Positions 1 to 64,000 of a stretch of 64,000 nucleotides of DNA are shown here, in pieces. Both the position numbers and the translations under genes were made by a program. Each line of letters begins with the position of its first letter. Position 1 is the first letter of the stretch. The notes beneath the pieces are model-generated. The model did no database searches. It saw only the letters and a program-made list of their open reading frames with translations, and was not told where the DNA came from. Source of the stretch: Lama guanicoe (lineage: Eukaryota); the NCBI GenBank assembly GCA_013239625.1, contig MU053561.1, positions 5,878,439 to 5,942,438 on the forward strand, read 5' to 3'.

Positions 1-2194
1 AAGATGTGTACAGGACAAGGACATTGTATCTTTTCCACAAGTGTACCTCAAAATTGTGACATGAAGGACAACAGGACATGGGCAGCTCCTACACTGGGAT
101 CTTGGCTTTCTAGATAAAGGAGGTAGAAATGATGTCTCATCCTCCAGTAAGTTAATTTTTTCTGTATCAGTGCCTTTGCTATCCCTTCTACTATTTATAA
201 CTGTCAATTGTCTTTACACTATTTAAATACTCATGCTTTTTTTAAAGTATAAACTATAAACTTCTTGAGGGCAGTGATCACATATTTGTAGCTTTGATGG
301 CAACTAGTTCAGTGCCTGTTCTTATTAGGTCATTTCTTAAGAAATGTTGTTGGATTTGATGTTATAGGAGAATTGGACTTCAAGGGTCAACAGCTGCAAG
401 CGCTGGCAATCCATAGGTCTGGCCAAGAATTTCCATGAGGCAAGGCAACATTTGGCAATTACAAAGGCATTCCAGTGAAGTGAAGAGGAGGGTCAGATTT
501 TGCAATAGTTCTGCAAAGAAGACAGATCTTCGGGAGTGGCTGGGTTCTCAGAAAATTATATGCTAAATGGCAAAGAGTAATCTGGGTTCTTACCTTTACA
601 GAGATCGTGCAAGATATAATCTCTGCCAGATTCAAATAGGAAAAGGTGACATTAACAAGTTTTCTTAGCACTATAAACATTATGCTAAGTATTGAACATG
701 TAGAATATTTTTAAAAGATGCTATTACTGCTCTCAAGCTTAAAATCTTAATGCAAAGTCAATGTGTATGTATATAAACTAATCAGAGAACAATAATTTAC
801 ACCGAGTTATAAGTTAAGCATTAAAACACTGCTATTGGGGAAGGGATTCTAAAGATGGTGGCCTTAATATGGGTCAAGACCCCCAATTTTTGTGGATCTT
901 TGCTCCTCTGAGGCTTTACAAAATTCTCCTGCAGACATTTGAAATATAATAAAGTTTATTGCTTTAAACCCCACCCCACTCCACCTCACCCTACCTATCA
1001 ATATTTCAAGACAGCATTTCATATACCTGGTGTCATAACATGCTTAGCTCTTAACCTCATAACGCTCAAGCCTTTGAGCTTGAATCTATAACCCTAACTT
1101 GTAGTTTAAACTTCCCTCCCATTTCATGGACTCAGATTCCTCCTGCTAGAAGAACATGAGGACCCTAGGTCACTAGTTCGAAGATTCAGTCTCACAGGTA
1201 ATCAAGTCTTAAGGGGGTTCCTACCTTATACTTCTACTCCCCAGAACGGGATTTCTTGCTGGTAACTTCTCCTCCCGTGAGTAGAGATGCAGCCTCCAAA
1301 ACTATAGTCTTGTCACTGGGGGCCTCTGGTTTCCATGGTTTTTTGGATGCCAACTTTCTTCACACCTGAATCTGTTCATGTTGTCTAAAGTTTGCTTAGA
1401 TTAACAAACACCCTGAATCTTGGATTCATTTTGGACTTTCACCATAAGTAAAACTTTCTGCAAGGTCCTTGGGAGCTAGTGTTGGCGTAAAAGTCACAGA
1501 GAAGCAGGAGCCCAAGAGTCTCTTATTTCAAATGTTTCTGGCTACAAGGCAAAAGCAAGTAAGAGGCTGCAGCTCTGTGACAGGCTCATAGTCATCAACC
1601 TGTTTGTGATCCAAACAGTAGCACAGATGATTTCTGCTTTAAGGCATGAGGCAACGAAAGAGGCATTTCAGGAAAACAAAAAACAAACAAACAAACAAAC
1701 AATTAATATGGCATTAAATGGATTAGATAGCAAGGTGATTAAGATACTATATATGCCTTAGCATTTACATCAGATCAGATGAGATAATACAAGCAAAGTA
1801 CGCAACACAGTTCCTAGCACTCAACAAATGCTAGTTCTTTTCCCTCTGCATATAGATTTTACACTTAAAGTGCTTTTGCCTACATCAAATCCTCCTTAAA
1901 TCTTATGAATTAGGTATTTCCCCAAAGAATAGTGACTTGATCCCCAAAGTAGCACATCTGAAAAACCACAGGACTGAGAGTCAGACTCAGGTCTTCAGAT
2001 GCCAAAGCCAGAGGTCTTCAGATAGTCTTTCCCCTACACCCCAGACCCTTCTTATTGCATTTAAGATTGTGAAGGCTTGGATTAGAGTGCTAACAAAGGG
2101 ATGGAGATCAAAGAATGACGTGAGCTCCTGGGTAGCTGAGCTTGTTGGGGCCTTATTATTATACATCCTTATTTACAAACAAACAAACAATAAC

Positions 2195-2897
2195 AATACT
2201 TCATCTCTTCCAAGATACCTCTCTTTTCAAATTTTAACATCTCTAAAATTGAAACAATCGATGGTATTTTTCAATTGTTTTCATTGCTCAACAGTTTCAG
2301 TGTAGTTGTTATTGTCTGCTCATCCGCAAACTTGGTTGTTACTCCCAATGGTATGACTAGATAGCTGAAACCCATGGACATTTTAGTCAAAAAACCATTT
2401 AAACACCGCTTATGCAAGAAATATGAATCCTAGTTGTTGCCTGAAAACCTTCCCTTGACACCTTCCAGTAAGATCAAGAAAGCACCAGCATCAAAACTTG
2501 CAGAATGGATGTCGGAAGCTGGGAAGAAAATCTCAGGAAAAAAATGGTACAGTGCTGCTTAAGGAATGCTGCATTGCCAGTGCTCTTGATGGTACAAAGG
2601 GTGACACTGTATAGAAAAACAGAGACATCAATGACTCAGTTGAAAAGTAACTCAGAAGACAGACTCTGACGTAAAGACTCTGCAGTAACTGAATGATTTC
2701 CCTTTTATTAATGCACAAGTGTGATATATGATAAAAACCAATGTTTAAATAAACCTAAATAAGACCTTTAATAAGGGCTGAGTGAAAAGAAAGCATTTAC
2801 CATTGATTAACTAGTAGCATTATTTTCTTTCTAAGCAGTATATAAAATAATGGTATGCCCTACAATTGGTGATGTCTTAGATTCAATGAGAATGGTC
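2195..2897 (+). mobile_element. Degenerate Tc1/mariner-pogo (Tc2/Kanga-like) DNA transposon with transposase C-terminal remnant
   Basis: 2335-2613 translates VVTPNGMTR*LKPMDILVKKPFKHRLCKKYES*LLPENLPLTPSSKIKKAPASKLAEW...KECCIASALDGT, matching the pogo DDE motif IPGGMT.QLQPLD...PFK. End CTTAGATTCAATGAGAATGG resembles a Tc2-type TIR. Confidence 0.75.
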
Positions 2898-3299
2898 ACT
2901 TTCTATTTGTATAATTGCTTTACAGTTCATACAGTTAACTCATTTTGGTCATCATAATAACCTTGTGACTATTAGGAGCAAAATATTAGCATCAATTTTT
3001 ATCTACGGGAAAAATAAGGCAGATTAAATAACCACTTCAGCCAGCCATAGATTCAGGATAAGGACTCCTCTGAACACAGTCCTCTAGAATAAACCTAAAT
3101 CCTTTTTTCCTCTAAAATTTCAAAGCTTGTATCAATCTTAGTGCTACTGTTAAAAAAAAAAAGAAAGAAAAGAAAGGAGCAGATCTGGTAAGAATGAATA
3201 TAGCAGTTCAGGATGAGTATTGAAAATGCCTCCCTCTTTGGCAAGGGAAGTGATTGTCAGGGCTTTAACAACAATAAGTCATTGTTACAAACAGCCTAG

Positions 3300-3750
3300 T
3301 ACTGTGTACTAGCACATAAAATGTATTAAATAAATAATAGGAGTTGTATTACTCCGAGTTGTTCATGCTGGCTGTCCCAGCAGTCAAACCCTGAATTCTT
3401 AATGACTTAAGCAACAAAGACACGTGACTCACACATGTCACATATCCTGCACAGGCTGGTGCAAAGCGAAGGCTGTGGAGCTCCACCCTACACCTTCGTT
3501 CCAGTAACCAAGATGACCTGGGATCTATCATCTTGCAGCTGTATCACGTGGAACGTGGAACTTCTGAGGTCGCTGTGAGGGGGGAAAAAGGGTTAGGAGA
3601 AACGCATCGGCTTATAACTTCCTCAGCCTGAAAGTGATACAAGACTTCCTTCAGGCCATTAGCCAGAGCAATGACCCCAACCTAACTGAAGGAAGGCTGG
3701 GAAAAGCAGAGGAGCAAAGGAATGTTTGGTGACTACTGTCCATACTACAA
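3300..3750 (-). mobile_element. Probable MaLR (MLT1-like) LTR fragment
   Basis: Motifs such as CCCAACCTAACTGAAGGAAGGCTGGGAAA resemble MLT1 LTRs. Recognised by eye only. Confidence 0.4.
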
Positions 3751-4419
3751 CAGTCCGATAATCATTTCCTTGAGGGCAAGAATCTGTTTTGTTTATGCAT
3801 ATTCCCAAATGTCTAGAATAGTGTCTGGCTTATAGAGTTCATTAATGATTAGTGAGTTAATAAATCAGTGAACTAATAAATGGCATATGAAGCTGGTTTT
3901 CCTCACTTCAACTATGAATCTATTCTGAAAAGTTTCTAGATAGAAGTAGATACTCACGTTTGGGTTAATATATCAGAAATACCTAGAGTCAACAAGAAGG
4001 CATTCTGGTCAGAATTAATTTGAAGTTGGCAAGCTCATTCTCAAGTGTAATTAGACCACATGAAGTCTTTTCAGCGGGAGCTTAATGATTCTTTAAAGTG
4101 ACTAAAATATGAAGAAACACGGCACTCAACTCTAAAAGCCAGTTTGGATTCTTGGTTTCACTTTAAAAGGAACACAGACTGCAATCTTCCTAGACATGAT
4201 TGCATAGGGAGTTGGAAATAATTTGCCATGATGATAAGATAGTAGATTGTGGTGATATGAAAAGGCAAACAGTAGCCCGGCACAGGGAACCCAATAAGTA
4301 GCAGCCCTTTTGACTCCAATTCAACACCTGTTCTTAATATTACCTGCATGATCAGGAAGACACACAGGGTGCACCATTGATTTTCACAAAGGAATCTCAG
4401 AGTAATTATAAGGTGTAAT

Positions 4420-4780
4420 TCATCATTCATTCAACAAATGTTTATTAAGCACCAAATGTGTGCAAAGTACAATGTTTAGTGGAGATTCAGGTGCAAAAAA
4501 CAGACAGGATTTCTACCCTAATGGAACTTATAAACTAAAAAGGAAGACACTGAGCAACTATTATCACAAACATGACATAGGGTGCAAAAAGGGAAGTACC
4601 AGGTGCTATGGAGTGATGAACTGGGAGACTTCCTGGTTTTGAGCAGTAAGAAAGTAGGATCAGGGAAGCTCCCTCAAGAAACTGAGGTTTTAACTTAAAT
4701 CCAAAGGATAAAGAGGATTTGGCAATGGGAGAGGGAAAAGTGAGGGAAAGAGAATTCCAGATGGAGGGAATACCTGGTCT
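4420..4780 (-). mobile_element. L2 LINE 3' fragment
   Basis: CATTCATTCAACAAATGTTTATTAAGCACC is the typical L2 3' end in antisense, followed by L2-like body. Confidence 0.7.
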
Positions 4781-7759
4781 TCACAGCCCCACTGTGAAAT
4801 CACGCAGGATTATATGCTTTATCGTATAGCTGGAGAAGGGGTAGAAGAATAAATTGATTTAAACGATGTTCAAAGGACATCATTTAACAAATAGCTTAAT
4901 TAGGACCATAGGCCACATTCCTTACCTTTCAGGGCAGGGGACACAATTGTCTCTCTAAGGTAGACTCTCTTTCCTGACTCAAAACAGTAGCTGAGCCAGT
5001 CATTCATTTATAACCCACCAGGCACATCAACCAGCCACAGACTAGACTGATTTAACAGATACAAATTTACAGTCTGTTTCACGGCACGCAGGATGAGAAC
5101 TAAAGAGCCCTAAAAGGCTTTCATGCAGGAAGAGGGTGGGGTGTAGTGGCAGAGGGGGAGGCTTCACTGTTGAGAGCCAAGCGCTAAAAGCAGCTGCTTG
5201 TGACTTTTCCGTCATCAGTCCTCCCTCCTCCATTGTGCGTGAGACACACATCAGATGTTCTGGTTTATGATTTCAGCTTCAGAGAACATACGCTTTGAGA
5301 TCTAAGCTCATGTATCTCTTCCTGGCATGGTGCCTGTTCATTAACTGGGCTCTAAAATCCATCTGAGAGTGATAATTAAATGCTGAGAATACTGGGACCC
5401 TTTTCTCCCACTTTCAAGGAGGTCTGAAGTCTTGTGGAGTGGTTAAGTCTCAGGCCTGGGTGCCTACTTGCTGTACTTGCTAGAAAATGACAAAGCACAG
5501 GCTACCAAAAAGATTCTGTCCAGATGCCAGAACCATGTCAGAACACAAGGTCACATACAGCTGCTGCCTTCCCCCATTTGTATCAGCCAGAGTGCAATCT
5601 ATTATCTTTCCTTTGGAAGACACAGTAGAGACTAACTCGTGGAGGTCCCATTTAAGTGCTACTTTACCTGTTAGGTAGACCAGACATAGGGAGGGCCAAG
5701 TCTTTACCTTTTCATACTGTGTGTACCTCCCCAGGTAAATTAAAGTAGAAAAATCAATTATTTATAAGAGAAATAACAGAGGAAAGCCCTTACAGGCTTT
5801 TGCTTCTTTGATTCAAGAGCACAGATCCTGATTTGACTGAGATGTCAGCAAGTGATAAATGTTTGCATACCAACAAACAATCTCCAAAAAGGTTAAAGCT
5901 CCTGATATTCTGATCATTTAAAAATATACTACAGATTTTCATTAAGCATTCGTGTTGAAAACTCTCACTTTTTTCCAAAAAATGCTGGGTCATATAACCA
6001 CTCAGATTACCTCCCCCAAATTATCTCATGCAACAATGAAAACCATTGTAAAATAAACATCAAAAGATTTTCTTTATAAAGAACAAAATTACAGCAATGA
6101 TAACAATAATCTGTTCTAATCTAAATGACAGCAGTCTCTGAGCACCAAGGCTGCCTGCTTTATCACCAGGTAGCCACATTTAAGTGAGTTTTGTGTCAGA
6201 AATCTTTTCATAACCGGATATTAGACCCAATTTGAGGTGACCTGAATGATGGGTTCACTTTGAAAAGAGCATGTTAAAGTTAGTAGTGAGGTTATATCAG
6301 GTCTTCTTAGTCCACATTATTACTTCTTATAATCAGCCTGAAGCCTTGAGGAAAGTAGCTAGGGAAAAAGGGAGGATGTAAGAAAGAGATGTTTAAATCA
6401 GCACCATGAAGTTGTATTTATATGTTTTATTTCAAATGGGCTATTCTGAAGATAAGTACAGTGTGAGTATTTGGCGTGGGCAGGGGGGAAATGCCAATTC
6501 AAAAATAGGAAGAAAAGCTACGTTACTATATTATTTAACATATGGTAAAATCCTAAAACTTTTCCATCTCTTTTCTCAGACTTAAAAGAATACAGTTGCC
6601 AACTACTACGTTATACATAAGTGGGAAAGAAGAAAGATGATATAAAGGTTCTAGGAATTAGAAAATCCAATTATTGTTTGGATTCTAAACACTATGTAGC
6701 CTTGGATAAGTTTGGACTTTATTTTTCCATCTATAAAATGAAGGGAGTTGGAGTAATCATTTCTAACCCATCCTCCAGTTTGAATAATCTATGATTTCAT
6801 CTGACAGGCAAACTCTCCCCTTTGTCATCCCTGTTGTTATATATGGAATGCTTAATCTTTTCCAGTTTAAAAAAAATCACTTACCAGATGCTTAAAATAA
6901 AATAATTCTCTCTCTATAGAATGTCTGCCTTTTTTTTCTTTCAGGTAGTCATGGCACCACTTAAAAATTATAAAAAATATCCAAATAAAGATATAAAGAA
7001 AATAAATACCACCCTACAGTCCCACCACTGAGGGACAAACTATCTCAACATTTTGAGTTATAATCTTCTAATATTACTTTTGTGCCTATGCTTTTATGCA
7101 TATTTAACTTAAAAAATAAAACTATGATGACTTTGTACTTAGCGTTTTGAAACCTACGTTCTTTAATATTACATCAGAAATATTCTCCATATTTTTCTAA
7201 AGCATGATTGTTTTTCATAGCTCCATGTGTAATCCATCATTTAGAAATAACCACAATTTAATTCACTCATTATTGTTAAATACCTAGGTTATTTATAGTC
7301 TTTATAATAAATAACACTGCACTGAACAAACTTGTACAAGAATATCTGATTATTTCCTAAGGATAAATTCTCATAACTAAAATTACTCCCACTAGCAATG
7401 TATGAGAGTGCTGGTTTCCAGATGTATGAGAGAAACTGGTTTTATAATTTAAAGAAATCTTTGCCAATATGTCACATGAAAAACTCTTAAGGTCCTGGGC
7501 TTTATAATTAAGAGAAACCCTTGTTGATATCCATGTCTGTCTATTATTAAACATTTTTCTGGTTTGTTTTTTTTTTTGGTCATTTGTATTTCTTTTTTTG
7601 GTTAAATGTCTATTCCATTCCTTTGTCTGTTTTCCCACTTGTTCACCACTTTTCTTTTTGAGATTCCTCAAATACCTCATTTTTTTTTTTGATGGGGTAG
7701 ATTTTAGAAGGTACCCTGCAGATTCAGGGTGGTTTTTGTTTTTTGTTTTTTTTCAGTCC

Positions 7760-8660
7760 TTGTTTTATTTTTCATGTTTTCTTCCAGTTTTACTCTAACA
7801 CAATTGACATGCAGCACTGTATAAGTTTAAGGTATACAGTATAATGATTTGATTTACGTATATCGTGAAATGATTACCCTAATAAATTTAGTGACCATCC
7901 ATCATTTCATACAGATACAAAATTAAAGAAATAGGAAAAATCTTTTTCCTTGTGATGAAAACTCAGGATTTACTCTCTTAAATTTCATAAATATAAACAC
8001 AGCAGTATTAATTACATTAACCGTTTTGTACATTATATATCTAGTACTAATTTATAGTATAATTGGAAGTTTGTACCTTCTGACTACCTTCATCTAATTC
8101 CCCCTACTCCCAACTCCCCAACTCTGGTAACCACAAATCTGATCTCTCTTTTTTTTTATGAGTTACTTTGTTTTTGAAGTATAATTGACCTACAACACTA
8201 TGTTAGTTCCTGTTACACCTCATAGTGATTTAAAACTTCTATACACTTCAAACTGATCACCACAATAAATCTAGTTATCATCTGTCACCATACACAGATA
8301 TCACATTATTATTGACAATATTCCCAATATTCCCCACTCTGTACATTTCATCCCTGTGACTCATTTATTTTGCAACTGGAAGTCTATACCTCTTAATTTC
8401 TCTCAATTACTTCTCTCCTCCCCCTCAACACTGTCCTCCTCCCTCCCCCACAACCACCTATTTGTTCTCTGTATTTATGTCTCCATTTCTGTTCTGCTTG
8501 TTAATTTGTTTTGTTTTTTAGATTCTACATATAAGTGAAATCATGTAGTACCTGTCTTTCTCTGTCTGGTTTATCTTATTTAGCATAATATCCATGTTGT
8601 TGCAAATGGCAAGAGTTCATTCTTTTTCATGGCTGGGTAATATTCCACTGTAGATATATC
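7760..8660 (-). mobile_element. L1 3' end fragment
   Basis: T-rich tail, L1 3'UTR motifs, then TTAGATTCTACATATAAGTGAAATCATG...GTTGCAAATGGCAAG (ORF2 end in antisense). Confidence 0.8.
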
Positions 8661-9607
8661 ACAAGACTTAGTTGTTTTTGATGATCAAATATTGTCATAA
8701 TTATGGTCCCAGACCAAAACTTCAATTAATGTTCTCTCTTTTGCGGTTTTCCTCTGGCCTATCTACACATCATTTTATAATTTTGTTTTGCTTTTTAAGT
8801 CCCAAGCCTACCAGTAAATCATTTTAGGTGCTCTATTCTGGAGCACCTTTTCCATCAATATTTTAATAATAAAATATTTTGAATAAGAGATTAAGACTTC
8901 ATTAATTTTATGCATTGAAACAATAAATCTTAAAAATTGACAGGTCAATATTGGATAAATTGCAAGAACATTAGCATATTGCAGGTATTTGATTTTTAAG
9001 TGTACAACCTACTAGAATATATCAAAATTATGATGGTAGAACAAAAAATTTACATTCAGATATTTGACAATTTGATTCATCAGATTATGTGGGTGGACTG
9101 GCTAGGTACATCTTGGAAGTGAGTGTATTCATTAGAACTTTTCAAAAAACAAAACAAAACAAAAAGCTCTCAGTGGTCCTGACAAATGTAGTGTTCTTTA
9201 GACTCTCAGAAAAAAACCAATAAGCTAGAAACACTAAGTGGAAACCCAAAGAACCCCCTTGCTGGACTCTGACTTACTGGCTGAGCAGATTACTGTTGAC
9301 AGCTGATCATTCAAAAGAACAACCTATAACACACCATGCACGTACGGAATCATCAAGCACATTTTCACATAACCTATTGCCTCTTTACCTTTTTCTGAGC
9401 CTACATCTATTCCTTTCTGAGCATATACCTATTATTATTCTCTTTCTTCTTTCTTTGTTTTTTGGGTTGCTGTTTCATATGTAGAATTATATTTAGAATT
9501 TGTTTTTTAGAGAAGGTAAAAGTTTTCGATAAATTTTTGATTCTGTAACAAACACTGTCCTATTGACTTTAAGGAAATCATTTCAAGGTCTCTTCTGAAA
9601 CATTTTT

Positions 9608-9703
9608 TTAGTTTTTTTTTTTTTAATGGATGTACTGGTGATTGAACCAGGACTTGTGCGTGCTAAGTACATGCTCTACGACTGAGCTATAATCCTTGCC
9701 CCA
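9608..9703 (-). mobile_element. tRNA-Ala-derived camelid SINE (vic-1-like)
   Basis: Reverse complement GGATTATAGCTCAGTCGTAGAGCATGTACTTAGCACGCACAAGTCCTGGTTCAATC + poly(A). TSD AAACATTTTT at 9598-9607 and 9704-9713. Confidence 0.88.
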
Positions 9704-11562
9704 AAACATTTTTAACTAAAATTTTAATATTGAAATGTGCTGGTTATTATGATATTGAAATTAATCTAATGTACCCAAAGAGCAATAAATCTTACCTGCT
9801 AGAAATCATTAAGTGAAAAAAGGAGAGTTACAGAAGAGTATATACAGTATGTTATCATTTTATATATATAATTTAAAAAATCTATAGATATATATCTACA
9901 TATACATTGAATATCCCTAGAAGGATAGAAAAGTAACAAAAATGCTACTGGTAATATCAGTTGACTCTGGGGAGGTGAGGTGAGGTGAATGGCTGGGGAA
10001 CTGGGGTGTCAGATTTCCTTTTCATTGTCTATTCCTTTGTAGCCTTAAATTTTTGTCCCATGTACAGGAATTAACAAATATTTAAAAATACTACACATAG
10101 TAGGTATTTAATAAATATGGAGTGAATGAATAAATGGATGAATTAAGTGAAATGAATGAATGTCTTAAACATGCACTTGGTTTACTAAAGCCTTAGAATC
10201 CATATGTATAGCAGCAGTGTTGTTAAAATGAATGTGTCAAAACGGTAGCAAAATTTCTGTACATGTCTTCAGAAATGGCAGAAGTGTGATTGCAGCTAGA
10301 AAAGGTGCTTTGGTTGATAGAGGAATATTTTCATAAATGGTTCTAGGCTAGTGCTTTAAAAATTCCTAAGTAAACAATGCCGCATTATCCTCCATCCCCT
10401 AAATCTGTGGAAGAATTATTACTCACTGGCAAAACACCTCTTGTGATCTAGAAGAACATGCACTAACCCTATCATTAAAAAGTCACACTCCAAGCTTGTC
10501 TAATGGCAGTTTTATCAAACTTCCTCTCACTGCTAAATAGTTAAACTTCATAATTGCATGAAGCTAAATGGCTTTTTAAGAATAGATATAAAGTCTGAAT
10601 TGGAGAAAAAAAAACTATTGTCACTTTGTTAGATTCTTAATTGAACCAATCCATTACCTTTATTACATTATAAGGGATAAGGAACTTTCATATGTATATT
10701 TTTTTAATATATACTTGTTGAAGAAGCTGGTCCTGACCAATATTTTTCTGAAAAAATGATGAAAAGTATAGCAAGCAAACTTCAAACTAACATTTTTACT
10801 GCATCTCTTACTTCAGTGAAGCTAATCAAGGGTTTACACCAAATGCAGTTACTTTAGGCATTGTTTGGTACTTGGTATGCTAAGATAGGGAAGCAACCAC
10901 CTGTTGTGTACTCAGGTCAAGTCTTGAGGGCAGACATGGATCTAAAAAGTGACAGTTTATTGGAGTCAAAATAATGAAGAGAAGACATCGGAATTCTAGT
11001 TATTCTTGTTGGGTAGGTGAAGGCTGGATTGTGGAATTTACTGCAGTGCAGATTTTTAAAGTGTTTTGCCAGAAAAATAAAGACAACCAGATAAAAGTGG
11101 TTTTATACTTAAGCAACTCTACGCAAAATGCTTACGACAGTGCCTGGCACAGAGGCACTATATAAGTGTTAGTTGCTATTTACCGTCACCATTATTATGC
11201 TGTCACCACTTTGAAATAACCAATTTGTATTTGCCATACACGTTGGTCTATATAAAACAATCTGTATGATACCAAGAGAAGAAATAGTCCCTGTTTGTAA
11301 GAAGTTTATAGTGATACATTTTGAATGAGAAAAGACAGTTAAATTGTTAAAGAAAAAAATATTTAGTTTCTTTGAGGCAATGTCCTTTGCTAGTTCAGCT
11401 GGAGTCCTACATCAAAAGTTGAGAAAAGTTCATAGCATATTCCTTTTCAAACAAGTTTAAAACAGATCACTGATATTTAAAATAAACAGAAATAAATTAC
11501 ACAGTAATGATTTACTGGTTTTCAACATGGTGTCATAAAACTTAACCAAACTCTATATATAG

Positions 11563-11692
11563 ATTTTTTTTTTTAAGTGGGGAGCTAACTAGGTTTAGTT
11601 TTTTTTTTTTTTTGGGAGGTATTGGAAATTGAGCCCAAGACCTTGCACATGCTAAGCATGTGCTCTGTCACTTTGAGCTATACCCTCCTTCC
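11563..11692 (-). mobile_element. tRNA-Ala-derived camelid SINE (vic-1-like)
   Basis: TGCACATGCTAAGCATGTGCTCT...GAGCTATACCC (tRNA-Ala head in antisense) with A-rich tail. Confidence 0.85.
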
Positions 11693-12195
11693 ACATATAT
11701 TTTGAATATAAGAATAAAGATTCCCAGGGAAGTCAGGTTCTTGAGTGAGGACCTAGAGGGTAATTTTTTGTTTTTCCTGATAAGGATAGAATGCCAAGAG
11801 GAAGAGGCCGGGAGGAGGAGGAAGGCTGCCTAGGGACCTGGATACATGAGAATGTCTTCAGGCTTCAACTATGCATGCCTCCATTTCTGAACACCTTTAT
11901 TTTTTGATCCCTTCCAGTCTAAAAAACAAAAGGCAGGGGGCACTAAAAGGAACTGTACTACAACTGTAGTGGATAATCAAGAGGCAGAAAATGTTCTTCA
12001 GTAATTTAAAAGTATCTTGGAAACTCCTTGAAAAAAAGTAAGCGAAAATCTTTTTGAAGAGGAAATCCCAATTTCTAGTAGAGACTGTCCTAGAAAGGTT
12101 AGCTTTCCAAGTTGACAGAAAGTCATACTAAACTCTAACACATAATTTAAATGTTCTTCTAATACATAAATAGAAAATCCTTGGTGACTTAGTCC

Positions 12196-13416
12196 TTTTT
12201 TTTAATTAAAAAATTTTTATTGAAGTATAGTTGTTTTACATGGTTGTATTAGTTTCTGGTGTACAGCATAGAAATTCAGTTTTATATACATATATGTATA
12301 TATTTTTCATATTCTTTTTCATTATAGTTTACTACTAGCCACTGAATATAGTTAGTTCCCTGTGCTATATAGTAGGACCTTGTTGTTTACCTATTTGTGC
12401 ATAGACGTTTGTATCTGCCCATCCCAAACTCCCAGTTTAGCTCTTCCTCCCTTTTTCCCCTGGTAACTATCAGTTTCTTTTTCTAAGCCTTTGAGTCACT
12501 TTCTGTTTTATAAGTTCATTTGTGTCATTCTTTTAGATTCCACATATAAGTGATATCACATGACATTTTTCTTTCTCTGTCTGACATTGTCCATTTAGTA
12601 TGATAATCTCTAGGTCCATCTATGTTGCTGTAAATGGCATTATTTCATTTGTTTTTATGGCTGAGTAGTATTCTATTGCATATATATACCACATTTTCTT
12701 TATCCATCCATCTGTTGATGGACATTTAGGTTGCTTCCATGTCTTGGCTACTTAAATAGTGCTGCTATGAACATTGGGGTGCATGTATCTTCTCAATTTA
12801 GAGTTTTTGTTTTTTCCAGATATATGTGCAGGAATGGGATTGCTGGATCATATGGTAACTCTATTTTTAGTTTTTTAAGGAACCTCTGTAGTATTCTCTG
12901 CAGTGGCTGCACCAACTTACATTCCCACCAACAATGTAGGAGGGTTCCTTTTCTCCACAGCTTCTCCAGCATTTATTATTTGTAGACTTTTTGATAATGA
13001 CCATTCTGAGCAGTGTGAGATGATACCTCATAGTAGTTTTAACTTGCATTTCTTGAATAATTGGTGATGTTGAGTATCTTTTCATGTGCCTGTTGGCCAT
13101 ATGTATATATTCTTTGGAGAAATGTTGATTTAGATCTTCTGCTCATTTTTTGATTGGGTTGTTTGTTTTTTTGATATTGAGCTGTGTGAGCTGCTTATAT
13201 ATTTTGGAAATTAATTCCTTGCAGGTCCTATTGTTTGTAAATACTTTCTCCCATCCTATAGGTTGTCTTTTCATTTTGTTTACAGTTTTCTTTGCTGCAC
13301 AAAAGCTTTTAAGTTTAGTTAGCTCCCATTTGTTTTCACTTCCCTTACTTTAGATGGATCCAAAAAACTATTGCTGATTTATGTCAAAGAGTGTTCCATC
13401 TATATTTTCCTCTAGG
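12196..13416 (-). mobile_element. 5'-truncated L1 (ORF2 C-terminus + 3'UTR)
   Basis: ORF 12867-13100 [29 protein letters not shown]... is L1 ORF2. Poly(T) at the left end. Confidence 0.93.
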
Positions 13417-14479
13417 GCAGTCTTACTTTATATTTTCCTTAGATGTTTTAAATCTACTTTAAAATATACCCTTTCCCTTCTTCTCCCCAGCTTTCTCTCC
13501 TCATGTGAAAATAAACGAGAAAATTTGCTTTGCTGACCAAAGGAAAAGCTTTCTATATGGAAAATGTATAAATGAGATCACAAAGTGTTTATATGGCTAT
13601 TGGAACTCTTAAGATAATTTCCAAATTCTATGACTTTTGCATTCTTAAAATTAGAAAACACATTAGGAGTTTGAAATGCCTGAATTTTAAGGTACAAAGA
13701 CTGACTCCATTTTTGTTTGAGGTCCTTAAAATTTCAGGAGATCCACCAACAGCCTAGAAGAGCTCTTCCCTTGGAATGGTAAGGTTTACAAATATGCAAT
13801 GTTTCAAAGACAGAGAGATCAATCTAGAGGAGGTAAGGCAAGATATGGAATTTAATTATCAAGCCAATGAAAGCATTTCCAAAATAAACATATGCTCCCT
13901 GGAAGGAAACAGCAAATGAAACATATTATATTTAATTTGGATTTGGAGGTGGCTTTCCTAAGCAATTTATTAAAGCGTAAACAATAATTATGTAGAAAGA
14001 ACTTGGTTTAGTAAATACGATAATTTTGAAACCTTATTAATTCACGTTAATGAGGAATCTAAATTGGATTACAAAGAGGTGTGAATTATATAGCAGGATT
14101 ATTACAACTACTCCCTTGTTACTTTATCTGCTTCTCTTTCTTCTCCATGTTATTCTGTATACAGCTCACCTGGTACATGGAGAAAGTGCTTTCCATGAAG
14201 AAATAGCATGTACAAAGGCTGAAGGATCAGGGTTGGGACTATGAAACAGCCTTTTATTTCCTGCCTCTCATTCTCCTCATCCCCATCCCTCCCTATGACC
14301 TTAGAATTTTCGATAAATAAATGAAAATAGGAGCACAAGCTATGACTTAAGTAGACCTAGGTTTAAACCTCGGCCTTATAGTACCTATAAAGCTAAAAAT
14401 TACCTACTTTAAAACTAAGCATAAGAATAGCTTAGTAACATATCTAAGTTTGAGGGAAATGGGATGGGATTTCCCTGGA

Positions 14480-15450
14480 TTCTCAGTAAAAGGTCTTTGT
14501 TAAGGAGTAAGGTTGCAGCAACAAGGAACTTCCCCAATAAGTCCTGGAGTCCATACCTCTCTCATTCCATTGGATTCTGTGAGTGGGGTTGGTGGTCAAC
14601 GTAGCCTGAATTATGTATTCCCATTTTATGTCTGAAGCATATTGGGGCTGTGTTAAATGCATAATGTGGTCTGACCTGGGTTGGTCAATGGAATGACTAG
14701 TGAACCAGAGGGGATACACATGAAGTTGGAAGACTCTCAAATTAACTTTTCATTGGAAACAGAAGCAAAACCCCCATTATTTAACTTGTTTTGGCCTGAT
14801 GGAACAGGAAAGCCATACCTAGTCTTCTACGTAGAGGTCTACCTTGATGTATGTTGCCCATTTGCAATTTATGGCTTGGTGCCTCTTGTTGGCATGTAAC
14901 TTCTCCAGATTCTGGTTCCTACTGATGGGACTATGGGAAGCATACACAAGACAAAACAATGAGGGAGTGGTGAAAACAAGGCTGCAGTAGAATGGTATGT
15001 TCTGAGCTTGGTCAGAGTTACTATACCTCTGGCTTTGGGGCATTCAGTAGACCAGCTATCCTGGAGGTAGATAACAAACAGCAAAGGATACTGCTCTACA
15101 AGAGATTCCAGCTTCTTTTTCACTACTAGATTAGAGGTGGTGAACAGTAAAAGGCATATGTACATCTGGAAGACTTAAAGAAGGCTCTCCCAAAGCAGGA
15201 TAAAATTAAAGCCCTGAGTCTGAGACTGAGTTTGAGACACTAGGGAGAAAAGAACTTGTCTATAAGCAGTTGGTTTGGAGTCTAGGGCTGAAGGCTGTCC
15301 GTTGCAATGGATAAAGTGGGCTATTTCAGTAACTGTGGCCATGTGACCAAAACAGAACCATGGGCCTGGATTAGGAGAAAACTGTGAAGTTGTAAGGAAA
15401 TCCACAGGGTCTCTCAAACTTGAATCCTTATCTGCCAAATATGATAACGG
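14480..15450 (-). mobile_element. Possible ancient RTE-clade LINE (L4/MamRTE1-like) ORF remnant
   Basis: Minus-strand fragments RGIVTLTKLRTY and NLEKLHANKRHQAINCKWATYI resemble RTE post-RT motifs (GI.L.TKLKVY; LERFH.RCLR.IL.IKW.D.I). Heavily decayed. Confidence 0.35.
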
Positions 15451-17219
15451 AAGGAGAATTTCCTCATAGAGAGGATTCTGCCAAACCTTTTTACTAAGAC
15501 CCTTGTTCAGAAACTAAACCTTTCCTTGGAGATCTTTCATAAATTGCCATTGATAATATGGGGAGGACTTGGGGGCGGGAGAGGAGCATTCCCCTTTTTG
15601 CCTGCTTCTTAAATACTGCAGCAGGGACCAAGCTGGAACAGACTTGCCTGCTGCAGTATCTGTTGCCCTACTTCCTCTCTGCCTACCTATTTCTCACTTT
15701 CCAACCCCCACACAATTTTCTGTCATTGTTGTTTTCCTCTTTATATTGATGAAAAATAAAGTGTTAGGAATTTAAGAATTCTATTTTCTTTTGCATTATC
15801 GGATAATGTATTATGTAGAAATAGCAAGCAAACTCATACTGTTAGTTCTATGTGGGGAGGTGCTCCATTTGAAACATGTGAACTTGGATGCCCAGACCGA
15901 TATGAACTCCCTTTCCCTATACTGCTCACCACTCCTTATTATCTTATTCTGGGCTAATTAACTTTTCTTAGTCCTTGAGGGCTTTTCAGTTTGAATACTT
16001 GATTTAGATTAAACTTGACTGAAGTTCAGTGATAAGGAGAGTGATGCCATCAACAGGCAGACATACAAAACATGAATATTTATCTTCATTTTTGGGGATC
16101 CAGGGAAGCCTCTTTCCCTGACTCCTACCAGGCAGCTCTGTGGCAGAGGCCATTTTCCCTGAATCAATGAAGAGAGCCCTCAACATTTCTTAACTCCTGT
16201 AAGTCTAAACCCTGAGAAGGTAAATCTAGAAGTGCCCCCTTAGCTGTTGCATGTTCCAAGTTTTCCTGTGTGAGAATTCTCTTCTTTGAGTGATCAATAA
16301 TGACAACATTTACCATATTTAGGGAAACTTTTACACCCTACCCAAAGGAGTACAGTCTTATTCTATGACCACAAAAAAACAATCCTATCAGAGTACAACA
16401 CAATAGGCATAACATCTGAACTCATGATTTGTACAAAAGTGGGAGGGGAAAGGCTTCATTCTCTTAATACACAGCTCAGAAGTGGATACAGTTGCCCTTA
16501 GACCTCACCTGGGCACAGATGTCACAGGTACTATATGATGCAGATTCAGGGTTCTCAGAGGTCACCATAGATTGATTTCTGTGCTTTATTTAAGCCTCAT
16601 CTTGCACACCAGTGCAGTGATACGAAGGTCCAGTTAGAACACCCTAGCCTGGCTCCCCAGGCAGGTGGATACATAAGGCTAGTCATTATGATCTAAGAGG
16701 CCTCCTTTGCTGCATGCACCCCTCTCCTGAGTCACCAGGCTTGGGGTACAGCTGTTCAGGAGTTCCAACTGCCTGCTGCTGCTGTTGGGTGAGGGCCATA
16801 AGGTCCAAGTTCTCACACCGAAAGATCTCACAACATGGAATGTGGGTGCCAGGACACCCAGAACTTCTTGGGATATAGGTGACCTTAAAATTAAGCTGTT
16901 GAAAAAGATGCCCCAACATATCCACTCCCAGCTTAGCTGCCTAAAGGTTCACAACTATTCCAGATTCAGATAAGCAGAGGGTTCCCTGCAGTGCACTTTC
17001 TATTTTCAAACGCAGCTTTCAGGGCCAACTGTTCTTATAATGATTGTTTAGCTCTATCAGGGATAGAAGGAACCTAGAATATGGTCTTCCTAAATCAAAT
17101 GACCTTCAAAGTCTGTGATTAGTCTCCTATGGTATTAATAGTTACAAACGACAATTTCTACCCATATATTTATAGTGAGAACTAAATAATGACTACTTTC
17201 TGATGATTCCAGACAATAC

Positions 17220-17375
17220 TGATTTTGTGACTTTAGCCAAGTTACTTAACCTCTCTGTATCTGTTACCTCTATATCTGTATCTGTCTGTAAAATAGGGGA
17301 TTATGATAGTATCTAGTCCACAGCATTTTCATGAGGAGTAATGCCTGGCATATAATAAGTATTCCCTAAACCTTA
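17220..17375 (+). mobile_element. MIR SINE fragment
   Basis: TGTGACTTTAGCCAAGTTACTTAACCTCTCTG...TCTGTAAAATAGGG MIR core. Confidence 0.7.
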
Positions 17376-18939
17376 GGTATCATCAATTTATCCTCCACTC
17401 TCACCCCCTCTGCCTAGAATACTAAAGAAAGGAAGGGAGAGAAGACAGGAAGGAAGAAGAAAGAAAAAAAAAAAAGAGTGAGCTCAGGGTTAGCCAGGGT
17501 CAAAGAGGTAGACAGGTCTGGCAAATACGCAGAATCATGCCTAGAAGGAATGTTTGCTAGGAAAGATCTCAAACAGTGAGATAGGTTACAAAGAGCATAG
17601 GCCAAAACTAGCCTGTGCTGGCAGAGATAAGGAGCAAGAGCCAAGCCATATCAGACCACTGAAGGGAGGAAGGGCGTGGGAAGTGGACTGCCATAAAGAG
17701 AGCGTCATGCAGTTTGGCTGAAAACAAACTGAATTAGAAAATAAACAGATCAAAAAGGAATATTCTTGCTACTTATTCCCCATATGGACTGTTGTCAAAT
17801 TTCATTTTCCATATTCCCACTTAAATTATTATAAATTTTAAATGGGAGAGTATTCTTACTCTATTAAGTAGTACTGTGTTTTAAAAGAAACTTTTTCTGC
17901 TTTATTTGGTGTTGGTGAAATAGCATCTTTTTATTTCCTACCTCACAGAAATGATGGAATAACTGAGGGAATGTAAGTGAGGTATGCAGTTCAATTCCAG
18001 AGAAAAGACACTGTAATTTTATTTTTCTCCTTTTCCAGATAAAGCAATTGAATAACTTCCACAGCTTGAATAGTAACTAGCTGTTACGAACTTTTCGTTT
18101 TGCACTGGCATTTCTCATCCCATTACTAATTTTTGAAATTACAACTCTTACCTTGAAATCTGCAGAAGTTTTCCTCACTTAATAACAAGCTTGCAAACAG
18201 TCTATCAGCCTTTAAAATAGAAAAGTGTATCTGGGGAATTTCATGATAAAACCAAAAGCCACTAGAGAGCACTAAGCCTTCTCTGATTTTGAAAGACCCC
18301 CATGATGAAATGTTTTTATTTTAAAGATTGCACTTGGCACAGTGAGAACCTGGAGCCTGGAGATCTGGTTCTTCTGATCATGACATTTATTAGATGAGTG
18401 GCCTTAGAAAAGTCTTTGAGTTTCCGTGGGCCTTAATTTCCCTTTCTGTAAAATGTGGATGGTTATGCTAGATGATCTTCAACCTCCTCTCAGCTCTAAA
18501 CTTCTGATCTTATGCTTACAAGTTAACTTCTTCAGTGTCTCATGGATTAATCAAGAAGAAAATCTGGCAGAAAAGAATTTTACCTGTATCATTTCATCAT
18601 TTTTGCCAGCTCACCCACCCTGATTCTACTTTTTCAGCTAAGAACCTTGGAGTTGCTTTTGATCTTTGCCTCTTATACACTTTATGGACAAATTGTAATA
18701 ATATTAATTCATAAACATTTGTTGAGCACTTTCCAAGCTTTACCACTTTTGCAAATATTATCTTATTTGACTTTCACAACGGCTCAGGCTCATAGATATT
18801 ATCTTAAGCTTATCTGATAGGAAAACCAAGGCCCAGAATAGCTCAGTAAATTAACTGCCCAAAGTACCAGGGATAAGTTATGGGGACAAGCCTTCTGATT
18901 CCAAAGCCTGTATTCTTTTCACAGCACCAGAGTTCCTGC

Positions 18940-19075
18940 TAGGGGCAGATCCAGATTTTGTGGGGCCTTAGGTATATATAATTTTGGTGGAGGAATACAA
19001 GATTATAATACAACACTAAATAATGATCCTATGACACACTGTTAGAGCCAAGTGAGGAGCCTTTAGAGTTAACAT
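18940..19075 (+). mobile_element. MER53-like hAT MITE
   Basis: AGGGGCAGATCCAGATTTTGTGGGGCCT start matches the recalled MER53 terminus. Confidence 0.55.
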
Positions 19076-19800
19076 TTAGGATTCAATTTCATGGTTTCCT
19101 ATGGTTATACATTTTTGTAGTGCTTACTATATGCCAGAAACTAAAATAAATACTGATTTTATTATCATAACAACCCTATGAGGAAGGTACTATCCTTGCT
19201 TCACAGAGCAGAGAATGAGGGAGGCTCAGAGATAAAATGATTTGCCTAAGGACAAAGAGCCAGTAAGTGCCAAATATCAGAGTTGGAATCCAGATCTAAT
19301 CCTGGGTCCATGATGTGAACCTACCACACTATGCTCCTCTCTAAGCCTTCTTTTGAAGTTTCCTGGGAATCATCTTATTCTGCCACTTCCCACTGCATTC
19401 CATTGTTCAGGTCCTGATAGTTCACACCTCAACCAATCCAAGTTTGTCTCCCTAATTCAACTCTCCTCTCATCTACCCTGAATGCTGCTACTGCCTGAAG
19501 CACTGCTGTTCTGGCCACGGAAAGAACCTGGAGTGCCTTACTTCTCTGCATTTATCAAAGGTAAAAAGAAATTACTGCTCATAAGCAGTACTTGGCTATC
19601 GACTCCCTACTGTCTTCTAATGTGTTTAACTGTTACTGAAAACTTTTCGTTGTCTGAAACAGGCAGAGTGGGTGACAGGAAGAAAGCACACGGAAGCATC
19701 CAGAACCCTATCCCTCAACCCCTACTCCCTCACGATCCAGATTCTTCATTTGCAAAACAAAAAGCTTAAGGACGAGCTCAAGGGGTTGTAAGGGAATTAA

Positions 19801-19890
19801 GTAGGGAGGGGGTAAGGCGGAGGGGAGGGGTAGGAGAGGGGGAGGAGGAGGGGAGGAGGGGAGGAGGGAGGGAGGGAAGGGCAGGGAAAG
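19801..19890 (+). repeat. G/A-rich low-complexity tract
   Basis: More than 8 runs of GGG or longer in ~90 nt. Confidence 0.9.
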
Positions 19891-20369
19891 GACAGGCATC
19901 AAGTGCTCGTCAAACGTTGGTGGATTTCTGCTTTACTCAATTCTCCCCCAAAAATCTGTAAGGCAGCCTCGACTCATACCTTTTTGGTACTTCTCCATCA
20001 TTACTTAATTTCATCACTTCAACAGCATCATAGGGTTGTGAGGATAATTCGGGTGAGCAGCTAAGTATATAATCGGCCCTTCAGAATTGTTAGCTGTAAT
20101 TATAGCTTGTTCCAAACCTTCAGTGTCCATAAAAATGTGGCCTCTCTGCATGCTCATTTCTCCGTATTTCCGACACACAGTGTCGCCACCCTCAGACCAG
20201 CTCTTCTCTGCCGATTTCTGTATTTAATACCCACCACTCATCTGATGCTCTGTAGTATGGAAGTTCCACCACCAAAAGCGCCTATAAGGTTGCTTCTATT
20301 ACTGTTGCCATTTTAGAGAGCAGGAAACAGGCCCTGAGGGTTTGAGTGACTTCCCCAAGGTCACGGAAC

Positions 20370-21800
20370 TCAAGCGGCGAGAGCGTGCGCTCTTAAGCCT
20401 CTGGCTTTCGGCTCCTTCCTGGGTCCGAGGTGCACCCGCTTCCATTCAAACCCTGCCCAGCCCCCCACTTCCAGTCGCTTCCTCGCTCGTCCGCGCGCCC
20501 GTTGCCCGCCACACCTGAGTCAGGCCCCTGGGAGCACGCCCCATCAGTCCGTGGCGGTTTTCCCCTTTTCTCCGCCACAGACTGAGGGTGAGATCGACGA
20601 TGATGTCCCAGACGCGAGTAGGTCACCCCGCGGTCCTCCGAGGGCGGGCCTGAGGGACGAGTCCCAACGAGGAGCGCGGCGACGCTGTCCACGCCGCACG
20701 GCGGGGGCGCCGCGCGCGGGTCTTGCCGGGCCTCCGGTCACGTAGCGGGGTTGGGGGGGCGCCAGCGCGAGCGAGCGGGCGCGCGCCTGAGAGCTTGTTG
20801 AGGCGCGAGTCGCTGTTAGGGAGTGAGGAGGGGGAAGAGGGGGCGGCGGCCGGGAGGGCCGACTCCGCCCTGTGTGCGCATGCTCCGGCCCCGGCGGGTT
20901 ATAAGGCAGCCTCACGGGCCCGGCCCGACAAAGTGCTGGCGAGCTGCGACGTGACTGCCCCGGCGCGTGGGTGCCCCGGCGAGTGAGCCAGGCGGCCGGC
21001 GAAGGACGCGACCTGGACCCTGGGCCCCGTGGAACTCCAGCTGCGCCGCCGCGTCACGCTCACGCGGCGCCGCAAGCCGCGCATAACGGTTAGTTGGTAA
21101 CTGCCGGCCGCGCGCTCGGCGCAGACCCCGCGGTGCCCTTGCTTCCTCGGCGTGGTCGGAGGGAGCCTGGGGGAGCGAGAGGTTGGTCTCCCGGGGAAGA
21201 GGAGGGGCGGCCGGGCAGGGGCATCGCGGCCGCAGCAGCCACGTGGCCTCAGAGCGTAGCGCTGGTGAAGGAGACCTTGGGTCGCTGGGGACAGCGCCTC
21301 TCCCAGCAGAGCTGCGGCCCCGTTGTCAGGTGCCGGCCACCGGCCCGGCCGAGGAGTAGGGTCGTGATGCCGGTGACCTTGGGGAAGTCTCTTCCCCTCT
21401 AGTCTCCTGTAGGCTCTTCACGAGATGCTTTTGATCTGGAAAAGAGACGACGAGGGGCTGATTCACGTGGTGCCTCCCGACTGCTGGCTGCGTTCTCGGA
21501 GGGAAAGGACTCGGGGCGGGAGTTATTATGGACTCGTGGCATGCCCGCCCCAACCTCCTCAGCCAGCCAATCCTTGTCCCACCTGGTGACCTGCGGTAGT
21601 GATTTGGGGAAGCTGCAGTCCCCGCAGCCAAGGCGTGACTGCAGGGTTCGAGTGGACTTTGCGGAGGGGACAGTGCAGCTGGCAGACGCCGGGAGTGGTG
21701 CTGCCGGGAACTCTTTGTCATTCAACCTGTGGCTGCAGAACGTCCGCCGCAGCGCCCTCGCTCTGGGTCTTTAAGGCGGCCGGGTCGAGAGTAATCTGAA
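20370..21800. promoter_or_regulatory. SLC16A1: CpG island promoter of SLC16A1
   Basis: Very GC- and CpG-rich block in AT-rich surroundings. TATAA 20900-20904, GC boxes, NRF1-like TGCGCATGCTC ~20875-20885, AP-1 TGAGTCA 20516-20522. Confidence 0.92.
20930..21088 (+). other. SLC16A1: Non-coding exon 1 (5'UTR); TSS approximate
   Basis: Starts ~25-30 nt after the TATA box and ends ...CGCGCATAACG|GTTAGT (donor at 21089). Resembles the recalled human SLC16A1 exon 1 end. No upstream ATG. Confidence 0.8.
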
Positions 21801-22121
21801 GCATAGCGTGACACTTGGTCTGATGCACAATTTTTGTTCCAAATACATCCTTTTTTTTCCCCACGTGCATTTAACATTCCTTTTCATGAATTATTTGATG
21901 AGACCAGCTGTTGCCAAAACTAGTTTGTAATTAATCTTAACCAAAAAAATCAAACGTGATTGCAACTCTACCCGAGTTGCCAGTGTCTGATTATAAACTA
22001 AGTCTATTGATAACAGTAAAATGCTTACAAGCTACTTTGTCATAACTAGTTTTTAAGGTTTTTTTCCCCCAAAATTATTCTGGTTTCGAAATAAAATGTG
22101 TACACTTAAGTGCTCTGATAA

Positions 22122-22280
22122 GGCACATTATTTTCCTTTATGAATTGTTTGTATTCTGAGGGGCAGGTAATTAAGTTTCTTCACGATTTCCGCTTGGAGG
22201 AGGTACGGGGCATTGAACCCGGGATCTTTTGGGTGCTGAGCATGCGCTCTACCACTTGAGCTATATATACCTTTCCCCAA
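22122..22280 (-). mobile_element. tRNA-Ala-derived camelid SINE (older copy)
   Basis: CATTGAACCCGGG...GCATGCGCTCTACCACTTGAGCTATA. Imperfect TSD TGCTCTGATAA (22111-22121) and TGCTCTGACAA (22281-22291). Confidence 0.8.
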
Positions 22281-23314
22281 TGCTCTGACAAAATAAATGT
22301 GGGGTAAGTTACTAGGGAAATGTCAGTGATGGAGTGACCTCTGAATTATGTGAGAGTCTGCAAGAGTGTGAGTAAGAATTAACCATTAATAAGAAATTTT
22401 GATGTCAGTTTACCAGCCCACTGAGGTGAAGCAGAGAGTATGTATTATAGTTCAGCTTTTTAGTTAGGCATTAAATATACCCATAAATCCAAGTTTTATA
22501 CTCTGGGGTACAATTTTGCCTTCATATTGCTATAGAAATAATAAAGAATTTAAGAAATCTAGCCCTTAAAACAGGTACTTGGTAAGTATTGAATTTCAAC
22601 AAAAGTTGAACTTCAGTAATTAATTCAGGGATTAGATAGATGCTGTTCTTTCATCGGATTGCAGTGACCCTTGTTAAAAATGCAAGTTAATGGTCTAGGG
22701 GAGCGTTATGTGAGATTTTTATAGCTAGATAGGTTTAAATCTTTAGCTGTAAGCTTAACGTAATAAGCTATTAACATACCTAAACAGATTAAAAAGGGGG
22801 GAAAAAAGTTCATGCCACCATAGGATGAACCAACTGATCAGTGTTTCAATAGTTTACATATCTTTTGGCCTTTTAAATATTAATGCCTATGATACTAACT
22901 CTGGAAGGGATCTTAATGACCAGCTAGTCAATTTCCCTTATTCTACAGATTAGGAAACTAAGGTTGGAGAGGTTAAGTGACTTATCTTAGTTCTGAAAAT
23001 TTTTTAATGGGTGGGAATTAATGTGTGTCTTTTGGCTCGCATTTAATGATTTTGGCACTCTTGAACTTTCTCTAAAATTATAAATATAGATATAAATTAT
23101 TACATGCCAGAAACAGATATTTTGAATAATAACATCCCAACTTCTTATGTTCTTCATTCCCGTTGTATTTTCCATCCACTTCATAATATGCATTCCTGTG
23201 TGGGATTTAGTTCCCTGTAAATATCTACACAGCCAATCTGGTTTTGTTACAGAAGAGGACTAGGAAGATGGGACTTCAATGTGAGAAAAATAGTCCAGAA
23301 AGTTTTGAATTTTT

Positions 23315-24130
23315 ATGTATTCATCAATTTGTTATAGGCTGCCAGGCACTATGAGAGACCTGTGATTCAGCAATGAACAAGTTCTAGCCCTATCCCTCCC
23401 GGAGTTTATAGTCTAAGTAGAAAACAATGTGTATAATTACCACAAGTACTCTTTACAAACAAATATTGAGTGTTATGATAGAGGAAGTGTAGGTTCCTAT
23501 GGGAAAAAATGCTGTATTATGTAGATGTGAGAAGACACCCAACTTAGTACTGAGGCAATCTGGGTAGGCCTTTTTGAGAAAATGCTATTTAACCTGAAAC
23601 TTGAAGGATGAACAGGAGCTATCTAGGCTAGGGAGTGATAGTGAAAAGGGCATTTCAGATGTAAGTACTGAAGTTACAAAGTACAGGTTGCATTGGAAAA
23701 ACTTAAAAGAATTTCACCAAAGTAAAAGCATAAAGAAAGAGCAGAGAGAATGGGGAAAGATGGAAGTAGGAGAGGTAGGCAATATCAGATGATGGAAGGC
23801 CTTACAAGTCATTTTAACCAAATAGGGAAGGGACTAGGTAAAAATTTTTAAGGAAATACTCTTACCTTGAAGCTAATATGAAGCAGTTTAAGGATTTTAA
23901 ATGGGGCTGGGAATAGCGTGATCAGATTGTGCATTTTAGGAGCATCACTCTGGATACAATGTTGAGAACAGGCTGGAGGGAGGCTGTTGGAGTTCTATGA
24001 AACCACAGTGATGGACAAGATGGACGGCAGTGGGAGGGTGGAAGAGAGAGGGGAACAGACAGGATTCAGTGGGAGACTGGGGAAGCCAGAGGAGTTACGG
24101 ATATCTCTTTTACAAGATTTCTAGCTTCAG
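23315..24130 (-). mobile_element. L2 LINE fragment
   Basis: Typical antisense L2 3' region (GCCAGGCACT...GGAGTTTATAGTCTA...TTGAAGGATGAACAGGAG). Confidence 0.7.
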
Positions 24131-26124
24131 CAAATAATGAGTATGGGTTTATTATTTGTCTCCATTTAACCAATGGGGACATTAAGAGGTTGTGTGACCA
24201 GCCCAGGACTGCTCAACTTGCAAGAGTTAGAAACAAAACTCAAATCCATTTCTGCCCTTTCTATGTTTTTGCTGCTATTCATAGTGGTTTTTTCCCCTTT
24301 TAAACAATTTATTATAGAAAGTTTCAAACCCAGTTGAGAGCCATTACTGTTTCATCTATACTCCTGCCTATTCCCCATCTCACCCGTGGACCCTCAGCCC
24401 CCAGCCCCTACTAGATTATTGTGAAGCAAATCTTAGATATATAAATATTTCATCTGTAAATATTTCAATGTATCTAGAAGATATGACTCTTAAAGAAAAT
24501 CATAACCACAATATCATGCCACCTTTAAAAATTGACACCACTAAATAACCAGACAGTATTCAAATTTTCCTAAATTGTTGCAAAATAATTTGTTTGTTTG
24601 ATCTACAACCCCTTTTCTCTCATTTTCTTCATAATTTATTTGTTGAAGGAACCAGGTTATTTTTTCCTTCGGTTTCCCTCATTCTGAATTTTGATGATTG
24701 CGTCCCTCTTGTATAGTTTTAACATGTCCTAGTTTAACATATCCTTCTGTCCCTTGTATCTTCTGTAAATTGGTAGCTAGATTGAGGACGTTGAGCAAGC
24801 TTAGATAAGTTTAGATTTGATTTCTGAGAGAATGCATGGTGTAGGGGAGAAGGCAAATGTAATTCATAGGTGGTGGTGTGTATGTCCATCAGGAAGGATA
24901 TGATGTTTGGTTGTCCCTCATTCTGCTATATTAAGGGCGTAGCTCCGTTATTTCATCAGTGGTTTGCAAATAGCAGTAATTTAATTGTGCCTTTAATTCT
25001 AACATTCTTGAATAACTAGAATACCTCTATAAAGGAGAAGTAGTTTGAAATTGAAGGACAAGTTAAAGTTTGTGTGCTTTAATACAATATATGATTGTGA
25101 CACTATCTTTTTGGAGAAATATATTTAAATGTATCAAGGTACATGGTACATCCTCTTTAAAAGCCAGTGTATTTTATTAGAATGTTTTTTAGTACTTGGT
25201 GTTAATGTTTCAAATGGCTTTTAGTATTTGCGATATTTAGAATTTACGTTCTTTAATTGGTAAGTTTTCTTCACTCACTACCAAATCTAAATCTCTACCT
25301 GGAACCAGATTACATACAGATTTTAAATTCCTTGAGGACACAGATTCACTGTTCCAGGTAGCCAGGCTTAAAATCCACCTCATCTTAATACTTCTCTAGC
25401 GGGCCCCCTGCCCTACCAAATGCAATTAAGTGCCATCCCTTTCTCCCCTTTGTTATCTCTTGTGTCCACTCCTTCCCACCCTACCTAACCCCCTTTTTTT
25501 ATTCTTATTACTGCTGCCTAGTTTATAGGCTGCTGCCATGACTGGATTGGTACAGTGGCCTTTTAAGTTGTATGTTATTCCTCCTTTAATTTGCCCTGAC
25601 AAACAAATTTTTCTCCATGCTTCTAACTGTCTTGCAGAGAAGTGATTAAAACAGCAATAACAATCTTATAGAAATGGTGATTTCTTTTCTGGGTTCATAC
25701 TATACACAATGACAGCATAAGTTCACATTCACCACAGTGGTGCCACTGGCTGCAAGGGCTGAACCATGAGGAATGCTAGTAGTGTGATTGTCCACACAAT
25801 CCTGTTGCTGATCACAACAAATAATATTGTTGAGTCCAATTTATTTACAATGATTTAGCCTTTGTATAAAGGAGAAATTTCTCAAAATATATAGGCATTA
25901 CAAGCTGCATATTTGATCATTCATTGAAAAATGTTTCTTTGCTGTGATTTTGCTCTTCCTATGTAAATCTTGTGAAGATTATTGAATGAATGAAGGCCTG
26001 ATCATACTGCTCTGGTGTGTTAAACTGTTTTGGATAATAACAGCTTTTGTAAATTGCCTTATTGAGCTTTTGAGAACCAAAGCTAAGTTTTTACTCAATT
26101 AACTTTCTCTTCTGTTCTCTAATC

Positions 26125-26590
26125 AAGGGTTTCAACTTGGGATCTTCAGATAGATCCTCCATGTTGGATGGAATGCAGGGAGTCTGTGAACTTGGTTGGG
26201 GGAAAAATTACATCTTTTCATTAACCTCTAAGTAAAATTTAGAATTTATTTTAACTATGAATGTAGGTAACAAATCATAGAAGTATTAGAAGTACTTGTG
26301 ACCTTGTCATCAATAGAAATTCATATCATGATACAGTGTTTGTAGCTATCTTGAAATTGTTTAAATTCATCACTGCTTCAAAATTACTGTGATTATTAGA
26401 CCCACTACCAGAGTTTATCTAATTTCTTACTTTAAAGAGCACATTATTATATCTAATTTTAATTGTTTTGACAAACTTATACCTTTGTATACTATTTTAT
26501 ACGTTTAAAACATTCTAATAAGGACTCCTTAGGCTTTCTCAAACTGCCGAAGGAATCTGTGGCACCAAAGATGGTAAGGACTCCTGCTCC
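26125..26590. mobile_element. Probable hAT-Charlie DNA transposon fragment
   Basis: Ends CAAGGGTTTCAACTTGGG and GGCACCAAAGATGGTAAGGACTCCTG resemble Charlie-type TIRs. Confidence 0.5.
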
Positions 26591-29500
26591 TAACTCTTGT
26601 GCTTCTATTCTGATATGAGAGTGAAGTTAGCCAGAAGCTGTGCTGCAGTACAACACACAAGTCATGATGTCATAGGTTCTGTAAAAATTTTGGCCATTGA
26701 CTTCTGTGTACTAAATCATAAATTCTGACCTCACAAATTAGAGGGAACAAAATGCTTGTATATGCTAGGGGAGAGTAAAATGATTTTCACAAATTAAGAC
26801 AAAGTAATTTCTCTTTGTATTCAGGAAGTATATGTTTAAAATAACAGTTTCCAAAGGAGTTGTATTTTAAGTGCCATAAGTTAAGTGAAATAGTGGGTGT
26901 CTTCTTTGACTTGGGGGATTTTCTTGCCCTTTTGGGTGCATCAGCAAATGTGCTTGAAATTGCATCAAATTTTGTCTTCAACAGCTCACTGTATTAGATG
27001 CAGGCCTTTATTTTGCTCAACTAGGGGAACCCCTAGAGATGTCAGTGAACCTTAGGTTTGAACTACCTGCTCTATAGGTTAGAAATACACTTTCTTATTT
27101 CAGTCTGCTGTGATTGTGTAGTGATGTTATTTGTGTTTACTCCATTACCTAGAAAACTACTTGATAAAGTTGAGGGTAGAAAAGTGGTTTAACTATTACT
27201 TGTTTCCAGGAAAATAAAACACTCACTTGAAAATTGTGTATTTCTAATAAAGGAACTGATTATCATCTTAATGCGAACATAATCTAAGATTTATATTGTC
27301 AGCAATTAAAAGGGTTGTTTAATTATAGTATATTTTGAGGTAATAATGCTGACTTCTTTTTGATGTATCTTTAGTGTCTATTAAAAAGCTTTGCAAATAA
27401 ATATTAAGAATGGTGGATAATGCTTTAATGACAGACAAACAGTACTCAACTTTAACACTTTTTTCGGTTTGTCTGTTACTAATAAAACAAAACAACTTAG
27501 TTCTTTGAGGGAATGAGGGTCAAAAGTAGCATAATACTGAAGTTCAGACTCATTCAAAGGATATTTATTAAATAACTATGTGTATAAGAAATTACTAGAA
27601 AGGGATGAAGAAATATATATATTTTAAAATAATGGTTTGAAAACGGTTAGAATGAGAATAAACCTTTGAAATGAAATGTCAGCATATTACTGCGTTGCCT
27701 CTAATCTTCAAAACTTAAGATATTTTTTATGTAAAACTAAGGATAGTGTTAATTATTACTGTAAGTGAATAGTTCAACTCAGCCCTTTGCAAGAAAAAGA
27801 AAAGCTTTCATTGTTTATCTTTTAATGAATTGTAATCCACTTTTCTCCCCATTAAGCTTCAGGATACTGGTAGTGAAGTAGATTCTAACAGAAATACCGT
27901 CAGTTATATTCAAATATTTATATTCAAAGTAACATCCATGATACAATTTTGACAACACATCTATTTGTAATTTTAATTCAGCCCACTACATTTCTTTTAG
28001 ATTCTGAACAAGGTAGGTCATATATTAATAAATTAAAATGGCCCACTTAGATCTTGATTTGTTGAATATATATTTGTATTGCTGTAGAAAACAGAACGTA
28101 TACAGGTATTCCAAAATATAACTTAGAATTCTGCTAAGCAATACCTGCCATTGAAGGAGATAGCCTCCAACTTCCCTTTCTTTGCTACCACTCACATTCT
28201 TATGTTCTATATAAATGGGAAATGGATTTATATTTGGAAATTCTTGCAATCAAGAAGTAGATTAACATGTGAAAGGGAGCAGGACTTGGACTCAGTATAG
28301 ACAATAGCCAGTTTTTCAGTTTGCTAGAATCAGGCAAAAATGAAGCATTAAAGAAGGCAAAATCTGCTGGTGTCGTAATAACTCAGGAAGTAAGACTGAT
28401 GAGGTAAGTTCTATGTGATAGAAGTTGTATTCAGTAATTTTTTTCTCTTAAAAACAAAAACAAAAACACCTTTCTGTTTTTCTTAGAGTTCCAGAAAGCA
28501 TAGTATCATTGGAGGGTTATTTCTGGTTTCATATTTTTCTCCACTTCTCAAAAACTGGGAGAGTCAGATTCTTTGAATCTTAACATTTGGTCATAGAGGA
28601 GGGTTTAGGGGTTTTTTTAAGTTGAAAGAATAGCCTCTGTCCTTAACTCATAATCTAAAAACACACACCTCAGCTAATTAGGGAATTAGTTGCTTTACAA
28701 AGGAAGAAATAAATATATAACTTTATCACCTTAGAGTTTTCAAAATGCTACCCAAGAAGCATTGAGTAAGAAGTCTTGGAAGGGGCTAATTCCATGTGCA
28801 AGATGTAGTCCGAAAAACAATAACGATATTGGTGGGCTGGAATAAAATTTTAGTATAGATAAATTTAAAAATACAGTATTGTCGGTTAATGAAAAATAAT
28901 TTCATTTTTGCAAATTACTAAATGCTTGCGTCGTATCAATATGTGTATTTGGAACAAAATTACACTATCTTTTTTGCTTTTTTTAGTTTCTGACTTGGTC
29001 TTTAAGACTAAGGTATCCTAAAGCATTGGTGCCTCTCAATGGCCAATATATCCTTTTCTCCCCGGGAATCATGCAGTTGACCTTCTCTTCCCTTCTTTGC
29101 TCATTCACAACTTAGGAATGTATGAACTGCGCATACATACTTTAAAAGTACCTTACCTCACCCTTCCCTACTTTCAGCTCTTTCAGTCGCCTTATCAGAA
29201 TCTCTCTTCTTTTTCCTTTTTCTTTCCTCTCTGGTTTATGAGATTTAAAAAAGCCTCAGTCTTTGCTAATAAGGGTGAGAAGTGCTAATGAAAAGGAAAA
29301 GAAACCTTGTAAGTATAAATTTTAATTGTGACTGATATAATAAAGAATTGGTTCTCCTAACTTTTCTTAAAGATTTGAAGTAAGTTACTCTCTAATCTTT
29401 GGACATCCTCATCTACCTTCTTACCCCTATAAGTAAACCCCAGTATTGAAGAGCACTTAAACTAACTTGATCTCACGGTTTTTGTTTTAGTTAATTATGC

Positions 29501-30161
29501 TACTGTTTTCTAAAATACATCACAGCTGTATAGTGCTTTAGCTTCCCTGTGATGTGACTTTGAGGGTAGTCTAGTTGCCTAACCACACTGAGGTATGATA
29601 GTGCCCTGGAAGTTACGGATTTGCAGTGAAAAGTAAAAAATGAATTTACCACTTCTTTTGACTAGGTGTCCAACTTTGACCCAAGGAGTTTAATGACTGC
29701 ACAGCCCTAAATAATCCACAGACTTGTTATATTGGAGCTGCTTTTTAATGTTAAAAAAATGTAGATGTTGGTTATTGTCTATCTTAAACCTTACCATTGT
29801 GGACATACTGAGAATATTGGCACTCTTAACTTCTGAATATTGGTATGGTTCTTAGTTAAAAATGGTTTTGCCACAAAAATGCAATGAAAGAGTGAAAAAT
29901 AAGCTTAAAAATTTTTTTTATAACCTAAGGACAAGTTGACAATATGAATCAAAAATCTTAGAATTTTGCATAAATTCCATGTCTAAAAATCTGTCCTAAA
30001 TTTCTCATTCACCACAATTTTTATAGAAGAAAAAAGTAACAACCTTAAGTGTGCAACAGTAGGTGTTTTGTTTTTTTTTTAAAGTATGGTACATTTATAG
30101 AGTAGAATACCACTATTCAAAAATGTTATAGAACTAGGCACTTACTAAAAAATGCTTCTGA

Positions 30162-30217
30162 AAAAGAAAACAACCCCCCAATAAAACATTGTGAATGCAG
30201 AAAAAAAAGAGAAAAAG
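30162..30217 (+). pseudogene. Micro-retrocopy: 3' end of a polyadenylated transcript flanked by a 13-bp TSD
   Basis: AAAATGCTTCTGA at 30149-30161 and 30218-30230. The insert has AATAAA (30180-30185) 15 nt before an A-rich tail. Confidence 0.65.
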
Positions 30218-31172
30218 AAAATGCTTCTGATATTGAATGGGAAAAGCAGGCTATAAAGCAGCATGAAATAAAATTCCATGTTTATATTTATACTCAGGCA
30301 TGACTATCCTAGAAGGAAGTTTAAGAGAATTTATATTGAAATGTGGATAACTTAAATGAGAATGGTAGAATGACAGGTAATTTTTTTATTCACATATGTA
30401 TATGTTCTGATTTTTCTGTAATGAGCACATATAACGTTATCTTTTAACACTTTGCTGTTTTGTGTTTTCTTTCTTATAAAATAGTGTATGTTCATTGGAA
30501 CAAGTCAAACAACAGGGATATGGAAAGAGGATATTATCTTCCCCTCCCAACCTCCAACCAATGTAAAGTTTTACGTGTACTTGTCAGAACATTTATTTCA
30601 TTCACTTAATTTGTTTACTTGTTTATTTTCTTTCTTCTCTAGAGTCTAACCTCCATGAGGCAGGGACCGTATCTGTCTTGTTTACTGCTTTTCACTTGGG
30701 GCACTCAAATTTTATTGACTGAAGGCAAAATGTTTGGTGTGTATCCTGATATAATTTTATAAATGATTATAGAGTCCTATGACGTGTAACTTTGAAAATC
30801 TTAATTGAAAAACAATCAAATGAAATTTGATGATTTAGGACATTGACAATTGATCCTCTTGGGGTGGCATGACCCTAAAATCCTGCCTTTGAATGAATTT
30901 TCATTAACAAAGTATATATCCTCTTTTATTTATTGCACTAATAAAAACTAACCCTTGTTCTTTGGGATTGTAGAGTTCATAAAGAAAGTTATACCACAGT
31001 TTGTGCTTGGATTGCAGAAAGGAAGAGTGAAATGGCCAAGGAATACAGTGTGGCACTCAGGAAGTTGTTATTGACAAGAATAGAGAATTAGTCTGCTACT
31101 ATAAGACTGTTAACTTTTCACCTTAGATGGTGTATCTAATAGCTAATGAGCTTCATTTTTTTCTTTTTGAAG

Positions 31173-31174
<2 letters not shown>

Positions 31175-31208
<34 letters not shown>
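31175..31208. repeat. (GT)17 microsatellite
   Basis: Read directly. Confidence 0.97.
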
Positions 31209-31211
<3 letters not shown>

Positions 31212-33073
31212 CATATATATATATGTACACAAATACATACACATGTATAAATAAGGATGTATATTCACTACCTTTAAGTTTACATATTAGTTTGCCCATT
31301 TGCAAATATGATCAGCTTCATCAATTTTCTATACTAATAAAGATTTTACCATCATTTCTAAAACAGCTATAAGAAAATCAGGATTGACATTTGTAAAATT
31401 GGGGCCACTATAGCAACATCATAGGGCTATTGTAGAGTATTAAAGTGAAGATAAATTCATTGGAGTTGTGCATCAGCATGGGCCCAGTCAAACAGAAATA
31501 CAAGCAAAAGCTGATTCTTACTAAGTCTGGGGCATCCTGTATTTTGTTATGGAATTTAGTTGAAGTTGCAAATAGCTACAATTTCCCATGTTTGTCACTC
31601 ACTGAAGTAGCTTGTCTGTCTTTGTTCAAGGTACAGCAAAAGTAGCTTGAACTGTTGTTGTATTGATATAAAAGGTAATGTATTGATTGCTAGAAAGCTC
31701 TGCAGAAAAACTTAAACCCATTTCACAAAACAAGTCAGGAATATTTATGATGCATGTCATTTGGTGGTGGCACTAAATTCCATTCCATTCTTTGGAAATC
31801 TTTCTCAGTGCTTTATGTCCATATGTCTCCATGTTATTGGCAAATTTGTGTTTCTGCCTTTCAAAAGATTTCAGCCTTGAGGCTTTGCTCAGCTAAGCAA
31901 AAGGTAGCTGGCTAATATATAGCAAAAATCCTTTATTGAAAGCTGTCATTCACAAGGTAGCAAAGTGCCATACTTGAACACTGTATACATAAGACTGCAA
32001 TGAACAGAGAGGTGTCAGAAAGCCTGGGGTTTCATGAAGGGGTATTAGTTCTTTATGTTGGAGAAACCCTCCCCCTCAACCTCTACCCCCTTCTATCTTA
32101 TTTTAGGTAGTGAAAGGACCCTCAGATCTATCAAACACCCTCTATTTCATCACCTATCCTTTGGCACATGATAAATTTACCTGAAACAAAGTAGCTCTTT
32201 TCTAGATCACAGTAGAAATGAGGGCAGTTACAAATGTTAGGTTTCATCTGTTTCATGGTGCTCTAGGCTCCTGAGAAGTATGTATTGTGATCTTATTGGG
32301 AAAAACTTTGAACAAATTCCAAGTTTGGGTAGAAAATACTCTCCAAGAAGATGTATGGTGTTTAGGACTATAAGAAAATATGAGGAGGACTACAGGGAAC
32401 ACCTGACAAGCCAAAGAACTCTTAAAGGACAGGAAATTATTAGTTATTTTGTTCTATAATAGGATAATCACATGTTCTTTTCCTTTTTTGATTAAAGTTG
32501 CAAAAATTGACATCCTTGATCAAAATTATTTTAATAATTGAAAGCTTATATAAATATTTACAATACTTATCAAAGTATAAAATAATACATATAGTTTAAA
32601 TAGGCTAATGACTTACAATGAAAAATTGTAGTCCTTTCTGTACCATTTCCTACCACCCTTTCCCATATACATATGCATCATCTTTTTTCTGTGATAAATA
32701 CACCCAAGTTATACATCATTATTTACTGTAGCACTTTAAAAAATCATTGCCTAACACGAGATTCTGGTTCACCTGAATGAACCAAGATGATAAACAATCT
32801 GAATAAACCAAGAGGTATCGATTTAAACACTTTTGTGATCAAAAAAAGTTAATGGTTTAAAACAACAGCTGTTCTCAAAATGTGGTTTATGGATCCGCTC
32901 TAGCACCTGAAGACTCAGGGTTGGGGTCCTTAGATTCCACTGTAACTAATAATTAAGAAACTATCACGTCTCAAGTTTAGGTACAGTATCAAAGAGGAAT
33001 ATCCACAATATTAAAATACTCCTTTTTCCAACAACATATCTGCTTAAAGTTGCTTAGACCAAAACTTTATTGG

Positions 33074-33325
33074 TAGGATGGTTTGATCATGTAAATACTT
33101 TAAAAATAACTAGAAATTATTTTAAAATCTGGAAATTAGGATGGTTTGATCATGTAAATACTTTAAAAATAACTAGAAATTATTTTAAAATCTGGAAATT
33201 AGGATGGTTTGATCATGTAAATACTTTAAAAATAACTAGAAATTATTTTAAAATCTGGAAATTAGGATGGTTTGATCATGTAAATACTTTAAAAATAACT
33301 AGAAATTATTTTAAAATCTGGAAAT
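33074..33325. repeat. Perfect 63-bp x4 tandem repeat (minisatellite)
   Basis: Unit TAGGATGGTTTGATCATGTAAATACTTTAAAAATAACTAGAAATTATTTTAAAATCTGGAAAT starts at 33074, 33137, 33200 and 33263. Confidence 0.98.
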
Positions 33326-34530
33326 TATTAGTAATTAAAATAGTATTTTTAGGGACTATAATTATAAAAGCAAGATCTAGAATCAATTTTCATATATTCT
33401 GAAAGATAGCCTTCTTTAAGCATTCTAGTTAGCAAACAGTTAATTTCTCTTCAAGGATAGTATGTTTAATTTCTTGTAATGTGGGTTGGATTTGGATTTG
33501 CCCTGAATGATAAGGGAGATACAAACAGTTGGAAGTTTACAGAACCAGGTTTACATTTTGTTAGGTTCTTTTTATGCCATTTGATCAAAACCATGCATTT
33601 CATAACTGCTGAGTGTTTGGCTAGCTAGTTACAGTAGTTATATTTCTCCTTTTACTAGTGCCTTCTACTTGTTTATGGTGTTTTTAAAAAATTGTCAGTT
33701 TTTTGTTTGTTTTCTTAATTTAACTATTCAATTTCAAATGGAAAAGAAGGCAAAAGGTGATGCTTCCTAGACCTTGAATGTTGAGATTTACCTTGGGGTG
33801 AGTGGTTCTGAAAGCCATGAAGCTGGATTGAGGCCAGTTATAAAGAGCAGTGGATTAGCTACTTTAGCAGCAACAGCTTCAGTAAATCAGCCTTTCTGGA
33901 TTTGAATGTTTCCATGTGAATGTGAAACCTAAAACTGGTCTACACTTAGTAACAAATTCTTTTTAAGATAATTGATTTAATATACTTTCTGCCTCTTTTA
34001 GGTTCACAAACTGGCCATTGTCATTTTAGCAAATGACAGTGGCTTTGTTTTAAATGTTAATGGAGAAAATGTAGAGAACATAATGAATACTGTTTCTAAG
34101 GGCTTTTGTAACTCTTCTGAAGTTGGGGCATAGCGTGATGGGAAGGGAGATCAGCTTTGACTTTCCATATGTTTACCTGCACAATTCCTGAGAGTTACGA
34201 GAAAAGGAGAGAAATAAGAAAATCTAGAAGGTGGTGCTTGTCACCACTGAGAAAAATGAGGGTTATGTTTCCCATTGTTCTTTACAAATTGAGTTGATGA
34301 AGAACTTCCTCACTACCCTATCACTTTTTTTTTAAATCTTTCTGTCACTTTCAGGCAACTACTAGTGAGTCAAAAAATAATAGCTAAGCTAATAGGAAGG
34401 TTACTGTGCACATTGTAAGGATTAAAGTATTAGACTTTAATCTCTTTTAGCCTCTGGACTTGAGTACTCTCTCTTCTCAGTGGGGCTCTGAATACTGTGC
34501 AAGGGGGCCTGCTCACGTAATTTATCTTTT

Positions 34531-35405
34531 TTTTTTTAACATTTTTTATTGATTTATAATCATTTTACAGTGTTGTGTCAAATTCCAGTGTTCAGCACAA
34601 TTTTTCAGTCATTCATGGACATATACACATTGTCACATTTTTTTCTCTGTGATTTATCATAACATTTTGTGTATATTTCCCTGTGCTATACAGTGTAATC
34701 TTGTTTATCTATTCTACAATTTTGAAATCCCAGTCTATCCCTTCCCACCCTCTACCCCCCTCGTAACCACAAGTCTGTATTCTCTGTCCATGAGTCTTTA
34801 GATTCCACATATGAGCGATCTCATATGGTATTTTTCTTTCTCTTTCTGGCTTACTTCACTTAGAATGACATTCTCTAGGAGCATCCATGTTGCTGCAAAT
34901 GGCATTATGTTGTCGGTTTTTATGGCTGAGTAGTATTCCATTGTATAAATATACCACATCTTCTTTATCCAGTCACCTGTTGATGGACATTTAGGTTGTT
35001 TCCATGTTTTGGCTATTGTAAATAGTGCTGCTATGAACATTGGGGTGCAGGTGTCATCCTGAAGTAGATTTCCTTCTGGATACAAGCCCAGGAGTGGGAT
35101 TCCTGGGTCATATGGTAAGTCTATTCCTAGTCTTTTGAGGAATCTCCACACTGTTTTCCATAGTGGCTGCACCAAACTGCATTCCCACCAGCAGTGTAGG
35201 AGGGTTCCCCTTTCTCCACAGCCTCTCCAGCATTTGTCATTTTTGGATTTTTGAATGACGGCCATTCTGACTGGTGTGAGGTGATACCTCATTGTAGTTT
35301 TGATTTGCATTTCTCTGATAATTAGTGATATTGAACATTTTTTCATGTGCCTATTGATCATTTGTGTTTCTTCCTTGGAGAATTGCTTGTTTAGGTCTTC
35401 TGCCC
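34531..35405 (-). mobile_element. Young 5'-truncated L1 with 13-bp TSD, antisense in intron 1
   Basis: Uninterrupted 187-aa ORF2 C-terminus (34798-35361, [18 protein letters not shown] zinc knuckle). TSD TAATTTATCTTTT at 34518-34530 and 35406-35418. Confidence 0.96.
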
Positions 35406-37499
35406 TAATTTATCTTTTGAATGAACCCTTTTCTTTATAGTTGAGATTTGGTCAGGTTAAAAGAAAACAGTATGTTTAGATAATAATATTACACACATTT
35501 TTCTATTATGTACCACCAGAATTTTAAGTCAGGATAGCCATTTGTCAGACAGTGGCAGAACTATGTTGAATTCATGTCTTGTTTTTGAAGTGTTCTTTTT
35601 TTCAAAATTTGGATACTCTTATTTCTTATATTTCTTATTTCCTTTGAATCTTCTTAATGCTTCTTGAAGTTTTAAATCTTCATTTTTACACTATGGAATA
35701 AGGTATTATTAACTTGACGAGGCAAGTCTTAGTGACTAAAAATTGTAGCTGCTATAAGTAACTGGGACAAATCATAGCTGACAGCTAAGCTCTAAGTTTA
35801 ATCACGTCCAGCACGTATTAGCAGTTCGAGTCAGAGCTTGATATGTTAAATAGCTCTACCGCCTTTGTGTGGGTGTCTCTGTGTGTGTACCTGTAAACAT
35901 TCTGAGGCACATTTAATCTTTTTAGTGGTTCCTTGATTGAAAAATTTCAAGTGCTTTTTCTCTTTTTCATACTTAGATGAAGGAAAAACATAAAATTAAT
36001 GCCTGGAGTGGTTCTGTTTAACAAAATTTTAGAATCCAGACTGTTTCCTTTAGCAGAACTGAGCTGTTAAATAGCTTTTATTTAAATGCATTCCAGTAGA
36101 AATTTAAGGAAGCTTCAAGATGTAAATATTTTTATCCTTCCTGAAACATAGGTAAGTGAAATGCCCTACACAAAGACTTTAATCTTTAAACTTGGTTATG
36201 TTTTTAATGGAATTATTCTCCAGATTCTCAGCTTCAGATACCCTTAACTAAAAATGATCTCTTCTGAAAATAGATGCCTGAGGTCTTCTGTTTCGCCTTT
36301 TCTAATGCACTTTATCCAAAAGCCTTCACCCCCACTACAAAAGAAAAGTATATCTCTCGTTTATCCCCATTCTAACTGTGGTTCACTGCCCCGGGCTCTA
36401 AAAATCTCTGCAGCACCTAAACAAGGGAATATTCCAGAATACATAGTCCCAGAGAGGGAGAGAGTTTCATGACAGAAATCCAAAGAGGGGTTAGGTAGAA
36501 ATAATGGAGGAGACAGGACCTTATCCCATCTGGACAGTCCACATCTAATTGAAGTCTCAGAGGAGTGGAAAGGGGGAATGATAAAATGAGAGTTTTTCAA
36601 AGTTGATGGAAATTCTATTTGTTGGTATGATTATCTGTTAAGTTGTATAATCTCTATTTTCTCAGTAGTTTTTGTTTTGTTTTGTTTTTTTAAAGATTTT
36701 TCTCTTTGGCTTGTTGGGTTTCCTTAAACTGTAGCTTCATATTCATCAAATTTGGAATATCCTTAGCCATTAACCCTTGAAAACTGTCTCTTCCCTACTC
36801 TCTCTGTTCTCATCTTCCAAAGTCCCATTAGATGTTTGCCAAGATGCTCCCATTCTGGACTCCATGTTTCTAAACTTCTTTCTCATAGATTCAGAATAAA
36901 GCTCTCCCCTGAATTTTATTTTCCTCTAACTCATCCTCCAGTTCAACACTCTTTCTCTTTGCAGCCATGCTGCTGGTTAACCTATTATTAATTTTGTTGA
37001 ATATACTTCTCTAGTTCTGTTTCAAATTATCTAGTCTTTTTATAGGATTTTGTGGGGTTTTTTTTAAGTGCTTTTAATGCCTTATTTCATGCTTTTAATC
37101 ATTTTAAATATCCATATCCAGTGTCTACAGTTCTTGGATTGGCTTTAACTTCACTTGTGGTTAATTGATTCTTGGTATATTTTGAAATTTTAGATTGTCC
37201 GCTTATATTTGGCAGGGCTTTGTGGAAAATCTTTGCTAGCAAAATCAAACATAATATATTTCTGGGAGAACAATGGCGGTTTCCCACAGATGCCAAGCAT
37301 AAGCTCACACAGTCCTCTAGTTGTGAATTCTCAGGAGAGAGTCTTCTCTCCATTTCTTTGTCCTCTTCCTTTTCCTATTCTTTCTTTTAACCATCCAGAT
37401 AGCCAAGACAAAGGAATTTGCCTGCCATCTCCTTTTGCTTCTGTATTGTCTCCCTGTGCCCACTGAACAGATTTTATCCTCCTTGTCACTGTTTTTTGA

Positions 37500-37945
37500 A
37501 CTATTTTTTGTTTTGATCAGCTGTACTGAGGTATGATTCACATACTATAAAATGTGCCAATTTAAGATATATAATTTGTAGTTTTCAGTGTACACATCTT
37601 ACATATAGTTTATCAGATTTATCTCTATTTAGTTTTTTGATGCTGCTGTGAATGGTATATAATTTTTAAAATTTCAAATTCTGATTGTTCATTGCTGGTT
37701 TATAGAAAGACAGTTGATTTCTGTTTACTGGTCTTGTATCCTGAGACCTAGTTAGGTTCATTTTTAGTTCTAATACGTTTTTTGTATATTCTTTAGCATT
37801 ACTTACATCGATAATTATGTCATCTGTGACTAAAGACAACTTCTTCCTTTCTAGTCTATGCCTTTTATTTCTTCTTGCCTGTACACATTGGCTAGAAACT
37901 TTAATACAATGTTAAGTAGAAACAATGAAACCTGTCCTTGCTTTT
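37500..37945 (-). mobile_element. Old L1 fragment(s)
   Basis: L1-like antisense motifs (CATTGCTGGTTTATAGAAA...ATCCTGAGACC...GGCTAGAAACTTTAATACAATGTT). Confidence 0.65.
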
Positions 37946-38959
37946 AGGGAAACTTCCTACCCCTACAGTGTCTATTGTCCTAAATCATTTTTGAAGTATT
38001 CGGGTGGTGGGAAGGAACAGTATTTAGGAGTTGACTACTACACTACTACACTATGAAGCTTGAATCTGTATTTTAGACTATAGAATGCTGTAGCCAAGAG
38101 TGTGCCTGTCATGGGGGTTGCCTGTATTTACTGCAGTAATATAGTCTGAGTGGAGATCATTTGAAATGGACATGCTCACATACTGATGTAGGATGAGTTA
38201 TAATATAGGGTAGAAGTTGACTTTAAATAAATTAAAGGAGACCTTCATGAGAAAACAGGTAAGCCTACTATCAAACACTCCCATCTTTTCCTTAACAGGA
38301 AGTTTGACTTTGTAACCACGCTATTCATTAGTACTAGGTGGCTTCAAGAAAAAAGGATAATCTTTGGTTCGAAACTACTGTCTTCTGATATTATAGTTCA
38401 GCTTATGAGTTTAACTGAATTGATTAGCTGTTTAGGAGTTTTTCTTGTCATATAATAAGAAAAAAAATTCTTGAATCAAAGCAATTAGATACGTAAAAGG
38501 AAACTTTTCTGAGATTATTTTCCAGCCCATTAAATGAAATTCTTATATGTTCAGAGTGATCTTTTATTTTGCAAATTGCTACATATCTAGTGAGTCAGGT
38601 ACCCACTTTCTATTACTTCTAAGTCAGCATATAAATAAGAGAAAGTAAAAAGAAAGTAAGTATTGAAGAATATATGGGAAAGGTGAAAAACTTATAAAGC
38701 CTATATTAAACCTGAAACTTTTATAGGGTATATGTTATGTGAATTTTGAAAGCAGATAAGTCAAACTAGAAGATAATGTCTGTTTGACAAGTAATGTTGA
38801 AAAACAGTTCAGTTACTTGAGAGCTAGGAGTAAAGGGTGGAAGTGCCTTGTTGCTAGGAGTGCTAGGTGGAAGTGCTTTATTGCTGACACGTTATTTAAA
38901 TTTTATATCCTTCAGATATTTGAATTTGAACTGCGTTTTGGAATTTATCTACATTTACA

Positions 38960-39176
38960 ATGCCCCCGGCAGTTGGAGGTCCAGTTGGATACACCCCCCC
39001 AGATGGAGGCTGGGGGTGGGCAGTAGTAGTTGGAGCTTTCATTTCCATTGGCTTCTCTTATGCATTTCCCAAATCTATTACTGTGTTCTTCAAAGAAATT
39101 GAAGGTATATTCAATGCCACCACCAGTGAAGTGTCATGGATATCTTCCATCATGTTGGCTGTCATGTATGGTGGAG
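38960..39176 (+). CDS. SLC16A1: MCT1 coding exon 1 (gene exon 2 starts 38916 with 44 nt of 5'UTR)
   Basis: Acceptor TTCAG ends 38915, ACAATGC start, [39 protein letters not shown] (MCT N-terminal signature, K38), donor G|GTAAGT at 39177, 217 nt. Confidence 0.98.
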
Positions 39177-40357
39177 GTAAGTACCCACTAAGGCCTGCTG
39201 TTTTAATTTTCAGTAAGCAGCCAGAGGCTCTATTTTAGGTAACTTTTTTTTTTAAAAAAGTATTATTCAGTGTAGTGTTTTGAAATCTTATTTCTTGAAG
39301 CTTTATGTTTAGTCACATTTTTATTCTTGTTAACAATAACAACTCTTTGTTTCTTCCACTGTGGTATTCTAAAACAGAAATAAGAAATTGTTAGGTGCCC
39401 TGATTTGTTCCAACTCAGTTTCATTGAACTTAAAGCTCTCAGAAAAATGACATGTGCACAATAGATTTTTCTTATTGCTCTCCACTAGAGTCTTGAGGTA
39501 TAACTGTAAATAAAGATCTTTTTAATATTGATGTGGGGAGAATTAAAGTAAATCAGGCTAACCTGAGTACCACAGTTCAAAGTCTCAGGTTAAATCTTTT
39601 TATGGTGTTAGACTTAAAGAACTGGATAAAAATCCCCCCTATTCCTTGTGAGGTTATTAGTCCTGAAGCATTTCAGCTGCATCTTAAGTTTAAGTTTTAT
39701 TTTTCTCCTCTTCTGTTTTCTTTGACATGTTGTGAAGGAAATGTGGAGAGTAAGTTGCTTACTTAAAACATCATTTAAAATACTGTTTGTTTCACCTTGG
39801 AATGTCAAATCACAATTTTACATATAGAAATAAAAACTTCCCATAATACTTAAAATATGTAGTTGCTTGTTTTTAGCAGAGATTCTAAAGTCAAGTGTAT
39901 TTATTTATTGGGATTGACAGGGTCTCATGTTGCTTATTTAGCCAAGTTTTCACTTCTGTTAATCTTATTTTTTAATGATAATTTAGTACCTCATTATTTT
40001 CACACAAGCTCTTTAATGGCCAATATAAAGATTCTGTATTTCATCTGTAAACCTTACTTAGCCTTAGGCTTCTAATCTAGTGGCAGATTCAGCCAATATT
40101 TATTAAGTCCTACGCACCTATTCCTTAGTAGGCTAGGTGTTGTGAATGATAAAGAACATTGATCGTGATTCCTGCCTTTAGGAAGTTTGTAATCCTGTTG
40201 AGACAATAACATAAACTCATGAAACAGGAATAAGTATTTGAAGTCATAATTTAGTGCAGTACTTATTTGCACAGAAAAATAGGTAAGCTGGTTGTCATAG
40301 AAGGAGATAAATTAGGTGGCTGGGAATAGGAAGACTTTTTCTGCTGTGTATCTTTTT

Positions 40358-40486
40358 TTTTTTTTTGGTAGGGGCAGGTAATTAGATTTTTTTTTTCTTT
40401 AATTTTTTTATGGAAGTACTGGGGATTGAACCCAGGACCTTGTGCATGCTAAGCAAGCGCTCTACCACTAAGCTGTACCCTCCACC
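40358..40486 (-). mobile_element. tRNA-Ala-derived camelid SINE
   Basis: GTACTGGGGATTGAACCCAGGACCTTGTGCATGCTAAGCAAGCGCTCTACCAC. TSD CTGT(G/A)TATCTTTTT at 40344-40357 and 40487-40500. Confidence 0.9.
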
Positions 40487-41210
40487 CTGTATATCTTTTT
40501 GTGCTTTTTAAATTTTGAACATGTGCCTGTTTTGTCTATCAAATTAAGTACTTTTTAAAAGAACAGAAGTGCTAAATTGTAGTACTTTTTTCATGAGCTC
40601 AGAGAAATCAAAGGGACTTCGGACATTTTCTAGCTTCTGAGAGCCATTAACTGTGGAGGCTTCTGAACTCCATCGGCCAGGATTTCTAATCAGGTGATGA
40701 CTGTAATGGCTTGAAGAAAACGGTATAAATATTATCCAGAGGTGCTCCAAGTGCTCAGTGTGTCTGAAGCTGACTACAAGCCAGAGGTTCATATGTTGCA
40801 ATTCTGACATACCAAAGGGTTTGAGAGCTACATGCATTTTGCATCAAAAGTAAGTTATGCCAGTAGTGCTAATTGCACATGACTCTTTTGAGAAAACATT
40901 TCCTTCTTTGTCCACACCCAGAGATAACTAGCACATTTCTCTGAATATGTGACATAATAGACCTATAAACTGTATCCCTCTCTATTTTTAATGATAGCTA
41001 ATTGAGGCCATCTTTCCTGAAATAACTCTGAAAGACAAATTGCATATCATGAGCCTTGTGGCAGAATTTTTCCTAAGTGGGTTATATTTATTGATTGGAC
41101 TTAGGTGGTATGCCCCCTTAAGGATTATCATTACTTTTACAACTGCCTTAATTTAACTTGTGCTTTTGGGCCACACCCTCAACACTATGTTTTGAGTTCT
41201 AAGTGGCTTA

Positions 41211-41462
41211 GTTTTCTTCCTCCCTCCCTCTCTCCTTCCTTCCTTCTTCTTGTCCTCTCTTCCTTCCTCTCTCTTCTCTCCTTTTCTCTCTCCCTTCCTC
41301 TCCCTCTCTGCTTTATCTTCCTCTCCCTCCCTGCTTTCTCTTCCTCTCCCTCCCTCCTCCACCTCTTTTGCTTTCTCCCTTCCTTCTTTCCTTACTTTCT
41401 CTTTTCCCTTTCTCCCTCCCTCTCCCTCCATCTCTCTCTCTGTCTCTTTCTTTCTTTCTTTC
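41211..41462. repeat. ~250-bp C/T-rich (polypyrimidine) low-complexity tract in intron 2
   Basis: Almost purely C/T on the + strand. Confidence 0.93.
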
Positions 41463-41619
41463 TGTGCTTTGGTTCAGAGATACATACTGATGTTAATTAG
41501 ATTATAAGTATACCTTTTAAAGGAGAAGATCTTATTTCCTTACTCTTGGATTATTTATTTGAGTTTTTCTTTTTTTTTAACATGAAAATATAAATTTACA
41601 TTTTTTTCAGTTCCACAGT

Positions 41620-41711
41620 GGAGAGAGGGGGTATGGCTCAGAGGTAGAGCATCTGCTTAGGATGCAAGAGGTCCTGGGTCCCCTCTATTTCAAAAAAAAA
41701 AAACAAACCTG
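41620..41711 (+). mobile_element. tRNA-Ala-derived camelid SINE
   Basis: GGGGGTATGGCTCAGAGGTAGAGCATCTGCTTAGGATGCAAGAGGTCCTGGGT + poly(A). Exact 15-bp TSD TTTCAGTTCCACAGT at 41605-41619 and 41712-41726. Confidence 0.9.
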
Positions 41712-42211
41712 TTTCAGTTCCACAGTAATGTCATCTTAACATTGCCAGTTTAGAATTTAAAATACTACAAACTTTACAGTATTAACTTCTACTTCACAGA
41801 GTCAATAGTGTGGCAGTATTTTTTGATCTTTGTAATTCTGACTACAAAAACTGTTTAATGACTAATTTATATGAAAATATTTAATGAATATTCTCTTAGT
41901 ATTTAATTCTTTCATCTTCTACAAGCTATAAGTTCAAACTATTTCCAAACCAGCTGTGGCCTAATATCTTCATAAAGAGATTTAGAACATCAATGAAAAC
42001 TTCTTTCTACATATCCTTGGATGACCTGAAGTGTCTCCTGCAGCCAGTTCTTGACCCAGCCCCTTAGAATCAGTCCTCTGCAACACTAGGATTTTCAAGA
42101 GCTTTAATTCCTTCTTGCATTTTAATATATATACACATATGTATATACATACCGCATTTTGATTATACGTACCATACTTTGAAATTGGGTTCCCTGGGGC
42201 CAGAACCTGCC

Positions 42212-42322
42212 TTTTTTTTTAATGGAGGTTTTTTTTCTTTTTTTTTTAATGGATTGAACCCAGGACCTCGTGCATACCAAGCACAGGCTCTACCACTGAG
42301 CTATTACCCATCCCCCTGCCCC
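42212..42322 (-). mobile_element. tRNA-Ala-derived camelid SINE
   Basis: GATTGAACCCAGGACCTCGTGCATACCAAGCACAGGCTCTACCACTGAGCTA with T-tail. Confidence 0.85.
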
Positions 42323-43405
42323 CAATAGCCTGTCCTTGTCATCTGAGTATACCATACTGCAACTCTGAACAGTAGCACTACAGTATGAGTAATGCAGAAT
42401 TTTTCATAGTGTTTATGGAGATAGAATCTGTCAACATGATCAACAGTATATTCTGAATATGCACATTCTACGTCTGTTTTTAAAAAAGGACTTACTATCT
42501 TCTAGGGAGCTAAGTATAGAATAATAGAATAAGGTCAGAATTTACTGTGCTAATAGAAGAAAAATATGATTTGTATGTCTTCTTAATAATTTAGTCCCAA
42601 AAATAGAGTACATGTAATGGGAAGAAAATGGGCTAGATTTGAAACTCAGTTCTCATTAGCTTTGTGACTTTGTAAATTCAAACATCAGTTCTTTCCTTTG
42701 TGTCCCCTTCCCACGGATGCACTGCAGTGACTTTTTATTTGCAGTCATCTGACTTAATCTTCTTCTACAGTTTTTCATAGTGTTGCTACCACAAAACAGG
42801 CATGGAACCTATTAACCCTAAAAGATATTCCATTCAATTCAATACCTGAGATATCTCCATGTAACTGGGAACAGGTATTTTGTTTTGTTTTAAATTTAGA
42901 TGTCCTAATTGCAAAACTACTTAACTTGGAAAAAATAATTATGTATTTTAACCTTTGTTTTTTTTAAATATGACACAAGCCACATTTATGATAATGTGTG
43001 AAGAACACTCTAACATCATCTCATCATGTCATTGTGCCTGTCCAAAATTAAAATAGAGCAGACTTGCTAAATATATATTGATCATATCCTAGATACAGCG
43101 AGAAGCCTATGAATATGCATTACCAAGGTGTTTTCAGCCTGTTCTACCTTACAAGAGAAAGGTTAAGTTCTTTTCAATATTTCAAGATAGAGAAGATACA
43201 CAATTAATGATTTTTAGTGTCTGTACTTTCCAGCACAAATACCTATGACTATGAAATAATTATAGATAGCAATATTCTTATCGTTGCCTTTTGCTGTATC
43301 TGCTAATTTTGGAGGACTTGTCATTCAGTGTTGTTAATGCCTTATGTACATGTGAGGGGGTGTGTTTCTTTCCTCTGTACTACTAAATTTTGGGTTCTCT
43401 CCTAG

Positions 43406-43549
43406 GTCCTATCAGCAGTATCCTGGTGAATAAATATGGCAGTCGTCCAATCATGATTATTGGCGGCTGCTTGTCAGGCTGTGGCTTGATTGCAGCTTCT
43501 TTCTGTAACACTGTGAAGGAACTTTACTTGTGTGTTGGAGTCATTGGAG
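43406..43549 (+). CDS. SLC16A1: MCT1 coding exon 2 (gene exon 3)
   Basis: CCTAG| acceptor, [48 protein letters not shown], donor GTGAGT at 43550, 144 nt, phase 1-1. Confidence 0.98.
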
Positions 43550-44122
43550 GTGAGTTGATTCATTTTAAAATATTAATTCATTGCTGGCTATTTAGTATTC
43601 ACCTGCACTGGTCCTTCAGATCTTCTGTGTGAAATTCCTTCCTTATAGAAATTACTTGATTATCATTTTGAATAGCTGTAAATACATTAAGGGTACTAGA
43701 AAACCAAAATTTTAAAGAAATTGCTATCATACAGTTGGTGTTCATTGTAGAATAAATGAATGAATTGAAATAAATGATTGTATCCCTTGTCCTAAGAATA
43801 GTCAGTGGTTGTGGATAAAATATATCTGGTAGTTTGTTGCAAGGGTGGTCACTGGTTACTGCTCTCCCTCAGTACCTGTTCCTCTCACAGGAATAGACTT
43901 CGATTGCAGCAAAACATGAAGCAGGAATTATCTGATAACAAAGTTCACATATATTTCCGAGGAATAGAGGATCCTCTATCCCTTGATAATTCCTTCCCCT
44001 TTGTTTTAATGGCCAAATTAAGATAATGAACTGCTGATGAGTATGATAAATAAATATTATTCATAATGTCACTAATAAATGGCTATTGACATTTTAATGT
44101 ATGTCCTTCCCAGCTTTTTTCT

Positions 44123-44283
44123 CATTTGTATTATTTAATTATTTCATTTTGGTGGTGGGGAGGTAATTAATTTATTTTATTTATTTTAGGTTTATTACTT
44201 TTTAGAGGAGGTACTGGGAACTGGACCCAGGACTTCGTGCATGCTAAGTGTGTGCTCTACCACTTGAGCTATACCCTCCCCAC
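44123..44283 (-). mobile_element. tRNA-Ala-derived camelid SINE
   Basis: tRNA-Ala head in antisense. Exact 15-bp TSD TCCCAGCTTTTTTCT at 44108-44122 and 44284-44298. Confidence 0.92.
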
Positions 44284-45420
44284 TCCCAGCTTTTTTCTAT
44301 GTGTAAACATACAACTTTTTTCAGAACAAAAAACGATATGATTACATAAAATATTTTATAACCAGTTTTTTTTTGACTTAACAATAGATCATGAACAACA
44401 GTCATATATATGTATGTCGGGCACTGGCTCTGTGCTGTGGGCACAGGGCAACAAGTTGGGCAAAGTCATGCCCTTTCATGGGAGGAGTCAGACACAGCTA
44501 CTTACAAATAGATAAATAAGTAAGAAAAATCAGGGAGCAATAAATGCTGTACAAACCCTCAAAACAAAATGTCCTGACAGGGAAGGACTAGGTAGTCAGC
44601 AAAAGGAAGGAAGGGCTCACTGCAGAGATGACCTTAATAGATATCTGAGTAACAGCAGGGAACAAGCTTTGTGAAAATCTAGGAACACAGGCCCTAAGTC
44701 AGCTTGCTTATTAGCACAGGGAAGAATGGTCTGGTATGAGATCAGGGAGGGAGGTAAAGGCCAGGAGAAAGGTTATGCCCAGGAAGCCATGAGCAGGTTT
44801 GAAATACAGGAGTGACCTACTCTGGTTAATTGGTTTAAGACTCTGTGAATAGCTTAGATATAAATAGTAGGGAGCAAGAGGGGGCCAGGGAGAGCACCAA
44901 AAGTTATTTGAATATTTACTGATTCTAGCACCATTTATTAATTCTTTTTGTAGTAATTAAAAATGTCACTTTTACCTTACCTTAAATGTTGATATATATT
45001 TCAGGTATGTTCCTGGACTTTCTGTCCTTTCTTTTATCTGTTACTGAGCCAGAGTCACACTGTTCTAATGATTGTAGCTTTTAAAAGTTCATTTTTATAT
45101 CTAATATTAATCCCATTCCTCCTGCTGCATCACCAGAAACTTCCTGGTTGACTCACATGTATTCTCTAATTATGTTTTAGAGTCATTTTACTTCATCTCC
45201 AGAGTGAAATGCACTGACATTTTCATTGGAATCACATTAGATCGGCACATTCATTTGGGGAGTACTGACATCTTGAGAATGTTGTGTTTTATTACCCCAA
45301 AATTTTGTGTGTTGGTTTTAATTCTCTGGCCTTTCCAGAAAGTTATACAATTGTAGCCATTATAAATTGCACATTTTTTAGTTTTTGGTACTGCTGTATG
45401 TAAAAGGAATAATTTTGTAT

Positions 45421-45498
45421 TGCATTTTCTAATTTAAGACTGTTTTTAAAACTCTCTGTTTGCATTTTCTAATTTAAGACTGTTTTTAAAACTCTGTT
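45421..45498. repeat. ~40-bp tandem duplication
   Basis: TGCATTTTCTAATTTAAGACTGTTTTTAAAACTCT(CT)GTT occurs twice. Confidence 0.93.
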
Positions 45499-45749
45499 TG
45501 ATAACTGTCTATTTAATGATCTTCTGTGGTTACAGTTATCCCTCAGGTTATTTGCCAGATTTGACAAATAGCTAATCGCTTGCAAATAATATAAACAACA
45601 ATTATAAAATAACTAACATATATCGATTGCTAACCACGTGCCAGGCACTGTTATGAGTTATGTGCCTCTTGTTTTATTCACAGCAGTTCTGTGTGCCTGT
45701 TTTACATGTGAGGAAAGAGTCATAGGAGGGTCAAGGGGTCTGACATCTG

Positions 45750-46090
45750 GTTTTATTTTTTATTTTATTTTTTCACCACCAAAAGTTTATTTCCCATCCA
45801 TCACCACACAGTTGATTGCCTTTACTCATTTCCCCCTCCCCACAGCCCCTTCTTCTCTGGTAACCATTACTCTGTTCTCTGTATCTACATATTTGTTTTT
45901 GTTTGGTTTGGTTTGTTAATTTATTTTGTTTTTGTTTATTAGTTTTTTATATCCACGTATGAGTGAAATCATGGTATTTGTCTTTCTCCTCTGATTTATT
46001 TCACTTAGCATAATACCCTCAAGGTGCAGCCATGATGTTGGATAGAACAATATTTTATCTTTTCTGTATGGCTGAGTAGTATTCCATTGC

Positions 46091-46132
<42 letters not shown>

Positions 46133-46410
46133 CCCATCTTCTTTATCCATTCGTCTATTAACGGACACAGGTTGTTTCTATAACTTGTCAATTGTAAATA
46201 ATGCTGCTATGAATATGAACATTGGATCTTTTATGATTCCACACATATTTTATGATTTTTTGTTCTATTTTTGTAAAAAATGTACTTTGGATTTTTATAG
46301 CCATTGCATTGAACCTGTAGACTGCTTTAGGTAATAAGGACATGTTGACAATGTTAATTCTTCCAACCCATGAGCATAGATTATCTTCCTATTCATTTGT
46401 ATCATTTTGA
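45750..46410 (-). mobile_element. L1 fragment(s) containing a (TA)n(CA)n microsatellite
   Basis: ORF 45916-46191 CPLIDEWIKKM...LEGIMLSEINQ is the L1 ORF2 end. Microsatellite at ~46091-46131. Confidence 0.85.
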
Positions 46411-46512
46411 ATTATATAGCTTTTGTTTTAATTTATTTGTCTGGTTAAGTAATTCTGAATATATTTCTGACATTTTATTGTAGTGTGTGATTCTTTTTCC
46501 CCCTCTCCCCAG

Positions 46513-47382
46513 GTCTTGGGCTTGCTTTCAACTTGAATCCAGCTCTGACCATGATTGGCAAATACTTCTACAAGAGGCGACCATTGGCAAATGGACTGGC
46601 CATGGCAGGCAGTCCTGTTTTCCTCTCTACCCTGGCCCCCCTCAACCAGGCTTTCTTTGGCATCTTTGGCTGGAGAGGAAGCTTCCTAATTCTTGGGGGC
46701 TTACTGTTAAACTGCTGTGTAGCAGGATCTCTGATGAGACCAATAGGGCCCAAGCCAAGCACTGCAGAGAAACATAGGTCTAAAGAATCCATTCAGGAAG
46801 CTGGAAAATCTGATGCAATAAAAGGAGCAAGTGATGCAAATACAGATCTTATTGGAGGAAACCCCAAAGAAGAGAAACGATCAGTCTTCCAGACACTTAA
46901 TCAATTCCTGGACTTATCCCTGTTTGCACACAGAGGCTTTTTGCTCTATCTGTCTGGAAACGTGCTCATGTTTTTTGGACTATTTACACCTTTAGTCTTT
47001 CTTAGTAATTATGGCAAGAGTCAGCATTACTCTAGTGAGAAAGCTGCCTTCCTTCTTTCTATTCTGGCTTTTGTTGACATGGTAGCCAGGCCTTCTATGG
47101 GACTTGTAGCCAACACAAAGTGGATAAGACCTCGAGTCCAGTATTTTTTTGCTGCTTCCATTATTGCAAATGGAGTATGTCATCTGCTAGCACCTTTCAT
47201 CAACTCCAGCTATATAGGGTTTTGTGTCTACGCGGGATTCTTTGGATTTGCATTTGGATGGCTCAGTTCAGTGTTATTTGAAACACTGATGGACCTTGTT
47301 GGACCCCAGAGGTTCTCTAGTGCCGTGGGATTGGTGACCATTGTGGAATGCTGTCCTGTCCTCCTGGGGCCACCGCTTTTAG
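46513..47382 (+). CDS. SLC16A1: MCT1 coding exon 3 (gene exon 4)
   Basis: Polypyrimidine tract + CAG| acceptor, [35 protein letters not shown]...[10 protein letters not shown] (catalytic D/R pair)...VLLGPPLL, donor GTATAG at 47383, 870 nt. Confidence 0.98.
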
Positions 47383-48119
47383 GTATAGTATGTCCCTATT
47401 TCTGTGGTTCTGTTAAAAAACAAGCATAGATGATTGAGAAGGTGAGAGAAAGCAGGAATCAGTGAGCTGCTTGATGGCAGAGGGCTAGTCTTTCTTATTT
47501 CTGTACCCTCTGTGCTGATACAATGCTTGGCACAGCATAATTGCTCAAATACTTATAGAACTGAATTAAAATGAATCATCAAGCTGAAAGGGGAGTTAAA
47601 TAATTTTACAAATAGCATTGGTTTTAAAAAATGTTTCCTTTTCATAAAACTTACATGCTTACTGTAGAAAAACATGTAAAATACAACTCTACCTCTAAAG
47701 CACTGGTAGTGATTGATTTTAATAATGAAGTTTATTTCAGTAGTAATAATTAAAATAATAAATTATAGCTACCGTGAGTGTCCATGGTATACCAAGGACT
47801 GCCCTAACCATTTTCTGTATCCTCCTATATCTTACAAGTCTATGAGGTAGGACTGTTACAGTTCCTACTTCATAAGTGAAGAAATAGTCTTCGAAAGGTG
47901 AAATAATGTGCCTTGCATCACAGAGCTAGTAAGTGAATATATAATTTGGGAACTGTTTCCTAAGGTTATTAAATACTTCATCTTTTAAATTAATAACTCA
48001 AAAGATAACATATGGTGAAAAATAATTTGGCTCTCCCGGTTGTGACCCAGGCTTGTATGAGTGTGATTTGGGAGGTGAGTAGTGACACATAAAAGAAAGA
48101 CCTACAGCTGTCTTTTGAT

Positions 48120-48865
48120 ATTGTGCTTTTCCTCCCCATACCCAATAGAGTTGCCAAGTCTTGTCACTTTTCACTTGGTAAAGCTCTTTCTAATCTGCCC
48201 ATTTTCTCCATGACAACATTACCCTTATCCATAGTTCCTGTCTCGTATCTGGGCTGCTCCAGTAGCCTCCTAACTGGTCTACCCATATCCACTTTAGCCA
48301 GCCCTCAATCCCCTTTCTTCTTTGCTGGCAAAATTATCTTTGCTAATGCAAACCTGATATTCCAGCTGATTAGAACAGTCCAGTTGTTTCCCATATCTTA
48401 GGGTGAAGATCAGATTCCCTACCTTGGCCTGCAAGGCTCTGCATGGGCTGGCCCGCCCATCTCTCCAGCCTCATTCCCACCACTCAGTCTGCTCTCTCTG
48501 CTTCCCCTCTCACACCCTCTTCTTCCTCCTACCACCCGCCTCTGCACAGGCTCTTCTCTACCTGGATACTTTTCCCATCTCCTTTCTCCCAGATAACTCC
48601 TATCCTCCTGTAAGTCTTGGCAAAGTTTATTTACACTTTAAGAAAAGCCCTCCTGACCCTACTTGCTGGCCTCAACCTCCTATTCTCTGCTCTCAGGCCC
48701 TCCCTGTAGCATTTGTCACAGTGTATGCACTTAGTGGGTTAACATTTTTCCTCTCCACTGAACTGTATGGATGTTCCCTCTTTTGCTCACCCTTAACTCA
48801 GGGCCTAGTGGACCCAGTGCCTGGTGTGTGTATAGAGACCCAATAAGCATTGCTGAGTGAGTGAT
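48120..48865 (+). mobile_element. L2 LINE fragment
   Basis: AGTAGCCTCCTAACTGGTCT...CAAGGCTCTGCATG...CCCAGTGCCTGG, a typical sense L2 3' part. Confidence 0.7.
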
Positions 48866-49791
48866 GCCCTGAGCTGGAAAACTGTATGGAGTCCTATTTG
48901 AACTGGTTATTACATTCTTTATGGGTGTAGAGTTTTCCAAAGTTTATTCCTTGAAATACTAGTTTTGTAGAGATGCTAATACATTTTACTATAACAAGGA
49001 TTCCATGGCCAAAAAAGTTTGGAAACACCAAAGTAAATGAGTTTCTTTACTATCAGACCTCATAAAAGCCTTAACAGAAAAGACTATGATATGTCATTTC
49101 CAAATGTACTTGACTTTGGAAACATTAGGGAGGTGTCCTGTAGCACAGAGTTGTGGGTGGAGGCCTGAGTCAGACCTGGTGGGTTTCAAGCCAACCTATT
49201 TCACACACTAGGTCACTTTGTGACCTTGGACGAGTTACTTAAGGTTTCTGAACTTTGGTTTTTACGTTATACAATGGTAATGATGATAGAATCTTCCTGT
49301 AGTGAATATTAAGCACTTAGAATGGTGGAAAGGTATTGCTGTTTGTTAATATTTTAGCACAGGATGAGTGCTCACAGGAATGCTCTTTGGGAAACACTGA
49401 TGTCAGAGAAAGAGCATTGTCCTGGGAGAGTGGAAATCACTCTGTGGCCTTGGGCAAGACTCCCAAACCTCTTTTGAGCAACAAATTTTTCTACTGTATA
49501 TTGAAAGAATTAATCCTATGTGATCTCTAAGTCTTTCCCAGTTCAAATTCGCCGAGATTTAATTATTTTCAAGTTTCTTAAGAACAGAATATTCTAGGCC
49601 ATCCAGAATTGGTGTGATGTCATAAACAAAAGATCAGACAATATTCAGCTGTTCCTTTTTATACTTAATTTTCATTCGTGGGCTTTGAGGATTGGGTGGA
49701 CATTTTTCTAAGTGTATCCTTGGGCTTTATTTGGGAAAAGATATAATTGTTCACCCACATAACCTTTTTTTTTTTTTTTTGCCATCTTTAG

Positions 49792-50069
49792 GTAGCCTGA
49801 ATGACATATATGGAGACTATAAATACACATACTGGGCATGTGGCGTAATCCTTATTGTCTCAGGCATCTATCTCTTCATTGGCATGGGCATCAATTATCG
49901 ACTTCTGGCAAAAGAACAGAAAGCAGAGAAGCAGCAGAAAAAGGAAAGCAAAGAGGAAGAGACCAGTATAGATGTTGCTGAGAAGCCAAAAGAAGTCAGT
50001 GATGCAGCAGAATCTCCAGAGCAGAAAGGCATAGAAGGAGGCCCCAAAGAGGAGGAGAGTCCGGTTTGA
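49792..50069 (+). CDS. SLC16A1: MCT1 coding exon 4 (gene exon 5, coding part)
   Basis: T-tract + TTTAG| acceptor, [39 protein letters not shown]...KEEESPV then TGA at 50067-50069. Confidence 0.97.
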
Positions 50070-51605
50070 ACTTGCGGGGCTGAAGGGTAAATGGAGTAGC
50101 TCATGAAATATTCTATTGGCCTGTAATCTACCAGTGGTGCTCAATGCAAATACTGGACATTTGCGTGGGAATCATTTGCAGGGGTTCGTTGATGGAATTT
50201 TTGTTTCACTCCTTACCAGTAGTCTGAATTAAAAATACCATAGCCTTTGGGGAGGGAGTGGTTGAAAACGAATGCAGGAAGGAAGTTGGGTTTTTGTTTG
50301 TTTGTTTGTTTGTTTGTTTAAATCTTAGCTTTTAACAGTGTCATGAAGATTTTAATATGTGCCTTAAGTTTTATTCTTTAGAACTCTTTAGGGAGCCTTA
50401 ACTTTTTAAACCATTCTGCTTAATTCACCCATTTGAAGCATTCCGTTACAAGGAAAAAATAACAACTAGTTTGAGGCAAATCTAAAATTTAAAATTAATC
50501 TTGCTTCATTGTTATTTATAATATATTGTAAGACATTGTCACTGGAAGATTTATGAACAGAAATGTTTGTTTAAAGTTGGGGGTTTTATAATATCCTGAC
50601 TAAAATATTTTCCTAGCATCAATAGTTGCCTGGCATATATGCTTGCTAAATATGTATTTAGAAAATTTAAGGCATAAAACTTTGGAAACATCCTGGCTGT
50701 TCTAGATGCATTGTGCTCATCAACACCTCTCCAGTATCTTGAGTTGCTTATTAGCAGCCGAATGCTTGAGAGTTGACTTCCTTAAATTACTATTTTTGTT
50801 CCCCTTTCCAAAGACACATTTTGAGTGGTTATAGATCCTCGCCCCTTTTGAGATCACATGGTATTGTTTTTTCACTGTAAAAGTTAGTATTAAAATATAC
50901 AAAACAATATATTTGTGCCTCCTTAGTAAATTAAATGTAGACAGATATTTCAAACAGCAGCTGAATTCACCTTAGGTTTTTTCCAAAACCTCAGTTAAAC
51001 TGTGAGACTTGCAATCTTTTTTTTCTGTTTTTCCTGGAATTCTTCCCCTTTGATTCATAGTAGTTCCATTTATATCTGCATCTACCTTAGCATTGTGTGA
51101 GAACACACACTGTCTTTGTGTGTTCAGTTTTTTGTTTGTTTGTGTTTTCAATGTTTGTTAATTAAAGACAGCCAGAGAGATTTGGCCCAGGCAAACCAGT
51201 AAGGGTAAGACTGGGAGAGAAGTTGCTAAGTGGGCTTATCAATAAGTAACTCCTTTTCCTTTTTCTGAGAAGGCCTTAAAGAAAATTATGTTTTGCTTAG
51301 AGTTACTGGACACATTTTCTTACTCTTTACACAGATCTAAAGGTTTTGTGACCCTTTTCACTTATCTGAAAGGTAGCAGAGAAATGGGTTTAGTATAAGG
51401 ACGGAAGGAGGATGGACCAGAATGAAAACTGTAAATATTTTTTTAACCTGATATATTTTAAATTGAGGCAGGAAGATAATGATAGACATTCAGTGAATTA
51501 TATTCAATGTATTTTAAAATATTGTAATTGACAGTATGGAAGTATAGATATGAAACCTTGTTTAAGAGGCTGGCTTTTTAAAATAAATTTTTTTTTAAGA
51601 AATGT
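50070..51605 (+). other. SLC16A1: SLC16A1 3'UTR (~1.5 kb)
   Basis: AU-rich, no obvious interspersed repeat, runs from the stop codon to AATAAA. Contains miR-29 (50135-50141) and miR-124 (50359-50366) seed matches. Confidence 0.8.
51582..51587 (+). terminator. SLC16A1: Polyadenylation signal AATAAA
   Basis: Canonical hexamer followed by U/GU-rich downstream elements (TGTTTCTT, TGTTTATTTTCTTG). Confidence 0.75.
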
Positions 51606-54600
51606 TTCTTCCTCCAAATGTTTATTTTCTTGAGGAAAATATTGCATGTCTCCATTTTTATTATCAAGATTCAATTTGGCCCTTGCTGATATTAAATCAT
51701 TCAGCTTAAGTGCTTGGGATTTGTGTACATGGTTTGTTTTGATTTTTCTCTTTACCTCTTTAAAGCAGGTAGGAGAGGAATTTTGAAACTACCTTTCTGA
51801 AAGCAATTTGAAACCAGAGTAGTTAACCTTAAGGATACAATGAAAACTCCCTTTCTGTGACCAAGTGTCATGGCAGATGGAGGAAGAATTTTAGGGGAGG
51901 AGCCTGCTGTGATGTTGGCAGGCTTGGCTCCAGTTTGGACTCTGCCATTTTCCATGAACCTAACCTCTGTTCCTCTTTCCCCTTCTATAAAAATGAGAAT
52001 CTCTACTCTACTGTCAGTTGAATAATACAAGTAAAAAAAAGTGGGGGGAAAAAGTAAACCAGTTGTATAGGATTGCTTTCCCCATCCCAGGTGTCAAGCT
52101 ACATCTATAAGACCCTGCTTAGTCTTTTTTTCATTAGTTAATCTTGTTTTTGAAGTGGGAGTTTTTTGGTGCAGATTGACCACCACCTCTTGGAAGGAAG
52201 GGTTCTGAAGTTGCTGTATTCAGAAGCAAAGGTTAAAAACTGGTTCAAGGCTGGATTAAACCTTTTATCACCCTGTCCAACGCTGACTTTCTCCCACTGA
52301 AGATACCGGCTTAGGGGATTTATTCAAGATGAGTTTTGGTAACAGAGCCAACACTAAAACTCAGTAATAGGCCTAGTCTGCCATCTACTCCTTGTAGCTA
52401 ATCCTCTCTGTGTTGCAGTGTTGTGTTCAACACTGGATGCATCTGGGCTTTCTGACTGGGCAGTCTGTTATCCCTTGCTCCACAGGAGGTCTGACTAGAC
52501 TTAAGTTTTATTTCAGTGACACACTCTCAGCGACTGCTCTGAGAAAATAGATGTATGCATAGAGTACCCACCTATCTTTGCTTTCCTCTGTCCCACACCC
52601 TCTGTCTCTGTAAGTCACAGAGAGAGCATACAGTTCTTTAAGTAGCTGTGCCCAAAAAGGCTTGGGAGTCTTCAAGGGTACATTCTGAAACAGCCTCCTG
52701 ATTCAAAACTGGACAATTATTTAAGAACCTGATAGGTTGGACAGTGTCTGGTGATCATGGTAAGATGACCATATTTACATATGTCAATATTAATCCTGTA
52801 TTTTAAAAAGGAAAAAAATTGTTAAAAGCCACTTAATATTTTTGTATGAGCCAGTGTTTTGTTATATTGAATTTGAGATTGATTGGTTTTAATAATCAGG
52901 TCAGGCACTTGAAGAAAGAGGTTAATAATAGACTTGTGCCATTATGAAAACCTGATAGGAAATGACAGCCAAGCTTGCCTGGCTTATCCAAATGTGAGCA
53001 ATCACACCACACTGCTTCAGATTTTAGATGCACGCAAAGAGGTTTCAAGTACATCATTCCTGAAATGTGTTGTTCTAGCTTTAGGGTTTTAGATTCAGTC
53101 AGCCTTTCCTCCATTTAGTCTGGACCATAGTGACAAAATCATTCAAATGAGCGTGACTGGTAGAGTATTTTTCTCCTGCTGTGAACAGTATTGATTTACT
53201 TACTTTTGGCTGACTTTATCACCTTCACTTCCTAAAGCTAGCATAGGAATCATCACAGCCTGCTGGTGCTTAACACAGTAGGTGGCCTGGGTTCAGACAG
53301 AGGCTGAGTGACTTCACACCTAAGCATCAGGTGTTTTCTTCTGTAAGGTGTTAATAATGAGTGCCAACCCCCTGAGGGTTGTCATGAAGGCTAGTTGGGA
53401 CAGCTTCTGTTAAGCAAGGGCTTAATAAGTGTAAGCATCTGACTACTGAAAAAAAAAAATCAAAGAAAAGTAATGTTAGGGAAAAAATTGAGCTCTTCTG
53501 ATTCCCAAGGTGGGTAGATCCTTACTTTCAGAGGATAGTGTGGGAGTAACATAGATAAGAATATTAATGAAATGATCAAACTCTCCTTTTTGATCAGATC
53601 CTCCTTTTAGTCTTACAAATGGAATGGTCTATCTTTGGTAATGAATGGATGAAATTAACAACTCATGAGGTTGGTGCATATATGTCCAGCTCTTTGATTA
53701 AAATGGATTTGAATCCCAAAACCCTTGCTCTTGGTACTCTTCTTAACTGTTCACTGCCTCCACAGGGAAGAGACACCCCTCAATATTTGTGATGATTTTA
53801 AAAGAGAAGAAACATAACTGGTAACCAATCATGATTAAAATTCTCTTTCCCTAGCAGTGTTCTTAAATGTAAACTGAAAGATGGATGAGGTTTCTATTTT
53901 TCCCTACATTGATAATTGATTAAAATTATCATCACTTGGTGGCTGAAAAAATTGTTACAGCATGTTGGCAAAGCAGTTTCATAGTATGTGTCAGATACCA
54001 TGAGTTTACATCTTTTCCCTAAGAATTCCAGATTTGGAATTTATATAAGAGAGTTAGGTGTCTTTGAAATTATCAGTTTCTTTGAAAATTTCTAAAATGT
54101 ATATCAATAACTATTTAAATGGATGACTATGAAGTCCTTATGATATACACATGGCACAATGTTAAATGACAAAGCAGAATGCAAACCACCATGGTGTGTG
54201 TGTATTCATAATACATATGTACACATGCACAGGGGATAAAGGATATATGCAAATATACTAGGCATTTTGTAAGCATGGTAAAATTAGAGGTAATTTTTCT
54301 ATATTTTTCTATATTCTAAATGTTGATGTAATTGTTACTTTTATACTGAAACAAAATAATGAAGCACATACTTCTGGTTTACAAAGAGGAAAAAACAGTA
54401 CATTTGATCTAGAAGGGTTTGGCAAGAGACACATGACTCCTAAGAAAATGAAGCTGATGATTATTACAAACAGGTTTCTTTTTTTTTTTTTTGGCTTCTA
54501 CAAGAACTGCATCTGGTAAAAGGGGGGTGAATAAAATGGAAGTCAACAGCACAGTGGTCTCTAGGCATGATTTTGCTGGTGCTGGACAAAGCTGTGGAGT

Positions 54601-56789
54601 ATAGAGTCCACAGCCACCTGTGGCAACCACTAGTGACTCCTTCCTGATACAGTCAGTGCTCCTGGGGACAGCATTCCTGTGGTTCCTCTTTTGATCATTA
54701 TTCAACTACAGGTAAATATTTAACTCAGGAAGCCAGAGCATTCTGCACTTACCCACGTTAGTTACAGTTGTCAGACGTTATCTTACTGAGATCAGCATCC
54801 AAAAAAAAAAAAAAATATGATGTCACAAAAAGAATTTGCTTGTTTGCACAGCTATCATTTGTTTATTTACTAACAGGTATTTATTGGACCCTTACAGTTC
54901 CCAAGCATTGTTCTGGGCTTTGAGAATCTAGCCATGAACAAAATAATATATCTTTCCATGGATCTTACTTTCAAGTAGGGAAAGGCAATGAACAGTAAGT
55001 TTTAAGGAAAATGGTAGTATTCAGAACAGAGCAATGGATTTAAGATCAACCTTCATTAATTGGTTCATCTAACTAGTAAGTGCTGTGATGGTACAGCACG
55101 TACTAACCCAATCTAACCCAATCTCACGAGGGCCTTTGTTTTAGGACAAAAAGCATATCCTCTTGAGCAAGTTAATTTCTCTGAACCTCCTTGATAAAAT
55201 TATTGTGAGGATTGTGAATGTACACTGCATGCAGCTGAGTGCATTGTAGTATTGAACTCACAGTAGTTTTAAAAATTAAATAGTGTCATTTAAGTTATCA
55301 GCCAGAACAATAAAGAACAGTAATGCCTGTATAGCTCATCGGGGTGTACCAGGGCCTTTCAAGTATGTTCTATCTTCTGATTCATGCAAAATCCTGGGGA
55401 CATGGGTATAAATGAAAAACAATGATCCTTTAGCTGGGACTTCATCCTAGCAGGGCAGCCCCCTTCCCAACCCCTGCTGTCAGAAGCTTGCAAAGCGACT
55501 GCAGAGAGCTCAGTGGCTACAGCTGAAGGTTGTACTGGATGGCGGTTTAGAAACATACAAGAATGAAAAGTAGAATCCTGGTTAACTTTGGTGAGTAGAG
55601 ACCAGATCAATCACTTGCACCGAAGTGAGTAAAAGGGTCCTGTCTCCAGTGATTTCACAATCTGACTTACAATCCTTTTCCTTGGCTTTGGAATTCATAA
55701 TGTGATTTCTTCACTTGTGAGATTTCCTTTCCTAATATGCTTTACTGATTCCAGAATTAAAAGTTTGCATTTCCTGAGCTTACTCTGGCCTGGTCCCAAG
55801 AGGAAGTGGCCAGCATCCATTAAGAAGCCAGGAGGGGAACTGGGCTGGGATTAAAAATCACCTGGTGTGCTGACAATCTGTATGTGCATAATTACCAAGA
55901 GAAGGTTTATAATGGTTCATGTCATTGTGTTTAATTTTTGTTTTCCTATCTTTTTTTTTCCCTTGAAGCCAAAAGAAAAGGGCCCCTGTGTTTTTGTGTC
56001 AGGCCCTATTTACATATGCTTTTCAGAATGGGAGCTTTAGGGACTTTGGTAACAAGCCTTCAACTTTTAAATCCCAAGTGCTATCTTGTTTCTCATGCTG
56101 AGAATGAGCATGAACAGGCCTGCTGGAAACAGTGTTCTGAGCTTTGGGGGAGCTCCTAAACTACCTACACCCCAGCCCCTCCCCGCCTCTCCTCATTCCC
56201 ACCCCTACATACCTCATCAAGTGGCCCAAACTCCAGGACTGAACTGCTGTCCTGTTTCTCCTTCCCATGCCCTCCTTTTTCCTGCCACAGGCTTCCCTGT
56301 CTCTGCCCTCACTAGCTCCAATCCAGGCTCAACACTGCCGCCAAAATGGTTTTTCTAAAAAGACCAAATTTCTCAGCTGCTTTGATAACTTCAAATAAAA
56401 GAAATAAAGACAAAAATAGGAAAACTCATCTAATCACGTCACTCCCTCCTCTCCTTTGAATCCTGTAGTTTGAGGATAAAGTCCAAAATTCTTAGCCTGA
56501 CCCAGACGGCCCTTGTTGTTAGCTCTGCGGTCTTATCTCTCGCCCCAGTGCTCAGCCCACACCCTGCTCTCCAGCCCAACTGAAATTCTTAGATCCTTAA
56601 TTTCAGGTCCTTGTTACAGACATTCCTGCCCTCCTGCATGCTGACTTGTGCCTGGAAACCCCTCCCTCCTTTCTCCTCTGAGCCAATTCCTAATCATCCT
56701 TTGGAACTTGGTTCATGTCTCCTCTTAATGGAGGCCTTACCTGATTCCTCCTATTGTTTTTAACCACCTTTATGTGTTCGGTTAAGTTA

Positions 56790-57030
56790 AAGTATGAATC
56801 TTTGTGTCAAATACCAGGTCTCTGAATACAAACTCTAGATAGGCCACTGGGTGGCCTAGGTTCTTAAGCAAGTTATTTAACCCTCTAGGTCGCAGCTTCT
56901 ATATCTGTAAAATGGGCTAATAAAAGGACTTACCTTATAGGGCTGCTATGAGGATTAAATACGGCAACAACTATAAAGACCTTAGCATAGTACCTAACAT
57001 AATAAATGCTCAGGAAGTACTATCACCTTT
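56790..57030 (+). mobile_element. MIR SINE
   Basis: GCAAGTTATTTAACC...ATCTGTAAAATGGG...GAGGATTAAAT core. Confidence 0.75.
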
Positions 57031-57811
57031 GTCATGAATAGTTCTTACCACTGAAACGTAATTTTCAAAATGGTAAAATCATGACTCATGCAGAAATAAA
57101 ATTAACATGTTTATATAACTAATTAGTTAAGGAGAGAACCAGTAAGATTTTACAACTTTCAAATGAGAATTGGACTTATGAAAATTTATTCTCTACCAGG
57201 CAGAACTCATTTCTATTACCATGAAAAGGAATGATTTGCATCACACATGAGACAGCAACATTAGCCCTCTACAAGTTAACTTCCAGCCCTGCAGAGTTAT
57301 AAAGTAGACCAGCAAAAGACAATTAAATGTGCAGTCAGTTCCCTATAGAATCAGTCTAGAACCCTAGACAACTCAGCATTCTGCTGAAAGAATGCCCAGT
57401 GATCCTTTGCCCATTTTGAAGTCTTTCACAATTTTCCCTAGCACCACAGAGCATTGTACACTTTAGTTGGCTTTTCTAAACCCCTTCCAGACTGTGAGCT
57501 TCTTGAGATGAGAGGGAACAACATGCAAATTTGTTGAGTCCTTTTGGTTTGAGGGGCTGGGGAAGCTTCTGCAGGAGGTGGCATCTGAGCTACGTAGAGA
57601 AAGGGAAGGCTGCATTTCTCAAGAAGAGCATTTGAGAGAGCTGTGTGGGGCCATGGTAGAACCTACCAGCAAGTATGTGTTAAACACAGACCACGTGCCA
57701 GGTCGTGCATTAGGCTAGGAAGATAGGAAAGTGAATGAGAACTGGTCTCTGTTTTCATGAAGCTCTGTTTGTTGGGGGCAATAAAAGAAAATCAGTGATT
57801 ACAGCACAGTG

Positions 57812-58572
57812 TGATGAGGACCCTAAAATCCAGAGGGTGAATTTCAGGAACTCAAGTGAATTACCAGCAGTGTTTCGCAAGCCCAGGTACGATGAAAGGT
57901 CAGAGACAGATCCCTGCGGCCTCAGAGAAATGAATGAAAAAGTGTCTGTGTTCTACACCCATTGTCACATTCCCTCCCCTTCCTACCTTTTGGCTGGACT
58001 TTTGCTGGCAGACAGGTGGCAGTGGAGAATTAATGTCTGAGTCACCTCAAATCTCTAGGAATGTAAGTTCTCATAGGCACGGGCAACCCTGCAGCATTCC
58101 CCAGGCCTCACTTGGCCAACTAGCACGCTTAAAGTCACTGCGAAGACAACAGTGTTCACTTGCTGAAAGGCAGTGTATTGAAAGGTACTAATCAACAAAG
58201 AAACTCAGGAAAATGTGTTTTCCTTTGAAATGTCTCTATGAGGCAGGGAATATCTGATTATGCTTGTTACGTGATAGCACTCATTTGTTAAAATATAAAA
58301 GAAAGAAAGAGGCCGTTCTCCATTCTGAGTGAGATGGACCACACTCAGAACTAAACACCCACCCCCATGCCTCGTGGCCTCTCTGGCCTGAGATGGCCTG
58401 TACTCCATGGAGTATGTATCTCTCTGAATAAATCTACCTTCACTCTGCTATGGCTTGCTCTTGAATTCTTTGCTGTTAGAAATCAAGGACCCTCACTTGG
58501 CAGGGCATGTCCTAGGACTCAGCTGAGACCTGGGAAGCAGCCATCTTCTCACCCCACATTTTTCCTGTATCA
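57812..58572 (+). mobile_element. ERV (class I-like) LTR
   Basis: TGATGAGGA...TCCTGTATCA termini, TATAAAA 58294-58300, AATAAA 58427-58432, followed by a PBS-like sequence. Confidence 0.72.
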
Positions 58573-58579
58573 TCTTTTC

Positions 58580-58599
58580 TGGCAACCACACAAAGGGAC
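58580..58599 (+). other. Degenerate tRNA-Arg-type primer binding site
   Basis: TGGCAACCACACAAAGGGAC resembles the ERV9/HERV-W-group PBS TGGC(A/G)ACCACGAAGGGAC, 7 nt after the LTR end. Confidence 0.6.
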
Positions 58600-58600
58600 C

Positions 58601-60108
58601 ATCAAAGTAATGGGCCTCACAAAAACAGACACACAGATAAATGGAACAGGATAGAAAGTCCAGAAATTAACTCACACACTTATGGTCAATCTATGAAAAA
58701 GGAAGCAAGATTACACAATGGAGAAAAGACAGTCTCTTCAATAAGTGGTGTTGAGAAAACTGGACAGCTACCTGTAAAGACTGAAATTAGAAAATTCTCT
58801 AACATACACAAAACTAAACTCAAAATGGATTAAAGACCTAAATATAAGATCAGATATTATAAAAGTCCTAGAGGAAAACAGGCAGAACACTCTTGGACAT
58901 AAATTGCAGCAATATTTTTTTTGAAACAGCTCCTGGAGTAATGGAAATAAAAGCAAAAATAAACAAGTGGTACCTAATTAAACTTAAAAGGTTTTGTACA
59001 GATAAGGATACTATCAACAAAATGAAAAGATAACCTACAAAATGGGAGAAAATACTTGCAAATGACGTGACCAACAATGGACTAATTTCCAAAATACACA
59101 AACAGCTCATACAGCTTGATGTCAAAAAAACAAACAACCCAATCAAAAAATGCGCAGAAGACCTAAATAGACATCTCTTCAAAGAAGACACCCAGATGAC
59201 CAATAGGCAAGTGAAAAGATGTTCAACATCACTAATTGTTAGAGAAATGCAAATCAAAACTATAATGAGGTATTACCTCATACCAGTCAGAATGGCCATC
59301 ATTAAAAAGTCTACAAAAAATAATAATAGAATTAAAAAATTAAAAGTCTACAAATGATAAATGCTGGAGAGGATGTAGAGAAAAAGGAACCCTCCTATAC
59401 TATTGGTGGGAATGTAAAACGATGCAGCCACTATGGAAGACAGTATGAAGGTTCCTTAAAAAGCTAAAAATAGACTTACCATATGGTCCAGCAATCCCAC
59501 TCCTGGGCATATATCTGGAGAAAACTCTAATTCAAAAAGATACATACACCCCAATATTCATAGCACTATTTACAGTAGCCAAGACATGGAAACAACCTAA
59601 ATGCCCACTGACAGATGACTGGATAAAGAAGATGTGGTATATACATGCAATGGAATATTATTCAGCCATAGAATAAAATAATGCCATTTGCAGCAACATG
59701 GATGGACCTAGAGATTATTATATTGAGTGAAGTAAGTCAGAGCAAGACAAATATCATATGATGTCACTTATATGTGGACTCTAAAAATAAAGATACAATG
59801 TTTATTTACAAACCAAAAACAGACTCATGGACATGGATAACAAACTATGGTTACCAAAGGGGAAAGGGCGGGGAGGAATAAATTAGGGACTTGGGATTAG
59901 CAGACACACATTACTATATATAAAATAGATAAACAATGACTTACTGTATAGCCCAAGGAACTATATTCAGTTTCTTGTAATAACATAATGGAAACGACTC
60001 TGAAAAGAAAAAATATATATGTATATGAATAACTGAATCACTTTGCTGTACACCTGAAACTAATGTTGTAAATCAACTACATTTCAATAAAAAATTAAAA
60101 AAAAAAAA
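58601..60108 (+). mobile_element. 5'-truncated L1 (ORF2 3' part, 3'UTR, poly(A))
   Basis: ORF 59067-59357 [16 protein letters not shown]...[30 protein letters not shown] + poly(A) ending at 60108. Confidence 0.95.
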
Positions 60109-60427
60109 GGAATGAGCCTCAAAGGGCAAATATGAAAGAAAGAGTGAGTGAATAAATGAATGGAGACTCTTTCAGATGAGGCTCTGTCTCCTGAGAGCGG
60201 CTGGCCCACTGGCTTCCCTGCTCGGTGCCCTCAGATGTAGTCAGACACAGACTGGTGTTCTTTCAGTACTTGAAGCATCAGTCAACTCCTCTGGGTTTAC
60301 TTTTCTTCTCCCTGGACAATCCTTCGCCTCCCCTATACTTTTAGCTGCCTAACAGGAGGGAGTATGCGCAGGATGCTTTCAGGAACAGTCCATCTAAGTG
60401 CAGGCCATACTCTCCCTGTGAATTCTC

Positions 60428-60430
<3 letters not shown>

Positions 60431-60482
<52 letters not shown>
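60431..60482. repeat. (CA)26 microsatellite
   Basis: Read directly. Confidence 0.97.
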
Positions 60483-60486
<4 letters not shown>

Positions 60487-63222
60487 CCTCAGATGTCTGG
60501 CCGGCTCTCAGGCTCCATTCAACCCTGGGCCACTGATAAGAACAAAGCACCACAAGTTCACCAAGGTGGTGCCACCACGTCAGCCTCCTGACCCTGGTGA
60601 CACCGCCACCTCCCCATCCCCTTCTCGTGATTTTGCACTCATCACTGAAGTGTTTCTCCAAACACTGCTGACAGGCTCCAACGCTGGCAGGTGGCACCAA
60701 GATAGCCTGGGCTCTCTCAGCAGCCTCCCTGCCCCACACGTCCCCTACGGGCCAGCCCCGGCCTCGGGGTCAGTCCCCAGGAAGCTGAGCTGCTTGTGCT
60801 TCTCAGGAAGGAACAGACACCTTGGGAGTCTGCTCAGGACCTGCCACGGGAGTCAGCCCCGCCCACTGCCTGAAAGCCTCCGCCCACACCTGGCAACACC
60901 AACACATACTCACCCAGGCAAGATGCGCAGTGGGCTCTGGGCTCAGGAAGACCTGGCCCCACCATTCACTGGCTGTGTGGCTCTGGGAAGATCACTTTGC
61001 TTCTCTGTGCCTCAGTTTCCTCATCTGTAAAGTAAAATAAGAATGGTCGTATCAGCCAGAGTTCAGTGCTGGAAATAGGAACCAGTTGAGGTATTTTGAG
61101 CAGAAAGTGATTTGATACAGGGGATTATGGCTGGATGGCTGGATCGGGGAGGGGAGGAGGAAGGGCTGAGTCTCCAGAGGATCTGCTCCCTCGGCCTGGG
61201 CAGGAGAGGAAGGTGGGCAACTGGAGGTTGCCACTGGCACCCCTGGGTTCAGGACACACTGACATGGCTGTGATCCAGGGAGCAGGCAGGGCCTCTGCTG
61301 CTGCTGTGGGGGGTGGGGACCACACACTGGACACCACTGCAGGAAAAGATGCACATCTATCTGACCCTGCTGGCCAGAAGGGAGCAGCCAAAGCAGCAGG
61401 AAGGCAGCCTCTGGCTCCCTTCCACCTTCCAAACCCCATGTGAGGGTCTTCATGTTGGATCACAATATGAACCCTCTACTCCCAAAGGAGTTGGTCTGGG
61501 AGGTGAGGCTTTAGCTTCCTGCCTCCCAAGGGCAGCAGACAGGTGGGAACAGATCCTGGGTGCTACTCAGCCACCGGAGGATTAACTGCATGTATGACTA
61601 GAGGGACCCTCCCCAGTCTGGCACACAGCACATGCCAAACAAAGGTGGGCTCCGGCCAACACTGGTTATGGCTGCACGCCTGCCACGTGCCAGCACTGGG
61701 CCAGGTCCCGGGAGACCTGAAGAAGTGAGCCGGCTCCAGGAGGAGCAAAAACTGGGATCGCAAAGGCAAGCATCAATGTTGTAAAAGCCTGGGGAGCACA
61801 GGGAGCTGGGGGGGGCACCCAGGCCAGTCTTGGGGGTGAAGAGGGGAGGGAGGAAAGCGCCAGTTTCCCAGTACTACTGGTGTCTAACGTGAGGCCTAAA
61901 GAAGAACTAGAAATTAACCAGACTAAGCAGGAGGAAACAAGGTGTGTGTGCACGTGTGTCTATGAGACAATGCTAATTTCCACCCTGAAAGCATATACAC
62001 ATAGAAAACCCTCGAAGATAAAGGGTGCTTGGCATTTTCCACGAGAGGACAGTTCAGTCTGACCAGTGCACAGAGTGGTGGGTGGGGGTAGTGAGTAAGA
62101 AATGAAAGAGAGGAGAGCAGGAGCATGGAGATCTCATGGGGCTTTACATGTCATTTTTAAAATAATTTGAATTTTATCCTGTGGGCAATGGGGATGCATG
62201 GTAGAGTTCAAGCAGGGAGAACGCTCACCATTTTGGTCTCAGTAATATCACTTTAATGTGGTTTGTGCAGTCGGTTGGAAGTGAGAAGGATTTCAAATAC
62301 AATACTGCAGTGCTGGACTGGAAATATGGTTGCTGGGAGGAAGACAAGGGAAAAGGTAGAGCCGGTTCAAGGGAGTCTAGGAGGAGGCAGAGTGAACAGA
62401 GAGGAGTAGGAGCAGGGAGGAACCTGGGGTGGCTGCCAGGTTTCAAAGCAGGCACACCCGGAAAGGTGGGGCCCCATCAGCTCCTAGCACTTGGCCCTGG
62501 GTGGTGCCCACCCACAGGCTCCCCACCTCGAATTCTGGACTGAATTCACATGAAGTTCCTTCCCTCCCATCAACCTTATGGCCTGCACACAATTCAGTTC
62601 CAGCAATATTTATTGATATTTATTTATTCATTATTATTAAGCTACTATGTGCCAGGAACCAGGGAGGCTTCCCTCTGCCTCACCTAAGGGAGTTTCAACT
62701 GGATGCCTGAGAGGTTCTGGAGCAGGGAGGGATATGCAGGGAGAAGGGAAAGGCTGTGCACACATAGCCCGAGTTTAGGCCTCTCTCTTCCCCCAGCACT
62801 GGAGTAGCTTGACCCCTGATCTCTCATCCCCATGACAGAAAAGGTACAAGGGACATCAGCACAGCCTCAGTCAGAGCCCCTGGGCCCCCGCTTCTATTGG
62901 GGCAGACAATAGAGACAGGCAGCCACCCCTGGCCTCCTTCTGTGTGCCTTCTGCTGTGAGATCCCAGATGCAATGAGAGGCTCACCTGGGCCTTGCTGCC
63001 TGCCATCCCATGGACTCAGCCCTTACAATCAAGGAAGTTTTCCAGAGGCTCTCCTCAACTGAGACATTAACCCTGTTACTGTCTGGGTAACACAATAACT
63101 TCTTACCGATTCACTATCACAGGGCAGAAGCTCAGGCCAATTATAGGACTGCTTTTGTCACAGCCCGCAAGAGAGGCCTGGAGCCATCCCACATGGGTCT
63201 AGGAATTGGAGAATAATGATAG

Positions 63223-64000
63223 CGTTACTGAACCAAATTTGGGTCTTGTCGACTGAAATAAATGCAGTCTAAAAGTTGAGAATTATGTTTTATTTGCTGG
63301 ACGATTCTGAGGACTCGAGCCTCTCAGATCACTCTGAGGGACTGCTCGGAAGAGGTAGGGGAGGAGCTAGGATATATAGGAGTTTTACAATAAAGACCAA
63401 GCAGTTGGAACATTAAAAGGTTACTTGTTAAGTAAAGAAAACCACACAACTCAAGTTAAAGAATTTAGTGCTTTTCTGTGTATGGGAGGGAGCAAACATT
63501 TGGGCTCAATGAATTCGTTCCTCTGACAAGCACCTAGCCATCTAGGGCCAGTATCCTGGCCTTTGTTATTCTGAGTGCCCTCAGAGTGCACCATTGTGAA
63601 TGGCTGCAGAGGCTGGGCTGCAGGCTTGTCTTCACTGGGGGGTGGCGGGCAGCCGCTGATGACTTGATGGCTTCAGCATTCTTTGCTTATTGTTATGGCT
63701 TGCAGTATTTTTCGTTGTCTGCTCACCCAACACTCAGCAAAGCCAAATTACTGACAGTGGGTTGTGGTAAAGGAAAGCACAGCGCTTACTGCAGCTGTGA
63801 CCCAGCGAGGACAGGCGGCTCATGCTCAAAGGACCCTCACTGCCAGGTGGCTTTCAGGGAAGGGTCTTTAAAGGTAACATCTGAGATGAGGGTTGCGGGG
63901 TGCATGACCTTCCCGTTTGGTTGGCAGTGAGGTAACAGGGTGATATGTCAGGAATCTTAATCACAACCTTCTGGTTCTAACCGGTCTGGGATCCAGCAGT
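63223..64000 (-). mobile_element. Outer ERV LTR interrupted by the inner LTR; runs off the window
   Basis: CGTTACTGAACCAAATTTGGGTCT continues as GCTCACCCAACACTCAGCAAAGCCAAATTACTGACA...GGTTGTGGTAAAGGAAAG, resembling a laurasiatherian LTR terminus recalled from memory. Confidence 0.5.
63247..63716 (-). mobile_element. Solo ERV LTR (inner, nested)
   Basis: Starts TGTCGACTG. Minus-strand TATA (63373-63378) lies upstream of minus-strand AATAAA (63289-63294). Flanked by GTCT/GTCT. Confidence 0.6.

What the first reader, a model, noticed from the sequence alone, without database searches (positions are those of the whole stretch)
47190..47216. Apparent compensated frameshift (+1 then +2) remodelling the MCT1 TM9-TM10 loop
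Seen: exon 4 reads GCA CCT TTC ATC AAC TCC AGC TAT = A-P-F-I-N-S-S-Y. Removing one C after CCTTT and CC after ACT gives CCT TTA TCA ACT AGC TAT = P-L-S-T-S-Y. Recalled: human MCT1 has LAPLSTTY here and its exon is 867 nt versus 870 nt here. Inference: two small insertions about 7 nt apart restored the frame, rewriting three residues and adding one in a highly conserved, essential transporter. That would be a rare lineage-specific event in a foregut fermenter that uses MCT1 for short-chain fatty acid and lactate transport.
Basis: partly seen in the sequence, partly recalled or inferred. Interest (0 to 1): 0.72.

Follow-up and report, generated by a model that had tools for sequence, protein, structure and literature searches.

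The report
Alpaca MCT1 loop gains one residue
The alpaca lactate transporter MCT1 differs from the dromedary's only in one short outer loop, where two amino acids became three, likely through one small complex mutation and likely with little effect, since tarsier, squirrels and guinea-pig relatives also carry an extra residue in that loop.

Summary
The window's SLC16A1 encodes a protein identical to alpaca RefSeq MCT1 (502 aa); dromedary MCT1 (501 aa) differs only here, Leu-Ser versus Phe-Ile-Asn. Pig, hippo, whales, donkey and dog read PLSSSY, so the ancestor was not PLSTSY. The substitution-free two-insertion reading is +C at 47198 and +AA or +AC 3-4 nt later. No camel DNA was obtainable, and 7-16% of simulated insertion-plus-substitution products also allow such a reading, so the alignment alone is weak. 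Either single frameshift would be a predicted null, and published rates favour one complex indel over two sequential frameshifts by about 80-fold or more (with my assumptions). The site is the variable, extracellular TM9-TM10 turn, which gained a residue four times in mammals; the predicted fold is unchanged. The foregut-fermenter story fails: dromedary and ruminants lack it. Whether llama, guanaco, vicuna and all alpacas carry it is open. The scan's earlier notes held no match. New member of a known kind; modest interest.

The parts
47196..47204 (+). Codons Phe349-Ile350-Asn351, which stand where dromedary and other laurasiatherians have Leu-Ser; net +3 nt
47198..47198 (+). Inferred +1 base (C) in the substitution-free two-insertion reading
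   Evidence: inferred from the camel protein, camel DNA not seen
47202..47204 (+). Inferred +2 bases (AA at 47202-03 or AC at 47203-04); the two placements cannot be told apart without camel DNA
47202..47210 (+). Asn-Ser-Ser, a new N-X-S sequon absent from dromedary; predicted not to be glycosylated because it sits in a 3-residue turn
46513..47382 (+). SLC16A1 large coding exon (870 nt), open throughout
38960..39176 (+). SLC16A1 first coding exon (217 nt from ATG)
43406..43549 (+). SLC16A1 second coding exon (144 nt)
49792..50069 (+). SLC16A1 last coding exon to the stop codon

Best explanation
After the split from Old World camels, the alpaca line's MCT1 gene had two codons (Leu-Ser) replaced by three (Phe-Ile-Asn) at the outer end of helix 9, likely in a single complex insertion-deletion event that never broke the reading frame, and the change likely persisted because this turn tolerates an extra residue. 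Shown: the protein difference, its confinement to this site, and three other mammalian gains of a residue in the same loop. Inferred: the ancestral DNA (3-4 nt replaced by 6-7 nt), the one-step origin by error-prone repair or replication, and near-neutrality. Predicted: the extra residue extends helix 9 by one position and leaves a 3-residue turn, away from the substrate residues.
For: Only 1 site differs between alpaca and dromedary MCT1 over 501 aligned residues; two independent substitutions both landing beside an insertion has probability 1.6e-5 (uniform) to 6.8e-5 (weighted by column variability), so the changes are clustered. A substitution-free reading exists for 2 of 1296 possible Leu-Ser-Ser-Ser codon sets. 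Either single frameshift gives a stop after 375 or 354 codons, 103 or 167 nt before the last exon junction, a predicted null by the recalled 50-55 nt decay rule; the mouse null is embryonic lethal (PMC3867350 abstract) and human heterozygotes can have ketoacidosis (PMC6039204). Complex indels replacing 2-10 bp by 1-11 bp are 4.8% of human de novo indels and arise in one event (PMC4448676). Rate sketch per base per generation: complex net +3 indel 5e-13 to 2.5e-12; sequential pair 4e-18 to 6.4e-15. Tolerance: 30 of 388 proteins held have a 5-residue loop, 329 a 4-residue loop, 29 did not match the pattern; a tree of 44 chosen rows with the loop removed needs 4 gains (bootstrap 4-5). Phe after the proline also occurs in tarsier, guinea pig and the camelid paralog. 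AlphaFold2: helix 326-350, coil 351-353, helix 354-383, local pLDDT 84-86; TM-score 0.95 to 7DA5 by target length.
Against: No camel or other mammalian DNA for the site was obtained, so the ancestral codons are inferred. No template for the new bases was found: no single template switch or direct copy within 150 nt explains them. The rate sketch uses human rates, an assumed genome size and an assumed 2-10% share of net +3 events. Biba et al. (PMC8935012) conclude that their compensating pairs mostly arose sequentially. Isoleucine at the second loop position is seen in none of the other 65 aligned sequences, and no transport assay exists, so neutrality is not shown. The dromedary model is of lower quality (mean pLDDT 58.6), so the two models cannot resolve small differences.
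Confidence: 0.66

Rival explanations
1. An ordinary in-frame 3-nt insertion (for instance a slip; the site reads as a TCA-TCA tandem) followed by two to four separately fixed substitutions in the neighbouring codons, relaxed or compensatory.
For: Needs only 2 substitutions if the camel Ser350 codon is AGC (3 of 1296 codon sets). 7-16% of simulated insertion-plus-substitution products (107-241 of 1500 per setting) mimic a substitution-free +1/+2 pair. The other three lineages show simple one-residue gains here.
Against: Ser350 is probably TCN: it is replaced by Ala (8), Pro (2) and Phe (1), reachable in one step only from TCN, never by Gly, Ile or Arg; Asn occurs in 2 marsupials; both fish loci read TCA. 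With TCN, 3-4 substitutions are needed in a protein with no other camel-alpaca difference.
Confidence: 0.17
2. True sequential compensation: a +1 or +2 frameshift segregated as a heterozygous null, perhaps buffered by the second MCT1-like gene of camelids, until a second insertion 3-4 nt away restored the frame.
For: Substitution-free +1/+2 alignment. MCT1+/- mice develop normally. Camelids have an intact-looking MCT1-like paralog of about 82% identity. Selection would keep only closely spaced pairs here, so the short distance does not by itself exclude two steps. Biba et al. favour sequential origin in general.
Against: Expected rate about 80 to more than 10,000 times lower than one complex event. 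Both intermediates are predicted nulls. All five vertebrate high-confidence pairs of Biba et al. are 7-99 nt apart and include a deletion, and pairs favour weakly conserved genes.
Confidence: 0.1
3. The sequence is an assembly error, or an allele confined to the reference animal or part of the species.
For: Only one named species record has FINSS among 388 proteins held. Seven DNA runs, three labelled with the same organism as the full holders, have share 0.94, about 5 missing words, near the 3.8 words expected to overlap the site; this fits absence of the change, an unrelated variant or contig breaks equally.
Against: Four runs from four samples of one study hold all 89 words. Three RefSeq accessions from what appear to be two annotation rounds (inferred from the number series) give the identical protein. 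Two cancelling errors 3-4 nt apart outside long homopolymers are unlikely.
Confidence: 0.04
4. Gene conversion from the camelid MCT1-like paralog, whose loop begins with Phe, supplied the new sequence.
For: All 11 camelid paralog records read PFSSSY; from that peptide a substitution-free +1/+2 reading also exists (A 47199 plus AA or AC).
Against: The paralog has no extra residue, no Ile and no Asn here, and its distinctive flanking residues on both sides are absent from alpaca MCT1, which matches dromedary MCT1 exactly. It could explain at most the Phe.
Confidence: 0.03

Closest known systems
[quoted passage not shown]
   Same: Aligns as two indels of 1 and 2 nt, sum divisible by 3, on one branch, no intermediate seen, in a locally variable part of the protein.
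   Different: Only 3-4 nt apart (their high-confidence vertebrate cases 7-99 nt), both insertions, in a gene essential in mouse, seen so far in one species; better explained as one event. SLC16A1 is not in their table 2 or the supplement held; their 468-gene low-confidence table is on FigShare and could not be seen.
De novo complex indels (Kloosterman et al. 2015, PMC4448676) and frame-restoring indel pairs in gnomAD (PMC7253413, 1406 pairs within 30 bp)
   Same: A few bases replaced by a slightly longer string (3-4 by 6-7 nt), net in frame; within the 2-10 bp by 1-11 bp range described.
   Different: Here it distinguishes species records rather than a human pedigree; no palindromic or neighbouring template was found, as they found for 8 of their 14 cases.
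Mammalian MCT1 (SLC16A1), human cryo-EM structures 6LZ0, 7DA5, 6LYY
   Same: Orthologue with the same 12-helix fold; K38, N187, D309, R313 and the Phe matching human F367 are present (their roles are recalled, D309 also from the 7DA5 title).
   Different: One extra residue and a new N-X-S sequon at the TM9-TM10 turn.
One-residue insertions in the same loop in tarsier, Sciuridae and caviomorph rodents
   Same: Five residues instead of four between the invariant Pro and Tyr.
   Different: Those keep Leu/Phe-Ser and add a residue further along; alpaca rewrites the first two positions.

Membership tests
pCFM (Biba et al. 2022) | Two indels of 1-2 nt whose lengths sum to a multiple of 3, seen in a nucleotide alignment | tested here: inconclusive
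   A substitution-free +1/+2 reading exists against the camel protein but no outgroup mammalian DNA was available, and 7-16% of null products allow such a reading.
pCFM (Biba et al. 2022) | Both indels on the same branch, no extant single-indel state | tested here: inconclusive
   Dromedary lacks and alpaca has the whole change; llama, guanaco, vicuna and Bactrian camel MCT1 were not among the proteins retrieved.
pCFM, high-confidence set | Derived state shared by more than one species and supported by transcript or protein data | tested here: inconclusive
   One named species only; four full-share runs are of unrecorded kind; no read-level view.
pCFM, sequential origin | An uncompensated frameshift allele persisted before the second indel | not testable with these tools
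   Only a rate comparison was possible; it disfavours this path.
Complex indel (single-event deletion-insertion) | A few bases replaced by a different short string at one spot | tested here: met
   Minimal description from either inferred ancestor is 3 nt to 6 nt or 4 nt to 7 nt; conditional on the inferred ancestral codons.
Complex indel (single-event deletion-insertion) | Origin in one generation | not testable with these tools
   Needs pedigree or population haplotypes; supported only by clustering and rates.
Short-range template switch | New bases copied from a nearby inverted or direct template | tested here: not met
   No single-switch solution within 150 nt from either inferred ancestor, using alpaca flanks.
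MCT1 / SLC16A1 orthologue | Intact four-exon coding sequence, MFS fold, key transport residues, placement with canonical MCT1 rather than the MCT1-like paralog | tested here: met
   100% to alpaca MCT1, about 81-82% to the paralog.
Used N-glycosylation site | N-X-S/T at least about 12 residues from the membrane on both sides | tested here: not met
   Sequon present at 351 but in a 3-residue turn between helices in the model; 12-residue rule from PMC3226467; MCTs are described as not glycosylated.

The most novel reading that the evidence does not exclude
The only amino-acid change separating alpaca from camel MCT1 is a true two-step frameshift rescue through a null allele sheltered by the camelid MCT1-like paralog, or a selected change fixed in all South American camelids that retunes lactate and short-chain fatty acid transport (or basigin Ig-domain contact) for high-altitude life.
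Probability: 0.1. Interest if true: 0.7.

Novelty: new member of a known kind. Interest (0 to 1): 0.3.

Why it matters
It is a clean natural experiment: two transporters identical at every other residue, so any functional difference maps to one turn. It is also a caution for screens of compensating frameshifts: pairs a few bases apart are more likely single complex mutations and need no passage through a null allele. The repeated gains show the TM9-TM10 turn of MCT1 tolerates insertion, useful for choosing tag or epitope sites. Beyond that it is probably of small biological effect.

Tried and rejected
Outgroup DNA: metagenome scan gave only two fish-like loci; prokaryote, viral and plasmid collections gave nothing; no whole genome is held. 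Other FINSS carriers: three protein searches and three cluster look-ups found only the alpaca record; large clusters were only partly listed (15 of 71, 15 of 53), so llama, guanaco, vicuna or Bactrian members could be hidden. Read-level confirmation was not obtained. Guessing which 31-mers the run index samples failed (10 hash settings; one gave 89 words, taken as coincidence). Template switch within 150 nt: none; an 11-nt inverted match at 34291, 13 kb away, treated as chance. PLSTSY and PLSTTY as ancestors: rejected. Foregut-fermenter adaptation: rejected. Glycosylation of the new sequon: unlikely. Runs with share 0.07 or 0.00 (5 of 24) were not used. Literature: searches listed no paper on this change (titles and abstract starts only); SLC16A1 was not found in the supplements of PMC8935012, PMC7331169 (only SLC16A12) or PMC6598621. 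The last script line failed on one row (porcupine hydropathy), not used. No complex-prediction job was sent: no binding claim is made.

Full report
What is there. The window holds a complete SLC16A1 on the + strand, coding exons 38960-39176, 43406-43549, 46513-47382 and 49792-50069. Their product is identical to Vicugna pacos MCT1 (XP_006213722.1, XP_072824073.1, XP_072824074.1; 502 aa). Against human and mouse PDB chains the window has one extra residue exactly here.

The right comparison. Camelus dromedarius MCT1 (501 aa) is identical to the alpaca protein except for Leu-Ser in place of Phe-Ile-Asn at 349-351. Pig, hippo, baleen and toothed whales, donkey and dog also read PLSSSY; cattle and reindeer read PLSSTY. 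So the change arose after the split from Old World camels, and the ancestral peptide is PLSSSY. Of all ways to remove one base and a separate pair, only two give PLSSSY: C 47198 with AA 47202-03 or with AC 47203-04. The putative insertions are therefore 3-4 nt apart. Because dromedary and ruminants keep the short loop, foregut fermentation does not explain the change.

Is it real? Four runs from four samples of one study, not flagged as the source, hold all 89 sampled words of the exon; the possible source run holds 0.98, two runs of another organism label 0.97, seven runs of three labels 0.94, five RNA runs 0.71 (20 of 24 listed rows hold some part). About 3.8 sampled words should overlap the site, and the chance that none does is about 0.018 if sampling is independent. 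An assembly error is thus unlikely. Against a claim of fixation: the 0.94 runs miss about five words, which fits absence of the change as well as an unrelated variant, and three of them carry the same organism label as the full holders. No read-level view was obtained, and no llama, guanaco, vicuna or Bactrian MCT1 was among the 388 proteins held; only the window and the alpaca record contain the FIN motif.

How did it arise? Two allow a +1/+2 origin with no substitution; a single 3-nt insertion needs at least 2 substitutions, and only if the first serine codon is AGC; with TCN it needs at least 3. TCN is favoured by the residues that replace this serine elsewhere (Ala 8, Pro 2, Phe 1, Cys 5, Thr 11, Asn 2, Ser 184; no Gly, Ile or Arg) and by TCA in both fish loci. 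The clean +1/+2 reading is, however, weak evidence alone: 107-241 of 1500 simulated insertion-plus-substitution products per setting also allow it. The stronger point is clustering: no other residue differs, so two independent substitutions beside an insertion have probability of order 1e-5 to 1e-4, unless the insertion itself relaxed or selected them. That leaves two frameshifts in sequence, or one complex event. A lone +1 stops after 375 codons and a lone +2 after 354, both well before the last junction, so either is a predicted null; the mouse null is embryonic lethal while heterozygotes develop normally (PMC3867350, abstract in listing), and human heterozygotes may or may not have ketoacidosis (PMC6039204, passages). 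Using the insertion rates and selection coefficient in Biba et al. (PMC8935012; parts 1-2 of 7, passages and supplement search seen) and the 2.94 indels per generation with 4.8% complex in PMC4448676 (passages), plus my own assumptions (2.8 Gb genome, 2-10% of complex indels net +3, s from 0.0005 to 0.05, rescue window 5-80 nt), one event is expected at 5e-13 to 2.5e-12 and a sequential pair at 4e-18 to 6.4e-15 per base per generation. One complex indel is the best reading. Biba et al. themselves favour sequential origin for their set, while noting that correlated double events would shift this.

What does it do? In the AlphaFold2 model (66-sequence alignment, mean pLDDT 69.6, 84-86 locally) helix 9 runs to residue 350, a 3-residue turn follows, and helix 10 starts at 354; the dromedary model (mean 58.6) has helix to 349 and the same 3-residue turn. 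The alpaca model matches human MCT1 structures (7DA5 TM-score 0.95 by target, rmsd 2.0). With 12 helices and cytoplasmic ends this turn faces outward. Basigin's helix binds TM6 in the other half, though its Ig domain extends over the outer face (PMC8154325, passages), so contact is not excluded. The flanking Pro348 and Tyr354 are invariant in 66 sequences, but the residues between them are among the most variable of the membrane core. Of 388 proteins held, 329 have four residues there, 30 have five and 29 did not match the pattern (fragments or distant paralogs, mostly not inspected; rows are not independent). On a tree of 44 hand-picked sequences built with the loop removed, the five-residue state needs four gains: alpaca, tarsier, squirrels, caviomorphs. 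The new Asn-Ser-Ser sequon is too close to the membrane to be used by the 12-residue rule (PMC3226467, passages). Near-neutrality is the likely outcome, but Ile at this position is not seen in the other 65 aligned sequences and nothing has been assayed.

Known or new? Compensating indel pairs and complex indels are known kinds (PMC8935012; PMC4448676; PMC7253413, passages, 1406 frame-restoring pairs in gnomAD). My searches and supplement look-ups showed no report of this case, but the 468-gene low-confidence table of Biba et al. lies outside the held files and includes alpaca among its species (vicPac2 appears in the supplement), so it may be listed there. The scan's own notes held nothing matching. 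Verdict: real, a new member of a known kind, interest 0.3; the bolder reading (true two-step rescue or an adaptive change) about 10% likely, interest 0.7 if true.

Noticed in passing
proteins P0109, P0163-P0172 (not in the window): Camelids carry a second, intact-looking MCT1-like gene (490 aa, about 81% identical); similar 'MCT1-like' copies occur in carnivores, rhino, whales, bats and rodents. It differs at 13 of about 418 compared residues between dromedary and alpaca, against 1 site in MCT1. One paper search listed nothing on it.
   Followed up: partly
P0013; P0022, P0173-P0180, P0276; P0310, P0313, P0315, P0316: Independent one-residue gains in the same MCT1 loop in tarsier, all squirrels sampled and four caviomorph rodents, absent from mole-rats and gundi.
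   Followed up: yes
   Followed up: no
P0077, P0296-P0299: The cattle MCT1-like representative has the same TM9-TM10 sequence as cattle MCT1, unlike the camelid paralog, hinting at gene conversion or a recent copy in bovids.
   Followed up: no
window 20001-22000 and 60001-64000: G+C-rich islands (0.61 and 0.50-0.54 against about 0.36); the first may hold the SLC16A1 promoter and non-coding first exon.
   Followed up: no
window about 46090-46140: A TA/CA dinucleotide repeat in the intron before the large exon, seen in the translations.
   Followed up: no
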